A DNA stretch of 56,495 nt from an uncultured Actinomycetota bacterium (lineage in GTDB: Bacteria > Actinomycetota > Humimicrobiia > Humimicrobiales > Humimicrobiaceae). The stretch is taken from the NCBI GenBank assembly GCA_964392345.1, contig CAYMPQ010000002.1, positions 1-56,495 of the forward strand, in the 5' to 3' direction. How positions within the stretch are numbered: position 1 is the first letter of the stretch; each line of letters starts with the position of its first letter. The notes under the pieces are model-generated. The model ran no database searches. It worked only from the letters and a program-made list of their open reading frames with translations, and was not told the origin of the DNA. Shown piece by piece: positions 1-56,495 of the stretch. Both the position numbers and the translations under genes were made by a program.

Positions 1-457
1 CAGGTTCCACCAGTATTCCAAAAATCACATCATATTTTAGCTCTATCTTAAAGCTCATACTGAAGATCTTTTCTCTTAAACTGTCATTGACTCTACATTT
101 TAAAATTATCAAAACATCAATATCCGATTCTTCATCAAAATCGCCCCTTGCTTTTGAGCCGTAAAGAATAATTTCAGCATCTGGAAACCTTTCAAGCAAT
201 CTTTTTTTCAATTCCAGTAATGCCTTTTTTTCGTTCCATTTTAAATTCAGGTGATCTAAATCTTTAATTTTTTCCACCTTTATTTGTTTGCCGGCATTCA
301 TCATCCAGCTATCAATAGCTTCCCTTTTAAATCTCCACATTCCACCAATTTTAACACCTGGCAATTTTCCTTGTTTAGCAAGTTTGTAGACAGTTTTTTC
401 ATTAATCTTCAAATAAAGGGAGATGTCTCTGATAGTCATTATTTCATTGTTTTCCAT
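1..457 (-). CDS. Excisionase/MerR-type HTH domain fused to an MNT-type nucleotidyltransferase; the C-terminus runs off the left edge
   Basis: Own reverse-strand translation from the ATG (complement of 455-457) gives MENNEIMTIRDISLYLKINEKTVYKLAKQGKLPGVKIGGMWRFKREAIDSWM, an excisionase-like HTH. It continues without a stop into ...EIILYGSKARGDFDEESDIDVLIILK..., the GS...DxD nucleotidyltransferase motif. It is absent from the ORF track because there is no stop codon inside the window. Confidence 0.7.
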   Translation of the reverse strand, partial: MENNEIMTIRDISLYLKINEKTVYKLAKQGKLPGVKIGGMWRFKREAIDSWMMNAGKQIKVEKIKDLDHLNLKWNEKKALLELKKRLLERFPDAEIILYGSKARGDFDEESDIDVLIILKCRVNDSLREKIFSMSFKIELKYDVIFGILVEP

Positions 458-846
458 TTTAGCCTCTCTTTCAGATTTGCGCGGCAAGGTCTTTGTAGTC
501 TACTAAATATATAGAGAAAATTAGAGAAAGTCAAGGTAAAAATTAACTAATTTACCTTTTTTACGCAAAAGAGTATGGAACCACCTGGGGTCGCTTGATA
601 CTATAACAAAATTTGAATATAGCGGAAGCGGGGACAGCATGCTTCATATTTATAACATTAGCCTCACAAAAAAATGATTTTTAGTGCAGGCACATGCATA
701 TTGTGGTAAACTTCTTAAGTGCTTTTTGGTAATAAAAGCACGAAACCTTTGGAATTTAAAATCTACTGGTATGATTGCTGCGCTTGCCTAACCGCAAAGC
801 GAAACTATGGAAAATGAGTAACTACACGAAATAAAAGGAGAAAAAA

Positions 847-1644
847 TTGAATATCATTATTCTAATTAAACAGGTACCGGAAACAAGCAATGTAAAGATG
901 GATGAAGAGACTGGTACAATGATAAGGGATGGAGTGGAAAGCATTATCAATCCACTTGACCTTTATGCTATTGAAGTTGGAATTCAGCTAAAAGAAAAAT
1001 TTGGAGGGAAAATAACGGTAATTACTCTCGGTCCACCAGGTGCGGAGAAGGCTTTAAAGGAAGCAATTTCTATGGGATGCGATGAAGGTGTATTAATATC
1101 AGGAAGAGAATTTAAAGGTTCAGATACCTGGGCCACTTCTTATGCATTGGCTGAAGCTATAAAAAAGATAGAAAATTATGACTTAGTTTTAGCAGGTGAG
1201 CGTGCAACTGATGGCGATACTGGCCAAGTTGGTCCCGGTGTTGCTTCATTTTTAAATCTTGCCCTTGTTACCTACATAAGTAAGATTGTTGAAGTCTCCT
1301 ATAAAAATATTATAGTGGAAAGGCTTGTAGAAGATGGTTATGAAATCTTAAAGGCGCCGCTGCCAGCTCTGCTGACTATGGTTAAGGAAATAAGCTTTCC
1401 GCGTCTTCCTACATTACGTGGAAAACAGAAGGCTAAAAAGACTGAAATTCCTGTATGGTCAACAGAAAATATGGAACTGGACAAATCAAAGCTTGGGCTG
1501 AAAGGTTCACCAACAAGAGTTGTAAAAATTGGTCACCCCAGGGTTACTCGGAATGGCACAATTGTAAAAGCAACTGACGATGAAAGCATTTCAGAAGCTA
1601 TTGACAGATTATTAAAATTTATGCGGGAAAAAGAATTAATTTAA
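847..1644 (+). CDS. etfB: Electron transfer flavoprotein beta subunit
   Basis: 265 aa beginning MNIIILIKQVPETSNVKMDEETGTMIRDGVESIINPLD, typical of EtfB. An aaaaggag RBS lies upstream, and the gene is followed directly by etfA. Confidence 0.9.
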   Translation: MNIIILIKQVPETSNVKMDEETGTMIRDGVESIINPLDLYAIEVGIQLKEKFGGKITVITLGPPGAEKALKEAISMGCDEGVLISGREFKGSDTWATSYALAEAIKKIENYDLVLAGERATDGDTGQVGPGVASFLNLALVTYISKIVEVSYKNIIVERLVEDGYEILKAPLPALLTMVKEISFPRLPTLRGKQKAKKTEIPVWSTENMELDKSKLGLKGSPTRVVKIGHPRVTRNGTIVKATDDESISEAIDRLLKFMREKELI

Positions 1645-1657
1645 GGAGGGCAATAAG

Positions 1658-2659
1658 ATGAGCTATCGCGGTGTATGGACCATAGCTGAGGAAAGCCGGG
1701 GGAAAATAAAAGAAGTATCTTATGAACTTTTGGCGCGAGGGAGAAAATTAGCTGATAAATTAGGAGTAGAGCTGGCATCAGTGCTGCTTGGCAGCAATAT
1801 AAGCGAGTCTGAACTCAAGCAGCTTATCTATAGGGGGGCAGATAAGGTATATGTTGTAGATGCCCCTGAGCTGGAAAACTTTATTGCAGAAAATTATAGC
1901 AATGTACTGGTTGATTTAATTAATAAATATAAGCCCGAGATTATAATTGCAGGGGCGACAACGAGCGGCAGGACTTTGATGCCGCATGTATCTGTCCGGG
2001 TTAATGCCGGACTTACTGCTGATTGTACCGAACTTGACATAGAGCAAGAAACAAAAAATTTATTGCAGACAAGACCTGCTATAGGCGGCAATATTTTGGC
2101 AACAATTAAAACACCCAACAACAGGCCCCAAATGGCTACAGTAAGAGTAAAATCTTCCAAGCCGGCTCCAATTGATAAGAGCAGAAGTGGAGAGATAATA
2201 AATATCAAGCTCAAGCAAGAGCTGATTGATGGGAGGGTGGAAAGAATAGGATTTAGGAAAGCTGAAGGTGAAACCGTAGGTATTCAGGACGCAGATGTTG
2301 TAGTGGCAGGCGGAAGAGGTTTAAAAAAAGGAGAGAACTTTACACTAATCCGGGAACTTGCAGAAAAATTGGGCGGAGTTGTTGGTGCATCCAGGGATGC
2401 TGTTGACAGGGGCTGGGTGTCTTACCCGCACCAAGTAGGCTTAAGCGGCAAGACCATATCTCCAAAATTGTATATAGCGATTGGCATTTCAGGGGCAATT
2501 CAGCATTTAGCCGGTATAAAAACTGCAGATACTGTTGTCGCAATAAACAGTGATCCAGATGCGCAGATTTTTAAAGTGTCGGACTTCGGAATCGTAGGGG
2601 ATCTGTTTGAGGTCATACCTCTGTTAAATGAAAGATTGGCGAAGAGGGGGGACAAGTAA
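1658..2659 (+). CDS. etfA: Electron transfer flavoprotein alpha subunit
   Basis: 333 aa with the C-terminal FAD-binding signature PKLYIAIGISGAIQHLAGI. An aaggagg RBS is present and the gene is adjacent to etfB. Confidence 0.9.
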   Translation: MSYRGVWTIAEESRGKIKEVSYELLARGRKLADKLGVELASVLLGSNISESELKQLIYRGADKVYVVDAPELENFIAENYSNVLVDLINKYKPEIIIAGATTSGRTLMPHVSVRVNAGLTADCTELDIEQETKNLLQTRPAIGGNILATIKTPNNRPQMATVRVKSSKPAPIDKSRSGEIINIKLKQELIDGRVERIGFRKAEGETVGIQDADVVVAGGRGLKKGENFTLIRELAEKLGGVVGASRDAVDRGWVSYPHQVGLSGKTISPKLYIAIGISGAIQHLAGIKTADTVVAINSDPDAQIFKVSDFGIVGDLFEVIPLLNERLAKRGDK

Positions 2660-2660
2660 C

Positions 2661-4079
2661 ATGAAATATAATCCAGTAACAAATAAAATCATAGCTAAGC
2701 TGGTTAAAATTGCTGGCAGTAAAAATGTCTTAACTGATAAGGAAAAAATAGAGGCTTACTCACATGATGAGATGCCAAAGGAACAATACGCACACATGCC
2801 AGAAGTTGTAGTAACACCTGAAACAGCAGAGGAAATAGCAGAGATTGTTAAACTGGCTAACAAGGAGCTGATACCAGTTACTCCGCGCGGCGCAGGCAGC
2901 GGACTATCAGGCGGCGCCATACCTGTTTTTGGCGGTATTGTAGTTTCTGTTGAAAAGATGAATAAGGTTTTGGAAATAGATTATGAAAATATGGTAATGG
3001 TTCTGGAACCGGGTGTGGTTACAAATGATGTGAACGAACTTATTGCAGAGAGAAATTTGTTTTATGCAGGCTATCCTATGAGTCTGGAAACCTGTTTTAT
3101 AGGCGGCAATGTAGCTGAAAATGCAGGAGGCGGCAAAGCTATCAAATACGGTGTTACGGGCCGGTATATTTTAGGATTGGAAATAGTTACTCCGGCAGGT
3201 GAGATAATTCAGTTTGGCGGTAAACTTGTCAAGGATGTTGTTGGATATAATATAAAGCAGTTGATAATAGGATCAGAGGGAACTTTAGGGATTGTGACCA
3301 AAGTAATTGTTAAACTATCACCGCTGCCAAAATATAAAGTGGATTTGCTCGTTTTATTTAAAGATGTCAAATCTGCTATTTCTATGGTTTCGCGGATACT
3401 TACAAAAACAGGAATAACTCCTACTTCTATTGAATTTATGGATAAGCTGTCTGTCCAAACATCATGCAAGTATTTAAACGAGCATCTCCCATACCAAAAA
3501 GCAGGCGCTATGCTGCTGATAGAAGTTGATGGCAACCGCGAAGACCATGTTAGCGATGATGCTGAAACTATTGGAGAACTATGTCTTGAAAATGGAGCAA
3601 TAGAAGTCTATGTGGCAGATAATTACACTACCCAGGAAAGAATTTGGAGTGTGAGACGTAATATTGCTGAAGCCTTTAAAGTAGTGAGTCCCCATCAGAG
3701 TTTGGAGGATATTGTAGTGCCGATAGCATATATTCCTGATTTAATGCCTGAGATTGCTCTAATTTCTAAAAAATATGATATTCAGATTCCATGTTATGGC
3801 CACGCCGGTGATGGAAATCTGCATGCAACTCTTGTAAAAAATCCTAAGAGCACCATGGAAGATTGGTATGAGATTGAGGTAAAAAGTTTAAAAGAATTAT
3901 ATGAAGCAGCGATAAAGCTCGACGGCACTATAAGCGGCGAGCATGGCATTGGCTCCAAGCGAAAAGATTTTATGGAAATTGCGGTAAGCAAAAATGAACT
4001 GGATTTAATGCGTAGAATTAAAAAAGCTTTTGATCCTAATGGCATCATGAACCCAGGAAAGATATTTGATATGGAATAG
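2661..4079 (+). CDS. FAD-linked oxidase (GlcD / D-lactate dehydrogenase family)
   Basis: Contains a PCMH-type FAD-binding region (PVTPRGAGSGLSGGAIP) and an FAD-oxidase C-terminal domain (GEHGIGSKRKDFM). I prefer the ATG at 2661 (MKYNPVT), 2 nt after the etfA stop, over the track start at 2628. Confidence 0.85.
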   Translation: MKYNPVTNKIIAKLVKIAGSKNVLTDKEKIEAYSHDEMPKEQYAHMPEVVVTPETAEEIAEIVKLANKELIPVTPRGAGSGLSGGAIPVFGGIVVSVEKMNKVLEIDYENMVMVLEPGVVTNDVNELIAERNLFYAGYPMSLETCFIGGNVAENAGGGKAIKYGVTGRYILGLEIVTPAGEIIQFGGKLVKDVVGYNIKQLIIGSEGTLGIVTKVIVKLSPLPKYKVDLLVLFKDVKSAISMVSRILTKTGITPTSIEFMDKLSVQTSCKYLNEHLPYQKAGAMLLIEVDGNREDHVSDDAETIGELCLENGAIEVYVADNYTTQERIWSVRRNIAEAFKVVSPHQSLEDIVVPIAYIPDLMPEIALISKKYDIQIPCYGHAGDGNLHATLVKNPKSTMEDWYEIEVKSLKELYEAAIKLDGTISGEHGIGSKRKDFMEIAVSKNELDLMRRIKKAFDPNGIMNPGKIFDME

Positions 4080-4107
4080 TGGAACAGGAAGGTCTTATTT
4101 ATAATAT

Positions 4108-4578
4108 TTATTTTACCGAGAATTCTTTAATTTCTTCCAGCTTATCATTTAGATAAACTTCGGCGCTGTATCTTCCCGGCGGGAAACCTTCAGCTATTTT
4201 AATATTAAACGCGAAATAGCCTGAACCGGGGTTTTCTGTTGTAAGTTCCTGAATATCTATCTCCTTGCTGATTTCAAGGTAGTTCCACACAACACGCAGT
4301 TTGTCTTCTGGCGTAAAGTCTGTAATTTTAACAGATAGATAAATAGCTGCGGTATCAGGCGGAAAGACATTTGTGACATTAGAAGGTGCAGAGTTTTCGT
4401 CAACTTTTTTACAGATAGCAACCTCTTTAATTGAAGCTGGTTCACTGCTTATAACGTCATGTACTTTTTCCTTAATTTGAGTTGTTCTGCCGGCGCATCC
4501 TGTAAGCATCAGAGAAATAAATAATGCAGTGAGAGTAAAAAACAATACTCTGTTAAAAACAAATGTTCTATTTTTCAT
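4108..4578 (-). CDS. Lipoprotein of unknown function
   Basis: The N-terminal signal peptide ends in the lipobox LTGC (MKNRTFVFNRVLFFTLTALFISLMLTGCAG). No other motif was recognised. Confidence 0.6.
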   Translation of the reverse strand: MKNRTFVFNRVLFFTLTALFISLMLTGCAGRTTQIKEKVHDVISSEPASIKEVAICKKVDENSAPSNVTNVFPPDTAAIYLSVKITDFTPEDKLRVVWNYLEISKEIDIQELTTENPGSGYFAFNIKIAEGFPPGRYSAEVYLNDKLEEIKEFSVK

Positions 4579-4742
4579 ATACTACTCTTCTTGCTTTTTT
4601 ACGGTTTTTGCTAACTAGCAGGCTGTTTTATTGTAAAATAATAATATAAGAAAAATAAATTTATGTAAATGGTGCTGTTAAAATCTGTAATATATTGAGT
4701 TATAATATCTGTAATGTATTACGGATAGTCAGTGGGCTTATT

Positions 4743-4910
4743 GTGATAACATATCCGAGAGAAGAAATTATATCTTCCAGTAAAACAGCAAAAATTTTAG
4801 GTTTAGTTTTGTCTAATTTAAAAACAGGAAAACTCAGTAGAGCAGTGATATCAAGAAACAATAAACTTGAGGCTGTAATTTTACCAATTGAATATAAAGG
4901 AAGCATATGA
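4743..4910 (+). pseudogene. Possible Phd/YefM-type antitoxin relic, frameshifted and without a partner toxin
   Basis: The translation ...IISSSKTAKILGLVLSNLKTGKLSRAVISRNNKLEAVILPIEY resembles a Phd/YefM N-terminal domain. The expected continuation KEAYELIEHIEIYK appears in the next frame (ORF 4888..), implying an extra G near 4888-4889. Confidence 0.3.
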
Positions 4911-4958
4911 GTTAATAGAGCATATAGAGATTTATAAAATAAATTTTTGGAAAGAGAT

Positions 4959-5678
4959 ATGGAAAATAGTACAAAAAGAGAAAAGCTTAAAGAATTTTAT
5001 TTTCAAATCAAGGACTGCAAAAAATGCGAGCTTTACAAGAGCAGGACTAAATTTGTTTTTGGCAGCGGCTGTGCTGATGCACCTGTCATTTTTGTAGGCG
5101 AAGCTCCCGGCAAAAATGAAGATATCCAGGGCAAACCTTTTGTGGGACAGGCAGGCAAATTACTTGATAAGCTGCTTTTTTCAATTGGTTTTGAAAGAAA
5201 TCAGATTTTTATAGCAAATGTCCTAAAATGCAGGCCGCCGGGAAACAGGGATCCGAGAGTTGATGAAATAAATATATGCAAAGAGCATCTTTCCAGGCAG
5301 ATAGAAATAATAGATCCAAAGATAATCTGCACAATGGGCAAATTTTCTACACAGCTTCTGCTCGATACTTCAGCAGGAATAACCAATCTCAGGGGGAAAG
5401 TTTTTAGAATTGGAGGCAGAATTATTCTTCCGATAAATCATCCGGCAGCTGCTCTGTATACACCATCAAGAATGTCAATACTGATGGAAGATTTTCAAAA
5501 GATAAAGGGCCTGCTTAATTCAGGTGCAGAGCCGAAGGAAGATGAGGGTAGTGCTGAAAAAAAGAAGAACATTCCCAGAAGATCTGCCGCAAGTACATTG
5601 AGCATAAATGAAGCAGGCAGCAGCAGTACTGACGTGGGCAATGGCAACAATAAAAGTGAACAGTTAGGTCTTTTTTAA
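4959..5678 (+). CDS. Uracil-DNA glycosylase, family 4
   Basis: Motifs CKKCELYKSRTKFVFGSG ... VGEAPGKNEDIQGKPFVGQAGKLLDKLL ... HPAAALY. The C-terminal tail of about 50 aa is low complexity. The ATG at 4959 is preferred over the TTG at 4947. Confidence 0.85.
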   Translation: MENSTKREKLKEFYFQIKDCKKCELYKSRTKFVFGSGCADAPVIFVGEAPGKNEDIQGKPFVGQAGKLLDKLLFSIGFERNQIFIANVLKCRPPGNRDPRVDEINICKEHLSRQIEIIDPKIICTMGKFSTQLLLDTSAGITNLRGKVFRIGGRIILPINHPAAALYTPSRMSILMEDFQKIKGLLNSGAEPKEDEGSAEKKKNIPRRSAASTLSINEAGSSSTDVGNGNNKSEQLGLF

Positions 5679-6206
5679 ATGCAACTAAAAATTACTTCAA
5701 ATTCTGCAGTATTCACTAAAAAATTAGGTAAAAATTTCTCAAAAATTATTTCTAACGGAGATATTATCCTATTTTCAGGCGAGCTTGGTGGGGGCAAAAC
5801 AACTTTTATTTCCGGGCTGGCCAAAGGATTGGGCATAAGAGAAAATATTTCAAGTCCAAGTTTTACCATACTTAATGTATATAATACTCACAGGAAAAAT
5901 AAATTAGTACATGCAGATTTTTATCGTTTAGAAAATATTGAAGATATAGCGGAAATTGGTGTTGAAGATTATTTATATGACAAGCGTGCAGTAGTCTGCA
6001 TAGAGTGGGGAGATAAAATAAGAAAATATATTGACAGGGACTGTCTTGAAGTAGAAATAAGTTATTTATTTGCAGATGATGGAAGCGATAGTTTAAATAA
6101 TTTAGACAGGAGGCTTGTCACTTTTAAAAGTTTTAGCCAGTATTGGGATAACAAATTAACAAAATTTATGGCAAGATTTAAATATGATGAATATTTTAGG
6201 GATTGA
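5679..6206 (+). CDS. tsaE: tRNA t6A37 biosynthesis ATPase TsaE
   Basis: P-loop GELGGGKTTF, the small size (175 aa), and the position ahead of tsaB and tsaD. Confidence 0.85.
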   Translation: MQLKITSNSAVFTKKLGKNFSKIISNGDIILFSGELGGGKTTFISGLAKGLGIRENISSPSFTILNVYNTHRKNKLVHADFYRLENIEDIAEIGVEDYLYDKRAVVCIEWGDKIRKYIDRDCLEVEISYLFADDGSDSLNNLDRRLVTFKSFSQYWDNKLTKFMARFKYDEYFRD

Positions 6207-7023
6207 CAGCAGCAGCAGGAATTTAAGCGCGGCAGTAAACAGAGATGATAAATTGTTGTCTGAGGTGATAAATCATGAAAGTTCAAAGCACATGGTAAAC
6301 ATAATTAAGTTTACGGATAAAGCTTTGTGCAAGGCAGGCCTTTCCATAAAAGATGTAGATGTTTTTGGAGTTAATCTTGGGCCGGGAGACTTTACCGGCA
6401 CAAGGATAGGGGCCAGTGTTATAAAAACATTGTCATGGGTAGAAAAAAAGTGTGCTTACGGAATAAATTCCCTTGATGTTCACGCAGTGATGTGTGCCTT
6501 TAAAAATAAAAATACAATAGCAAAGAATTTACTTAATGGCAGGCCCGTGACAATAGCTCCTTGCCTGGATGTTAAGAGAAGCGAAGTTTACTTTTCTTTT
6601 TATGGTATTTCAGAAGACGAAAATGATGTTTGCCATAAATCAGAAAAGAAGATTATAGCCAGTATGATAATTGGAGCGAAGAAATATAATATAAAAAGAA
6701 TTGGAGATTACCACTTGGCTAACAAGGATGAACTGATAGAGAAATTCAATATTTTTTTTGAAAACGAAGTTTTAAAAATACAGAGTAAGGAAATAGCACA
6801 TGTAAATCCTGCAGTAATTGTTTGCGGCAGCTCCTACGCCAGCCATAGAAGCACAATGCTGGACTTAATCAGGAGCAGCAGCAGCTTTATTCTGGACAAG
6901 AGGTTGCTTTATTCTCAGGCAAGGTATGTGAATTTGTGCTCTTACTTTAATGCTTTAGAAAAAGTGGAACTCAAAAATCTCGCTCCTGTTTATGTAAGAG
7001 ATTTTGTACCTTTTGGAAATTAA
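6184..7023 (+). CDS. tsaB: tRNA t6A37 biosynthesis protein TsaB
   Basis: N-terminus ILGIDSSS in an ASKHA fold, lying between tsaE and tsaD. It overlaps the tsaE end by 23 nt. Confidence 0.8.
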   Translation: MMNILGIDSSSRNLSAAVNRDDKLLSEVINHESSKHMVNIIKFTDKALCKAGLSIKDVDVFGVNLGPGDFTGTRIGASVIKTLSWVEKKCAYGINSLDVHAVMCAFKNKNTIAKNLLNGRPVTIAPCLDVKRSEVYFSFYGISEDENDVCHKSEKKIIASMIIGAKKYNIKRIGDYHLANKDELIEKFNIFFENEVLKIQSKEIAHVNPAVIVCGSSYASHRSTMLDLIRSSSSFILDKRLLYSQARYVNLCSYFNALEKVELKNLAPVYVRDFVPFGN

Positions 7024-7025
7024 GA

Positions 7026-8090
7026 ATGAAAAACGGCGGCATCTTAAATATTATGAGTATTGAGGAAAAAGAAAATAAAAAAGACATTTATATATTAGGT
7101 ATTGAAACATCATGCGATGATACATGTGCTTCTATGGTAAAAAATGGTTCAGTGATATTATCCAGCGTAGTATCATCTCAGGATGAGATCCACAGAAAAT
7201 ATGGAGGAATAGTTCCTGAGATTGCATCAAGGAAACATATTGAAGTTATAGACATTATAATAAAAGAAGCAATAAATAAGTCGGGCATAGATATTAGCTC
7301 TATAAATGCAGTCAGTGTTACCAATAGGCCCGGGCTGATTGGTTCGCTTCTTGTTGGCGTAGGCGCAGCAAAGGCTATATGCTATGCAAGGAATATACCG
7401 CTTATTGCAGTAAATCACCTTAAGGCTCATATTTATTCAAATGTTCTGGCACATCCCAATATAAGAGGAGGGTTTATCGGGCTTGTAGTTTCAGGCGGCC
7501 ATTCAAGCTTATACCTGATGGATAACGATAAGTGCAGCATGAAGCTTGTAGGGCAAACTGTGGATGATGCGGTTGGTGAAGCATTTGATAAAATTGCAAG
7601 GTATCTAAACCTTGGTTATCCCGGAGGGCCGATAATTGATAAATTATCTAAAAGCGGCAATTCTGATTACATTGATTTTCCGAGACCTATGATAAATAGC
7701 GGAGACTTTAATTTTAGCTTTAGCGGACTTAAAACTTCTCTTATCTATCGTACAAAAAAAGATAAAAAACTAATGCACAAGGAAAATATACCAGATCTTG
7801 TAGCAAGTTTTCAGAAAGCCGCGGTAGATGTGCTGGTTGAAAAAACTATTAGGGCATGCAGGAAGTACGGGATGGATAAGATTTTAGTTAGCGGGGGAGT
7901 GGCTGCAAATAGCAGGCTTAGAGAAGAGTTTACAAAAAGGTGCAGCAGTAATAATATATCTGTTTATATTCCGCCGCTTTCAATGTGTATGGACAACGCT
8001 GCAATGGTAGCTTGCCTTGGCTACTATGAATATTTGAAGGGGAATTTCAGCAGCCTTGATGTTGATGTTTATTCAAGGACAGATCAATAG
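7026..8090 (+). CDS. tsaD: tRNA N6-adenosine threonylcarbamoyltransferase TsaD
   Basis: Motifs GIETSCDDT, SGGHS and SGGVAAN. An alternative start lies at 7056 (MSIEEKEN). Confidence 0.9.
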   Translation: MKNGGILNIMSIEEKENKKDIYILGIETSCDDTCASMVKNGSVILSSVVSSQDEIHRKYGGIVPEIASRKHIEVIDIIIKEAINKSGIDISSINAVSVTNRPGLIGSLLVGVGAAKAICYARNIPLIAVNHLKAHIYSNVLAHPNIRGGFIGLVVSGGHSSLYLMDNDKCSMKLVGQTVDDAVGEAFDKIARYLNLGYPGGPIIDKLSKSGNSDYIDFPRPMINSGDFNFSFSGLKTSLIYRTKKDKKLMHKENIPDLVASFQKAAVDVLVEKTIRACRKYGMDKILVSGGVAANSRLREEFTKRCSSNNISVYIPPLSMCMDNAAMVACLGYYEYLKGNFSSLDVDVYSRTDQ

Positions 8091-8159
8091 TTTTGTAAGC
8101 CTGACTGTGGGCATGTTTAGTAGTTCGTATTTCTGTAGAAAAATTTTTTTTAATTAATC

Positions 8160-8188
8160 TTGATTTTTTAGTTTTCATGTATTATTAT
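8160..8188 (+). promoter_or_regulatory. Sigma-A-type promoter of groESL
   Basis: TTGATT at 8160-8165, a 17-nt spacer, then TATTAT at 8183-8188, immediately upstream of the CIRCE operator. Confidence 0.55.
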
Positions 8189-8196
8189 CTTTAAAG

Positions 8197-8223
8197 TTAG
8201 CAGTCTAGTAGTTAGAGTGCTAA
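8197..8223 (+). promoter_or_regulatory. CIRCE operator (HrcA binding site)
   Basis: TTAGCAGTC-N9-GAGTGCTAA compared with the consensus TTAGCACTC-N9-GAGTGCTAA. It lies 56 nt upstream of groES, and hrcA is present in the window. Confidence 0.9.
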
Positions 8224-8278
8224 CTTATTATTATGATTATGCACAAATGTGTAAGTATTCTTAAAAAGGAGGTAAAAA

Positions 8279-8566
8279 ATGGGCTACAGACCACTTGGTG
8301 ACAGGTTGATAGTTAAACCAAAAGAGAGTGAAGAAAAAACCAAAAGCGGAATAGTTCTTCCAGATTCTGCTAAAGAGAAACCACAGGAAGGAAAGGTAAT
8401 TTCTGTAGGTAAAGGGGCTAAAGATGACAAGGGAAATATAATCCCTATGGAAGTAAAAAAAGGAGATGCAGTTTTGTATTCGAAGTACTCAGGAACGGAA
8501 GTAAAAATTGATGGCGAAGAACATTTAATAATAAAGGAAAGTGATGTTCTCGCAATTATAGAGTAA
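8279..8566 (+). CDS. groES: Co-chaperonin GroES
   Basis: 95 aa reading [14 protein letters not shown]...[21 protein letters not shown], with an aaggagg RBS. Confidence 0.95.
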
Positions 8567-8596
8567 AAAATTTTTTAAAAAGGAGGATTGATAATA

Positions 8597-10231
8597 ATGG
8601 CAAAAGAGCTTAGGTATGATGAAGCTTCAAGGAGGGCTCTTGAAAGAGGCGTTAATATAATTGCAGACGCAGTTAGGATAACGATAGGGCCTAAAGGCAG
8701 GAATGTTGTTCTGGAGAAGAAATATGGTGCTCCTACCATCACAAATGACGGGGTAACCATAGCAAGAGAAATAGATGTAGAAGATGTATTTGAAAATACT
8801 GGTGTCCAGCTTCTAAAAGAGGTTGCTACAAAAACTAATGACGTGGCTGGCGATGGTACGACTACGGCTACTATTCTGGCACAGGCTATGGTCAGAGAAG
8901 GACTAAGAAATGTTGCAGCAGGCGCCAATCCGCTACTGCTTAAGAAAGGTATTGAAGAAGCAGTAGGCATAGTAGTAAAAGAGATCAGCAATGTGAGCAT
9001 GGATATCGCTACTGACAAGAAAAAAATAGCAGAGGTTGCTGCTATTTCTGCTGCAGATGAAGAAATTGGCCAGACTATAGCAGATTCTATGGAAAAAGTT
9101 GGAAAAGATGGTGTTATTACAGTTGAAGAATTCAACAAATTTGGAATTGAAATAGAACTGGTTGAAGGGCTGCAATTTGATAAGGGCTATCTCTCTCCGT
9201 ATATGGTAACTGATGCTGAGAGAATGGAAGCAGTTTTAAATGACCCTTATATTTTAATTGCAAATCAAAAAATATCATCAGTTAGCGATATTGTGCCAAT
9301 TCTTGAAAAAATTATGCAAGCTGGCAAGCCGCTGCTTATAATTGCTGAAGATGTAGAAGGTGAGGCACTTGCAACCATAGTTGTGAATAAACTTAGAGGA
9401 ACACTGACCTGTGCTGCTGTAAAGGCTCCTGGTTTTGGAGACAGAAGAAAAGCCATGCTTGAGGATATTGCAATAGTTACAAATGGAAAAGTGCTAAGCG
9501 AAGAAATTGGCGTAAAACTGGAAAATATTACTATTGACATGCTTGGTTCAGCAAGACAAGTAAAAATAGATAAGGAAAACACCACAATTGTTGAAGGCAA
9601 GGGGTCTGTAGATGCTATCAAAGGCAGAATAAAGCAGATCAGGAATGAAATAGAACAAAGTGACTCAGACTTTGATAAAGAAAAATTACAGGAAAGACTT
9701 GCAAAATTATCAGGTGGTGTAGCAGTAATAAAAGTTGGCGCAGCAACCGAAGTAGAGCTAAAGGAGAAAAAACATAGAATAGAAGATGCTCTTTCTGCAA
9801 CCAAAGCTGCAGTTGAAGAAGGAATTGTTCCTGGAGGCGGAGTGGTTTTAGTAGATGCAATCCCAAAGGTTGATTTAAAGAAATTTGAGGGAGATGTTAA
9901 AACTGGAGCAGCTATTGTAGTCAAGGCTTTAGAAGAACCGTTGAGACAAATTGCAAACAATGCTGGTCTTGAGGGTTCAGTGGTTGTTGAGAAGGTAAAG
10001 ACATTGCCTTCCGGAGAAGGGTTTGATGCTCTTAGCAATAAGTATGTTAACATGATTGATGCTGGTATTATAGATCCTGCAAAAGTTACAAGAAGCGCCC
10101 TTCAGAACGCAGCTTCTGTTGCAGCTCTTATGTTGACAACTGAGGTAGTTATAGCAGAAAAACCTGAAAAAGAAAAAGCACCTATGATGCCACCAGGCGG
10201 TGGCTATGGCGGAGGAATGCCTCCAATGTAA
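8597..10231 (+). CDS. groEL: Chaperonin GroEL
   Basis: MAKELRYDE..., [14 protein letters not shown], and a C-terminal [11 protein letters not shown] tail. The start is taken at MAKEL (8597) rather than the track start at 8588. Confidence 0.95.
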
Positions 10232-10332
10232 AAAAGCTATAGGGCTTTTACAAATAAAACAACGTGTAGCTGTCTGTTAAGTAACAAAATTTTTAGTAGC
10301 AAGAGTTATTGAGCAGGCATGCATGATATAAA

Positions 10333-10372
10333 AATTGGTCTTTGCTTTTACGCAAAGGCCAATTTTATTTTT
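10333..10372 (+). terminator. Rho-independent terminator after groEL
   Basis: Stem aattggtctttgc / gcaaaggccaatt with one G-U pair and a 6-nt loop, followed by ttatttttg. Confidence 0.7.
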
Positions 10373-10586
10373 GCGATGCTTCTTTTAGTGTGTATCAAGA
10401 AAATAGTTGCTGGTATGCCTCCAGAAATTAATCATCTAAAATAAATTTCTCTAATAATACCACTATACAAGCCTAAAATCACCAATTCCAAATAGAAAGC
10501 AAATTCGATTTCAAAAAAAGCTTGACTTTTTGCTGTATACATGATAGATATATGCCTATCATATATAAAATAGGAGGCCCGATGAT

Positions 10587-10922
10587 ATGAAAAGAGCAGC
10601 AATGGAAAGGCGCGAAAAGGATCTTCTGTCAAAAATTACAAGGATCCTAAACTACTCAGAATATATACATGCTAATCTGTTTACCATGGAAAGGGTGTGT
10701 GGAAACAAAAACTGCAGGTGCATAAGAGAAGGTAAAAAACATAAGTCTCTTTATCTTGCCACTATGACAAAAGAGAAAAAAAGAAAGACGATATACATCC
10801 CCAGAAGACTTGAGGATAAGGCAAGGCAATATACAGAGCGGTATTTTAAAATAAAAGAAGGTCTGGAGAAGATATCAGATATTAACCTGGCCAGACTGCT
10901 TGAGGAGAAAGATAAAAAATAA
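10587..10922 (+). CDS. IS-encoded small Cys-rich basic protein (accessory or DNA-binding)
   Basis: 111 aa with CGNKNCRCIREGKKHKSLYL. Its stop overlaps the transposase ATG (TAATG), and it lies inside the inverted repeats. Confidence 0.6.
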   Translation: MKRAAMERREKDLLSKITRILNYSEYIHANLFTMERVCGNKNCRCIREGKKHKSLYLATMTKEKKRKTIYIPRRLEDKARQYTERYFKIKEGLEKISDINLARLLEEKDKK

Positions 10923-12123
10923 TGTTTAAAAAGGCCCTGAGATATTCCAGGAAACATTTCGACCTTTTTAAGAAACTAAAAGATATAACAGATAAAAGAA
11001 TAAAGGCAAGAATCTCCACAGCAGAAGTAGCTATAGCAATATTTTCACTCCAGCTTGCCAATCTCGGCTCCCTTAATAACTATGCTCAGTCATCAGTATT
11101 ATCGCCTTCAGTATCTACCATAGCAAGATCAGCTGACGGTATGGATATTGACTACCTGCGGAATGTAAACTTACAAATATATAAAAAGGCAAGAAAGAAA
11201 AAGATGCTATCAGCTTACCGGGGAGAATGGATAGGGATAATAGATGGAAAAGAAATCACTACTTCAGACTACTTAAAGTGTAGCCATTGCAAAAAGCGAA
11301 AGCTAAGAGACAAGGAGGGAAGATTAAAATATCAGTATTATCATCAGTTTAATGCATTTATACTGGCATGTAAGGATTTTTCCATTACTTTAGATATTGA
11401 ACCCATACTTCCCGGTGAAGGGGAGCAGACAAGTGCCTACAGGCTGCTGGAAAGAGTCTGTAAAAATTATCCAAAAGCATTCAGCCTGGTAATAGGGGAC
11501 GGACTCTATCTGAATGAAAAAATATTTAAGCTGCTTGAGGCCCATCATAAAAAAACCATTGCAGTGCTAAAGGAAGAAAGAAGGCAGCTGTTTCAGGAAG
11601 CAAACAGGCTATCTCTTCTGGAAGAGCCGGTAGTATACAGGGAAGGTAAAACCAGCTACAGGGTATGGGGCCACTCAGTATCTGGATGCTGGGATGGGTA
11701 TGGAAAAGATGTAAGGGTTATAGTATCACAGGAGATAACAAAAAAAGGACTCACTCAAAAGATGGTAAAAGCTGGGAAGACAAGGAGGTGGTGGCAAACT
11801 GGATGTGGGCCACCAATTTAGATGTTTCCAAAGATACAGGTGATCTTAAAAATATGGTTAAGGTATGCCACTCCAGATGGCATATTGAGAACCGCTGCTT
11901 TAAAGAGACGGCCGATATGTGGAACGTGGAGCATATCTACCGCCACAGCAAAAATGCCATCATGGTATTTCTGCTGTTTCTTTTTATGGCGGTAAATATC
12001 TTTAATGTCTTTAGAAGCAGAAATCTCAAAGACAGTAAGATAAGGACCAAGCTAAACCTGATAATGAGATTACGTGGAGATTTCTTAAGTCTGGCCAATC
12101 CGCTTCCGCCTGTTCCTATATAG
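10922..12123 (+). CDS. DDE transposase split into two overlapping frames (10922-11821 and 11665-12123), joined by a -1 shift at an A7 run
   Basis: The upstream frame has D-containing blocks (IGIIDGKE, LVIGDGLYLN). The downstream frame has HSRWHIENRCFKE, the catalytic E block. The frames meet at ACAAAAAAAGG (A7 at 11740-11746), and a -1 slip gives ...SQEITKKRTHSKDGKSWEDKEVVANWMWATNLD... Confidence 0.75.
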
Positions 12124-12359
12124 CGCCCTCAACGCAAAATATTTAAAAGATCACCATCACAAGTAATTTTATATTACCAGATTTAAGATGTTTTAGTCAC
12201 CCCAAAACACCAAAATTGCCATAAATTTTGCCCCTGAAAGCACTATTTGGAAAATGATCTAATAGACTGATATCAATATTGACCCATTTTTACTGTGTTT
12301 ATTGATGAAATTGAGAGTGGATGATTAATTTCTGGTATGCCTCTTGTTTATTTGAATAA

Positions 12360-12399
12360 AATCAAAACTTATAGTAATATTTCTTCAATTATTTATTTC
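12360..12399 (+). repeat. Left copy of a perfect 40-bp direct repeat bracketing the MNT/HEPN cassette
   Basis: AATCAAAACTTATAGTAATATTTCTTCAATTATTTATTTC is identical to 13116-13155. Confidence 0.95.
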
Positions 12400-12472
12400 T
12401 TTTAAAGCAACTAATAATTTTACAAATTGTTGTATAGCATACAGTTATATGAATGATGGATAAGAAAATAAC

Positions 12473-12760
12473 GTGAAGCCATATATTGAAGAGATAAAAC
12501 GAAAAATTCTTCCAATTTTAAAAAGATATGGAGTCAAAAGAGTGGGACTATTTGGCTCATATGTCCGAGGGGAGATGAAAGAAGATAGCGATATTGATAT
12601 ATTGGTAGAGATTGAGAAGAATATAAGTTTGCTCGATTTTGTAGGACTTAAACAAGAGATTGAGGAAGCACTAAGAAAAAAAGTAGATTTGGTAGAATAT
12701 GGTACAATTAAGCCTCTTCTAAAGGAAAGGATTCTAAGTGAACAGGTGAGAATTTTATGA
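12473..12760 (+). CDS. MNT-type nucleotidyltransferase antitoxin
   Basis: 95 aa with GLFGSYVRGEMKEDSDIDILVE. Its stop overlaps the start of the HEPN reading frame (ATGA). Confidence 0.85.
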   Translation: MKPYIEEIKRKILPILKRYGVKRVGLFGSYVRGEMKEDSDIDILVEIEKNISLLDFVGLKQEIEEALRKKVDLVEYGTIKPLLKERILSEQVRIL

Positions 12761-13109
12761 GAAGAGACATGAGAGTATATATTGAGGATATTTTAGAAAG
12801 TATTACGAAAATAGAGGAGTACACAAAAGCAATTGCTGAAGATGATTTTTATAGGAATACTCAGATTCAAGACGCAGTCTTGAGAAGGTTGGAAATTATT
12901 GCGAGGCAGTAAAAAATATCCCTAAAGAATTTAGAGGCAGATACTCAGAAATACCATGGAAAAAGATTGCTGGAATGAGAGATATTCTTATTCATGAATA
13001 CTTTGGAATAAATTTAAAATGTGTCTGGAAAGTAGCCAAGGAAGACATTTTAAATTTGAGCGATAAAATACTGAAAGTGAAAGAAGATTTGGAGAAAAAT
13101 AATAATTAA
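12757..13109 (+). pseudogene. HEPN (DUF86) toxin, frameshifted
   Basis: Frame 1 reads MRRDMRVYIEDILESITKIEEYT...[10 protein letters not shown] with a stop at 12910-12912. Shifting by one nucleotide near 12900 gives (G)[44 protein letters not shown]..., which includes the Rx4H motif RDILIH. Confidence 0.85.
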
Positions 13110-13115
13110 TGAAAT

Positions 13116-13155
13116 AATCAAAACTTATAGTAATATTTCTTCAATTATTTATTTC
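13116..13155 (+). repeat. Right copy of the perfect 40-bp direct repeat
   Basis: Identical to 12360-12399. Near-identity continues about 6 nt upstream with one indel. Confidence 0.95.
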
Positions 13156-13251
13156 ACTGGATGATAACGGCCAGCGTATTTGTAGGCAGCTGTTCAGATA
13201 GTATTAAACCTGTACCGAAACAAGATAAAAATTATACAAAATACATAAGCC

Positions 13252-13899
13252 ATGAATATTACATTGTTATATAAAATAGCATTAGTTATAGGCTCTTACC
13301 TTTTTGGGGCTTTCCCCACGGCTTATGTTGTTCACAAAATTAAAAAAGGCGGTGATATCAGAAAACATGGAAGCGGTAATGTAGGGGGGACCAATATTAT
13401 CAGAACTGTTGGGGTTTACTCTGGTATTGCAACTATAATTATTGATATGATCAAGGGTTTTATACCAATACTGGTAATATATTTTATTTATCCTGATGAT
13501 TTAATATTACTTTCAATAGTAACAGTTTCTACGATTTTAGGACATGATTTTCCTATTTATATTAAATTTAAAGGCGGCAAGGGGATTGCGACATCTTTTG
13601 GAGCAATAGTTGGTATTTCGGCCTTGCCATTTTTTAATAATTCTGTGTGGCTGGAAATTCTCCCAATTTTTATAATATTTTTTACATGGGCTATTATATT
13701 TTTGATTTCTAAAATTGTATCTGTCGGGTCTTTGACTGCAGCTGTAATTACTCCACTTGCATTTTTCTTTACTAAATACCCACTGGGTATAGTTATTGCG
13801 GCTGCTTGCTGGTCTTTTATGATTTTTATTACTCACAGGGAGAATATTAAAAGACTGATCAGGAAAGAGGAGAAAAAAATTAAGGGAAAAGAGGAATAA
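13252..13899 (+). CDS. plsY: Glycerol-3-phosphate acyltransferase PlsY
   Basis: Polytopic membrane protein with GSGNVGGTNIIRT and HDFPIYIKFKGGKGIAT. Confidence 0.9.
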   Translation: MNITLLYKIALVIGSYLFGAFPTAYVVHKIKKGGDIRKHGSGNVGGTNIIRTVGVYSGIATIIIDMIKGFIPILVIYFIYPDDLILLSIVTVSTILGHDFPIYIKFKGGKGIATSFGAIVGISALPFFNNSVWLEILPIFIIFFTWAIIFLISKIVSVGSLTAAVITPLAFFFTKYPLGIVIAAACWSFMIFITHRENIKRLIRKEEKKIKGKEE

Positions 13900-15060
13900 A
13901 TGGAAGTAGAGATTGGTAAGGGGAAAATAGGTAAAAGATCCTATGGCTTTGATGAAATTTCAATAGTTCCAAGCAGGAGAACCAGGGATCCTGAAGATAT
14001 TGATATTTCTGCAAAGGTAGGAAGCCACAAGTTGAAGATACCGGTACTTGCATCAGCAATGGATGGCGTAGTGGATGTGAAATTTGCTGTAGAAATGGGA
14101 AAAATTGGAGGGCTGGCTGTTCTGAACTTAGAAGGGATACAGTGCAGGTACGAAAATGCAGAAGAAATGTTGGATAAAATATCTAAACTTTCTGATAAAG
14201 AGGCTACAAAAAAGATGCAGGAAATTTACAGGGAGCCCATTAAGGAAGAGTTAATAGAGAAGAGAATAAAGCAGATAAAAAAGGGAGGTGTAACAGCAGG
14301 TGCTTCGCTTACCCCGCAAAGAGTTAAAAAGTATTACAAAATAGCATTAGAAGCTGGTTTGGATGTATTGGTGATTCAGGGAACTGTGGTTAGTGCTGAG
14401 CATGTGAGCAAAACAAAAACGCCGTTAGATTTAAAGGAGTTTATCCCAAATTGTCCTATTCCGGTCATAGTTGGCAATTGTGCATCTTACTCAACAGCAT
14501 TGCACCTTATGAGGACCGGGGCTGTAGGTGTTCTTGTGGGAATTGGTCCCGGTGCTGCATGTACCACAAGGCAGGTTTTAGGTATAGGTGTGCCGCAAGC
14601 TACAGCAATAGCAGATGCTGCTGCAGCAAGGGCAATGCATCTGGATGAGACAGGCAAGCATGTAATGGTTATTGCTGATGGCGGCATAAGAACCGGTGGC
14701 GATGTATCAAAGGCTATAGCATGCGGAGCAGATTTGATAATGATAGGTTCTCCTCTTACACGAGCTAAAGAAGCTCCAGGAAGGGGATATCACTGGGGCA
14801 TGGCAACCTTTCATCCAGAACTTCCCAGAGGCACAAGAATCAAAACAGGAGTAGTTGGGAGCCTTAAAGAGATATTAGTTGGACCGGCATTTGAAAATGA
14901 TGGGTCACTTAATTTGCTTGGAGCTCTTTGTACTTCTATGGCGACGTGTGGTTACGAAAATATTAAGGATTTTCAAAAAGCTGAATTAGTAGTGGCCCCT
15001 TCTATAAAAACAGAAGGGAAGCTTCTTCAAAGACAGCAAAGAATTGGTATGGGTTTGTGA
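13900..15060 (+). CDS. GuaB3-type IMP dehydrogenase-related protein (no CBS domains)
   Basis: 386 aa with [37 protein letters not shown] and [11 protein letters not shown], located directly upstream of guaA. Confidence 0.8.
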
Positions 15061-15061
15061 T

Positions 15062-16594
15062 ATGGAAAATGTTTTAGTTATTGACTTTGGAGGTCAATAC
15101 AGCCAGTTAATTGCGAGGAGGGTAAGAGAGCTTCAGGTATATTCTGAACTTATTCCCTATGATACGGATATTGAAAAAATAAAGAAAAAAAAACCTCGCG
15201 GCCTTATATTTTCAGGATCTCCCCACAGTACTCTGTCCAAAGGCGGAAAGCAGCTAATTGTAGATAAAGAAATTTTTTCTCTTGGGGTGCCCATCATTGG
15301 TATTTGCTATGGGATGCAGCTAATTGCTTATTTGCTTGGAGGGAAAGTTACAGGGAGAGGTAGAAATGAGTATGGCAAAACGATGGTAAAATTGAATACA
15401 AATTCCCTTCTCTTTAAAAATCTAAAAAAAGATGAGATTTGCTGGATGAGCCACAAAGATTGTGTATCAAAAGTACCTCCACCATTTAATGTAATAGCTT
15501 CTACACCAAATCTTCCAATTGCTGGCATGGAAGAGCCTGAAAGAAAAATATATGGTATTCAGTTTCATCCTGAAGTAAAACACACTCATTCTGGAATGGA
15601 TATATTGAAAAATTTTTTGTTCAATGTTTGCAAGTGCTCTCCCGGCTGGACGGCGGCTTCTTTTATAGAGGATCAGGTAAAAATAGTAAAAGATAAAGTT
15701 AAAAATGGAAAAGTTATATGTGCATTAAGCGGGGGAGTAGATTCCTCTGTTGCTGCAATTTTGGTAAATAGAGCAGTTGGAGATAAACTTACTTGTATAT
15801 TTGTAGATCACGGACTTCTTAGAAAAGATGAAGATAAATATGTTGAAAAAACCTTTAGAAAAAATTTTAAAATTAGTCTTATTCACGTAAAAGCCAGGGA
15901 CAGATTTTTAAAAAAACTTGCAGGAGTTACGGAACCTGAAGAAAAAAGGAAAATAATTGGAAATGAGTTTATAAGGGTATTTGAAGAAGAAGCAGTGAAA
16001 ATAAAAGATGCAAATTTTTTAGTTCAGGGAACGCTGTATTCTGATGTTATAGAAAGTGGTACTGGGGATGCATCAAGGATAAAATCTCATCATAATGTTG
16101 GCGGGTTGCCTGAGGACATAAAATTAGAATTAATAGAACCGCTAAGATTATTATTTAAAGACGAGGTTAGAAAGATAGGCATTAAGCTGGGCCTTCCTGA
16201 TGAGATAGTGTGGAGGCAGCCTTTTCCGGGACCAGGTCTGGCAATAAGAATAATAGGGGAAGTTACCGAGGAAAGATTAGAAATATTGAAAGCTGCTGAT
16301 GCAATAGTGCTGGAGGAAATTAAAAGAGCAGGTATGTACAAAAGCATCTGGCAGTCATTTGCTGTGCTTCCATGTATTAAAAGCGTAGGTGTCATGGGTG
16401 ATGAACGAACTTATGCTTACCCAATAGTTTTAAGAGCAGTAAGTAGCGACGATGCCATGACTGCAGATTGGGTCAGACTGCCTTACGATGTATTGGAGAG
16501 AATAGGAAGTAGAATTATAAATAATGTTAGCGGCGTGAATAGAGTGGTCTATGATATTAGTTCAAAGCCTCCAAGCACAATTGAATGGGAGTAA
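15062..16594 (+). CDS. guaA: GMP synthase (glutamine-hydrolysing)
   Basis: GATase domain (ICYGMQL, QFHPE), ATP-pyrophosphatase motif SGGVDSSV, and the C-terminal PPSTIEWE. The ATG at 15062 follows the upstream stop. Confidence 0.95.
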
Positions 16595-16633
16595 AGGCAA
16601 GAGGTAAGAAAACATAATAAAGGAGAAGTTTAA

Positions 16634-16918
16634 ATGGAAAAGGATTTTAATAAAAAATTGGATGAATACAGAAAAGAAATTGACAAGATTGACAAAAATA
16701 TAGTTGATTTTCTTAATAAGAGGGCAAAAATTGTGTCGGAAATAAAAAAAATGAAGGTTAAAAAGGGGGTACCTTTGTATAACGCAAGAAGGGAAGAAAA
16801 ATTAATGGAAAATATAGTTAAATATAACAAAGGCCCGCTTTATAATGATAATATAATCCAGATCTTTGAATGTATATTAAGGAATGTGCAGATATTGGAA
16901 AAAGATGAAAATCTATAA
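16634..16918 (+). CDS. Chorismate mutase (AroQ class)
   Basis: 94 aa reading LDEYRKEIDKIDKNIVDFLNKRAKIVSEIKKMK...REEKLMENI, with a ggag RBS. Confidence 0.8.
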   Translation: MEKDFNKKLDEYRKEIDKIDKNIVDFLNKRAKIVSEIKKMKVKKGVPLYNARREEKLMENIVKYNKGPLYNDNIIQIFECILRNVQILEKDENL

Positions 16919-17003
16919 TATACTGCGGTACTTAAATTTATAATATAAAGTTATAATATAAAGGGAACTATCTAAAAGTTGCATTTGCAAGTTAGGAAAT
17001 AAA

Positions 17004-17816
17004 TTGAAAAAAGATAACTTAACAAATAACATGGAGAGCAAGGACGTAAAGTTAATAGAGGATGGCTACATCACAATAATTGCCGGCCCATGTGCCATTG
17101 AGAGCTTGAAACAGCTTGATATTATTGCTAAAAAAGTGAAAGAATGCGGACTTTCATTTCTCAGGGGCGGAGCATACAAACCAAGGACTTCTCCGTACAG
17201 CTTTCAGGGACTTGAGCATGAAGGTTTGGAGTATTTAAAAGAGATTGGCAGCAAGTACAATCTTCAAACAGTAACAGAAGTTACAGATGCAGAAAAAGTA
17301 GACGAAATAGCAAAATACACTGATGTCCTTCAAATTGGAACAAGAAATATGTCTAATTTTGCATTGCTTAAAAAAGTTGGTAAAGTGGCGCATGAGAAAA
17401 AGAAGAAGGTTATACTCAAAAGGGGGTGGGCTGCAACTATTAGGGAATGGCTCCTGTCAGCTGAATATATAACGTCAAGAGGTGGCTGCGAAGTAGTTTT
17501 ATGCGAGAGAGGCATAAGAACTTTTGAGACTTATACCAGATTTACATTAGACTTATCAGCGGTGCCTGTGATAAAAAAATTAAGCAAGCTTCCAATAATT
17601 ATTGACCCGTCGCATGCTACTGGCCAGAGCGATCTGGTCATTCCGATGTGCAGAGCAGCTATAGCGGTAGGAGCAGATGGGTTGATAGTAGAAATACATC
17701 ATAATCCTTCTGAGGCTCTTTGTGACGGGCAGCAAGCTTTGGATCCAAAACAAACATCAGATATGCTGCACCAGATAAATGAAATTTCAAAAGTTTTTGG
17801 GAAGAAAATTAGATAG
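17004..17816 (+). CDS. 3-deoxy-7-phosphoheptulonate (DAHP) synthase, type I-beta
   Basis: IAGPCAIES, LRGGAYKPRTSPYSFQGL, DPSHATGQ. It follows chorismate mutase. Confidence 0.85.
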   Translation: MKKDNLTNNMESKDVKLIEDGYITIIAGPCAIESLKQLDIIAKKVKECGLSFLRGGAYKPRTSPYSFQGLEHEGLEYLKEIGSKYNLQTVTEVTDAEKVDEIAKYTDVLQIGTRNMSNFALLKKVGKVAHEKKKKVILKRGWAATIREWLLSAEYITSRGGCEVVLCERGIRTFETYTRFTLDLSAVPVIKKLSKLPIIIDPSHATGQSDLVIPMCRAAIAVGADGLIVEIHHNPSEALCDGQQALDPKQTSDMLHQINEISKVFGKKIR

Positions 17817-17827
17817 TTGGTGCACAA

Positions 17828-20005
17828 TTGGAATTAAGCAAATATTTAAATCCCCAGCAAATTAAGGCTGTTAAAAATACAGAAAATCCACTTCTTGTTA
17901 TTGCAGGTGCAGGCAGCGGGAAAACCAGAGTGCTAACTTACAGGATAGCTTATCTTGTAAACGAGAAAAAAGTGGACCCTTTTGATATTCTTGCCATTAC
18001 TTTTACAAATAAAGCTGCCAACGAAATGAAAAGGAGAGTAATAGACCTGGTTGGAAAGGTAGGCGAGATGATGTGGGTCAGCACTTTTCATTCATTTTGT
18101 GCAAGAATATTAAGGCATGAAATTAACCATTTAGGCATGTCGCGAAATTTTGTTATTTATGATTCCAATGATCAGTTAAGCCTTATAACAAAATGTCTGA
18201 AGGAGCTGGATCTGGACAGCAAGCGTTTCACTCCGAAAGTAATCCAGGCAGTAATCAGTGATGCTAAAAATAGACTAATGGATTATGAATCTTTTTCAAA
18301 AAAAGCCAAAGAATATTTTGAAAAGATAGTGGCCCAGGTTTATCCTCTGTATCAGGAAAAATTATTTAAAGCCAATGCTCTTGATTTTGACGATCTTTTA
18401 ATGTTTACAGTCAATCTTTTTAAGTTGTTCCCGAATGTCAGGGAAAAGTATCAGAATAAATTTAAGTATATTTTAGTAGATGAATTCCAGGATACAAATA
18501 TTGCTCAAAATGAGATTATTTTAATTTTATCTGAACAACACAAAAATATTTGTGTTGTTGGAGATGATGACCAGAGCATATATAGCTGGAGAGGTGCTGA
18601 GATTAAAAATATAATAAATTTTGATAAAAAATTTAATAAAGTTGGTGTTATAAAACTTGAGCAGAACTATCGTTCTACACAAAATATCCTTGATGCTGCT
18701 AATTTTCTTATCAGCAATAATGAAAGCAGAAAACAAAAGAAGTTGTGGACCGACAATCCTAAGGGAGAGTTAGTTTCTAAATACATAGCTTCTGATGAAA
18801 GAGATGAGATAAGATTTTTAGTGCAAAAGGTAAAAAAGATTATGGAAGACAAAAAAAAGAAATACAAAGATTTTGCTATTTTTTATAGAACCAATGCCCA
18901 ATCAAGAGTGGTGGAGGAATTTCTAATAAGGGAAAACATCCCTTATAAAATAGTTGGAGGTCTGCGTTTCTACGACAGAAAAGAGATAAAAGATATGCTG
19001 GCATACCTGAAACTAATCTCTAATCCTAAAGATGTAGTAAGCTTGACGAGAATTGTAAATGTGCCAAGAAGAAAAATTGGCAAAAAAACCATATCTGTAA
19101 TAGAAAGATTTGCACAGAAAAATAGAATTACATTTTGTGAAGCTTTCTATAGATGCGAAGAAATCCCTGCACTTGGCGATAAGGCAAAGAAAAGAGTAAG
19201 GGAGTTTACGGATATGATTTCTGCATTTAGAAACTACGCCTTAGAGTATGGAGTGGACGAGGTGCTAAAATATGTATATGAAAAAACAAGTTATATGAGA
19301 GAGCTCAGGCTGGAGAATACGATAGAAGCTATGAACAGAATTGAGAATTTAAAAGAGTTGCTGACTGTGACCAGGGAATATGAGTATGAAACATTTTTAA
19401 ACGAAGATTCTGATAGCGACAGCTTAACTAAGTTAGATGGATTTTTAGAGGAAGTGGCGCTTATAGCTGATATCGATGCTTACAATGAATCTACAGACGG
19501 ACTTATTCTTATGACTCTTCATAATGCTAAAGGGCTGGAATTTCCAGTTGTGTTTATGATAGGCATGGAAGAAAGAATATTCCCGCATTCAAGGAGCATG
19601 AACAGTATGGAAGGATTAGAGGAAGAAAGAAGACTTTGTTATGTGGGTATCACAAGAGCCAAAGAAAAGGTATTTCTAACTTCAGCATTATCCAGAAGCA
19701 TATATGGTGATACAAAATGCATGCCTGTTTCAAGGTTTATAAAAGAGATCCCGGATGGGCTGCTTCTGGATGAGAATAAGATTGAAAGTGAAAAACAAGG
19801 TAAAAAAGGCTATCCGGCTGTTAAAAAAGCACGCAAAGAAGTCAAATTGTACAGTAAAGGAGATTTAATAGAACATAAGATGTGGGGGCGCGGAAAGGTT
19901 ATAAAAGTAAAAAAACTAAATGATGACTGCGAGCTGGATGTTATTTTTGACAGCAGGGGCCTTAAGCACTTACTTGTTAGCTTTGCTCCTATTAAGAAAA
20001 TATAA
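17828..20005 (+). CDS. pcrA: ATP-dependent DNA helicase PcrA/UvrD
   Basis: LNPQQIKAV, AGAGSGKTRVLT, VDEFQDTN, YRS, TLHNAKGLEF, RRLCYVGITRAKE. Confidence 0.9.
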   Translation: MELSKYLNPQQIKAVKNTENPLLVIAGAGSGKTRVLTYRIAYLVNEKKVDPFDILAITFTNKAANEMKRRVIDLVGKVGEMMWVSTFHSFCARILRHEINHLGMSRNFVIYDSNDQLSLITKCLKELDLDSKRFTPKVIQAVISDAKNRLMDYESFSKKAKEYFEKIVAQVYPLYQEKLFKANALDFDDLLMFTVNLFKLFPNVREKYQNKFKYILVDEFQDTNIAQNEIILILSEQHKNICVVGDDDQSIYSWRGAEIKNIINFDKKFNKVGVIKLEQNYRSTQNILDAANFLISNNESRKQKKLWTDNPKGELVSKYIASDERDEIRFLVQKVKKIMEDKKKKYKDFAIFYRTNAQSRVVEEFLIRENIPYKIVGGLRFYDRKEIKDMLAYLKLISNPKDVVSLTRIVNVPRRKIGKKTISVIERFAQKNRITFCEAFYRCEEIPALGDKAKKRVREFTDMISAFRNYALEYGVDEVLKYVYEKTSYMRELRLENTIEAMNRIENLKELLTVTREYEYETFLNEDSDSDSLTKLDGFLEEVALIADIDAYNESTDGLILMTLHNAKGLEFPVVFMIGMEERIFPHSRSMNSMEGLEEERRLCYVGITRAKEKVFLTSALSRSIYGDTKCMPVSRFIKEIPDGLLLDENKIESEKQGKKGYPAVKKARKEVKLYSKGDLIEHKMWGRGKVIKVKKLNDDCELDVIFDSRGLKHLLVSFAPIKKI

Positions 20006-20041
20006 CTGTTTTGAAAAAATAAGTACCAAAGAATTTAGGAG

Positions 20042-21160
20042 ATGATAAAAATGGACTCAAGGATAAAAAAATTAGCCCAAAATCTGGTGAATTGTTCATG
20101 TAAAATCAAAAAGGGGGAGAAAGTTTTAATTGATTGTGTTGGTAATACTGCATACCCGCTTGTGAAAGAACTTATAAAAGAAATATATAAGGTAAAAGGA
20201 GAGCCATTTATAACATTAAAAGATAACAGTATCTCAAGAGAGCTCTTAAAGGAATGCAGCACAGGTCAGTTGAAATTTATGGCTAAATATGAATTGGAGC
20301 GCATGAAAGGCATTGATGCTTATATAGGAGTTAGGGCAAGCGACAATGTAAGTGAAATGAGCGATATACCATCTGAAAAAATGTCTATTTATACAAAACA
20401 TTTTTCTAAGGTGGTTAGCGAAAGAGTTGATAATACCAAATGGGTAGCACTCAGATATCCCAATAATGCCATGGCCCAGCTTGCAAATTTAAGTCTGGAA
20501 GCATTTGAGGATTTTTATTTTGAGGTATGCAATCTGGATTATAATAAGATGTCAAAGGCTATGGATAATTTAGTAAAATTGATGGAAAGAACAGATAAAG
20601 TATATATAAAGGGTCCGGGCACTGACTTAACTTTTTCAATTAAGGGCATCCCTGCTATAAAATGTGCAGGAGAAAATAATATCCCGGATGGTGAAGTTTT
20701 TACAGCGCCAGTAAAAAAATCTTTAAATGGCCGGGTAACCTTTAATTGTCCAACCATTTTTGAAGGGGTTACCTATGAAAGCATAAGCCTTGTGTTTAAA
20801 AATGGAAAAATTATAAATGCTGCATCTAATAATACGGAAAGAATTAATAAAGTGCTTGATACTGATAGGGGAGCTAGATATACAGGAGAATTTTCCATAG
20901 GAGTCAACCCATTTATACTAAAGCCAATGAAGGATATATTATTTGATGAAAAAATAATGGGGAGCTTTCATCTTACTCCCGGTAAATGTTACAAGGAAGC
21001 ATCTAATGGTAATAAGTCTGGCATACACTGGGATATGGTATGCATACAAACACCAGAGTATGGTGGCGGGGAAATATACTTTGACGATGTCCTGATAAGG
21101 AAAGATGGACGGTTTGTCACAAGCGAATTGGAAGCCTTAAATCCTGAGAACCTAAAATAA
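20042..21160 (+). CDS. Aminopeptidase, M29 (AmpS/PepS) family
   Basis: 372 aa with the family-typical blocks IPDGEVFTAP, GEFSIGVNP and HWDMV. Confidence 0.75.
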   Translation: MIKMDSRIKKLAQNLVNCSCKIKKGEKVLIDCVGNTAYPLVKELIKEIYKVKGEPFITLKDNSISRELLKECSTGQLKFMAKYELERMKGIDAYIGVRASDNVSEMSDIPSEKMSIYTKHFSKVVSERVDNTKWVALRYPNNAMAQLANLSLEAFEDFYFEVCNLDYNKMSKAMDNLVKLMERTDKVYIKGPGTDLTFSIKGIPAIKCAGENNIPDGEVFTAPVKKSLNGRVTFNCPTIFEGVTYESISLVFKNGKIINAASNNTERINKVLDTDRGARYTGEFSIGVNPFILKPMKDILFDEKIMGSFHLTPGKCYKEASNGNKSGIHWDMVCIQTPEYGGGEIYFDDVLIRKDGRFVTSELEALNPENLK

Positions 21161-21175
21161 AAGTATGGATTACTT

Positions 21176-21448
21176 TTATTCCAAAAAGCCAAGAAGTTTA
21201 TTTATCTCACCCTTATCTCCAGTAGTTAGTGTGGTAATCATAACTGCTGGTCCATTTTCTCTTGCTTTTTTGTAAGCCTTATATATGGCATTGTAAAGTT
21301 TCTCTTCATCATTATCCCATGATATAGTGCTAAGCGGAGTAATTTTGTAATTTATATTTTCACTTTTTAAAACTTCCCAAAAAGTGTTAAGTGGCTTTTC
21401 AATATCTTTTTCCCCAATAGGATAAAAGCTTACCTGTATTGCAATCAT
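21176..21448 (-). CDS. MTH1187/YkoF-fold thiamine-binding protein
   Basis: 90 aa, MIAIQVSFYPIG..., in the UPF0045/DUF77 size class. It is the last gene of the riboswitch-controlled thi transport operon. Confidence 0.6.
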   Translation of the reverse strand: MIAIQVSFYPIGEKDIEKPLNTFWEVLKSENINYKITPLSTISWDNDEEKLYNAIYKAYKKARENGPAVMITTLTTGDKGEINKLLGFLE

Positions 21449-21530
21449 CTTCTCCCTTTCTTCTTATTTTAATATATTCCATAGTTTCAAGTTAAGAGTT
21501 ATGTTGATAAAATAGCATTATGCCGGAACA

Positions 21531-22349
21531 TCACCTTAAGCTCCTATAGCCCCAGTTTAAAATATTAAATTTTATTAACAATGCAAATATGATTATACTA
21601 AGTGCTGTGAATAAAATTGTATACATTATATCTATTTTTCTTACCCTGACATCACGAAAATAAGTTCTTTTTGGATAAGCACAGAAACATTTACTGCTCA
21701 TAGCAATAGCAACTCTTTGAGCCTTTCTTGCAGCTATTACCATAAGCGGCACTGCATATTTTTTAAATCTTTTGATTTTAGCAATAACCCCGCTTTTTTC
21801 TTTTGCTCCTCTTATTTTATGAGCATCATAAATATTTTGGTATTCTGTGCTCAGGAGAGGAATAAATCTATACCCAACAAGTGTGCTGTATCCAATCTTT
21901 GGGTTTAGTCTGAGCTGAACAATAAGGCTCAGGATGAAATCGGTAGGATCTGTTGTCGCAACAAAAAGAATAGAATAAAGCAGGAAGCAGGATATCCTGA
22001 ATCCGATAGTAAGACCAAACTTAATACTGCCTGTAGTAATTTGGATTGTTTTCCAGCTCAAGATTATATTAGAAACTTCTTCCAAAGCGGTGTTATAGGA
22101 GATTATGCTGGTAACTGTAATGCCGGCCAGTATAAAACTTAATGGAAGAATCATTTTAAAAATTTGTTTGACCGGTATCTTTCCAAGCAGAGTTATCTGG
22201 ATAATTGCTAAAATGGAAAATATAAAAGGCGTATAGGGATCATAAGCGAATGTGATAGTAAAAACTAAAATTATAATTAAAATTAACTTTATTGATGGGT
22301 TTATTCTGTGAAGAACAGAATCTCTTTCAAAATATTCAAAGAATTGCAT
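21531..22349 (-). CDS. ykoC: ECF transporter transmembrane (T) component
   Basis: Polytopic 272 aa with a CbiQ/EcfT-like AHKIRG...AR..A region. It overlaps the upstream ATPase gene. Confidence 0.75.
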   Translation of the reverse strand: MQFFEYFERDSVLHRINPSIKLILIIILVFTITFAYDPYTPFIFSILAIIQITLLGKIPVKQIFKMILPLSFILAGITVTSIISYNTALEEVSNIILSWKTIQITTGSIKFGLTIGFRISCFLLYSILFVATTDPTDFILSLIVQLRLNPKIGYSTLVGYRFIPLLSTEYQNIYDAHKIRGAKEKSGVIAKIKRFKKYAVPLMVIAARKAQRVAIAMSSKCFCAYPKRTYFRDVRVRKIDIMYTILFTALSIIIFALLIKFNILNWGYRSLR

Positions 22350-24057
22350 AGCTGCTCACCTCGCTATACAGTTCATAAAGTAAAGGCACGCCAAGGTCAG
22401 AAGATTTGATAATTTCTTTTTCGTTTAAAAATTTGCGTGTACTGCCAGAAAAAGCTAAGTTTCCATTTTTAAGGACAAGTAAATTACGGGTATATTTGAA
22501 AATTATGTTCATGTCATGAGTAATAATTATTACAGTTGTGCCTTTTTTGTTTAGCCTAACCAGCAGGTTCATTAAATTGGTTGTTGTGATGTAGTCCAGC
22601 CCGAAAGTAGGTTCATCTAAAATTACTATTTCATGGTCCATAACAAGGATTGATGCAACACTTAATTTTCTTTTCTGACCCTGGCTTAAATTAAACGGAT
22701 TTGTGTCTTTTAACTTTTCCAGACCCATAATTTTTAGCATTTCATCAGTTTTTTTACTGATACTTAAAGCATCGCAGCCTCTGGCTTTAAGTCCATATGC
22801 TATTTCCCTGTATACAGAATCTTCCACAAATTGATGCTCCGGGTTTTGGAAGACAAATCCTATAAGTTCCAATATCTCATCTTTTTTAGCTGCTCTGTAC
22901 TCAAAAGAATGCGGGTTGTAAATAGTTATTTTTGATGGCAGCTTTGTCGGGTAAAGACTTATGATTAATTTGGCAAGAGTAGTTTTCCCTGAGCCATTAT
23001 TACCGACAATTCCTAAGAAATCACCTTTATTTACTGTAAAATTAATATTTTCAAGTGCGTATTTATTGGACTTCCTGAATTTGTGGCACAAATTTTCAAC
23101 TTTGACAATGCATTGGTCAGGATTGCAAGAACCTTTGTAGCTGCCTGCTGGCCTGCATATATCCTTGCTTATTTCCTGCTTTAAAACAGCAAATGACTGT
23201 TGCCTGATGTTAGTGTTTTTTTCAAAAGCTTTTTTAGCTTCCTCTTTATTTAATGGAAAATTGTCTAATTTTATACCGCTTTTATAAAGCTTATAAATAT
23301 ATTTTGATATTTGGGGGATCCATACGCCCATTTTTTTTATCTGCTGCTGGTAATTTAAAAAAAATTCCTTTGTATAGTCAAAAGCAACTACTCTTCCTCT
23401 GTTGTCTATCAACAAAATCCTGTCAAAGATATCTATAAATTCATCTAATTTGTGTTCAATTATAATTAAAGTTTTATCTTTTGGTAATTTTGTTATAATC
23501 TCTGATACTTCTCTTGTCCCTTTTGGGTCCAGATTAGATGTTGGTTCGTCAAAAATCAGTATTTCCTGATCCATTGCAAGGAGCGAAGCCAGGGATACCC
23601 TTTGCTTCATTCCGCCTGAGAGCCTGTTTAACATCCATTCGTAGTAAGGAAGCAGATCTACTTTCTCAAGTGAGCTTTTTATTTTTTCCTCCATATTCTT
23701 TCTTGCAATCATAAGGTTTTCCAGGCCAAAAGCTATTTCATCTTTTACGGTTAGCATGCAAAACTGGCTTTCAGGATCCTGGAAAACAATGCCTATATGC
23801 TGTGAGAGGCTGGATATTGGAGTATCTGCGGCACTCATGCCTTTAACCAATATTGTGCCTTCTACTTTTCCCTTAATGAGCTGTGGAATTATGCCATTCA
23901 GACAAAGAGTGAGAGTGCTTTTACCGCATCCAGAAGGGCCCAGTACCAGGATCCTTTCGCCCTTGTTTATCTTCAATGTGATGTTTTTTAGTATTTTATT
24001 TTTTCCATCATATGAAAAGGAAAAATTTGTAAGCTTTATTATTCCGCTGTTAGCCAT
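22336..24057 (-). CDS. ykoD: ECF transporter duplicated ATPase (two ABC domains)
   Basis: Two Walker A motifs (GPSGCGKST, GNNGSGKTT), two LSGG/LSQGQ signatures and two Walker B motifs (ILIFDEPTS, IVILDEPTF). Confidence 0.85.
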   Translation of the reverse strand: MANSGIIKLTNFSFSYDGKNKILKNITLKINKGERILVLGPSGCGKSTLTLCLNGIIPQLIKGKVEGTILVKGMSAADTPISSLSQHIGIVFQDPESQFCMLTVKDEIAFGLENLMIARKNMEEKIKSSLEKVDLLPYYEWMLNRLSGGMKQRVSLASLLAMDQEILIFDEPTSNLDPKGTREVSEIITKLPKDKTLIIIEHKLDEFIDIFDRILLIDNRGRVVAFDYTKEFFLNYQQQIKKMGVWIPQISKYIYKLYKSGIKLDNFPLNKEEAKKAFEKNTNIRQQSFAVLKQEISKDICRPAGSYKGSCNPDQCIVKVENLCHKFRKSNKYALENINFTVNKGDFLGIVGNNGSGKTTLAKLIISLYPTKLPSKITIYNPHSFEYRAAKKDEILELIGFVFQNPEHQFVEDSVYREIAYGLKARGCDALSISKKTDEMLKIMGLEKLKDTNPFNLSQGQKRKLSVASILVMDHEIVILDEPTFGLDYITTTNLMNLLVRLNKKGTTVIIITHDMNIIFKYTRNLLVLKNGNLAFSGSTRKFLNEKEIIKSSDLGVPLLYELYSEVSSYAIL

Positions 24058-24112
24058 TTAATTCTGAGTAGCTCCTTGCAATTATTATTAAGTTTATAAT
24101 ATTTCCAAATAT

Positions 24113-24706
24113 TTAGCTGATACCTTTTCCTATTTTAAAATTCCGCAGGACTCCTGTTTTTGCTACACTGTCAGTTAAGGATTTTCCTAAAATTCCACCA
24201 ACAACTGCTCCGCTTATGATTCTTACAGCAAGCATTCCTAATATTATTGGTATCTTGTATTGCAGGTATGCTTCAGTTACTGCTTCTGGAAAGAAAAAGC
24301 TAACTATTGCTGTTACCGCACCTGCCAGTGCCACAGAAAAATAAGTAAATCTTTTCCATCTGAATCCTGCAAATACTGCCTCTGTTGCAATACCCTGCAT
24401 AATGCCAGATACCAGTACCCATACTCCCCAGATACTGCCAAGAAGCATTGATATAATGGCGGCTATGAATTCTCCGAGGAATGCTGCTCCTGGCTTTTGT
24501 ACAATATAGGAAGCTACAATCCCAGCAATAAACCAGAATCCTGTGAATGCCTGGATTGTTATTGGAGAGGCACTGATAAAGGGAAAAAGGAATGCAAAGA
24601 GTTGATTATATCCCCAGTAAAGTATACTGAATACTACTCCAACTACTGCAACCATAACCATGTCCAGCATATTCCAGCTGTATTGCTTCTTTAGTTCTTT
24701 TTCCAT
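24113..24706 (-). CDS. ykoE: ECF transporter substrate-specific (S) component, YkoE-like (HMP/thiamine)
   Basis: A 197-aa membrane protein with six predicted helices, lying between thiN and the ECF ATPase under a TPP riboswitch. Confidence 0.65.
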   Translation of the reverse strand: MEKELKKQYSWNMLDMVMVAVVGVVFSILYWGYNQLFAFLFPFISASPITIQAFTGFWFIAGIVASYIVQKPGAAFLGEFIAAIISMLLGSIWGVWVLVSGIMQGIATEAVFAGFRWKRFTYFSVALAGAVTAIVSFFFPEAVTEAYLQYKIPIILGMLAVRIISGAVVGGILGKSLTDSVAKTGVLRNFKIGKGIS

Positions 24707-24768
24707 TTTTTACTCTCCTTTTTCATGTTTACTAAAAATTAATATACCAAATAATTTACTTGCCTGTT

Positions 24769-25443
24769 CTACAGCTGCTTTATTATCAGCAACATCCCTT
24801 TGCTAATTTTAATTTCTGCTTTGTCTTCAGTAAAAATATTGCTCAAGCCCCTCACAGGGCTGAAAAGTAATTTTTCATTTTTGAGCCTGTATTTTAATCC
24901 GCTTGTTTCTATAAAAGATGTATATGGAGTTAAAGAAAAAATAGAAATTAATTTTCCAATTTGTCCCTTGATAACACATGAATTTTTAACTACAAATATT
25001 TCACTGTTGTCAGTTAAGATTTTTATATCTACATCTTCCGGGAAAGGAGATGAGAGCAGAATTAAATTTGCGAAACTATGGTCCAGCCTGTCCCCTGTGG
25101 CTCCAGCTATAATTATTTTTTTTGCACCAGCATTTACTGCATACTCAACAGCCAGCCTTGTGTCACTTTCATCTTTTTCACAAGGAGTCTGCATATATTT
25201 TATATTATTTGATTTTAAGTCAAGCTTTTCCCTGACTTCATTTTTTATGCTGTCCATGTCACCTATTACTATATTTGGGACCAGGCCCATTTTCAGGCAA
25301 TTGGCAGCTCCGCCGTCGGCTGCTATTATAGTATTATCAGAGCTAAATCCGTAGTCTGCGGTTATTTTTTTGTATGTGTATGAAGGATTTTTTATGCAAC
25401 CATTTGAGACTACAATTGCTTTTTTATTTTTTATTATATTCAT
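24769..25443 (-). CDS. thiN: Thiamine pyrophosphokinase
   Basis: IAADGGA, VIGDMDS, GATGDRLDHSFANL. It is the first gene after the TPP riboswitch. Confidence 0.85.
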   Translation of the reverse strand: MNIIKNKKAIVVSNGCIKNPSYTYKKITADYGFSSDNTIIAADGGAANCLKMGLVPNIVIGDMDSIKNEVREKLDLKSNNIKYMQTPCEKDESDTRLAVEYAVNAGAKKIIIAGATGDRLDHSFANLILLSSPFPEDVDIKILTDNSEIFVVKNSCVIKGQIGKLISIFSLTPYTSFIETSGLKYRLKNEKLLFSPVRGLSNIFTEDKAEIKISKGMLLIIKQL

Positions 25444-25454
25444 ATATCTCTCCT

Positions 25455-25600
25455 AAAAATAAAAAACTACCAACCAGGGTAATGATTAGTAGCTTTTGTA
25501 GTATCAATAATTTTTCCTACGCTAGAATTACCTAGGTCAGGTTCAAAGGGTCGACAGCTAATATGGCTGCCCTCTCAGCTTGATAAGCTCCCCTAAGTTT
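25455..25600 (-). promoter_or_regulatory. TPP (THI-box) riboswitch with a terminator expression platform
   Basis: The reverse strand reads GGGGAGC...CUGAGAGGGC...ACCCUUUGAACCUGACCUAGGUAAUUCUAGCGUAGGAAA (aptamer at about 25513-25593). It is followed by the hairpin CUACUAAUCA-UUACCC-UGGUUGGUAG and U6AU5 (25455-25492), abutting the thiN RBS. Confidence 0.9.
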
Positions 25601-25744
25601 TTGTTAGTATTTAATTTTCAAAGAAATTCTTCTATAATATAGTAGAATTTTTATGCAAGGAACTTTACTGCCTAAAATTTATATTAGGCAAAAAGTACCT
25701 GAATGCATAATAGCATAGTAAAAATGAATTATCAATAAGTCAGG

Positions 25745-26800
25745 GTGGTGGCGAAAAAGATGGAACTTGTAGAAAGAAAAAGGAAAATATTAAATAGAGT
25801 AGTCGTACAATTTATAGAAAAAGCGGAGCCTGTTTCTTCACAAGAAGTTTCTAAAAATTTAGATTTAGAATTAAGTTCCGCAACAATTCGAAAAGAAATG
25901 GCAGATCTTGAAGAGCTGGGCTATTTAGCTCATCCCCATACTTCTGCCGGTAAAGTACCAACGGACAAAGGGTATAGGTATTATGTTGACAATCTTGCTC
26001 ATGGAAAGTCAAATCTCAGCATTAAAGCTAAAAAAGATATTCCATCTATTAAATTAGTGATAAATGAGAACATGGAGATAGAGGCGATCTTCCAGAAGGC
26101 TTCTGAGTTGCTTTCAAGAGTTACAAATTACTTATCCATGGTGGTGGCACCTACTATTTATCAGAGCAAATTAAGGCATATTGAGCTGTTGAAATTTCAG
26201 GAAGATAATTTGCTTTTAATTTTGATTACAGATACGGGAAGAGTCTACAAAAAGAAATTTGCTGCAGACAGCAATTATAATAATTTAGACCTGCAAAGAG
26301 TGGCAAATATATTAAACTTGCAGCTTAGAGAAAAAAACATAAAAGACATTGATGCAGACAGCGTTAAAATTCCAGAAAACGATGCTTATTTAGTACTGCT
26401 GGTAAATAAGGTAATAAGATTGATAAAAAGCTGGGAAGAGGACAGTTTTGCCTATAACAGGTTTTTTATTTATGGAGCTTATGAAGTTCTACAACAGCCG
26501 GAGTTTATAGATTTAAAAAAGATTCACGGTGTTTTAAGTGTAATTAGAAATGAATATTTGCTTATGAGATTATTTATGAATCTCTCCCGGGAAAAAGAGG
26601 TTACTGTAAAAATTGGATCTGAGATATCAGAAGAGGGAACAGACGGTCTGAGCCTGGTTGCATCCAGATACAATGTCTGCAGTGATTCCACTGGCACTAT
26701 AGGTATTTTAGGTCCAAAGAGGATGGATTACAATAAAGTTATAAATGTTTTGAGTATTTTTAGCAGGGATCTATCTGGCATTTTAAGTTCCAGGGATTAG
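25745..26800 (+). CDS. hrcA: Heat-inducible transcription repressor HrcA
   Basis: N-terminal winged helix (RKRKILNRVVVQFIEKAEPVSSQEVS...SSATIRKEMADLEELGYL.HPHTSAGKVPTDKGYRYYVD). The true start may be the internal MELVERK. Confidence 0.9.
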   Translation: MVAKKMELVERKRKILNRVVVQFIEKAEPVSSQEVSKNLDLELSSATIRKEMADLEELGYLAHPHTSAGKVPTDKGYRYYVDNLAHGKSNLSIKAKKDIPSIKLVINENMEIEAIFQKASELLSRVTNYLSMVVAPTIYQSKLRHIELLKFQEDNLLLILITDTGRVYKKKFAADSNYNNLDLQRVANILNLQLREKNIKDIDADSVKIPENDAYLVLLVNKVIRLIKSWEEDSFAYNRFFIYGAYEVLQQPEFIDLKKIHGVLSVIRNEYLLMRLFMNLSREKEVTVKIGSEISEEGTDGLSLVASRYNVCSDSTGTIGILGPKRMDYNKVINVLSIFSRDLSGILSSRD

Positions 26801-26887
26801 AAGTTTAAAGGCGGAACTGGAAAAATTAATCAAAATAAGCTATTATTTCTTGAATTTTGTTATATTTTTTAGTTTTATTTTTTTGAG

Positions 26888-28036
26888 GTGATTATATTGG
26901 CTTCTGGTAAAAGAGACTATTATGAAGTTTTGGGAGTTTCAAGGGACAGCAGTCTAAGTGAGATAAAAAAAACATATAGAAAACTGGCTCGAAAGTATCA
27001 TCCTGATGTGAATAATGGCGATCAAAGTGCAGAAGAAAAATTCAAGGAAATTTCTGAAGCTTATGCTGTTTTGAGCAATGAAGAAAAAAGAAGACAGTAC
27101 GATCAATTTGGGTTCAGCAGGAATTTATTTGAAAATTTTGATCCAAATAGTGTATTTTCTGAGTTTGGTTTTGGTGATGTGTTTAATGCATTTTTTGGGA
27201 GCAGTTTTGGCGGAGGTTTCTCTGCAAGTCACAGGAGTGGAAGACAAAGCAGGGGCTCAGATATTAATATTGATATTACGTGCAGTTTTAAAGAATCTGC
27301 ATTTGGTGTAAAGAAAGAGGTAGAATATCTTGCAAATGATATCTGCGAAGTTTGCAGCGGCAAAGGAAGCGCAGATGAAAAGGAAATTGAAACTTGCAGC
27401 GTATGCAGGGGTACAGGACAGGTAAGAAGCACAAGGCAAACTTTTATTGGCAGCATAATAACAACATCTACATGTAAAAATTGCCAGGGGACAGGAAAAA
27501 TAATAAAAGATCCATGCAAAAAATGTGGGGGGAACGGTTATTATAGAAAAAAGAAAAGGGTAAAAGTAGATATTCCTGCTGGTATTCACGATGGAGACAG
27601 ACTCAGGGTTGTAGGAAAGGGAAATAGCAGCGGGATAGGCTCTACCAGTGGGGATCTTTTTATTACTGTAAGAGTAAAGCTCCTCCCCGGCTTCAAAAGA
27701 GTTGGAGATGATGTTGTATCCAGTATTGATATATCATTTGCCCAGGCTGCACTTGGCTGCAAGCTTGTGGTGGAGACGCTTGATGGTGAAGAGGAAGTAA
27801 TAATAAAGCCCGGGACTCAGGCTGGAACAAAAATAGTTCTCAAATCCAGAGGCATGGTACACCTTAATGGATACAGAAGAGGAGATCACATCATAGACGT
27901 AAATGTAAAGATTCCAACAAAACTTACTCATGAAGAAGTAGAACTTCTAAAAAGATTTGCTGAAGGAAGAGAAGAAATAGTGGGTGATGCAGCTGGCAGC
28001 TTCTTTTCAAATGTCAAAAATGCTTTTAAAAAATAA
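26888..28036 (+). CDS. dnaJ: Molecular chaperone DnaJ
   Basis: J domain (DYYEVLGV...[14 protein letters not shown]), a G/F region and four CxxCxGxG repeats. Confidence 0.95.
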
Positions 28037-28195
28037 CAACTTGTTCTATTGGCAAATTCTTTTTTGCTGGAGCTTTATTTTTATTTTAAATCTAATTAAT
28101 TTTTAGAAAGCTGCATAATCTTATTACAAAAGTTTACCATCTTTTTTCTTATTAATAATTTATTTAAAAGAACAGGTAGTAAATATATAAGTAAA

Positions 28196-28960
28196 ATGAG
28201 TTACCCTTATTTTTTTATAAAAAAAGACGATGTTGCCGGAAACGAGATAATAGTCAAAGAAGAATTAAATCACCTGATAAATGTTTTAAGGATAAGAAAG
28301 GGTGATTATATAAAGGTTTCAGATAATAACAAGTACAGGTATGGAACCGAAGTCACAGGTGTGAGCAAATATGGAGTTACGCTGCTAATTAGAGAAAGAA
28401 TAAAAATTTTTAGGAGACTGCCGCACATAGTTTTGTTTCAGTGCATTCTTAAAAAGAATGCCATGGAAATTGCAATCCAGAAAACAGTTGAGATAGGCAT
28501 TGACAGGATTGTCCCGGTTTTCAGCAGCAGGGTTATAACAGATAATAAAAAGACAGAAAATAAAATTAAGCGCTGGCAAAAAATTGCTAAAGAGGCATCA
28601 AAACAGTGTAAGAGGGATTTTATATGTGAAATCGCTCCTTCTGTAAATATTTATAATATTGAAGCATCGGAATTTGATGTTTTCTATATTCCATATGAGG
28701 GTTATGATAAGGTAAAAAACAAGGAAATAAATTATCCGGGCAGGTTAAATAATATTGACAGCAAAATAAGCAGTGCTAAAAGTATCGGATACATAATAGG
28801 TCCAGAGGGTGGTTTTGAAGAAAGAGAAGTATCGTTTTTTAAAAAAAGCGGAGCTATTGCAGTAAATTTTGGCAAGAAAATATTAAGATCAGAAACTGCC
28901 TCAGTTTATTTTTTATCTATAGTGGATTATATTTTGAGTATAAAAGCAAAAAATGATTGA
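28196..28960 (+). CDS. rsmE: 16S rRNA (uracil1498-N3)-methyltransferase RsmE
   Basis: YFF... N-terminus with a PUA-like domain, a C-terminal SPOUT region (GPEGGF.E.E...LG..ILR.ETA), and the conserved position after dnaJ. Confidence 0.85.
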   Translation: MSYPYFFIKKDDVAGNEIIVKEELNHLINVLRIRKGDYIKVSDNNKYRYGTEVTGVSKYGVTLLIRERIKIFRRLPHIVLFQCILKKNAMEIAIQKTVEIGIDRIVPVFSSRVITDNKKTENKIKRWQKIAKEASKQCKRDFICEIAPSVNIYNIEASEFDVFYIPYEGYDKVKNKEINYPGRLNNIDSKISSAKSIGYIIGPEGGFEEREVSFFKKSGAIAVNFGKKILRSETASVYFLSIVDYILSIKAKND

Positions 28961-30287
28961 TATAAAATTTTCAATAAATACGCTCGGATGCAAAACCAAT
29001 CTAAGTGAATCAGATTATATTATAAAAGAACTATTGGGCAAAGGATTTAAGCTTGTACAGTATAGTGATGACCCTGATTTTTGTATTATTAATACCTGTA
29101 CGGTAACTTCCCAAAGTGACAGGAAAGTAAGACAGATTGTAAGGAGAATAAAATCAAAGTCTCCTTTAAGCACGGTGATTGTGACTGGATGCTATGTTGT
29201 TTTTAACGAGAAGTTTTTGCTGGACAGCGGAGTTGACTGCATGGTAAAAAATAAGGACAAACACAGCATCCCTTCTGTGATTGAGGAGTTAGCACGCAGA
29301 AGGTGGAATACAAAAACTGGTCTGGCTGTAAGTTCTGGGAATAAGAAATTCCAAAACTTAGTTCATAGCAGGGCACTGGTAAAAATTCAGGATGGATGTG
29401 AACAGAATTGCAGCTACTGCATAATCCCTAAAGTGAGGGGAGGCTACAGGAGTACACCTGATGAGTTAGTTTTGGCACAAATTAGAAATTTAGCTGCAGC
29501 AGGTTTTGATGAAGTTGTGCTTACAGGAATTCATATTGGAAAGTATGCTGTAGATATTGATACAGAGACTTGCAGTGGTGGCAGAAATGCCAGGGATTTG
29601 GCAGATTTGCTTGAAAAAATTATAGAGTCTTCAAGTATAAAAAGAATAAGATTAGGTTCCATCGAAATAAATGAAATTGACAGCAGGATTACTGACTTAA
29701 TTAAAGAAAGTGGTAGAATTGCGCCTCATTTTCACATACCACTTCAAAGCGGGAGTGATAAGATCTTAAAACTTATGAGAAGACCTTACAGCAGGGGCTA
29801 TTTTTTAAATATGGCGGGATCCATTAAAAAGTCTGTTCCGGATATAGCAATAACAACTGATGTTATTGTTGGGTTTCCTTATGAGAGTGAAGAAGATTTT
29901 ATGCAAACTGTGGACTTAATAAAAAAGGTTTCTTTCAGCAAGCTGCATGTCTTCAAATATTCTAGGAGGATGCATACAGAAGCTTACAGTATGGGGGGAC
30001 AGGTTGCAGAAAGTGTTAAATCTGAAAGGAGCAAGTTTTTAAGGGAGATTGGCAGCAAGCTAAGAAATGATTATATAAGAAATGGTGTTGGTAAATTTTT
30101 TAAGGTAGTTACAGAAAAAGTGGATAAGGAGAAAAAGATTGCAGTTGGAACCTCTGAGAATTATATTAAAGTTTATTTTCCATTAGATTGCAGTGATGCT
30201 GAAATTTTAAAGAAGGGAAAATTGGTTGAAGTTAAAATAGAATCAGCATATGAGGATGGCTTAATTGGAAAAATGCACAAAACATAG
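28953..30287 (+). CDS. mtaB: tRNA methylthiotransferase MtaB (radical SAM, MiaB family)
   Basis: N-terminal LGCKTN, the radical-SAM motif CEQNCSYCIIP, a C-terminal TRAM-like region, and yqeV-like synteny. Confidence 0.85.
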   Translation: MIDIKFSINTLGCKTNLSESDYIIKELLGKGFKLVQYSDDPDFCIINTCTVTSQSDRKVRQIVRRIKSKSPLSTVIVTGCYVVFNEKFLLDSGVDCMVKNKDKHSIPSVIEELARRRWNTKTGLAVSSGNKKFQNLVHSRALVKIQDGCEQNCSYCIIPKVRGGYRSTPDELVLAQIRNLAAAGFDEVVLTGIHIGKYAVDIDTETCSGGRNARDLADLLEKIIESSSIKRIRLGSIEINEIDSRITDLIKESGRIAPHFHIPLQSGSDKILKLMRRPYSRGYFLNMAGSIKKSVPDIAITTDVIVGFPYESEEDFMQTVDLIKKVSFSKLHVFKYSRRMHTEAYSMGGQVAESVKSERSKFLREIGSKLRNDYIRNGVGKFFKVVTEKVDKEKKIAVGTSENYIKVYFPLDCSDAEILKKGKLVEVKIESAYEDGLIGKMHKT

Positions 30288-30385
30288 GGGGATGTGATGC
30301 CTGCGCATTTGTTGTAAAGATCTAAAAATAGAGTATAATTTGCAGTTTGGTGGTAAAATATACATATTTGGGAGGCAGTAATATT

Positions 30386-30730
30386 ATGGAAAATTGTCTT
30401 TTTTGTAAAATTATAAATAAAGAAATAGATAGCAGTATTGTTTATGAGACTGATAATGTTCTTGTATTTAAGGATATAAGTCCAAAAGCGCCAGTTCATT
30501 TTTTAATGGTCCCTAAAAAACACGTAAAGTCTATCATGGAAATAGAAGAACTGGGTTATGATACAATTAAAGAGATGATGGACATGGTTGTAAAGGTAGC
30601 TAAAAATTATGAGCTGGGTAAAGATGGGTTTAGGCTGGTGACAAATACAGGAATCGGCGCAGGTCAGAGTGTGGAGCACTTACATTTTCATATCATGGGC
30701 AAAAGAAAGTTTGGATGGCCCCCTGGCTAA
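30386..30730 (+). CDS. HIT-family (histidine triad) protein
   Basis: MENCLFCKII...HLHFHIMG. A ggagg RBS lies 10 nt upstream of the ATG at 30386, so the track start at 30347 is rejected. Confidence 0.9.
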   Translation: MENCLFCKIINKEIDSSIVYETDNVLVFKDISPKAPVHFLMVPKKHVKSIMEIEELGYDTIKEMMDMVVKVAKNYELGKDGFRLVTNTGIGAGQSVEHLHFHIMGKRKFGWPPG

Positions 30731-30802
30731 ATATGATAAAAAATAAATTTAGCCGTTATGTAAAATAGCCGGTTAAGTGTAATCTTTAAAGGAGCGTAAA
30801 CT

Positions 30803-31786
30803 TTGTCTATTATCAAACAAAAATTCACCCTTGATTTTGTGGGGAATCATTCAATTGCAGAGTTACTTGGAGATAGAGATAAGCTGGTTAAACTGGTAGA
30901 GAAAGAATATAATGTAGAAGTTTTTGTATTAGGCAATGATATCGAAGTAACAGGTAAAAGTAAAAATGTTAATAAAGTAAAAAAATTACTTAATGAGCTA
31001 ACCCTGCAGATTAATCTTGGACAACAAATAAATGCTCAGAAAATTGATGATTCAATAAGGATTATGGAAAGTAAATCAATATTAACTCCACATGAAATAT
31101 TTAATAATCTTATTACAGTAAGCAGTGGTAAGAAAATTAAACCGCGCACTGAAGGTCAGCAGAAATATGTTGAGGCTATTAAAGAAAATACCATTGTATT
31201 TAGTATAGGCCCTGCCGGCACAGGGAAGACTTATTTAGCTTTGGCTATGGCTGTAAATGCACTTGAAAAAAATGAAATTGGGAGAATAGTTTTAGTGAAG
31301 CCGGTAGTTGAAGCTGGCGAAAAGCTGGGATACTTGCCGGGTGATATTTATGATAAAGTAAACCCTTACCTAAGGCCGCTTTATGATGCTTTATATGAAA
31401 TGATAGATGTTGAAATATTTCAGCAGTACATGGATATGAGTATTATAGAAGTAGTTCCGCTGGCTTATATGAGGGGGCGTACCCTAAATAATTCTTTTAT
31501 TATTCTTGATGAGGCACAAAATACATCTCCTGAACAGATGAAGATGTTCCTTACACGATTAGGATTTGGTTCCAAAGTTGTGGTAACAGGAGATATCACT
31601 CAGGTAGATTTACCAGTAGAAAAGAAATCAGGGCTTATTTTAGTAAGAAAAATACTGGAGAATATTCCCGGAATAGAATTTGTGTATCTTACTTCTAAAG
31701 ATATTGTAAGGCACGCATTAGTCCAGAAGATAGTGGATGCTTACAAAGCATATGAGGAAGATTTAAAGAATGATAGCAAGAAATAG
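30803..31786 (+). CDS. phoH: PhoH-like ATPase
   Basis: GPAGTGKTYLA, ILDEAQN, VTGDITQVDLP. Confidence 0.9.
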   Translation: MSIIKQKFTLDFVGNHSIAELLGDRDKLVKLVEKEYNVEVFVLGNDIEVTGKSKNVNKVKKLLNELTLQINLGQQINAQKIDDSIRIMESKSILTPHEIFNNLITVSSGKKIKPRTEGQQKYVEAIKENTIVFSIGPAGTGKTYLALAMAVNALEKNEIGRIVLVKPVVEAGEKLGYLPGDIYDKVNPYLRPLYDALYEMIDVEIFQQYMDMSIIEVVPLAYMRGRTLNNSFIILDEAQNTSPEQMKMFLTRLGFGSKVVVTGDITQVDLPVEKKSGLILVRKILENIPGIEFVYLTSKDIVRHALVQKIVDAYKAYEEDLKNDSKK

Positions 31787-33962
31787 AAAAATAATAAATA
31801 AGACCAAAGAAATTATAAAGCACAAAAATGGCAACAACAATAATAAAAAGGCCATAGGGTTTTTCCGTAAATATTTTTCTTTTAAAAGCAAGCATGCTCA
31901 GAGGCTATATTTATTTGTTTTGACTGCAGCCCTTGTAATTACTATTCTTTCCTATAATTATGCCCCTAATATTGTAGTAGAGATTGGCAAGCCAAGTCCT
32001 CGTACAATCAAAGCAAGCAGAAATGTAGATTTTGAGGATATGGAAAAAACAGAAGAAGATAGAAGTAAAAATGTGGCCGAAGTAGAAGATGTATATAAAT
32101 ATGATGTAAATATATTAAGCGGTGAAGAAGGAGCTCTTTACCAAATTAGATATTTTTATACATTGGCCAGGATTGTTCAGAAAAAAGTTGATATGTCTTT
32201 TGAGGAAAAGGTTGAGTATCTGTCTAACATGCTTGGGAATGTATATCCAGAGCCAATTATTTCATCTGTTCTTGAGCTATCTATAGAGGAAAATAATTTT
32301 CTCGCAGAGAAAACCCAGGAAATTGCAAAGCAGGTAATGAGAGATGAAATTAGGCCCACAGAATTAGATTTTGTAAAAAATAAAACCATAGAATTTATTA
32401 AAAATGATAAAGATATAAAGGAAGAATACGTACCCATAATAAGTGCTGTTCTTCAAAAAAATATCCAGCCTACTGCTGTATTTGATTCCGTAGCTACAGA
32501 AAATGCTAAAGAAGAAGCAAAGCAAAACACTCCTCCTCATATTGTCAGCATTACAAAGGGACAAATTATTGTTTCCGAAGGTGAAATTGTCAGCCAAAAT
32601 GATATACAAATATTGGCAAAATTAGGTTTATTGCAAAGACAATACAACTGGTACAGATTTTTTTATATATTTTTTATAGTTTTTATAGTTTTATTTTTGT
32701 TTGGATTTTATATATACAGATTTAACACAAAAATCTTTAATGATTTAAAGAAATTATTCTTAAATTCTTTAATTATAGTTGTGTTTGCTGCAATAATAAG
32801 ATTGCTTACATTTCTTTCTTCTGTTCACCTGGAGCTGTGGAATTATCTATTTCCAGTAATTGCAGCGTCAATGCTCTGTACTATTATCTTTGATTCCCGC
32901 ATAGGTATAATGATGACTATTTGTCTCAGTATTTTTTCTGGAATAGCCACTGATTTTGATTTCAGCATCATGCTTGTTTATATACTTGGTGGAATTTTTG
33001 CTACATACCTGGTATCAAATGTTTCACAGCGGTCAGAAGTGATGAAAGCTGGTTTTATAAGTGCACTTATCCTTGGATTTTTATTCTTGATTGTAAATCT
33101 TATTGGCGGGGAAGTGCAAACCATAGCTCTGTATACAATGTTAGGCGTGCTAAATGGTATTGTATGTACAGTTATGACAATAGGGCTGCTTCCGTTTATT
33201 GAATCTACATTCAGAATAGTAACTGCTATGAGATTGCTTGAACTTTCCCACACCGATCAACCACTCTTAGAGAAACTTTTGATTTCTGCTCCTGGCACAT
33301 ACAATCATAGCCTGCTTGTAGGACATTTAGCTGAAAGTAGTGCAAAGGCTATAGAAGCTGATCCACTTCTTGTAAAAGTAGCTGCCCTGTATCATGACCT
33401 TGGAAAAATGAAAAGGCCTGAATATTTTTATGAAAATCAAATTGGCATTGAAAATATCCATGACCGCTTGAATCCATCAATGAGCAGAAATGTAATAGCA
33501 AATCACATAAAGGATGGCATAGAGATAGCAATTAAAAATAAAATTCCTGAGGAAGTAATAGAGATTATTTCTCAGCATCATGGGAATTCGCTGATAACTT
33601 ATTTTTATAAAAAGCAAAAGGATATGGAATTCGCTAAAGCATCAAATGGTGCTGCTGAAGGATTAAAGGGACATTTTAGATATCCAACTAAAAAACCTCA
33701 GAGCAAAGAAGCAGCTATCCTGATGCTGGCTGATTCAGTTGAAGCTGCTGTCAGGTCAATTGATGATGTGACTCCTAAGAAAATAGAGCAAATGGTAAAT
33801 GATATAGTAGAAGAGAGGCTAAAAGATGGCCAGCTGGATGATGCTGATATAAAAATAAAAGAAATAAACACAGTTAAAAGTACCTTAATTGAAGGCCTTA
33901 TTTCTATATATCACTCCAGAATTTCCTATCCTGAATCAGACTTAAAAGTTGTTCCTGAGTAG
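31770..33962 (+). CDS. pgpH: 7TM-HD membrane phosphohydrolase (PgpH/YqfF family)
   Basis: A large N-terminal extracellular region, about seven TM helices, and an HD domain (HSLLVGHLAE...LYHDLGK...QHHG). It lies between phoH and ybeY. Confidence 0.85.
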   Translation: MIARNRKIINKTKEIIKHKNGNNNNKKAIGFFRKYFSFKSKHAQRLYLFVLTAALVITILSYNYAPNIVVEIGKPSPRTIKASRNVDFEDMEKTEEDRSKNVAEVEDVYKYDVNILSGEEGALYQIRYFYTLARIVQKKVDMSFEEKVEYLSNMLGNVYPEPIISSVLELSIEENNFLAEKTQEIAKQVMRDEIRPTELDFVKNKTIEFIKNDKDIKEEYVPIISAVLQKNIQPTAVFDSVATENAKEEAKQNTPPHIVSITKGQIIVSEGEIVSQNDIQILAKLGLLQRQYNWYRFFYIFFIVFIVLFLFGFYIYRFNTKIFNDLKKLFLNSLIIVVFAAIIRLLTFLSSVHLELWNYLFPVIAASMLCTIIFDSRIGIMMTICLSIFSGIATDFDFSIMLVYILGGIFATYLVSNVSQRSEVMKAGFISALILGFLFLIVNLIGGEVQTIALYTMLGVLNGIVCTVMTIGLLPFIESTFRIVTAMRLLELSHTDQPLLEKLLISAPGTYNHSLLVGHLAESSAKAIEADPLLVKVAALYHDLGKMKRPEYFYENQIGIENIHDRLNPSMSRNVIANHIKDGIEIAIKNKIPEEVIEIISQHHGNSLITYFYKKQKDMEFAKASNGAAEGLKGHFRYPTKKPQSKEAAILMLADSVEAAVRSIDDVTPKKIEQMVNDIVEERLKDGQLDDADIKIKEINTVKSTLIEGLISIYHSRISYPESDLKVVPE

Positions 33963-34040
33963 TTTAATCGGTTTGTGTGGTTTTTGTTTAAAAAAGTTTT
34001 AGCTGTAAGCTATTTATCTTATTATGTGAGAGGGCGTTAA

Positions 34041-34532
34041 ATGAGAGTTATCTTAATCAACAATCAAGACAAAGTAAAGCTAAATTTGAACATTATGGAA
34101 AAGGTTATAACATACATCTCAAATAAATTTAATAGAAGCCAAAATTATGAGCTGAGCGTTGTATTTGCTGAAAAGGAAGAAATAAGACGATTAAATAAAA
34201 AGTATAGAAATGTGGACAGAGAAACAGATGTCTTGTCTTTTTCGTATGTGGAAAATAATAGTGAGCTTATTTTTAAAAAAGATGCAAATGAGTTTGGAGA
34301 TAAAGATGGGCACTTTACAATTGGTGAAATAATTATATGCCCTGAAGTTGCAGAGGAGAATGCTTGCAGAGCGAAAGCAAACTGGAACTCAGAATTAGAA
34401 ATAATATTGCTTGCGACTCATGGTATCCTTCATATATATGGTTATGATCATGAAGAAAGGGAAGGCAGAATAGAAATGGAGGGAATTCAGGAGAATATTT
34501 TAAATGATGCAATGTCTGTCTTTAAGATTTAA
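34041..34532 (+). CDS. ybeY: rRNA maturation endoribonuclease YbeY
   Basis: Zinc motif HGILHIYGYDH plus TDVLSF. Confidence 0.9.
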   Translation: MRVILINNQDKVKLNLNIMEKVITYISNKFNRSQNYELSVVFAEKEEIRRLNKKYRNVDRETDVLSFSYVENNSELIFKKDANEFGDKDGHFTIGEIIICPEVAEENACRAKANWNSELEIILLATHGILHIYGYDHEEREGRIEMEGIQENILNDAMSVFKI

Positions 34533-34608
34533 TACTCTTGACAGGTATTGTAAAATTTAGAGTAAGGGCGCTAAAAGAAAACATTTTTATTTAAGCCCAC
34601 AAAGTATA

Positions 34609-35088
34609 GTGGCTGCAATGGATATGGTAGACGTAAATATAGTTGAGATAAAAAATTTTGACAACAGATTGATAGCCAGGATAAAAGAATTAGAAAATAA
34701 AAATTTGGGAAGCAAAGCCTCAATCAATGAATGGGTTATACCGGTTATAATTAGATATGGAAAGCTGGCAGTGGTACAGAAAGCAGATGATGGTGAAATT
34801 ATCGGAGTATGTGAGCTAATAAAAAATTGGGATGACAATCAATCAGCTTTTGTCCATTCTTTTTATATTGACAGGGAATTTAGAGCACAGGGTATCGGCA
34901 AAATATTTCTGAGTAAAATAATAAGCATGCTGAAAGCGGAAAATTTAAAAACCATAGAATTGACAGTAGATCCAGAAAATGAAGCTGCTTTAAAATTGTA
35001 TAAAAAATACGGGTTTGCAGTTATTGATTTGAGAAAGGACGAATACGGAAGTGGAATAGACAGGTATTTAATGAGGTTAAAATTATAG
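34609..35088 (+). CDS. GNAT-family N-acetyltransferase
   Basis: Acetyl-CoA motif FRAQGIGKIFL and ALKLYKKYGF. Confidence 0.8.
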   Translation: MAAMDMVDVNIVEIKNFDNRLIARIKELENKNLGSKASINEWVIPVIIRYGKLAVVQKADDGEIIGVCELIKNWDDNQSAFVHSFYIDREFRAQGIGKIFLSKIISMLKAENLKTIELTVDPENEAALKLYKKYGFAVIDLRKDEYGSGIDRYLMRLKL

Positions 35089-35116
35089 TAAAAAAATAGT
35101 TATATAGAAAGGTAGG

Positions 35117-35827
35117 GTGATTAAAACGCTAACCAAAGAACAACTTGCAAAAACCATTGATCAGACATTGCTTGGCCCAACTGCAACTTTTCAAAATATA
35201 AATAACTTATGTATTAATGCTAAGAAGTACCACTTTGCTGCAGTGTGTATAAATCCATGTTTTATAGCTCCTTCCAGTAAAATATTAGCAGGGACCGATG
35301 TAAAGGTTTGTTCTGTTGTCGGCTACCCTCTTGGGGCAAACACTATTGAAACAAAAGTGTTTGAAGCCAGGGATAATGTAAAAAAAGGTGCAGATGAGTT
35401 GGATGTGGTAATGAATTTAGGGGCGCTAAAAAGTGGAAATTATTATTATATTGAAAAAGAAATGGGAACAATAGTCAGTGTTATCAGAAGAGAACAAATG
35501 GCAGAATACAACAGACATATTAATATTAAAGTAATTATTGAAACAGGTGTTCTTACCAGAGAGGAAATTAAAAAAGTATGCAGGATTTTGGAAGGTGTCA
35601 AAATAGATTTTATCAAAACTTCTACTGGCTTCGGAGTAAGAGGCGTAGAGCTTGATGATGTAAGAACCATAAGAGAAGCTGTTAGCAGGAATATAGGAGT
35701 AAAAGCATCGGGCGGAATTAAAACATTTAAAGATGCGCAGGCTTTGATAGATTCTGGTGCAACCAGACTCGGGACGAGTAGCGGGATAAATATAATAGAA
35801 GAATATGGTAGAATTTTTAACAAATAA
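35117..35827 (+). CDS. deoC: Deoxyribose-phosphate aldolase
   Basis: IDQTLL.PTAT, FIKTSTGF (Schiff-base Lys), VKASGGI, RLGTSSG. The start codon is GTG. Confidence 0.9.
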   Translation: MIKTLTKEQLAKTIDQTLLGPTATFQNINNLCINAKKYHFAAVCINPCFIAPSSKILAGTDVKVCSVVGYPLGANTIETKVFEARDNVKKGADELDVVMNLGALKSGNYYYIEKEMGTIVSVIRREQMAEYNRHINIKVIIETGVLTREEIKKVCRILEGVKIDFIKTSTGFGVRGVELDDVRTIREAVSRNIGVKASGGIKTFKDAQALIDSGATRLGTSSGINIIEEYGRIFNK

Positions 35828-35852
35828 AATGTCAAATCAAATTTTATAGTAA

Positions 35853-36632
35853 ATGCCCTCTTATAAAGCTAAAGCTGTCATTTTAAAGTCATACAAATTA
35901 GGTGAGTCAGATAAAATAATTAAAATGTATTCCCAGCAGGACGGGATGATCAGTGCAGTTGCAAAAGGAGCAAGGAAGGCAAAAAGTAAGTTTGGCGGCA
36001 GGCTTGAACTTTTCAATATTGTAGATTTAGAAATTTCTACTGGAAAAAGTCTGGATATTATAACACAGGCTGAAATACTAAAAAGTTTTAAGAATATTCC
36101 CAGTGATTTCTATAAATTTGTATTTTGCGAGATGATTAGTGAAATAGTTTTAAAGACCCAACATAGCGGAGGGTCTTCTGAGATGCTGTTTAAATTAATT
36201 TATGTTTGTTTCAATGAAATTGATGGCTTTGATAATGAAGATATAGTATCACTTAAAAAAGCAGTATGTTTTTTTGGGGCAAAAAGTATAAAGATCATTG
36301 GCTACAATCCTCTGCTTAAAAATTGTTGTAAGTGCGGTATGGATATGAAGGACTTATATTCTTTCCGAAGCAGTAATATCCCATTTTCAATAAAATTTGG
36401 CGGAATTCTTTGTGAGAGATGCTCAGAATTTTTGGAAGGCACAGTAAAGTTAGATGTTTCAGCCTACAGATTTTTGTGCGATTTATTTAATCTAAAAATT
36501 GAAGATTTTAGAGATATGGAAGTAAACTTGCAAGTTTTAAAAAAAGTGCGCAGTTTGATGGAAAATTATATAACCTATCATATTGATTGCAATATAAAGA
36601 GTTTCAAATATTTAAAGAAGATAGGGATATAG
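35853..36632 (+). CDS. recO: DNA repair protein RecO
   Basis: N-terminal OB fold (KAVILKSYKLGESDKIIKMYS...G), a C-terminal CxxC...CxxC zinc motif (CCKCG...CERC), and the position before glyQS. Confidence 0.85.
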   Translation: MPSYKAKAVILKSYKLGESDKIIKMYSQQDGMISAVAKGARKAKSKFGGRLELFNIVDLEISTGKSLDIITQAEILKSFKNIPSDFYKFVFCEMISEIVLKTQHSGGSSEMLFKLIYVCFNEIDGFDNEDIVSLKKAVCFFGAKSIKIIGYNPLLKNCCKCGMDMKDLYSFRSSNIPFSIKFGGILCERCSEFLEGTVKLDVSAYRFLCDLFNLKIEDFRDMEVNLQVLKKVRSLMENYITYHIDCNIKSFKYLKKIGI

Positions 36633-36692
36633 AGGCACATAATTGCAATAATAAATTGACTATTGAAATTAATATTATTAAAATAAGAGACT

Positions 36693-37568
36693 ATGAATTT
36701 TCAGGATATTATTTTTAATCTGCAAAAGTACTGGGCAGGCAACGGCTGCCTTATAAGACAGCCGATGGATTTAGAGAAAGGTGCCGGGACATTTAATCCT
36801 GACACGTTCTTGCGATGTTTGGGTCCGGAGCCCTGGAACGTAGCTTATGTTGAACCAAGCAGGAGGCCCACTGATGGAAGATATGGAGAAAATCCTTTCA
36901 GGACGCAGTTCTATTATCAATTTCAGGTTCTTTTAAAGCCATCTCCTGACAATGTAGTAGATTTGTATCTGGGATCTCTTAAGAGTCTTGGAATTGATTT
37001 AAAGCTGCACGATATAAGATTTGTAGAAGACGACTGGCAATCGCCAACTATAGGTGCAGCAGGATTGGGATGGGAAGTATGGGCCGATGGAATGGAAATA
37101 ACACAATTTACTTATTTCCAGCAAATGGGTGGAATCGTACTGAAGCCGGTATCAGCTGAACTTACTTATGGCCTGGAGCGGATAGCTATGTATCTTCAAA
37201 AGAAAGATAGCTTCTGGGATCTGGCATGGTCGGATGACATAACTTATAGCGATGTTCAGTTTGAATCTGAAAAAGAATGGTCCAAGTATAATTTTGAATT
37301 AGCAGATATTGATATGCTTGTAGATTTGTTTCAGAAATTTGAAAAAGAGTTTAGGAAAGTAATAAGCAAAAATCTGGTTTTTGTAGCATGTGAATATGTG
37401 TTAAAGTGCTCGCATGTTTTTAACTTGCTTGATGCAAGGGAAGCAATCAGTGTTGCAGAAAGAACATCTTATATTGCAAGAGTGAGGAGTCTTGCAAGAG
37501 CCTTATGTCAGTCTTATGTTTCCCAGAGAGAAAAGTTAGGCTATCCACTTTTAAAAAAGAATTCTTAG
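36693..37568 (+). CDS. glyQ: Glycine--tRNA ligase alpha subunit
   Basis: [44 protein letters not shown]. Confidence 0.95.
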
Positions 37569-37582
37569 AAAAGTTATAAAAC

Positions 37583-39709
37583 ATGAAAAAAGATTTAGTT
37601 TTTGAAATAGGAACAGAAGAATTACCAGCTTCCTGCGTAGAGGAGGGAACTCTTGGTTTAGAAGAAATACTTAAAAAAAGGTTAACTCAAAATAGAATTG
37701 ATTTTGTTAGTGTAAAGACTTTCGGCTCACCGCGCAGGCTTGCTGCCATGGTAAGTGGTTTGGCAGAAACACAAAGATCGCAGAAAAAAATAATTACAGG
37801 CCCGCCAAAAAAAATTGCATTTGACAAAGATGGTGCTCCAACAAAAGCTGCAATAGGTTTTGCAAAAAGCTTAAATATTAATGTTAGCAGTCTTGAAGAA
37901 ATAGAAATTAACAAAGGAATATACATAGGTAAAAAAATTGTGGAGGAAGGGAGAAAGACTGCAGAATTGCTTCCTGGCATATTAAAAGATTCGGTGCTTT
38001 CTTTGGTGTTCCCAAAACAAATGACATGGGGAGACTACAGTATTAAATTTGCACGCCCGATAAGATGGATACTGGCATTATTTGGAAGCGATGTAATCAA
38101 CTTTGCAATTGAGAGTTTAACTTCCGGGAATATTACTTTTGGACATCGCACACTTAGTCCGGAACCTATTACTGTAGATGATGCAGACAGCTATCTAAAA
38201 TCATTGGAGGATAAGGGAAGGGTAATAGTAGATTTCAAAAAAAGAATAGAATTAATAATTGATGGGTTAAATAATCTTAGAAAAAATACATGGAACGGAG
38301 AGTTTGAAATTGTTCCAGATAAAGATTTGCTGAATGAAGTTGTTAACCTGGTAGAAATACCAAATGTTCTTGTTGGTAATTTCTCTAAAAGATTTCTTTA
38401 TATGCCAAAAGAAATATTAATAAAAGTTATACAGCACCATCAAAAATATTTTGCAGTAATTGATAAGGCTGGTAATGTTAGTACGCAATTTGTTGTAGTG
38501 CAGAATGGTATTGAAGACAAAAGTGGTGAAATAATAAATGGAAACGAAAAGGTGCTTGGGGCACGACTGAGCGATGCAGTATTTTTTTACGAAGAGGACA
38601 AAAAACATGATTTTGACAGTTGGTGCGAAAAATTAAAAGGTGTAATTTTTTATTCAAATCTTGGCAGCATATATGATAAAGCTTGCAGGCTCAAAGAGAT
38701 CTGTCTGCATACCAGCAGTCTTCTAAAAGATAAGGGCATACTGAAAAATGATAATATCCATGATTCCTTAAGCAGGGCAGCCATTTTTTGCAAATGTGAT
38801 TTAGTCACTAATATGGTTGTGGAATTTCCCGAGCTTCAGGGAATAGTAGGAAAAGAATATGCAAGGGAAAGAGGAGAAAAATTAGACATACCAGAGTCAA
38901 TATTTGAACATTATTTGCCAAGATTTTCGGGAGATATGCTTCCTGATACAGATGTTGGTTCAATTTTATCAGTAGCTGACAAAATTGATACGATTTCAGG
39001 AATGTTTCTGGTTGGTAATATTCCGTCAGGTTCTGAGGACCCGTTTGCACTTAGAAGAAAGGCTTCTGGTATGGTACTTTCTGTACTTAAAAAAAAATAT
39101 GACTTAGACATGGAAGACTTGATAAGTTACAGTTTAGGGCTATATATTGAAAAGTTTAATTTTAAAGATATTAATAAAGAAGAAGTTTGCAGGGAGATCA
39201 AGGATTTTATTGTTGCAAGATATAGATTTATGCTTGAAAAGAAAAACAGAAGACTGGATGTACTTGAAGCAGTATTGGCATCAGGGTGCTCTTCCGTTCT
39301 GGATATAGACTTAAGGTATAAAGCTATAGAAGATTTTATAAAAGAAAAGGACATAGAAACTATATCTACTCCTATGGTGAGATGCAAAAATATTATAAAA
39401 GGGAAAACTTTTTCTGATGTAAATACCCAACTTTTAAGCAGCCAATATGAAAAAAAACTTTTTTCTTCTGCCACTGAGAAAAGAAATATCATAGTAGATT
39501 ATATTGAGAAAAAGCAGTACGGCTGCATTCTTGCGGAGCTTGGTAGTTCTGGCAAGGATATAGATGATTTTTTTGATAATGTCTTAGTAATGGATAAAGA
39601 CGAGAAGATACGGGCCAATAGGGTTAACCTTGTCAAAGTTGTTATGGATTTATATTTGCTTATGGCAGATTTCTCTAAATTAGTAATTGAAGGAAATAAA
39701 ATTCATTAA
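37583..39709 (+). CDS. glyS: Glycine--tRNA ligase beta subunit
   Basis: LVFEIGTEELPA, SPRRLA, and DPFALRR in the HD-like region. It follows glyQ. Confidence 0.95.
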   Translation: MKKDLVFEIGTEELPASCVEEGTLGLEEILKKRLTQNRIDFVSVKTFGSPRRLAAMVSGLAETQRSQKKIITGPPKKIAFDKDGAPTKAAIGFAKSLNINVSSLEEIEINKGIYIGKKIVEEGRKTAELLPGILKDSVLSLVFPKQMTWGDYSIKFARPIRWILALFGSDVINFAIESLTSGNITFGHRTLSPEPITVDDADSYLKSLEDKGRVIVDFKKRIELIIDGLNNLRKNTWNGEFEIVPDKDLLNEVVNLVEIPNVLVGNFSKRFLYMPKEILIKVIQHHQKYFAVIDKAGNVSTQFVVVQNGIEDKSGEIINGNEKVLGARLSDAVFFYEEDKKHDFDSWCEKLKGVIFYSNLGSIYDKACRLKEICLHTSSLLKDKGILKNDNIHDSLSRAAIFCKCDLVTNMVVEFPELQGIVGKEYARERGEKLDIPESIFEHYLPRFSGDMLPDTDVGSILSVADKIDTISGMFLVGNIPSGSEDPFALRRKASGMVLSVLKKKYDLDMEDLISYSLGLYIEKFNFKDINKEEVCREIKDFIVARYRFMLEKKNRRLDVLEAVLASGCSSVLDIDLRYKAIEDFIKEKDIETISTPMVRCKNIIKGKTFSDVNTQLLSSQYEKKLFSSATEKRNIIVDYIEKKQYGCILAELGSSGKDIDDFFDNVLVMDKDEKIRANRVNLVKVVMDLYLLMADFSKLVIEGNKIH

Positions 39710-39860
39710 AACTGCAGGGCACTAAGTGATTTTTATATTTTTAATATAAATAAGAGGTGCAATAAAGTTTCATATGTTGTAGGATTAGTAGATTTATTGT
39801 GCTGGAAGCAGTGCATAGAATCAAATTAAATGTAAATTTATAAGAAAGGAATAATTAAAA

Positions 39861-42494
39861 ATGACTTCTAAAAAATATGTTTATTTTTTTGGAGAAGGCA
39901 CTAAAGAAATGAAAAAGCTATTGGGAGGTAAAGGTGCAAATCTATCGGAGATGACAAATATTGGCCTTCCCGTACCACAGGGATTTACTATTACAACTGA
40001 GGTTTGTAATTTATTTTATGATTTAGGAGAAAGATATCCTGAAGGCTTGGATGAGCAGATTAATGAAAACTTAAAAAAGTTGGAAGATAAGATGGGAATG
40101 TCGTTTAAGGATTATAAGAACCCGCTGCTGGTGTCTGTTAGGTCAGGTGCTGCTATTTCTATGCCAGGTATGATGGATACTGTGCTAAATTTAGGCTTAA
40201 ATGATAAAACAGTAAAAAGCTTAATAGATAAGACAAACAATGAAAGATTTTGCTGGGACTCTTACAGAAGATTTATTCAAATGTTTGGTGATGTTGTAAT
40301 GAATGTAGAGCATGAAAAGTTTGAGAAATCCATACAGGCAAAAAAAGACGAGAAGGGCGTAAAATTTGATACGCAGCTTACGGCGGATGATTTAAAGGAG
40401 CTGGTAGAAGATTACAAAAAAATAATAAAAAACGAAAAAGGCAAAAGTTTTCCTCAAGACCCAAGAGAACAGCTTCAGATGTCTATGGATGCTGTATTTA
40501 AGTCGTGGAATAATAAAAGAGCAATAGCATATAGAAATATCCATGATATTCCTCATAATCTTGGAACTGCTGTAAATGTTCAGGCAATGGTATTTGGTAA
40601 TATGGGCGAAGATTCAGGAACAGGTGTTGCTTTTACTCGTAATCCATCAACTGGAGAAAATAAAGTATATGGGGAATATTTGATAAATGCCCAGGGAGAG
40701 GATGTAGTTGCGGGTATTAGAACTCCAAAACCTATTTCCAAATTAAAGAATGAAATGCCTGATATTTATAAGCAGTTGATAGGGATATGTAAAAAATTAG
40801 AAGAACATTATAGAGATACGCAGGATTTAGAATTTACTATCCAAAAAGGTAATTTATATATGCTGCAAACAAGGACCGGGAAGAGAACAGCAGCTGCAGC
40901 TCTACAGATAGCGGTAGATATGGTAAATGAGAAGCTTATAGACACAAAAACTGCTGTAATGAGGATAGAGCCAGAGCAGATCGATCAAATGCTTCATAAG
41001 CAGTTGGATGAAAAAGCAAAAGAAAAAGGTCAGCTAATTGGGAAAGGATTGCCGGCATCTCCAGGAGCAGCAGTGGGCAAAGTAGCATTTGACGCTGATT
41101 CTGCAGTGGAAGAATCCAAAAAAGGAAATGTTATTTTAGTGAGGACCGAAACTTCGCCCGAGGATATCCAGGGAATGGCAGTAGCACAGGGAATATTAAC
41201 TGCGCGGGGAGGAATGACTTCTCATGCTGCAGTAGTAGCAAGGGGTATGGGCAAATGTTGTGTTGCTGGCTGTGAAGATATAAAAGTATTCGAGGCCAAG
41301 CAGTATTTTTTAGTTAATGGAAATAAAATCAAGTATGGAGATTGGATTACTCTTGATGGTTCAACAGGGGAAGTCTTTTTAGGGGAAATTCCAGTAGTAG
41401 ACCCTGAAATTACAAGAAATTTTGAAATTTTTATGGGTTGGGTAGACAAATATAGGAAAATTGGCGTCAGGGCAAATGCAGATACTCCAATGGATGCTGA
41501 AGTTGCTTTAAAATTTGGCGCAGAGGGGATTGGCCTTTGCAGAACAGAACATATGTTTTTTGAAGGTGATAGAATTAAAGCAGTTAGAAAAATGATAGTT
41601 GCCAGCAGAAAGAAAGAAAGAAAGGAAGCATTAATGGAGCTTCTTCCAATGCAGAGAAATGATTTTATTGAAATATTCAAAGCTATGAAAAATTTGCCTG
41701 TTACAATTAGGCTTCTTGATCCGCCGCTGCATGAGTTTTTACCTAAGGAAGAAGAAGATATCAAAGAAATTGCAGGAGAACTTGGCATAGAAGTTGGGGA
41801 TCTTAAGGCGACTATAAATTCTCTTCATGAAATGAATCCAATGCTTGGACATAGAGGATGCAGGCTCTCTGTTACTTTTCCTGAAATTCTTGAGATGCAG
41901 ACAAGAGCAATATTCGAAGCTGCTGCAAAATTAACAAAGGAAGGCTATAAGATTATACCAGAGGTTATGATACCTTTGGTTGGCATTGTTGAGGAAATAA
42001 AAATACTAAAAAAACAAATAGTAAATATTGCTGGTAAAGTAATGAAAGAAAGCGGCATAAAATTTGATTACAAAGTTGGAACAATGATTGAGATTCCGAG
42101 AGCTTGTGTTACTGCTGATGAAATTGCTTCAGAAGCTGAGTTTTTTAGTTTTGGGACCAATGATCTAACTCAGTTAACATTTGGGTACTCAAGGGATGAC
42201 TCTGGAAAGTTTCTTCCTGATTATATAGAAAAAGGGATACTTGCAAAAGACCCATTTGCAACTATAGATAAAAAAGGTGTTGGCAAATTAGTAGAAATTG
42301 CTGTAGAAAAGGGCAGAAAAGTAAGAGAAGATTTAAAAATTGGCATTTGTGGGGAGCATGGCGGAGATCCAGAATCTGTAAAATTTTGTCATATGATTGG
42401 CTTAGATTATGTTAGCTGTTCACCTTACAGGATACCTATAGCAAAAATATCAGCAGCACAGGCAGCAATAAAAGAAAAAGAAAATAAAGGGTAG
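39861..42494 (+). CDS. ppdK: Pyruvate, phosphate dikinase
   Basis: GGKGANLSEM, the phosphohistidine region GGMTSHAAVVARG, and the PEP-utilising C-terminal GICGE. Confidence 0.95.
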   Translation: MTSKKYVYFFGEGTKEMKKLLGGKGANLSEMTNIGLPVPQGFTITTEVCNLFYDLGERYPEGLDEQINENLKKLEDKMGMSFKDYKNPLLVSVRSGAAISMPGMMDTVLNLGLNDKTVKSLIDKTNNERFCWDSYRRFIQMFGDVVMNVEHEKFEKSIQAKKDEKGVKFDTQLTADDLKELVEDYKKIIKNEKGKSFPQDPREQLQMSMDAVFKSWNNKRAIAYRNIHDIPHNLGTAVNVQAMVFGNMGEDSGTGVAFTRNPSTGENKVYGEYLINAQGEDVVAGIRTPKPISKLKNEMPDIYKQLIGICKKLEEHYRDTQDLEFTIQKGNLYMLQTRTGKRTAAAALQIAVDMVNEKLIDTKTAVMRIEPEQIDQMLHKQLDEKAKEKGQLIGKGLPASPGAAVGKVAFDADSAVEESKKGNVILVRTETSPEDIQGMAVAQGILTARGGMTSHAAVVARGMGKCCVAGCEDIKVFEAKQYFLVNGNKIKYGDWITLDGSTGEVFLGEIPVVDPEITRNFEIFMGWVDKYRKIGVRANADTPMDAEVALKFGAEGIGLCRTEHMFFEGDRIKAVRKMIVASRKKERKEALMELLPMQRNDFIEIFKAMKNLPVTIRLLDPPLHEFLPKEEEDIKEIAGELGIEVGDLKATINSLHEMNPMLGHRGCRLSVTFPEILEMQTRAIFEAAAKLTKEGYKIIPEVMIPLVGIVEEIKILKKQIVNIAGKVMKESGIKFDYKVGTMIEIPRACVTADEIASEAEFFSFGTNDLTQLTFGYSRDDSGKFLPDYIEKGILAKDPFATIDKKGVGKLVEIAVEKGRKVREDLKIGICGEHGGDPESVKFCHMIGLDYVSCSPYRIPIAKISAAQAAIKEKENKG

Positions 42495-42744
42495 AACAGG
42501 CTTTTTGCATGGCACAATGGTCATACAACTGGTTTGCCTAATCCTAAGCGAATAGCATATGCTATTACAAATAGGTCATATGTTGAAGTAGACTGCATAT
42601 AAGAAGTAATTCTGTAAAATCCTACCTGGCACACTACATGAACTTTTGTATTGGTAAATATTTAAAGTCTGATTGTTTCAGATAAATGCAATATGGTATA
42701 AAATAACTGATATACACATAACTGATAAATAAAAAAAGAGGGAT

Positions 42745-44682
42745 ATGGGCAGAAGCTTAAAAGATGGTGAGGTAGATGAACTGAAAGCAAGGGCAGATAT
42801 ATATAATATTGTTTCAGGTTACGTAAACTTAAAAAAAGCTGGAAAGAATTACACAGGCCTTTGTCCTTTTCATAAAGAGAAAACTCCATCATTTACGGTA
42901 GATCCAATTAAGCAATTATATCATTGCTTTGGTTGTGGGGAAGGCGGCGATGTAATAAGTTTTATAATGAAGATGGAAAACATACAATTTTTGGAGGCAG
43001 TGGAGTTTCTAGCTAATAAATCAGGCTATAAATTAAGTTATTCCCATAGCGGTTCTCCAGAAGCAGGTAAGAAAAAAAGTAGATTGTTTGAATTAAATGA
43101 ACTTGCTAAAAAGTACTACAACTATATATTGTTTAACAGCAAAAAGGGTGCTCCTGCTATGAATTATTTAAAGAAAAGAGGCTTTGAAAATAAGACAGTA
43201 GAGCAGTTTGAAGTTGGTTTTAGCCTGGACAGCTGGGATAATTTCTCAAATTTTGCAAAAAAGAGGGGTTATAGCTGCGAAGAAATTTTAGAGTGCGGGC
43301 TTGCTGTTAAAAGTAGTAAAAGGGGGAATGAAATATATGACAGATTTAGAGGAAGAATAATGTTCCCCATAAAAGATATTGTTAACAAAACCGTAGGATT
43401 TGGAGGAAGAATCATCCCCGGTTTTGATGAAGAAAAAGGACAAACTGCAAAGTACATAAATACCCCGGAAACTAAGCTTTATTCAAAAAGCAAAAATATA
43501 TATGGAATCTTTGAGGCTAAAAGCCACATTGTTGCTGAAGACAGAGTACTGATAACGGAGGGATATACAGATGCGATGGCACTAAATCAATGTGGGGTGA
43601 AGAATGTTGTGGCCAGCCTTGGGACTGCTCTTACATCAGACCAGGTTAAAATTTTGGGAAGGTTTACCAAAAACATAATACTTGTATTTGATAGCGATGA
43701 GGCAGGAAGAAGCGCTTCTCTTAAAGGGATGGAAAGATTGCAGGAATATAATGAACGGTTGGATTTATATCACGAGAACAATATTAACATATGTGTTTCT
43801 ATTTTAGATGAAGGATACGATCCTGCAGATTTCATTATAAAAAAAGGCATGGAGAGCTTTATTAAGAGGATTGAGAATTCTGTAAGCATAATAGATTTTA
43901 CCATTGATGTGATTCTGAGAAAATACAATATTTCCAATCTTTACGAAAAACTAAGAGCCAGTAATGTGCTGCTGCAGTTTATTTCCACTTTATCATCAAG
44001 AATTGTGCAAGAAGAATGCTTAAAAAAAATATCCCAGAAATTAGATATTAAGGAAAGCTTATTGCTTGAAGAAATGCTTAAAAAGTCTTACGCTTATAAA
44101 GACAAAGTAGCAAGCTGGGGCGGAAGGGATAAAAATGGCAAAGAAAGTTTGCACAGAGTAAGCATCCCACCGATTAAAAATATAGAATTAGAAGCATTAA
44201 CACTTATAATAAATGGCGTCGGAAATTCGGTGGAAAAGTTATTAAATTTAGGAGCAGAATATTTCAGATTTGAGGATACAAAAAAACTTTATTTGATAGC
44301 AAAAAATAAAATTGACAGATATAAGGCAAAAGGTAAGAAAATAAATTTTCCTTTAGAAATATCAGAAAATGAAATAGAGGATGTAGATGTAAAAAAAATA
44401 TATAATTACGTATTTTTTAACAAGAAACATTACAGTGATGAAAATATGGCTTGTCTTGAAGTGCTAAAGAATTTGCAAAAAATTCACATTTCAGGAGAGA
44501 TAGAAAAAACTAGAAAGCAAATGTTAGCCCTGGAGAGTATCCAAAAAAAGATAAAATTAGAGGGAAACAAAAACAGAGAAAATGAGTCAAGGAAAGAAGA
44601 GGTAAAAAGTAAGATTGACAGGCTCAATCATAAAATAAATGAGCTTGAGGAAGAAAAAAGAAAGTTAAATATTTCTGGTTAA
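42745..44682 (+). CDS. dnaG: DNA primase
   Basis: Zinc finger CPFHKEKTPSFTV...YHCFGCGEGGD and a TOPRIM domain (EGYTD...VFDSDEAG). Confidence 0.95.
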   Translation: MGRSLKDGEVDELKARADIYNIVSGYVNLKKAGKNYTGLCPFHKEKTPSFTVDPIKQLYHCFGCGEGGDVISFIMKMENIQFLEAVEFLANKSGYKLSYSHSGSPEAGKKKSRLFELNELAKKYYNYILFNSKKGAPAMNYLKKRGFENKTVEQFEVGFSLDSWDNFSNFAKKRGYSCEEILECGLAVKSSKRGNEIYDRFRGRIMFPIKDIVNKTVGFGGRIIPGFDEEKGQTAKYINTPETKLYSKSKNIYGIFEAKSHIVAEDRVLITEGYTDAMALNQCGVKNVVASLGTALTSDQVKILGRFTKNIILVFDSDEAGRSASLKGMERLQEYNERLDLYHENNINICVSILDEGYDPADFIIKKGMESFIKRIENSVSIIDFTIDVILRKYNISNLYEKLRASNVLLQFISTLSSRIVQEECLKKISQKLDIKESLLLEEMLKKSYAYKDKVASWGGRDKNGKESLHRVSIPPIKNIELEALTLIINGVGNSVEKLLNLGAEYFRFEDTKKLYLIAKNKIDRYKAKGKKINFPLEISENEIEDVDVKKIYNYVFFNKKHYSDENMACLEVLKNLQKIHISGEIEKTRKQMLALESIQKKIKLEGNKNRENESRKEEVKSKIDRLNHKINELEEEKRKLNISG

Positions 44683-44782
44683 ACAATGTAGTTATATTTA
44701 ATGATAAAATATATTAAAATAAGGCTAATTATAATTTATTAAGGTTATAATAATTTTAAATAAATTATGGGGTGATTTAAAC

Positions 44783-45880
44783 ATGAAAAAGGGTTCTGAG
44801 CTTAAGTTGGAAGAGGTAAAAGAATTAATAAATAAAGGCAGAGAAGAAGGGGTGCTAACTACTGAGGAAATTGGCGATATGCTTTCAGAGATAGATTTAA
44901 CTAAGGAACAGATAGAAAATATATATGACGTTATGCAGAATTTAGAAATAGAGATCATAAGTGAAGAAGATGAGGGTATTGACAATTTGGCTGTTAAGAA
45001 AAAAAAGAATAATCTTTTAAAAAGAAATTTAGATTTTAATATAAAATCTCCTACCAATGATCCTGTAAGAATGTACCTTAAAGAAATTGGCAAAGTCAGG
45101 TTGCTTGTTGCTGCAGAGGAAGTTCAGCTTGCTAAAAAGGTTGAGGATGGCGATATGGACGCTAAAAGAAAACTTGTTGCAGCAAACTTGAGACTTGTTG
45201 TGAGCATAGCTAAGAAGTATGTAGGCAGGGGAATGTTATTTTTAGACCTTATTCAGGAAGGAAACCTTGGGCTTATAAGGGCTGTAGAAAAGTTTGATTA
45301 TAGAAAAGGTTACAAATTTTCTACTTATGCAACATGGTGGATAAGGCAGGCTATAACGAGAGCAATAGCAGATCAGGCAAGAACTATTAGAATTCCGGTT
45401 CATATGGTGGAAACTATTAATAAGCTGATAAGAACGCAAAGACAATTACTGCAAAAGCTTGGAAGAGAGCCAACTCCGAAAGAGATAGCAAATGAAATAC
45501 AGTTTACTGTTGAAAAGGTCAGAGAAGTTATGAAAATATCCCAAGAGCCTGTATCACTTGAAACGCCTATCGGGGAAGAAGAGGATAGTCATCTTGGAGA
45601 CTTTATTGAGGATTCAAGGGTAGAGACACCAGCAGCTGCTGCATCTTTTGCCATGCTTCAAGAGCAACTGCAGGAAGTATTAGGTACTTTGAATGAGAGG
45701 GAGAGGAAAGTAATTCAGCTCAGGTTCGGATTACACGACGGTCACCCAAGAACATTGGAGGAAGTTGGCAGGGAATTTGGTGTAACAAGAGAAAGAATAA
45801 GACAAATAGAAGCAAAAACTTTGGGTAAGCTGAGACACCCGAATAGAAGTGGGGCCTTGAAAGATTTTTTAGAGACTTAA
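44783..45880 (+). CDS. sigA: Primary RNA polymerase sigma factor
   Basis: [11 protein letters not shown], region 2 ([50 protein letters not shown]), and region 4 ([20 protein letters not shown]). Confidence 0.95.
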
Positions 45881-45949
45881 AAACCCAGGGCAACTACTTG
45901 CAATAAACTTTCTATATATTATAATAGCATATCGTTTAAAGCCTTGCGT

Positions 45950-46024
<75 letters not shown>

Positions 46025-46079
46025 ATATTAATACTTGTTTTAATACTTATAACTATATAATTACTTATATTTTATTTAT

Positions 46080-46100
46080 GGTTCGAATCCTCTCTCCCCA
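46080..46100 (+). repeat. Orphan tRNA 3'-end fragment (T-loop plus acceptor-like sequence)
   Basis: GGTTCGAATCCTCTCTCCCCA contains the canonical GGTTCGAATCC T-loop followed by a C-rich acceptor-like tail. The upstream sequence is pure AT-rich DNA that cannot form the rest of a tRNA. Confidence 0.6.
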
Positions 46101-46268
46101 ATATTTAACGTTATTTTATATTGATTAAAAAAATTTTACATAAATATCAATAGTATTATAATTAAAAGATAAATATAGAGAAATATTGTTATAAATTTTA
46201 TTTATCAGATATTAATCGGTAGATAAGTTTGATTATATAAATAAAACTAATATAAACCACAATTTTAA

Positions 46269-47237
46269 ATGACTACTAATAAAATAGAAAAATGGATTGG
46301 TTTTTACACAACTAATTCATTTTTAATTAATAAAGAACCAAAAATAATAAAACCAAGTTCTCCTCTATCTTGGGATATTAGTAGAATTTTTAAATTATTA
46401 TCTAATGCTGAGATTGAATATGATTGCAAATTTTACAATTTAAGAATTTTTAATGGTGGGATATTTGCTTTAAAATTAGAAGAAATATCTTTTGAAAAAC
46501 CTGACAATGATTTGATTATAAGAAAAATATTAAAAGGTATCACCTATTTAAATGCAATTCAATTATTATTTGAATCTTCTTTTCAAAAGCATAAAAAACT
46601 TGGTGGTTATTTTACTACTTATGAAATAAATTCTCAAAACACTTTAAAACTTGATTATGAAGGAAATAAATTAAAAGGTATATCAGGTCCTTTAAGAGAG
46701 GAATTTTATACTAATATGAGAATTGAAAATAGTATTAATACCAATAAAATAATTTTTGATGATTTAAATAATGATTTAGAGAATATTTCTAAAGATTATA
46801 GGAATGTCGAAATTCTAGCTGAAATTAGTAAGTCACTATCAGAATATAAAATTATGAACTTTTCATATTCTACACTTTTATCATGGATTATTATTGAAAA
46901 ATTTTTAAATATATTGTGGTCTGATTTATTGAAAAGTAAGCAAAACACGGCAATAATTAATAGAACAATTAGAGAGGATTTAGAAGACAATAGTGATTTT
47001 ACAGCATATATAAAATCAAATGTTTTAAAATTGTTTAACATTTATGACACGGAAATCTTTAATAAAATCAACAGAGTAAGAAAAGAAAGAAATGATATTA
47101 TGCATCCAAAATCAAAAAATAATAATGATAATAACTTTAAAATTTGCCAAGATGCTTTTGATATTATTACTATCTTTTTAGGAAAAAATATGAGTCTAGA
47201 TTTAAAATTTGATCTTAGTTTTGGCTATCAAATATAG
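46269..47237 (+). CDS. Hypothetical protein with a C-terminal HEPN-like region (RNxxxH motif)
   Basis: 322 aa. The helical C-terminal half carries INRVRKERNDIMHP (R-N-D-I-M-H, that is Rx4H) about 45 aa from the C-terminus, where HEPN active sites usually sit. The N-terminal half was not recognised. No SD sequence is present and the coding DNA is extremely AT-rich. Confidence 0.4.
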   Translation: MTTNKIEKWIGFYTTNSFLINKEPKIIKPSSPLSWDISRIFKLLSNAEIEYDCKFYNLRIFNGGIFALKLEEISFEKPDNDLIIRKILKGITYLNAIQLLFESSFQKHKKLGGYFTTYEINSQNTLKLDYEGNKLKGISGPLREEFYTNMRIENSINTNKIIFDDLNNDLENISKDYRNVEILAEISKSLSEYKIMNFSYSTLLSWIIIEKFLNILWSDLLKSKQNTAIINRTIREDLEDNSDFTAYIKSNVLKLFNIYDTEIFNKINRVRKERNDIMHPKSKNNNDNNFKICQDAFDIITIFLGKNMSLDLKFDLSFGYQI

Positions 47238-47407
47238 GTAAACTATTTTATCATTTAAAATCTATTTATTATACCTAGCTACTAATAATTATCCTTAGTA
47301 TTTTAATTATGTCACTAATTTCTTTATCTAATTTTGAAAATAAAGAAATAGGGTATCTAACTAGGAGCTAACATTGTCTGAAATGATAGTTCTTTAATAG
47401 TTTTTTT

Positions 47408-47446
47408 GAAATAAGAAATTCGAAATATGTCAACTAAGAGGAGGCA
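47408..47446 (+). repeat. Island repeat Ra (pairs with Rf)
   Basis: GAAATAAGAAATTCGAAATATGTCAACTAAGAGGAGGCA matches 33 of 39 positions in 54985-55023, in the same orientation. Confidence 0.8.
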
Positions 47447-47573
47447 ATTTAAGCACTTATTAAATTTAATGCTGATAAAAAATAGTAAGTGCAATTTTAT
47501 TTAAGTTACTATGATAACTTAACTTACAATAGCAAAGTCTTCTTTTATTAATTTAATTTGGGGAATTAATTCG

Positions 47574-47620
47574 ATAATATTTTGATAATAAATAGTTCTA
47601 AATGTGTTCAATATCCCTAG
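47574..47620 (+). repeat. Island repeat Rb (pairs with Re)
   Basis: ATAATATTTTGATAATAAATAGTTCTAAATGTGTTCAATATCCCTAG aligns with 54855-54901, sharing the core TAGTTCT(T)AAAT(G)TGTTCAATATC. Confidence 0.7.
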
Positions 47621-47686
47621 GTATGATGATAGAATAAGGTAAGCACTTCAGGCTTTAATTACCATTGAAGGTTTGATTATTTGTTA

Positions 47687-47695
47687 TGGTATAAT
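47687..47695 (+). promoter_or_regulatory. Extended -10 promoter element upstream of the TIR-like gene
   Basis: TGGTATAAT lies 33 nt upstream of the ATG at 47728. Confidence 0.35.
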
Positions 47696-47727
47696 ATAAA
47701 AAATCAAATATTTTTAAGTATTATTAT

Positions 47728-48855
47728 ATGGAACAAAATATTGAAAAAAAATTAAAGAAATATTCAGAATTAATTAAGTTAGGAGAACAAACTCTCAAAA
47801 AACATGGTTGGAACGAGGATGATGATAACATGTATAGGAGAGGAGGCCCTTCAAATGAAGATTATTCAGGATATCTTAATTCATGTATTTCATTAATTGA
47901 AGATACTTTAGGAAATGACAGCTCTTCTTATTTAATGATTAAAAAGTTAATAGACAACGAAAAGACATCAAGAAATCCATATTACTTTGCAGATTGTTTT
48001 GGAATTATAAAAACTGCCCTTGGGCTTTATAAGGAAAAAATTATGTCAGAAAATAAACTAGATATTCTATTAGATAAAATAGAAGAATTATACAATATAT
48101 CGAGTTGCTCTAATGATACTACAAAAATCGATACTGATTTTAAGTTATGGCATAGAGATCTCAAAAATATATTTGAAACTTATGAATTTGTTAACGATAC
48201 CTATGCAAAGTTATTTAATATTTTAGAATTTAAAGTAGTAGATGGAAATAAAAGATATGAGGGGCTTACTGAAAAAGAAAGTTTTGGCCAAGATATTGGT
48301 CTTTGTAGGGATATTTTAAAAATGATGGAACGAGATATAAATACTTATGGTGAGCGAGCTGTAAAAATAAAAGAACAAAAAAAAATAAAAAAAATAGGTA
48401 CAATTTCTGATAATAAGCAAGTTTTTATAGTTCATGGCCATAATATAGAAAAGAAAGAAACAACTGCAAGGATAATAGAAAAATTAGGTCTAGAACCAAT
48501 TATACTTCATGAGCAAGCTAATATGGGAAGGACAATTTTTAAAAAGTTATCCGAATATTCTGATGTTGTTGGTTTTGCGATTATATTATTAACTTCAGAT
48601 GACATTGGAAAAGAGAAAGATGAGTCAGATTTAAAACCAAGGGCAAGACAGAATGTTATTTTTGAATTAGGATATTTTTTAGCTAAATTAGGCGATAAAA
48701 ATGTTTGTGCACTTTACGAAAATGGAGTTGAAATACCAACAGATTATATAGGTGTAACATTTATCCAATTTGATTCTGCAGGAAAATGGAAATTTGAATT
48801 GGTAAGAGAATTAAAAGCTGCAGGATTTAATGTTAATGCTAATAATATTTTATAA
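47728..48855 (+). CDS. Two-domain protein: an unknown helical N-terminal domain (about 225 aa) plus a C-terminal Cap12/PycTIR-type TIR-like domain
   Basis: The C-terminus reads QVFIVHGHNIEKKETTARIIEKLGLEPIILHEQANMGRTIFKKLSEYSDVVGFAIILLTSDDIG...LKPRARQNVIFELGYFLAKLGDKNVCALYENGVEIPTDYIGV. This matches, block for block, the 'nucleotide-binding protein containing TIR-like domain' family (Pfam PF10137), including the FELG glutamate. Confidence 0.8.
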   Translation: MEQNIEKKLKKYSELIKLGEQTLKKHGWNEDDDNMYRRGGPSNEDYSGYLNSCISLIEDTLGNDSSSYLMIKKLIDNEKTSRNPYYFADCFGIIKTALGLYKEKIMSENKLDILLDKIEELYNISSCSNDTTKIDTDFKLWHRDLKNIFETYEFVNDTYAKLFNILEFKVVDGNKRYEGLTEKESFGQDIGLCRDILKMMERDINTYGERAVKIKEQKKIKKIGTISDNKQVFIVHGHNIEKKETTARIIEKLGLEPIILHEQANMGRTIFKKLSEYSDVVGFAIILLTSDDIGKEKDESDLKPRARQNVIFELGYFLAKLGDKNVCALYENGVEIPTDYIGVTFIQFDSAGKWKFELVRELKAAGFNVNANNIL

Positions 48856-48872
48856 TTTTATACTCTTCTAAA

Positions 48873-48936
48873 AAAATCTTTTTCAAATTGATAATATCTC
48901 TTAAAAATTGGTTCGAAATTTCAATATTTGGGGCAG
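48873..48936 (+). repeat. Island repeat Rc (pairs with Rd)
   Basis: AAATCTTTTTCAAATTGATAATATCTCTTAAAAATTGGTTCGAAATTTCAATATTTGGGGCAGC. The 19-nt core AAATTGGTTCGAAATTTCA (48904-48922) is identical to 50271-50289. Confidence 0.85.
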
Positions 48937-48988
48937 CTATTAATGAAACAAGGTTAAGGTTGACATCCTAGTATAATTAAGTTGGTTG

Positions 48989-50068
48989 CTAATTAAGAAT
49001 TATCTTCTTTAATGTACACATAAAATATTTTTCCTCACTAAATAAAATTGCCAGAATTTGATTTGAAGTTAATTGTGATGATACTGATTTAAACAAAATA
49101 GTAATTGAAATATTGGATAATTTATCATTTATAGTTAAATGATTATACATATTAATTTTCTGCCAGTCATATAAAGAATCCAAAACATCAACATCAGAAA
49201 GGTTTTTATGCAACCAAAAATCTAGATAGAGATCTTGATTTTTACTAATTACATCTAAATTAATTATTATAAATGTAATTGCAGGAATACTACCTTTAAT
49301 AATTTTTGGAGGATTTTTATCTAATTCAATGAAATTAAAATTTTGATTTAATGGTGGAGGACCAATATCTTTTAAATTGTCAAAATTAAAATGAGTAACC
49401 AATGATAAAAATGGGAATATCTTATTATTCTCAATATCCTTGATATCATTTGTTTTAAGGTTTGAAATAAAATAATAACCTAATTTATCTTTTGAATGAA
49501 CTTCCCCATTTTTTGGATGATAACTTATATGAGGTGAATAAAACTTACCTTTTACCGAATCAAGTTTTATATTACTTATACCCTTAATAATTTCATTTGA
49601 TGTATAGTACTCGCTTGCTAAATATTCACCTTCAAAATTGATATATATTGAATCGTCATTTCCTCTTTGAATTGTTAATAATTTATGATATTTATTTTTT
49701 TTCTTTAAGACCATTGTTACTGGTGGGAATTTCTGATGTCCAATAAGAAAATATTTTGGTTCTTCAACATTAAACCTTATTAAAAATTCTCTATAATAAG
49801 ACAATGCACCAGAACTATCAAAATAATAAGTATCAAATTTATCTAATTCCAACATTGATTCTTTAGGGTTTTTAAAATTAAAGCTCTTAAAAGTAAGCTT
49901 ATTATTGGGAAAAGCTTGTTTAAAAATCTTTTCTTTTTTATAACTATAATTTCTAAACCATAAAATATTAATAAGGCTCTTATTATTAAATATTTCTAAT
50001 AATTGGTCTTTAATTTCTTTAACCAAAGGGATTTTAGCAACGATGTATAATTTTAACTGTGATTTCAT
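48989..50068 (-). CDS. Hypothetical protein, 359 aa, no recognisable motif
   Basis: A long ORF in DNA where stop codons are otherwise very frequent. No SD sequence is present. It is the only gene between repeats Rc and Rd. Confidence 0.5.
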   Translation of the reverse strand: MKSQLKLYIVAKIPLVKEIKDQLLEIFNNKSLINILWFRNYSYKKEKIFKQAFPNNKLTFKSFNFKNPKESMLELDKFDTYYFDSSGALSYYREFLIRFNVEEPKYFLIGHQKFPPVTMVLKKKNKYHKLLTIQRGNDDSIYINFEGEYLASEYYTSNEIIKGISNIKLDSVKGKFYSPHISYHPKNGEVHSKDKLGYYFISNLKTNDIKDIENNKIFPFLSLVTHFNFDNLKDIGPPPLNQNFNFIELDKNPPKIIKGSIPAITFIIINLDVISKNQDLYLDFWLHKNLSDVDVLDSLYDWQKINMYNHLTINDKLSNISITILFKSVSSQLTSNQILAILFSEEKYFMCTLKKIILN

Positions 50069-50241
50069 ATTTTTAATTTAAATTTGTAGTTTAATCTGTA
50101 GTATATTTTAGAGCATTTTACAATTATTTGGCACAAACATTATATTTGTGGACCATATAGCAAATCATTAGTAATATTCTATTTATAATCTACTCACTAT
50201 TTCAAGTCAAAATAAATTCTTTATAATATTAGATAAAGAAT

Positions 50242-50304
50242 AAATCTTTCAAACCAATTAATTCCTTTATAAATTGGTTCGAAATTTCACATCTTGGGGG
50301 AACC
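50242..50304 (+). repeat. Island repeat Rd (pairs with Rc)
   Basis: AAATCTTTCAAACCAATTAATTCCTTTATAAATTGGTTCGAAATTTCACATCTTGGGGGAACCA, ending in a tRNA-like GGGGGA-A-CCA. Confidence 0.85.
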
Positions 50305-50748
50305 AATATGTATAGTTTTTCTCTCTAAAAAGGGTTTGATAAGTACTTTCTTTAATGTAAATGATTAAACCTTTATTAGAAAAACTTACCTGTAGTATTC
50401 GTAAACTGTTTGATATATTAATATTATTCATTTTACTTCGAATAATTAACTGAACTTTTTATATTATTAATTAATATACCTTTGCAGCCAAAAACACTGA
50501 GGAGGTTCAATCAATAAATTCAGGAACTGGGAAAGGATGATATTGTAGAGATATACAAATTAGCCAAATAATGATATTAGTTATAAGATAACAAAGTATT
50601 AGTATTAATACAGGAAATAATTATAAACATTTAATATTCATATTTATTATTGTATAGAGCAGGATCTCCTCTCTATGCAATAATAATTTATGCAATACAA
50701 ATTACCTTTTTTATAAAAATATAAGTATTAAATATTTGGAGGTAAATA

Positions 50749-51294
50749 ATGGAAAGAAGAAAAATATTGATCTGGGAGATGCTTGGAATACTATTTACAT
50801 TTATGGTTGGAGCACTTCTTCACTTTACATTTGAGCTTTCTGGGTTCTGGAAACCGATGGCTTTAATAAGTGGGGTAAATGAAAGTGTATGGGAGCATCT
50901 TAAAATAGGTTTCTGGCCAGCTTTTGTGTGGGCCACAATAGAGTTCTTTATATTCGGAAAGAAAGTCAAGAATTTCTTCTTTGCAAAAGGCATTTCATAT
51001 CTGGTACTTCCTGTCACGATTGTCGCACTTTTTTATGGATATACCATAATATTTAATATCGAGAGTCTGGCTATAGATATAGTAATATTTTTTATTGCCA
51101 TAGCTGCCGCCCAGATAGTAAGCTACCGGCTTATGCTTATCAGGGAAAGAAAAATATCCATTAATGTCCTTGGAGCAGTAATAATAATTATAAATATAAT
51201 CCTTTTCAGTCTTCTCAGTTATTTTCCTCCAAAGTGCCCTATCTTTAAGGACCCAGTCACTGGAGGATATGGAATCGTGGAGCATCACCACTAG
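50749..51294 (+). CDS. Small polytopic membrane protein (DUF6512-like)
   Basis: 181 aa with about five TM helices and the motif NESVWEHLK after the first helix. A ggagg RBS is present. Confidence 0.5.
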   Translation: MERRKILIWEMLGILFTFMVGALLHFTFELSGFWKPMALISGVNESVWEHLKIGFWPAFVWATIEFFIFGKKVKNFFFAKGISYLVLPVTIVALFYGYTIIFNIESLAIDIVIFFIAIAAAQIVSYRLMLIRERKISINVLGAVIIIINIILFSLLSYFPPKCPIFKDPVTGGYGIVEHHH

Positions 51295-51716
51295 GAGGTA
51301 TCTTCTTGGTGGGTAAATAAATTTAAATAGTTATTTATTCTTCAGACTTTATCAGAATAACATAATTTCTAATCTAAAAGTTCTCCTAAATAAATAAAGA
51401 TTAGCATGGTGGGGTAGATAATAATTAAACCTATACAGCTAACTCTGGGATAAAAATTTCCTCATTTAGCAGTAAAATCTTGGTTTTAACATTGTCCACA
51501 GTGGCCAGCCACTGTGGACGAATAGGTCCAAGATTAGAAGAAACTCCATTATATAGTAGGTTTTCTGTTGGTTTTAACCCTAAATACTCCTTTTCTAAGG
51601 CAGGATAATCTTCAGTAAATTAATTAAGTTCTTTATAAGATAATAAGACCCCATTATTTCAATGAGGTCTTATTATTCGAAATCAATAATTAATAAAATC
51701 TATTATTTTAACGTTT

Positions 51717-51953
51717 TTACTCAGCAGCTCCTTTTTCGCAATAATACATTCCTTCTAAATCGTTCTCAGAAGCTACCGGACATTCTCCGCAAAGGCAACC
51801 TTTCTTTTCTAATTCACAGGTAGTCTTTCCCCTTGCACAGAATAATCCTTCCATCTTATCCTTCATGCATTTATTGTGAGTTGGACACTTCATACATATA
51901 CATTTCATTAGGTTTTCTTTAGTATCTGCAACTTTCATATATCCTCCTTTCAT
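51717..51953 (-). CDS. Cys-rich small protein (DUF2769-like)
   Basis: 78 aa with the pattern CICMKCPTHNKC...LFCARGKTTC...CLCGECPV...YYCEKG. Confidence 0.55.
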   Translation of the reverse strand: MKGGYMKVADTKENLMKCICMKCPTHNKCMKDKMEGLFCARGKTTCELEKKGCLCGECPVASENDLEGMYYCEKGAAE

Positions 51954-53047
51954 TGGCTAATTATTCTATAGATATTTCCACTTATTCCTTTATTTTTAAA
52001 ACCATCCTCTCCAAATAAGTCAGTAAAATATAGCCCATCCGGGCCAAAAGCAAGTCCTACAATAGAGGCAGGACCATCACCAGTATATTTTAAAAATTCT
52101 TCACATGACTTAACTTCATTATTTAAGTTAATATTTATTTTATAAATGATTTTACCCTTACCTTTAGCTCCAAACTTATAGGTTTCTCCAAACATAGCAA
52201 CAAAAATATAGTCCATATACTTTTTTGGAAACTGATCTCCCTGCATAAATGCTATACCGGTAGGAGCTAAAGTCTTTTCCCACCAGAATATTGAATTTTG
52301 TCTCATAGAATTTGGCCAGCCATAATTTTTACCCGGTTCTATCATTGCGATCCTATCATCATACATTGGACCATTATCAGAAATATAAAGTTTATTGTTA
52401 CTATTTCTCCAGTCTGCTCCAAAGGGATTTCTTAACCCTTTTGCGTATATAAGATTATTAGGAATAGGGTTATCCGCTGGAATAGATCCATCTAAATTCA
52501 TTCTGAGAATTTTTCCCCTTAAATCATTATCATCTTGCGCGACTTCTGGATTTATCATGCCATCACCAATGTTTACGTATAACTTATTATCAGGTCCTAT
52601 GGTTAAGGCTTGAATCTGGTGGGCAGCATTTATTGATGGAATGCCCTCTATTATGGTTTCCTTTTTTATAGGTTTTATTAGATTATTTGTTTTATATTTT
52701 TCAATTTTACTGAAAAGCTTATCTTTATCATTATAAATTAAGCTGACATAGACATCATTATTGTCTGGATTTACTACTATGCCTATCACTCCACTTTCTC
52801 CTGTTCCAGGAAAAGAAAAGTCTGGCCTATAATTCAATAAATCCTTTACAAAGGTTTCGTGTGAGCCATCATTTTTCACTACCTTAATCCCACTATACAA
52901 TTCAGTTACATATAATAATGGGTCATTTTTCTTAGATCCTCGTTTGGAAATAAAAGAAATATTAACTGGCAGATTAAGATTAGAAGAAAAAAGCTCAATC
53001 TTAAACTTCTTCTTATCAAGGATTTTCCAAGGGATTTTATCAGGCAT
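51950..53047 (-). CDS. PQQ-dependent sugar (glucose/sorbosone) dehydrogenase-like beta-propeller
   Basis: AKGLRNPFGADW...YISDNGPMYDDRIAMIEPGKNYGWPN matches the GSDH-family blocks. No signal peptide is visible. There is a 4-nt overlap with the downstream DUF2769-like gene. Confidence 0.6.
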   Translation of the reverse strand: MPDKIPWKILDKKKFKIELFSSNLNLPVNISFISKRGSKKNDPLLYVTELYSGIKVVKNDGSHETFVKDLLNYRPDFSFPGTGESGVIGIVVNPDNNDVYVSLIYNDKDKLFSKIEKYKTNNLIKPIKKETIIEGIPSINAAHQIQALTIGPDNKLYVNIGDGMINPEVAQDDNDLRGKILRMNLDGSIPADNPIPNNLIYAKGLRNPFGADWRNSNNKLYISDNGPMYDDRIAMIEPGKNYGWPNSMRQNSIFWWEKTLAPTGIAFMQGDQFPKKYMDYIFVAMFGETYKFGAKGKGKIIYKININLNNEVKSCEEFLKYTGDGPASIVGLAFGPDGLYFTDLFGEDGFKNKGISGNIYRIISQ

Positions 53048-53174
53048 AAATTGTCCCTTTTTATTTAAAATACTTGTTATTTAATATAACCTAAAAGTAT
53101 TTAAATTGCAAATTCATATAGGAAGACATTGCTTTAATATATTAATAATTTATAAAATTATTAAGGAGCATAAA

Positions 53175-53654
53175 ATGTTTAAAAATAATTTTTTTATAGC
53201 TTTCCCTTTTAAGGCAGCTGCAGTAATTATCTTATTATTGTTACTTTTTTGGCTGGCAGGATGTCAGAATACAGCTCCGGCAGAAGATGAAAAGGAAGAA
53301 GAAATTAAGGAACAGGTTACAGAGGAACCCTCACCAGAAACTGAAACCATTTCTGTTTCTGATATAAAAGTGGATGGTGAGATAAAAGAGGGCGAGTATC
53401 CCTTTAGCCTTGAAGATGGCAGAACAGGAATAAAACTGAGCTGGGCAAGCGATGATGATTACCTTTACCTTGGCATGGAAGCAAATACTTCAGGGTGGCT
53501 GGCAATAGGTTTTGATCCTGAATTTGCCATGAAAGGAGCCAATATCATATTTATGGCAATTGCGGATGGGGAGCCAAGATTGACTCAACATCATTTTTAT
53601 CGGCTCTTCAGGATCTTCACCAACAACGCGGGCATCCCGTTCCTAACAGCATAA
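53175..53654 (+). pseudogene. DOMON/EB_dh-like lipoprotein, apparently truncated
   Basis: An aaggag RBS precedes the ATG at 53175, and the signal peptide has an LAGC lipobox. The DOMON-like blocks are VDGEIKEGEYP...LSWASDDDYLYLGMEANTSGWLAIGFDPEFAMKGANIIF. After ...ADGEP (about 53575) the translation becomes non-homologous and stops. Confidence 0.4.
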
Positions 53655-53859
53655 GGCTTTCACTCTTAACCTATAGTTTGGCTCTTCCCCAAAAACGGGG
53701 GTATTGGTGGTGGTAACAAAGGCATGGAACCGCAATCTTGGATTTATAATGGAATTAATCCTATTTGGACAAGTGAATAATTATTTTTGACTAGGAGAAG
53801 GTTTGATTAAAGTAAAAGCAAATATAACCATGCGTTGTTATATGAAGTGCCGTACCCAA

Positions 53860-54567
53860 TTATTCTTTAATAGACCATCTCATATCACATACTTTATCAC
53901 CATCAGATAAAGTGTGTTTTCTTTCATATTTGCAACCTTCAACAATATGCTCAGCTGAAGTATAATCAAAAGTGCACCATGTTTTTTTGAATAATGTCAT
54001 TTCTTCATTTCCAAATTGTTTAAAAAAATCATAAACAGGACATGTATAAATATCCATACAATATATTTGATTATCTTTATAAAATTCTATCTTATAACCC
54101 GGTTTACTATATGGATACTTCATCGCCTGGTTAAGTCGTTTTTCAAGATAAGCCATTGGATCTTTTGTCGATAGCTTTAACAACTTCTTTCTTAGTGGGT
54201 CGATAATAGGAATTAATCCTTTACTATTCACAACTACTTGCCACATCATATCACCGACTAAATTCATAGCATAATTGCTATCTATACCCTCTTTTATTAA
54301 TGCCCTGTAAATGGCTAGATCTAATAGCCCACCATATTCATTTTGATAATTACCAATGTTATCAATATCCATAAAGTAAGGCATTATCTCTTTAATATTA
54401 AAATTTGCTTGAAATATTATCCGTTTTATTTCTTTGGGTGTAAAGCGACCATATTCCGGCATTCCATCTCTTCTGCATCTGGATATTAAAACTTGAATTA
54501 TAGTTTTTTTCTTCACCTTCCATGATATTTTTCTAATAATAATTTTTATAATTTTTTTAAACATCAA
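53860..54567 (-). CDS. L-2-amino-thiazoline-4-carboxylic acid hydrolase-family protein
   Basis: The C-terminal pattern CPVYDFFKQFG...LFKKTWCTFDY...ERKHTLSDGDKVCDMRW resembles the ATC-hydrolase family (CP...F...G...C..D...R..TL..G...CD.R). This is recognised from memory only. Confidence 0.45.
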   Translation of the reverse strand: MMFKKIIKIIIRKISWKVKKKTIIQVLISRCRRDGMPEYGRFTPKEIKRIIFQANFNIKEIMPYFMDIDNIGNYQNEYGGLLDLAIYRALIKEGIDSNYAMNLVGDMMWQVVVNSKGLIPIIDPLRKKLLKLSTKDPMAYLEKRLNQAMKYPYSKPGYKIEFYKDNQIYCMDIYTCPVYDFFKQFGNEEMTLFKKTWCTFDYTSAEHIVEGCKYERKHTLSDGDKVCDMRWSIKE

Positions 54568-54854
54568 TTACCTCTATAAATTTAATTTGGGCAAGACACT
54601 TCATATAGTTCGTTTCTATACGAATTGTTTTTGTAAATCCAATCTTTTATTGATATTTTACGTAGTTATATTGAACTCTAATTATTATTAAATTATCTTG
54701 ATTATAACATATTCCACTTCTTACTTTTAATAAAAGTAGTATTTAAAAGGTATTAGTAAAAATTAAATATATAACTGGCTATATTCTTGCCCATAATATG
54801 TCAGGAAGCCAATTCTAAGTTAGTTTTTACTGAGTTTATTTGTGAAGATATTCA

Positions 54855-54901
54855 ATAATATTATGGTAATATTTAGTTCTTAAATTGTTCAATATCTCCA
54901 G
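54855..54901 (+). repeat. Island repeat Re (pairs with Rb)
   Basis: ATAATATTATGGTAATATTTAGTTCTTAAATTGTTCAATATCTCCAG. Confidence 0.7.
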
Positions 54902-54984
54902 CCAGAAGATACAACAATTCATTATGCAAATATAAAATTAGTTTTAATTTTTTCTAATTCATCTTCTAAATTTGTGAATTCATT

Positions 54985-55023
54985 AAAATAAAAAGTTCGA
55001 AATGTGTCAACTAAGGGGAGCCA
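54985..55023 (+). repeat. Island repeat Rf (pairs with Ra); contains a copy of the last 9 nt of tRNA-Asn
   Basis: AAAATAAAAAGTTCGAAATGTGTCAACTAAGGGGAGCCA. The GGGGAGCCA at 55015-55023 equals tRNA-Asn 46016-46024, in the same orientation. Confidence 0.75.
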
Positions 55024-55048
55024 GCGAATTTTGATTCTTCGTCAAAAA

Positions 55049-56083
55049 TCAATGAAATGAAACTATTACTTCAGTTCCCTTACCTAGCTCACTATTAATT
55101 TTAATAGTACCTTTATGAAAATCTAAAATTTCTTTTACGATAGAAAGACCCAAACCAGAGCCCTCTTCATAAATACTTCTGGCTTTATCTACTTTATAGA
55201 ACCTTTCAAAGATATGTTTTTGCTCATTTAAAGTAATCCCTATACCTGTATCTTTTATGGTCAAGACAATAGTGTGTTTAATCTTTTTTAACGACAACAG
55301 CACTTCTCCGTTCTTTTTATTATAATCAATTGCATTTTTTAAAAGATTAGCAACAAGGCGATTTATTTGATTAGCATTTCCCATTATATAAAGTGCTTTT
55401 TTTATATCTTCATTTAGACTTACCCCTTTATTATTGGCGTATATTTGAATTGATTTAATCTGATTTGAACAAATAGAAGAAAGATTTATTTTATTTTGGA
55501 TCTTTTCTGGTTTTGCTGAATCACTACGAGCCAGAAAGAGCAGATCATTTGACATATTTATTAATTTGTCTACCTCCTCTAGTAGATCTTCATTAAGGTC
55601 CTTATAGTCTTTTAAGGTTTGATTTTTTTCTATAGCCGATGTTTCAATACCCGTCTTCATTATCGATAATGGAGTCCTCAGTTCATGTGCGGAGTCTGAA
55701 ATAAATCTTTTTTGCTCGTCCAGAGATTTCTTAATTGGTTGCAGGGTTTTTCCTGCTAAAAAGTAGGCCAGTCCAGATATGATCAAAATGATTCCAATAT
55801 CGGTAAAAATCAAAACCAATTTCAAGCGGTTTATAGCATTACTTAAGATTATATCTTGTGAGTTTTCTTCAATGTCCGAATAGTTTTCTTCTTCAAATTC
55901 AAAATTACTGGAAATATTATTAACAAATAGAGTATACAACATAATACTAAATACGATAATCACAATGAGGAGGGTAGCTATATAAAAGGAAGTCAGTTTT
56001 AACTTTGCCCTAAAAAAAGTATTATTCCTTAAATTTGTAACCCAATCCACGAATGGTCTCAATATATTTTCCATTTTTATCAT
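55049..56083 (-). CDS. Sensor histidine kinase (HisKA plus HATPase_c)
   Basis: Two TM segments, the H-box SDSAHELRTPLS, the N-box LLKNAIDYN, and G-boxes DTGIGI and GSGLGLSIV. The annotated start overlaps the response regulator gene by 62 nt, so the true start may be further downstream. Confidence 0.85.
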   Translation of the reverse strand: MIKMENILRPFVDWVTNLRNNTFFRAKLKLTSFYIATLLIVIIVFSIMLYTLFVNNISSNFEFEEENYSDIEENSQDIILSNAINRLKLVLIFTDIGIILIISGLAYFLAGKTLQPIKKSLDEQKRFISDSAHELRTPLSIMKTGIETSAIEKNQTLKDYKDLNEDLLEEVDKLINMSNDLLFLARSDSAKPEKIQNKINLSSICSNQIKSIQIYANNKGVSLNEDIKKALYIMGNANQINRLVANLLKNAIDYNKKNGEVLLSLKKIKHTIVLTIKDTGIGITLNEQKHIFERFYKVDKARSIYEEGSGLGLSIVKEILDFHKGTIKINSELGKGTEVIVSFH

Positions 56084-56495
56084 CCATTTTTTTTCTTAGT
56101 CGTTTTATATATACATCTACAATATTACTGAATGAGTCATATGCAAAATCCCAGCAATGATCAATTAGTTGTTCCCTATTTAATACCCTACCCTTATTGC
56201 GTAACAAATATTCCAATACCGAATACTCTTTAAGGGTAAGATTTAATATTTTGCTACCTTTTCTGACCTGTAGTGTTGCGTTATCAATTGATATGTCCTG
56301 GCCCTTTAATATCTCAGAGTCTTTATCAGGTGGACGCCTGAGTAATGCTCTTATCCTTGCCAGAAGTTCACCAAAAGCAAATGGTTTAATAAGATAGTCA
56401 TCTGCTCCACTGTCAAGCCCTTTGATTCTATCATCAATCCCATCCCTGGCAGTAAGCATCAGTATGGGAGTATTTATATTACTTTTACGTAATAT
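56022..56495 (-). CDS. OmpR-family response regulator; the N-terminus runs off the right edge
   Basis: The reverse strand at the window edge reads ...ILRKSNINTPILMLTARDG (end of the receiver domain). This is followed by a winged-helix output domain (LTLKEYSVLEYLLRN.GRVLNREQL...YIKRLRKK...IETIRGLGYKF). Confidence 0.85.
   Translation of the reverse strand: MLRKSNINTPILMLTARDGIDDRIKGLDSGADDYLIKPFAFGELLARIRALLRRPPDKDSEILKGQDISIDNATLQVRKGSKILNLTLKEYSVLEYLLRNKGRVLNREQLIDHCWDFAYDSFSNIVDVYIKRLRKKMDDKNGKYIETIRGLGYKFKE

Follow-up and report, generated by a model that had tools for sequence, protein, structure and literature searches.

The question raised by this locus is whether three long, AT-rich genes next to a tRNA-Asn gene belong together as one uncharacterised defence locus, as an earlier note made from the sequence had proposed, or whether they came together independently. 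The window, meaning the whole stretch of DNA analysed, comprises 56,495 nt of a contig (CAYMPQ010000002.1) from an uncultured Actinomycetota bacterium, and contains the following features:

45950-46024, + strand: tRNA-Asn(GTT), at which the island is anchored (ARAGORN; Rfam tRNA, 74 bits)
46080-46100, + strand: att-type scar consisting of just the 3' part of a tRNA-Gln (GGTTCGAATCCTCTCTCCCCA) (21/21 identity to the tRNA-Gln 3' part in contigs L007 and L015)
46269-47237, + strand: gene A, two-domain stand-alone protein, 322 aa (HEPN family-wide motif, profiles, AF2 model)
46737-47192, + strand: predicted HEPN C-terminal domain of A, about residues 157-308
47079-47105, + strand: motif R271-x2-R274-N275-x3-H279 of A
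47417-47448, + strand: degenerate boundary-core copy downstream of A (TTCGAAATATGTCAACTAAGAGGAGGCAAT), with 70% identity to the 50278 copy; 47409-47443 is 88.6% identical to 54986-55020
47647-48939, + strand: B cassette, beginning with a short leader and closing with the boundary core (81-83% nucleotide identity with contigs L014, L018 and L022)
47728-48855, + strand: gene B, PDC-S35-family protein, 375 aa (PADLOC, Pfam, Cap12 structures)
48418-48774, + strand: CAP12/PycTIR-type TIR-like domain of B, residues 231-349 (PF10137, E = 1.7e-36)
48664-48666, + strand: TIR glutamate E313 of B, invariant in 20 sequences
48875-48939, + strand: boundary element copy 1, AT-rich leader plus core GGTTCGAAATTTCAATATTTGGGGCAGCTA at 48910-48939
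48989-50068, - strand: gene C, 359 aa, inverted in its own cassette (about 48938-50305)
50240-50305, + strand: boundary element copy 2, core GGTTCGAAATTTCACATCTTGGGGGAACCA at 50276-50305
50306-50748, no strand: non-coding, AT-rich end of the island; the gene with the first GGAGG ribosome-binding site begins at 50749

The tRNA-Asn locus is a foreign, strain-variable island of defence type whose first base comes exactly where the tRNA gene stops, upstream of which lie dnaG and sigA. Conspecific contigs L027 and L030 are 99.7-99.9% identical to the window up to 46025, one base after tRNA-Asn, and then unlike it, continuing into two different sequences, while five further contigs, from at least four additional samples, carry the same island as the window. 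GC content is 0.235 over 46025-50748 versus a mean of 0.351 (sd 0.032) in 1-kb windows elsewhere, and only 2 of the 98 outside windows drop to the GC level of the most GC-rich island window. Genes A, B and C are all intact, and the probability of an open frame that long arising by chance at their own base composition is 1e-15 to 1e-17 each. The earlier description of three long AT-rich frames beyond tRNA-Asn agrees with these coordinates and with the composition (23.5% versus 35% GC), and its remark that a GGAGG-type ribosome-binding site is missing from all three also holds on reading the sequence, as neither GGAGG nor AGGAG occurs within 20 nt upstream of any of their start codons; GGAGG is present before the next core gene (50749). 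None of the four downstream genes from 50749 on matched PADLOC. The proposed tRNA-flanking defence-type island is further borne out by sister arrays full of defence genes. For example, the neighbours of B's closest relatives include a Type II restriction-modification pair (methyltransferase plus endonuclease, the latter with E = 1e-105), an OLD/Gabija-like AAA_15 ATPase resembling AriA, GajA and Old, and the candidates PDC-S05 and PDC-S32.

Gene A appears, from its motif and modelled fold, to be a stand-alone HEPN RNase-type protein of an unnamed family, for which Pfam, NCBIfam, PADLOC v2 (models up to 2023) and PHROGs, the profile libraries used for the island proteins, hold no dedicated model. 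The earlier note had called it an orphan, and a word-indexed search gave the same impression, but a full HMMER search returned 331 relatives. The RNxxxH motif first noticed corresponds to R274-N275-x3-H279 (nt 47088-47105) and is part of an RxxRNxxxH motif that is invariant across the family in a 40-sequence alignment, the full set of invariant residues being N95, W206, E210, R271, R274, N275 and H279. Among these 40 sequences, relatives match the Pfam families HEPN_RiboL-PSP (10/40), DUF4145 (7/40) and HEPN_Swt1 (3/40), three match HEC-08 weakly, and weak matches to the PADLOC Csx1/Csm6 HEPN models were also obtained. Gene A itself stays under every Pfam HEPN threshold. Its AF2 model (pLDDT 90.7) has an HEPN-like C-terminal domain, and the best sensible Foldseek matches are all HEPN proteins (2hsb, with probability 0.91 and TM 0.65, 2q00, 7bxo and 5yep), although with E-values of about 1. 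Because of these sub-threshold Pfam scores and Foldseek E-values, the HEPN assignment, which agrees with the earlier suggestion, draws on the family-wide motif together with weak profile and fold matches. Like other stand-alone HEPN proteins (HEC-08, PF18735 HEPN_RiboL-PSP, DUF4145, HEPN_Swt1, and HEPN-MNT toxins such as SO_3166), A has an invariant Rx4-6H motif, whose histidine is needed for the defence activity of HEC-08, and HEPN structures can be superposed on its helical C-terminal domain. Unlike those systems, A carries its HEPN domain at the C-terminus, after a conserved alpha/beta domain (about residues 1-155) that matches no recognised fold, and A has no zinc fingers, MNT partner or CARF domain. 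One relative adjoins HNH nucleases, a TrlF ATPase and BREX PglX; most of the seven A-family contexts examined (six by phmmer plus one on a Paraburkholderia plasmid) lack a clear defence neighbourhood, and no neighbour is conserved among the seven loci.

Gene B is a member of an already catalogued defence-candidate family, PDC-S35, and a predicted TIR-like NADase. It matches four of the five PDC-S35 HMMs (E = 1e-42 to 2e-73), the best match (E = 1.9e-73) covering residues 109-374, and has more than 5,400 relatives, so that it is neither an orphan nor without a named system, as had been supposed, with the proviso that PDC-S35 is itself a candidate, one of 145, catalogued as a phage-defence candidate made up of a single gene (Payne et al., bioRxiv 10.1101/2024.01.29.577857). 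Similar to that family, B is a single gene without partner and has a helical region followed by the PF10137 TIR-like domain. It differs from the other 16 aligned relatives in an extension of the first ~105 residues, found only in B and its three closest relatives among the 20 sequences in which this extension and E313 were compared. Values of dN/dS of 0.23-0.36 indicate purifying selection. The TIR-like domain belongs to the same clade (PF10137) as those of CBASS Cap12 (TIR-STING/TIR-SAVED) and Pycsar PycTIR, and B aligns to the structures 9lmq, 7un8 and 8jsj with the FE(F/L)G glutamate kept (NVIFELG versus NVVFEFG with 9lmq and 7un8). The likely shared chemistry, predicted for B, is oligomerisation-dependent NAD+ hydrolysis, as described for its TIR clade (bioRxiv 10.64898/2026.04.30.722052). 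B scores 47.7 bits against the NCBIfam Cap12 equivalog (cut-off 450) and only E = 6e-9 against the PycTIR model, and, unlike Cap12 and PycTIR, has no STING, SAVED or cNMP-sensing domain. No CD-NTase, cyclase, ThsA, STING or SAVED was found among the island genes and the four downstream genes, and the earlier identification of a Cap12/PycTIR-type domain lacking its cyclase partner stands.

Gene C is unassigned cargo, possibly a nuclease. As first observed, it has no recognisable motif: there were no matches in the Pfam, NCBIfam, PADLOC or PHROGs profiles, nor in PDB sequences or phage, plasmid and viral collections. It has four relatives; the search listed one cluster at 94% identity, which apparently includes the window's own copy, and two more at 51% and 47%, with dN/dS of 0.23-0.31 between diverged pairs. 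One contig (L003) is 96% identical to window positions 48891-50299 and has different flanks. Two C relatives sit after a frameshifted tyrosine integrase gene, and one of these also precedes a Type II methyltransferase gene.

A conserved element of ~65 nt, with the core GGTTCGAAATTTCACACCTTGGGGGAGCCA, marks the limits of the B and C cassettes. It recurs at cassette borders in related contigs, and we regard it as the most novel lead from this locus. The direct repeats reported to bracket C are real (GGTTCGAAATTTCA.. at 48910 and 50276), and with a related GGTTCGAA.. at 46080 amount to three matches versus 0.13 expected. The core ends like the 3' end of tRNA-Asn (..GGGGAGCCA). In the window, blastn limits of the B cassette start at 47647, 47662 or 47668 and end at 48923, 48937 or 48938.

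Our best explanation, held at a probability of roughly 0.6, is that positions 46025-50748 form an island which was gained by horizontal transfer, was inserted at the tRNA-Asn 3' end and differs between strains. On this reading it is no operon but is pieced together from at least three single-gene cassettes that arrived independently, and it carries a predicted HEPN RNase (A) and a PDC-S35-type effector (B). The N-terminal domain of A would silence the composite Rx4-6H site as long as no phage cue is present; once the cue arrives, A would cleave RNA and arrest the infected cell. The helical N-terminal part of B would serve as sensor or regulator, and its TIR-like domain would oligomerise and hydrolyse NAD+, leading to abortive infection with no cyclic-nucleotide partner. 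The ~65-nt element ending the B and C cassettes is probably the site where a trans-acting recombinase would exchange cassettes. It should be noted that the window's island contains no recombinase gene, that the element after A is degenerate, that the B cassette has left-hand limits ranging from 47647 to 47668, and that no tRNA adjoins the L018 and L022 arrays in the contig DNA examined, all of which speak against this explanation.

The adjacency of A, B and C, their common AT-rich composition and the presence of this arrangement in several samples of the species could instead point to a single novel defence system made up of all three genes, the HEPN and TIR-like proteins being its effectors and C a sensor or partner. 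However, all contigs with the arrangement are 99.99-100% identical to the window, and are therefore repeated samples of a single lineage. In none of the seven contexts do the A relatives have a B-like or C-like protein nearby, no A-like or C-like protein lies near the 73-78% identical relatives of B in three different contexts, and the relatives of C are located away from those of A and B. Moreover, C is on the opposite strand, the 490-nt and 133-nt spacers carry boundary elements, and B's family is defined as single-gene. The earlier note had itself named homologues that never co-localise and a match to an already named system as counting against its proposal; both were found, the match being that of B to the catalogued PDC-S35, and the absent co-occurrence largely refutes a joint system, which we consider very improbable. 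A and B might also be selfish toxin/addiction modules or island-stabilising mobile-element cargo instead of anti-phage genes, since HEPN RNases and TIR NADases double as toxin domains, HEPN-MNT toxins are among A's structural matches, a sister array holds a BrnT/BrnA toxin-antitoxin pair, and TirC, of the same TIR clade as B, is spontaneously toxic. We find this unlikely given that neither gene has a conserved small antitoxin-like neighbour, that the N-terminal domains of both are large, as is typical for sensors that regulate themselves, and that bona fide defence genes dominate the sister arrays. It is likewise doubtful that C is an orphan Type II restriction endonuclease or other nuclease with its cognate methyltransferase elsewhere in the genome. 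Restriction enzymes are typically rare and without detectable homologues, as C is, and the gene of its 51%-identical relative is immediately followed by that of a Dam-class Type II methyltransferase (PADLOC MTase_II, E = 3e-87), but a methyltransferase is present in just one of the four C contexts and none was found in the 56-kb window (tblastn), C matches no nuclease motif or PADLOC REase model, and the constant neighbour of its relatives (L001, L002) is an integrase.

A stronger contender, though still less probable than independent cassettes, holds that the ~65-nt repeats are mere decayed att scars, left where integrases repeatedly inserted DNA at tRNA genes, with no present function. In Prochlorococcus, serial integrations of tycheposon type leave partial tRNAs and degraded integrases (bioRxiv 10.1101/2020.12.28.424599), and the island here similarly begins at a tRNA 3' end, differs between strains, contains a perfect 21-nt partial tRNA-Gln and has integrase remnants adjoining its cargo's relatives. 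A partial tRNA-Gln copy with one mismatch also lies ~10 nt ahead of the B cassette in L018. In contrast to tycheposon-type islands, the recurring element is not recognisable as a partial tRNA, each unit consists of one gene and spans 1.3-1.4 kb, and the window contains no integrase. The core is 5 nt longer than a canonical tRNA 3' end allows and is far better kept between copies and genomes than its AT-rich surroundings, which, together with the conserved ~30-nt leader and an orientation that is always the same, is not expected from random scar decay. Integron arrays resemble the cassettes that we favour, in that each cassette holds one gene and finishes with a conserved, recombination-site-like element, these elements all pointing the same way, and in that cassettes are shuffled between genomes, a few of them inverted. 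Unlike integron sites, the element has no conserved hairpin on either strand (RNAalifold, 0 pairs) and no R''/R' boxes (RYYYAAC / GTTRRRY), and no IntI or attI was seen.

The three long open reading frames that the earlier note placed downstream of sigA, here called genes A, B and C, lie in a stretch referred to below as the island (46025-50748):

45950-46024, tRNA-Asn(GTT), preceded by dnaG and sigA and followed by A, B and C
46269-47237, plus strand, gene A, open reading frame
47728-48855, plus strand, gene B, open reading frame
48989-50068, minus strand, gene C, open reading frame

The positions and the AT-richness reported for these frames are borne out: the GC content of the island is 23.5%, compared with a mean of 35.1% (sd 3.2) in one-kb windows elsewhere, and a GC content as low as that of the highest island window occurs in only 2 of the 98 windows outside. 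At the island composition a stop codon is expected approximately every ten codons, and the chance probability of open frames of 322-375 codons is 1e-15 to 1e-17; A, B and C are therefore genes and not noise. None of the three starts is preceded by GGAGG or AGGAG, as had been noted, and the next core gene (50749) has such a site. In DNA so rich in AT a promoter and terminator scan gave no information, with 44 promoter-like sites found and 40.6 expected.

To compare strains, contigs encoding an identical SigA protein were examined. Two of these, from other samples (L027 and L030), match the window at 99.7-99.9% identity as far as 46025, one base beyond the tRNA, and past 46025/46026 run into two different, unrelated sequences (L027 11244-11374; L030 2550-2775). 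This divergence demonstrates that the island is strain-variable and that its left border is exactly the 3' end of tRNA-Asn, as in tRNA-targeted integrative islands; it should be noted that the alternative contigs stop 131 and 226 nt past the tRNA (L027 and L030, respectively), too early for the right-hand 'empty site' to be recovered. Four more contigs with identical SigA stop at, or shortly before, the tRNA-Asn border, as assemblies usually do where strains are heterogeneous. The species thus has at least three alleles of the tRNA-Asn hotspot (the window, L027 and L030).

The earlier note proposed that A, B and C together form one uncharacterized defence locus. Contigs carrying all three genes are 99.99-100% identical to the window, and hence amount to repeated sampling of one lineage. 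Six A-family loci had neither a B-like nor a C-like protein nearby, no neighbour is shared among seven (the seventh being on a Paraburkholderia plasmid), and A and C profiles found nothing at the loci of the closest relatives of B. Those relatives occupy three other settings. In one, the B relative follows a Type II methyltransferase with its restriction enzyme (REase_II E = 1e-105), and BrnT/BrnA and IS elements are close by; in another it precedes genes that match PDC-S05 and PDC-S32; in the third it comes after an AAA_15 ATPase similar to AriA, GajA and Old. Since relatives of the three genes are found apart, and B itself belongs to a catalogued family (see below), the proposed three-gene combination does not hold as one system. 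What survives of the proposal is the weaker claim that this is defence-island DNA, which is supported by the neighbourhoods of the B relatives and by that of one A relative, which adjoins HNH nucleases, a TrlF ATPase and BREX PglX. A, B and C are intact, constrained and independently distributed genes.

Gene A has no match in Pfam, NCBIfam, PADLOC or PHROGs, and a word-indexed search of 5.8 billion proteins returned nothing beyond A itself. Exhaustive HMMER searches of 1.84 billion cluster representatives recovered 331 relatives at E <= 1e-3, with 89 passing E <= 1e-10; most have 320-360 residues and align end to end, so the description of A as an orphan was mistaken; counted in clusters at 50% identity, the family has at least 331 members. 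As a side observation, AT-rich, fast-evolving proteins can look like orphans in word-indexed searches, and the A family was seen by exhaustive HMMER only. In a 40-sequence alignment (mean column identity 31%), N95, W206, E210, R271, R274, N275 and H279 are invariant. The motif R274-N275-D-I-M-H279 forms, with R271, the pattern RxxRNxxxH, which is the Rx4-6H signature of HEPN RNases. Several of the 40 relatives match HEPN profiles directly (HEPN_RiboL-PSP in 10, best E = 1.2e-5; DUF4145 in 7; HEPN_Swt1 in 3), the HepT-like and RNase 2-5A profiles match one family member each, and the PADLOC Csx1/Csm6 HEPN (CARF_HEPN) models and HEC-08 match a few relatives weakly.

An AlphaFold2 (AF2) model of A from the single sequence was unusable (pLDDT 33), and the 40-sequence alignment was used instead, giving a pLDDT of 90.7 and a pTM of 0.91. 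In the model an alpha/beta domain forms the N-terminal part (about residues 1-155), and the motif lies in a C-terminal domain (157-308) made of helices. Foldseek against the PDB gave sensible superpositions only with HEPN proteins, none with a significant E-value (about 1): the match to 2hsb has a probability of 0.91 and a TM of 0.65, 2hsb, 2q00 and 7bxo together span TM 0.5-0.65 and probability 0.7-0.9, and 5yep (like 7bxo a HEPN-MNT toxin) and 7ae6 are further matches. The N-terminal domain has no Foldseek match in the PDB, CARF included. Viral structures gave nothing significant, PDB sequences gave nothing for A or for its family profile, and no A was found in viral contigs; a genome scan with a 10-sequence A alignment found only four loci. 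The earlier HEPN call for A is judged correct on the family-wide invariant motif together with weak profile matches of its relatives and weak fold matches; the suggested Pfam and structure check delivered HEPN-like superpositions and no Pfam match for A itself. We conclude that A is most likely a stand-alone member of the HEPN superfamily, from a sizeable family for which Pfam, NCBIfam, PADLOC v2 and PHROGs have no model. With its conserved, unrecognized N-terminal domain, A is a concrete candidate for a defence of a new type based on one RNase gene; the RNase would be held silent by that domain and released on infection.

For gene B, the suggestion that no named system is represented does not survive the PADLOC check. 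Five models of PDC-S35, a PADLOC single-gene phage-defence candidate family, match B; the best is PDLC05005 (E = 1.9e-73; B residues 109-374, profile positions 5-262 of 264), and the other four range from 2.4e-41 to 8.7e-70. The TIR-like domain of Cap12/PycTIR type read from the sequence is confirmed, with Pfam PF10137 (CAP12/PycTIR TIR) on residues 231-349 at E = 1.7e-36. The PycTIR model reaches only E = 6e-9, generic TIR effector models are also far weaker than PDC-S35, and the NCBIfam Cap12 equivalogs stay at 42-48 bits, where the cut-off is 450, and match only the TIR part. This domain aligns to the Cap12 structures 9lmq and 7un8, with NVIFELG of B opposite NVVFEFG, and PycTIR (PDB 8jsj) also aligns (E = 0.003). 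Residues E313, F233, H236, G237, R305, R307, Q308 and N309 are invariant in 20 diverse relatives. In TIR NADases the conserved glutamate is the catalytic residue. The PF10137 TIR clade has been described as having a conserved glutamate and oligomerisation-dependent NADase activity (2026 preprint, bioRxiv 10.64898/2026.04.30.722052).

B has more than 5,400 relatives, and its first approximately 105 residues are common only to three close ones (73-78% identity). Relatives at this identity occur in three unrelated neighbourhoods, making B a single-gene unit without an obligatory partner. By sequence, B is a member of PDC-S35 with N-terminal variation; the family is catalogued and its defence role is that of a candidate. 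The PDC systems comprise 145 candidates that were discovered within loci of BREX, DISARM and Type I R-M (Payne et al., bioRxiv 10.1101/2024.01.29.577857), and no mention of PDC-S35 was found in the literature searched. B may oligomerise and deplete NAD+ without a nucleotide second messenger, with the helical N-terminal part possibly acting as sensor and the additional 105 residues contributing a further regulatory module. This variant would serve as a test case for PDC-S35 and for how Cap12-clade TIR NADases might be triggered without a cyclic-nucleotide signal.

For gene C, searches of profile libraries (even at E <= 10), PDB sequences, and phage, plasmid and viral collections gave nothing, nor did the C profile against PDB sequences, and a metagenome scan found only the window's own strain. 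Its relatives comprise one cluster at 94%, which apparently contains the window's own copy, and two clusters at 51% and 47%. The dN/dS of C is 0.23-0.31 in diverged pairs, indicating that the gene is under constraint. L001 (1856-3682) and L002 (1-1209 and 1406-2212) are two contigs with C relatives; in both, a tyrosine integrase gene (frameshifted in L001) has its 3' end 56 nt upstream of the relative. Together, the end of the integrase gene and the C-like gene form a block at 86% nucleotide identity; homology between the two contigs ends directly after the C-like gene, and the cargo beyond differs.

These properties invite comparison with known systems. HEPN-MNT toxin-antitoxin pairs have an adjacent MNT antitoxin, whereas A has none, and no neighbour is conserved at the 7 A-family loci and the window. 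A less likely alternative is that A and B are addiction or toxin modules. Csm6 and Csx1 carry an N-terminal CARF domain and belong to CRISPR type III, whereas A has no CARF match by Foldseek and no cas genes were found near any locus. B resembles the Cap12 of CBASS in its PF10137 TIR domain and in E313, which aligns to the FEFG of 9lmq and 7un8, but CBASS Cap12 has STING or SAVED fused to the TIR and an adjacent CD-NTase, whereas B lacks both and there is no CD-NTase match in A or C. Pycsar has an adjacent PycC cyclase and a full-length PycTIR match, in contrast to the weak PycTIR match of B and an island without a cyclase. Thoeris combines a ThsB-type TIR (PF08937) with an adjacent ThsA or other effector, whereas the TIR of B is PF10137 and no Thoeris model matches A, B or C. 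Because these defining partner features were looked for in B and its island neighbours and are absent there, B is not a component of CBASS, Pycsar or Thoeris. For C, the alternative of an orphan (restriction) nuclease is kept alive by L002, where the gene directly after the C relative is a Dam-class Type II methyltransferase (E = 3e-87); against it, a methyltransferase is present in one context of four, and tblastn found no Dam-type methyltransferase in the window.

The units that contain B and C can be delimited. Nucleotide similarity between the window and the B relatives (81-83%) is confined to 47647/47668-48923/48938, and L003, a 1.6-kb contig from another genome, matches only 48891-50299 (96%) between unrelated flanks. 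Both units end in the repeat to which the earlier note had drawn attention as bracketing C. The repeat is real: within 56 kb there are three occurrences of GGTTCGAAWYYTCW, each of them inside the island, where 0.13 would be expected. Fourteen aligned copies, some of which mark gene or cassette borders in L014/L015, L018 and L022 (contigs carrying B relatives), define a boundary element of about 65 nt, composed of an AT-rich leader and the core GGTTCGAAATTTCACACCTTGGGGGAGCCA:

Window 48875-48939 and 50240-50305, boundary element
Window 47417-47448, degenerate copy of the element, after A
L018 11094, 13054, 14122, 14773 and 14990, boundary element
L022 2029, 3293, 4518 and 6856, boundary element
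L014 974 and 4348, boundary element
L015 573, 7807 and 11181, boundary element
L003, both ends, boundary element

Every copy has the same orientation; between copies a gene can be on one strand or the other, C being inverted in the window and an ABC-F gene in L022. The element has no match in Rfam, where conserved non-coding stretches other than the repeats also gave nothing, and the core was not found in viral contigs. The core begins like a T-loop and finishes, as tRNA-Asn does, with ..GGGGAGCCA; beyond this the repeats share only GGTTC.A with the 3' end of tRNA-Asn, and they are 5 nt longer. A canonical partial tRNA was rejected on length (21 nt after the T-loop-like TTCGAAA, compared with 16 in a tRNA), and an attC-like hairpin or structured RNA was rejected by RNAalifold, which gave 0 pairs on either strand for the 14 copies. 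A perfect partial tRNA is present elsewhere: the 3' 21 nt of a tRNA-Gln lie at 46080-46100, 55 nt past tRNA-Asn, and are identical to the tRNA-Gln genes of contigs L007 and L015. L018 has a one-mismatch copy of this fragment immediately before the B cassette, and in L015 a complete tRNA-Gln precedes the homologous array. Candidatus Humimicrobiaceae MAGs are the closest labelled relatives of the lineage, and the cassettes have labelled relatives nowhere else.

The island is of a familiar tRNA-anchored type, and the boundary element fits no known class. Like tRNA-targeted islands, the island has a border at a tRNA 3' end and strain-variable content. The flanking repeats of such islands are copies of the 3' end of the target tRNA; here the repeats share two short stretches with tRNA-Asn, and a perfect fragment of a different tRNA, tRNA-Gln, is present. 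In Prochlorococcus islands, serial integration leaves partial tRNAs and degraded integrases (bioRxiv 10.1101/2020.12.28.424599). The element is placed as an integron attC would be, but differs from it structurally: attC is a hairpin with R''/R' boxes, and no conserved RYYYAAC...GTTRRRY was seen in the aligned copies of the element. Integrons also have IntI and attI beside the array, whereas the array in the window abuts tRNA-Asn and no tyrosine recombinase was found there (tblastn with L001 integrase fragments). An integrase near island-type cargo was seen only beside the C relatives of L001 and L002.

A recombinase acting in trans may exchange cassettes at the boundary element, which would then be a recombination site; the alternative is that the copies are scars without present function. 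We give roughly one chance in four to the more specific reading that the element is the site of an undescribed integron-like cassette-exchange system, with the recombinase encoded elsewhere and the A family among the cargo as a new HEPN defence gene. Such a system would shuffle between genomes mostly defence, single-gene cassettes that end in the site in one orientation, and the site would be a double-stranded motif without an attC hairpin, docking at tRNA 3' ends. Defence genes in this poorly known, uncultured low-GC lineage appear to travel as element-bounded single-gene cassettes, with an R-M pair, an OLD/Gabija-like ATPase, PDC-S05, PDC-S32 and PDC-S35 as cargo, and a live recombination site would explain their turnover. 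The interest of the island lies in the HEPN family without a curated model and in the cassette element, rather than in a three-gene system: B adds a new member to a catalogued candidate family, and A most likely a new stand-alone member to the HEPN superfamily.

Several further features were observed around these elements. A second AT-rich (26% GC), gene-free spacer of 480 nt lies at 54568-55048, downstream of a histidine-kinase gene, and may be an empty or decayed docking site. At 54994-55023 there is a variant core, AGTTCGAAATGTGTCAACTAAGGGGAGCCA, close in sequence to the degenerate copy after gene A, and the motif TAGTTCT(T)AAAT(G)TGTTCAATATC occurs both at 47593 and at about 54875. The DUF6512-like protein downstream of the island gave no record in an exact-match look-up. 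After its gene, a non-coding sequence of about 110 nt (51403-51520) is 77% conserved in L018 (14816-14924), where an element copy is found on each side of it. This sequence is without a match in Rfam, and its copy in the window terminates in a perfect 9-bp hairpin, CCACAGTGG-CCAG-CCACTGTGG. Lastly, L014 1254-4295 (the same block as in L015-L017, Candidatus Humimicrobiaceae MAGs) holds a B homologue, a Type II methyltransferase and a restriction enzyme in one element-bounded unit, indicating that cassettes can hold several genes, and L015 differs from L014 by IS21-type and DDE-type insertions.

Follow-up and report, generated by a model that had tools for sequence, protein, structure and literature searches.

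SpbK of Bacillus subtilis, carried by ICEBs1, is a TIR NADase that works as a single protein and is switched on by YonE, the portal protein of SPbeta; its four-helix N-terminal domain binds the phage portal, leading to TIR filament formation and NADase activity, and the filament was likened by its authors to the STING-TIR assembly (PMC12847820). Single-protein TIR defence systems have also been validated in E. coli (PMC11350192). Stand-alone proteins with a TIR domain of Pfam family PF10137 (CAP12-PCTIR_TIR) are very common, and our literature search found no published mechanism for them; a systematic TIR survey left stand-alone TIRs aside, untried. To our knowledge, the PF10137 TIRs characterised to date (Cap12 and PycTIR) all depend on a nucleotide ligand for activation; the question raised by the stand-alone proteins is what triggers a predicted PF10137 TIR NADase without a nucleotide signal. 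One catalogued group of such proteins is PDC-S35 of PADLOC, a single-gene candidate family ('nucleotide-binding protein containing TIR-like domain', about 260–290 amino acids), for which the literature search returned no published test of defence or of NAD+ cleavage.

The gene described here (47728..48855, + strand; stop codon 48853–48855) lies in a 56,495-nucleotide stretch of DNA from an uncultured Actinomycetota bacterium, the whole of which is referred to as the window. It encodes 375 amino acids in three modules, the open reading frame being confirmed as first read from the sequence, and its product probably acts alone, as an anti-phage enzyme of the PDC-S35 family (itself a computational candidate) that destroys NAD+. 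PADLOC model PDLC05005 (PDC-S35) matched residues 109–374 over model positions 5–262 of 264 (E = 1.9e-73), and four further PDC-S35 models matched with E values from 8.7e-70 to 2.4e-41. Met1 of a 264-amino-acid PDC-S35-type protein (P0015) aligns to Met106; residues 106–375 thus correspond to an essentially complete PDC-S35 protein and that part of the gene belongs to the catalogued candidate family. Like PDC-S35 members, the protein has the common helical N-domain with its F-x-x-W motif, a PF10137 TIR and all of the invariant residues, and is encoded by a stand-alone gene with no conserved partner. It exceeds their usual size because of an additional 105-amino-acid N-terminal module (N-module), which typical members lack; judged from sequence, this rare helical front module is what is new here in relation to catalogued PDC-S35. 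The open reading frame is intact and every family-invariant residue is retained in a 32-sequence alignment. More than 5,000 relatives were scored and PDC-S35-type proteins without the N-module are abundant, but full-length relatives of the whole protein numbered only three among 5.8e9 clusters (P0002–P0004; 73–75% identity).

The C-terminal domain (residues 231–375; 48418..48852, + strand), comprising the Pfam match and a C-terminal helix, is a TIR (flavodoxin-like alpha/beta) fold of PF10137. The sequence-only reading had assigned this family from motifs, and all of those it quoted (VFIVHGH, LGLEPIILHEQ, GFAIILLTSDD, PRARQNVIFELGYF and VCALY) are present in the translation; the profile search bore the assignment out, with a match to residues 231–349 over profile positions 1–118 of 119 (E = 1.7e-36) and a score of 125.3 bits, where the gathering cutoff is 24.7; this is far beyond chance. 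PF10137 was the sole Pfam family matched. E313 of the 'FELG' motif (codon 48664..48666, + strand), the putative catalytic glutamate, is invariant across the family alignment, and its counterpart in the solved Cap12 chains 9lmq and 7un8 is the Glu of 'FEFG'. In Cap12 the Glu of 'FE[FL]G' is the catalytic residue. Matches to PDB sequences were restricted to the TIR and led by Cap12 (9lmq, 2.3e-11; 7un8, 9e-9), and by Foldseek the best structures were again the TIR-STING chains 9lmq and 7un8 (E about 6e-6), followed by other TIR domains; weaker neighbours (E about 0.02–0.04) included the folds of nucleoside 2'-deoxyribosyltransferase and of DNPH1. The TIR assignment therefore rests on the near full-length profile match, on the invariant E313 aligned to the Cap12 Glu and on filament-forming TIR-STING structures being nearest. 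AF2 confidence over residues 231–375 was mostly 83–95 (pLDDT), with dips to 65–72 around residues 261–280 and 291–300.

The resemblance to the nucleotide-activated proteins is confined largely to this domain. Cap12 has the nearest solved TIR (RMSD 2.6–3.3 Å for 7un8) with the 'FE[FL]G' glutamate in common; however, its TIR is N-terminal, whereas the TIR described here is C-terminal and accompanied by no STING domain. Only the TIR aligns, and the NCBIfam Cap12 equivalogs, which have a cutoff of 450 bits, gave scores of 47.7 and 41.9, so that Cap12 itself was rejected. PycTIR (8jsj) does share the arrangement of a C-terminal PF10137 TIR behind an N-terminal regulatory region, but the match is weak (E = 3e-3 to 6e-5; in the PDB sequence search 8jsj aligned to residues 192–351 at 3e-3), no cNMP_binding Pfam hit was obtained, and the PADLOC PycTIR model scored 6e-9, mainly over the TIR, versus 1.9e-73 for PDC-S35. 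A Thoeris ThsB was likewise rejected: there was no match to the ThsB-type TIR family PF08937 and no Thoeris model in PADLOC, and neither neighbouring gene has a recognisable effector domain.

In front of the TIR, AF2 (two models) predicted the N-terminal 214 residues to be all-helical, giving an overall layout of a helical bundle, a low-confidence linker and the TIR; the full-length model had a pTM of 0.44 and does not fix the packing of the domains. The linker is Lys-rich (residues 217–230; 48376..48417, + strand), with pLDDT below 50 for residues 217–225 in both models. The N-terminal half had no Pfam match, no PDB sequence match and no significant structural neighbour by Foldseek (best E 0.24 in the PDB and 0.19 among BFVD viral structures), in agreement with the earlier view that these helices resemble no known sensor domain. 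That view had also treated about 225 residues as a single unrecognised domain, which stands for residues 1–105 alone: these are uncatalogued, whereas residues from about 106 to 225 are recognised, together with the TIR, as PDC-S35. The middle helical domain (residues 106–216; 48043..48375, + strand) is the usual N-domain of PDC-S35-type proteins, defined by PDLC05005 and alignments, with an invariant W141 within the F-x-x-W motif. A profile search with this domain yielded six proteins, three with PF10137 and three short ones without a Pfam assignment; the search therefore gives no support for pairing with other effectors, P0121 apart. An assignment of the C-terminus of P0121 to the PF10137 TIRs was not supported (E = 0.36 against an HMM built without P0121).

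The N-module (residues 1–105; 47728..48042, + strand) is a rare four-helix unit, with predicted helices at residues 2–25, 43–61, 66–79 and from 86 onward. It had no match in Pfam, PDB or PHROG, and exhaustive phmmer searches of 1.84e9 representatives returned 20 hits at E ≤ 1e-3, the longest convincing family member being 395 amino acids. With a four-sequence profile, N-module loci were found five times in metagenomes and not at all among 185,579 species genomes. The module occurs free-standing (about 100 amino acids), joined to a PF10137 TIR in P0124 and joined to HEPN in P0126 and P0135, with P0136 and L022 similar to these fusions; free-standing genes adjoin a DUF4145 gene in one case and a TIR-like open reading frame in another. 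In the HEPN fusions, which are uncharacterised, and in the free-standing gene beside DUF4145, the N-module is 29–42% identical to the one described here; the effector domain of the fusions is of HEPN type (putatively an RNase) rather than a TIR. Between two types of TIR protein whose TIRs are just 29% identical, the N-module is 69–89% identical, from which it would appear to have been recently shuffled between effectors, a sensor-like behaviour.

Comparison of the two helical domains by hhalign gave a probability of 84% (E = 7.3e-6) and a score of 34.8, where shuffled controls reached 14.1 at most, and the N-module seems to be a paralogue of the PDC-S35 N-domain that has since diverged. The junction (48031..48045, + strand) consists of a Shine–Dalgarno (SD)-like AAGGA (48031–48035), a 7-nt spacer and the Met106 codon (48043–48045); no such motif precedes Met1, and the free-standing N-modules stop at the equivalent 'YK..' position. 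As the junction coincides with Met106 and the AAGGA has been kept, the arrangement suggests that the N-module and a PDC-S35-type gene were joined there by gene fusion, with a small upstream gene as the source. A broader proposal, which we put forward tentatively and regard as rather doubtful, is that the N-module and the PDC-S35 N-domain form one undescribed superfamily of portable phage-sensing helical domains that serve suicide effectors (two PF10137 TIR types and HEPN) in cis or in trans; the present protein, with two diverged tandem copies, might then be a dual-sensor NADase.

The gene sits in a strain-variable island that begins at the 3' end of a tRNA-Asn(GTT) gene (45950..46024, + strand; ARAGORN and Rfam). 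Two contigs with an identical RpoD protein (L025 and L029) match the window at 100% identity as far as position 46025 and then continue into two different, unrelated sequences. The island (46026..50700, no strand; right end approximate and set by GC alone) has a GC content of 0.22–0.27 versus about 0.35 elsewhere and holds the TIR gene and two orphan genes: one upstream of 322 amino acids (46269..47237, + strand) and one downstream and convergent of 359 amino acids (48989..50068, – strand). Neither had a match in Pfam, PADLOC, NCBIfam, PHROGs or PDB, and both are absent from the P0002 and P0003 loci. An 'RNDIMH' motif noticed by eye in the 322-amino-acid protein had marked it as a HEPN candidate, which the same five databases did not support. 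Direct repeats of att type flanking the island were AT-rich chance matches only, a tRNA-like 3' fragment at 46080–46100 had no second copy, and an Rfam scan of the island returned nothing besides the tRNA.

A response to a neighbouring gene product, raised as one option in the sequence-only reading, is disfavoured, since the three contexts (the window, the P0002 loci and the P0003 loci) have no neighbouring gene in common; the P0003 homologue adjoins an N6/N4 methyltransferase and a BrnT/CopG-antitoxin-like pair. That reading also held that the window encodes no cyclase, and accordingly none of the families SMODS/CD-NTase, Guanylate_cyc, DisA_N, GGDEF or Cas10 was found, by Pfam scan or through the Pfam assignments that identical genes carry on other contigs, among the 46 window open reading frames checked, a set that takes in all but a few short frames and the terminal two-component genes. 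Nor was a cyclase adjacent to the full-length relatives in the two other contexts, and a known cyclic-nucleotide sensor paired with a cognate cyclase was thus not encountered. A CBASS operon (SMODS/CD-NTase) and a Pycsar system (Guanylate_cyc-type, PycC) were both rejected on the same two sets of genes.

Given these observations, the reading we favour, with slightly better than even confidence, is of a self-contained, single-protein NADase of abortive-infection type in which the helical domains sense and the TIR depletes NAD+. The PF10137 TIR would act as an NAD+ glycohydrolase, though not while the protomer is on its own, and the pair of helical domains that precedes it, including the N-module presumably gained by fusion of a small upstream gene, would form the sensing and regulatory part. 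During infection these domains would bind a phage-made, probably multimeric, protein, which would cluster protomers or lift autoinhibition; the TIR domains could then stack head-to-tail into filaments, as TIR-STING and SpbK do, with composite active sites forming around E313. Depletion of NAD+ would halt growth of the infected cell ahead of phage release, and neither a cyclic-nucleotide signal nor a partner gene would be required. The low-GC insertion after the tRNA-Asn gene, with its differing cargo among strains, and the neighbours of the P0003 homologue give the gene a defence-island setting that favours this reading. The analysis itself shows the identities of the domains, their modular make-up, an intact catalytic residue, a place in a strain-variable island and, in the genes checked, neither a conserved partner nor a cyclase. 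We infer the NADase activity, the defence function, the direct protein sensing and the activation by oligomerisation from domain content and analogy; direct sensing of a phage protein by the helical domains is the most likely mode.

[quoted passage not shown] SpbK, however, has one helical domain where this protein has two in tandem. The mechanism is drawn by analogy only, because the searches revealed no resemblance in sequence or structure to the N-domain of SpbK; neither the PDB sequence matches nor the leading Foldseek neighbours included SpbK, although the PDB copies searched may lack its chains.

Two other accounts of how such a TIR might be switched on seem to us improbable to a similar degree. 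The protein could be an orphan nucleotide-activated effector. A small-molecule second messenger, produced from another part of the genome by a CBASS-, Pycsar- or Thoeris-type enzyme or by a housekeeping cyclase, would bind to the helical N-terminal region, and the TIR would then deplete NAD+. The ligand dependence of Cap12 and PycTIR is in keeping with this and the window is just 56 kb of a genome, within which a novel signal-producing enzyme may be present since five of the 46 open reading frames checked, both neighbours included, have no Pfam match or assignable family. The lack of a cyclase in cis is also no proof of ligand independence, because an orphan TIR-SAVED effector without a cyclase of its own can use a host housekeeping signal, c-di-AMP (10.1101/2025.06.19.660554). 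But the all-helical N-terminal half is unlike known sensor folds, the PycTIR match falls mainly on the TIR and the best Cap12 score is 48 bits against a 450-bit cutoff, a cyclase adjoins the gene in none of three independent contexts, and an N-module that occurs with HEPN RNase-type effectors or on its own is a better fit to a protein-interaction module than to a ligand pocket. Alternatively, the N-module, possibly with the middle domain, may inhibit the TIR as in a fused toxin–antitoxin-like pair, with release by degradation, displacement or translation shut-off and perhaps a shorter isoform starting at Met106. Free-standing N-module genes next to effector-type genes (DUF4145; the TIR-like frame) are in keeping with such an origin, as are the SD-like AAGGA kept before Met106 and wanting before Met1, and the completeness of residues 106–375 as a PDC-S35-type protein. 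The AAGGA is nevertheless weak evidence of an internal start, since only about half of the window genes have an SD-like motif. PDC-S35-type proteins without the N-module are, furthermore, abundant and evidently tolerated, so that the TIR is taken to be silent in its absence, and the homology of the N-module with the family's own N-domain suggests a duplicated sensor rather than an unrelated inhibitor.

The occurrence of one small helical module on two PF10137 TIR types, on HEPN and alone could also mean that, like effector-associated or Death-like domains, it docks the TIR homotypically onto a separate sensor with the same module encoded elsewhere. This distribution would match the pattern that comparative genomics describes for adaptor domains of NTPase-based conflict systems. 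We nonetheless consider this very unlikely: no long NTPase or sensor-type carrier is found among the roughly 20 members, none of the convincing ones being longer than the 395 amino acids given above, no second N-module was seen in the window by eye or by family scans, and the module matches no Pfam family, any for effector-associated domains that Pfam may contain included. No more credible is the proposal that the gene has no role in defence, being a housekeeping or selfish-element enzyme of NAD+ or nucleotide processing, or a decaying passenger of a mobile island. It is compatible with a literature search that returned no experiments on PDC-S35, with the deoxyribosyltransferase and DNPH1 folds among the weaker structural neighbours and with an island lacking recognisable mobility or defence genes (Pfam, PADLOC). 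It sits poorly, though, with an intact reading frame that keeps all family-invariant residues, with relatives at 73–75% identity that are still full-length in other genomes, one of them beside the methyltransferase and toxin–antitoxin-like pair, with the listing of the family by PADLOC as a defence candidate, and with the occurrence of PF10137 relatives (matches to the TIR only) on 1162 plasmid records and on a few phages.

With the self-contained NADase as the preferred reading, the locus offers a compact test case: a protein of 375 amino acids in which a module that appears recently shuffled marks the part likely to determine specificity. If the N-module is a sensor of a phage protein, it would be a new portable sensor domain of TIR and HEPN effectors and a handle for finding triggers; if it is not, the gene would simply add a member to a candidate family that is already catalogued.

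Upstream of the gene, the 490-nt intergenic region was unremarkable in its folding (z = –2.0). Scanning for promoters and terminators told little in DNA so rich in AT, with 42 sites against 42.6 expected and no terminators. About 30 nt before the ATG the motif TGGTATAAT was spotted by eye; it is given little weight.

The TIR gene (positions 47728–48855, forward strand) is a real open reading frame encoding 375 amino acids, and all motifs picked out by the sequence-only reading are present in its translation. Its PF10137 TIR domain is intact; the earlier assignment to this family was borne out by a highly significant Pfam match (CAP12-PCTIR_TIR; residues 231–349 against profile positions 1–118 of 119, E = 1.7e-36, 125 bits against a threshold of 24.7 bits). 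The nearest solved proteins by PDB sequence are Cap12/TIR-STING (9lmq, E = 2.3e-11; 7un8, 9e-9), with PycTIR also among them (8jsj, 3e-3), all aligning over the TIR domain only. The glutamate of the 'FELG' motif is E313 (codon 48664–48666), which lies opposite that of 'FEFG' in Cap12 and is invariant across a 32-member family alignment, as are F233, R248, G267, K273, N309, V310, G315 and P337. An AlphaFold2 model of the full-length protein (pLDDT 80.5) has three regions: residues 1–214, nearly all helix; a low-confidence linker (217–225); and an alpha/beta domain (231–364), predicted well for the most part, whose top Foldseek matches are TIR-STING filament structures (E about 6e-6). The protein was rejected as Cap12 (NCBIfam equivalog models, only 42–48 bits against a cutoff of 450) and as PycTIR (PADLOC model, only 6e-9).

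The PADLOC model PDLC05005, one of the HMMs of the candidate single-gene system PDC-S35, matches residues 109–374 nearly end to end (model positions 5–262 of 264, E = 1.9e-73), Met106 pairs with Met1 of the 264-amino-acid relative P0015, and nearly all of the 5,433 relatives scored are 260–290 amino acids long, covering just the C-terminal 40–75% of the query. Residues 106–375 therefore constitute a complete PDC-S35-type protein, with a helical N-domain, in which W141 is invariant within an F-x-x-W motif, and the TIR domain. The N-terminal part had been described as an unrecognised domain; this holds for residues 1–105 (the N-module), which are extra and have no relative in Pfam, PHROG or the PDB, and not for the residues from about 106 onwards, which belong to PDC-S35. 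The whole architecture is common to only three other proteins (P0002–P0004; 73–75% identity), one of them named as from a Candidatus Humimicrobiaceae MAG (Actinomycetota in the NCBI taxonomy). PADLOC already lists this family, which makes the core finding one further member of a known candidate kind. Stand-alone PF10137 proteins are abundant, with TIR-only matches in 1,162 plasmid and 5 phage records. A systematic TIR survey excluded stand-alone TIRs and our literature search for PDC-S35 found no paper. The new elements are the additional N-module, how seldom it occurs, the way it is shuffled between TIR and HEPN effectors, and the likelihood that it is a paralogue of the PDC-S35 family's own N-domain.

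Of 1.84 billion representatives searched exhaustively with phmmer, only 20 proteins matched the N-module (E ≤ 1e-3). It occurs free-standing at about 100 amino acids (P0122, P0123, P0125, P0130 and P0132); joined directly to a PF10137 TIR (P0124; Pfam E = 1.8e-40); with HEPN domains in P0126 (HEPN_Swt1, 3e-6), P0135 (HEPN, 0.01), and P0136 and L022, which carry the same R-N-x-x-D-H-G motif; and with an unknown C-terminus in P0133. P0121 combines it with a middle domain like that of the query (E = 2.7e-10 against an HMM from which P0121 was left out) and a different C-terminus, which was rejected as a PF10137 TIR (E = 0.36). Three metagenomic proteins (P0006, P0007 and P0071; 378–395 amino acids) have residues 1–113/133 in common with the query at 69–89% identity, directly before a divergent PF10137 TIR only 29% identical to that of the query, a disparity that indicates recent module exchange. 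The 'MSENKLD' peptide found around Met106 in the query persists at their junction, implying that they recombined with an ancestor resembling the query; their tails of about 110 amino acids have a weak DnaJ-like_C11_C match (E = 6.6e-5; 23.2 bits, below the 27.1-bit cutoff). The evolutionary pattern of both helical modules is sensor-like.

Profile–profile comparison suggests that the N-module and the PDC-S35 N-domain are probably paralogues (84% probability, E = 7.3e-6, score 34.8 over 56 columns), 100 column-shuffled controls scoring a mean of 9.4 (sd 1.6, maximum 14.1) and the reversed profile 14.3. Consistent with this relationship, P0124 (N-module and TIR, 254 amino acids) is laid out like ordinary PDC-S35 proteins. 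Free-standing N-modules terminate at a '...YK(E/G)K..' position; in the query, Met106 follows immediately after this end ('YKEKI-MSENKLD'), aligned with PDC-S35-type start codons. The Met106 ATG is preceded, at a distance of 7 nt, by an SD-like AAGGA and none is found at Met1, although this is weak evidence, as only about half of the window genes carry such a motif. From this arrangement we infer the fusion of a PDC-S35 gene with a small N-module gene lying upstream of it.

The TIR gene is located in a variable island, a low-GC stretch (0.22–0.27 versus about 0.35) starting at the 3' end of tRNA-Asn (45950–46024). Two contigs from other samples with an identical RpoD protein (L025 and L029) are 100% identical to the window through 46025, one base past the annotated tRNA 3' end, and beyond it continue into two different, unrelated sequences that are absent from the window, which makes this site a hotspot varying between strains, with at least three alternative cargos. 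At the island start, 56 nt beyond the intact tRNA-Asn, the 21-nt sequence GGTTCGAATCCTCTCTCCCCA (46080–46100) resembles the T-arm and acceptor 3' end of a different tRNA and may have been left behind by a previous integration; ARAGORN called no tRNA there and the window holds no second copy. The island genes encoding 322 (46269–47237, forward) and 359 amino acids (48989–50068, reverse) may represent new genes of defence or of mobile elements; neither product matched anything in Pfam, PADLOC, NCBIfam, PHROGs or PDB sequences. The 322-amino-acid protein has 'RKERNDIMHP' near its C-terminus, HEPN R-x4-H-like by eye only. The TIR gene has no conserved partner: P0003 adjoins an N6/N4 methyltransferase, a 296-amino-acid unknown, a BrnT/CopG-antitoxin-like pair and transposases, P0002 several small unknown genes, and no neighbour is common to these loci and that of the query, which argues that the protein acts alone or with unlinked factors.

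We propose that the helical modules would recognise a phage protein directly, that this protein would cluster or release the TIR domains, and that the triggered TIR would deplete NAD+. The best precedent is SpbK, in which a four-helix N-domain, flexible linker and TIR parallel the helical modules, linker and TIR of the query; the phage portal YonE binds the SpbK N-domain, leading to filament formation, likened by its authors to STING-TIR, and NADase activity (PMC12847820). TIR systems that consist of one protein have been validated in E. coli (PMC11350192). Rival readings are a fused toxin–antitoxin-like arrangement, an N-module serving as a homotypic adaptor, and a protein with no role in defence. 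Free-standing N-modules adjoin effector-type genes. Directly downstream of P0122 (L009/L010, 1–10306) is a DUF4145 protein, which we take to belong to the HEPN superfamily, inside a dense defence-type island with an AAA_5 protein and 515-amino-acid partner (McrBC-like) and HSDR_N_2, Hypoth_Ymh, NYN-domain and serine recombinase proteins. At L020 (about 3200–3948) the N-module gene is directly preceded by a TIR-like coding region (family HMM E = 1.9e-8); this region has about 100 in-frame codons before the first canonical start found and may have an unusual start or be partially degraded. At L013 (240–1407) P0123 is followed by a 65-amino-acid protein with weak ribbon-helix-helix/DUF6290 similarity and a 218-amino-acid protein with a caspase/CHAT-like His...Cys pattern ('LHISSHGD', 'CLSSCKS') by eye only, without Pfam support.

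The query could also be an orphan nucleotide-activated effector, for which TIR-SAVED, using host c-di-AMP, offers a comparison. The sequence-only reading had found no resemblance to known sensors and no cyclase in the window, and both points stood. Modelled separately, the N-terminal 228 residues are all-helical (pLDDT 76.6). Foldseek found nothing significant for them: the top PDB matches are generic helical bundles (best E 0.24), and predicted structures from viruses gave a best E of 0.19. Among 46 window ORFs, checked either by a Pfam scan or through the Pfam annotations that identical genes carry on other contigs, no SMODS/CD-NTase, class III cyclase, DAC, GGDEF or Cas10 was found. Five of the 46, including both TIR-gene neighbours, have no Pfam match; the others are all housekeeping-like (ETF, TsaBDE, GroES/EL, GuaB-like/GuaA, UvrD, ECF transporter, HrcA/DnaJ, MiaB-like, PhoH/7TM-HD/YbeY, RecO, GlyQS, PpdK, DnaG, RpoD and others). 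The sole gene in the window possibly tied to cyclic nucleotides, housekeeping in appearance, lies between phoH and ybeY (31770–33962, forward) and encodes a 7TM receptor with an intracellular HD hydrolase (PF07698/PF07697/PF01966), an architecture that presumably includes PgpH-type c-di-AMP phosphodiesterases. A 156-amino-acid ORF (4108–4578, reverse) has no Pfam match at the thresholds used; nor have two ORFs of 299 and 152 amino acids (10922–11821 and 11665–12123), whose overlap on the same strand in different frames may reflect a frameshift or a miscalled start.
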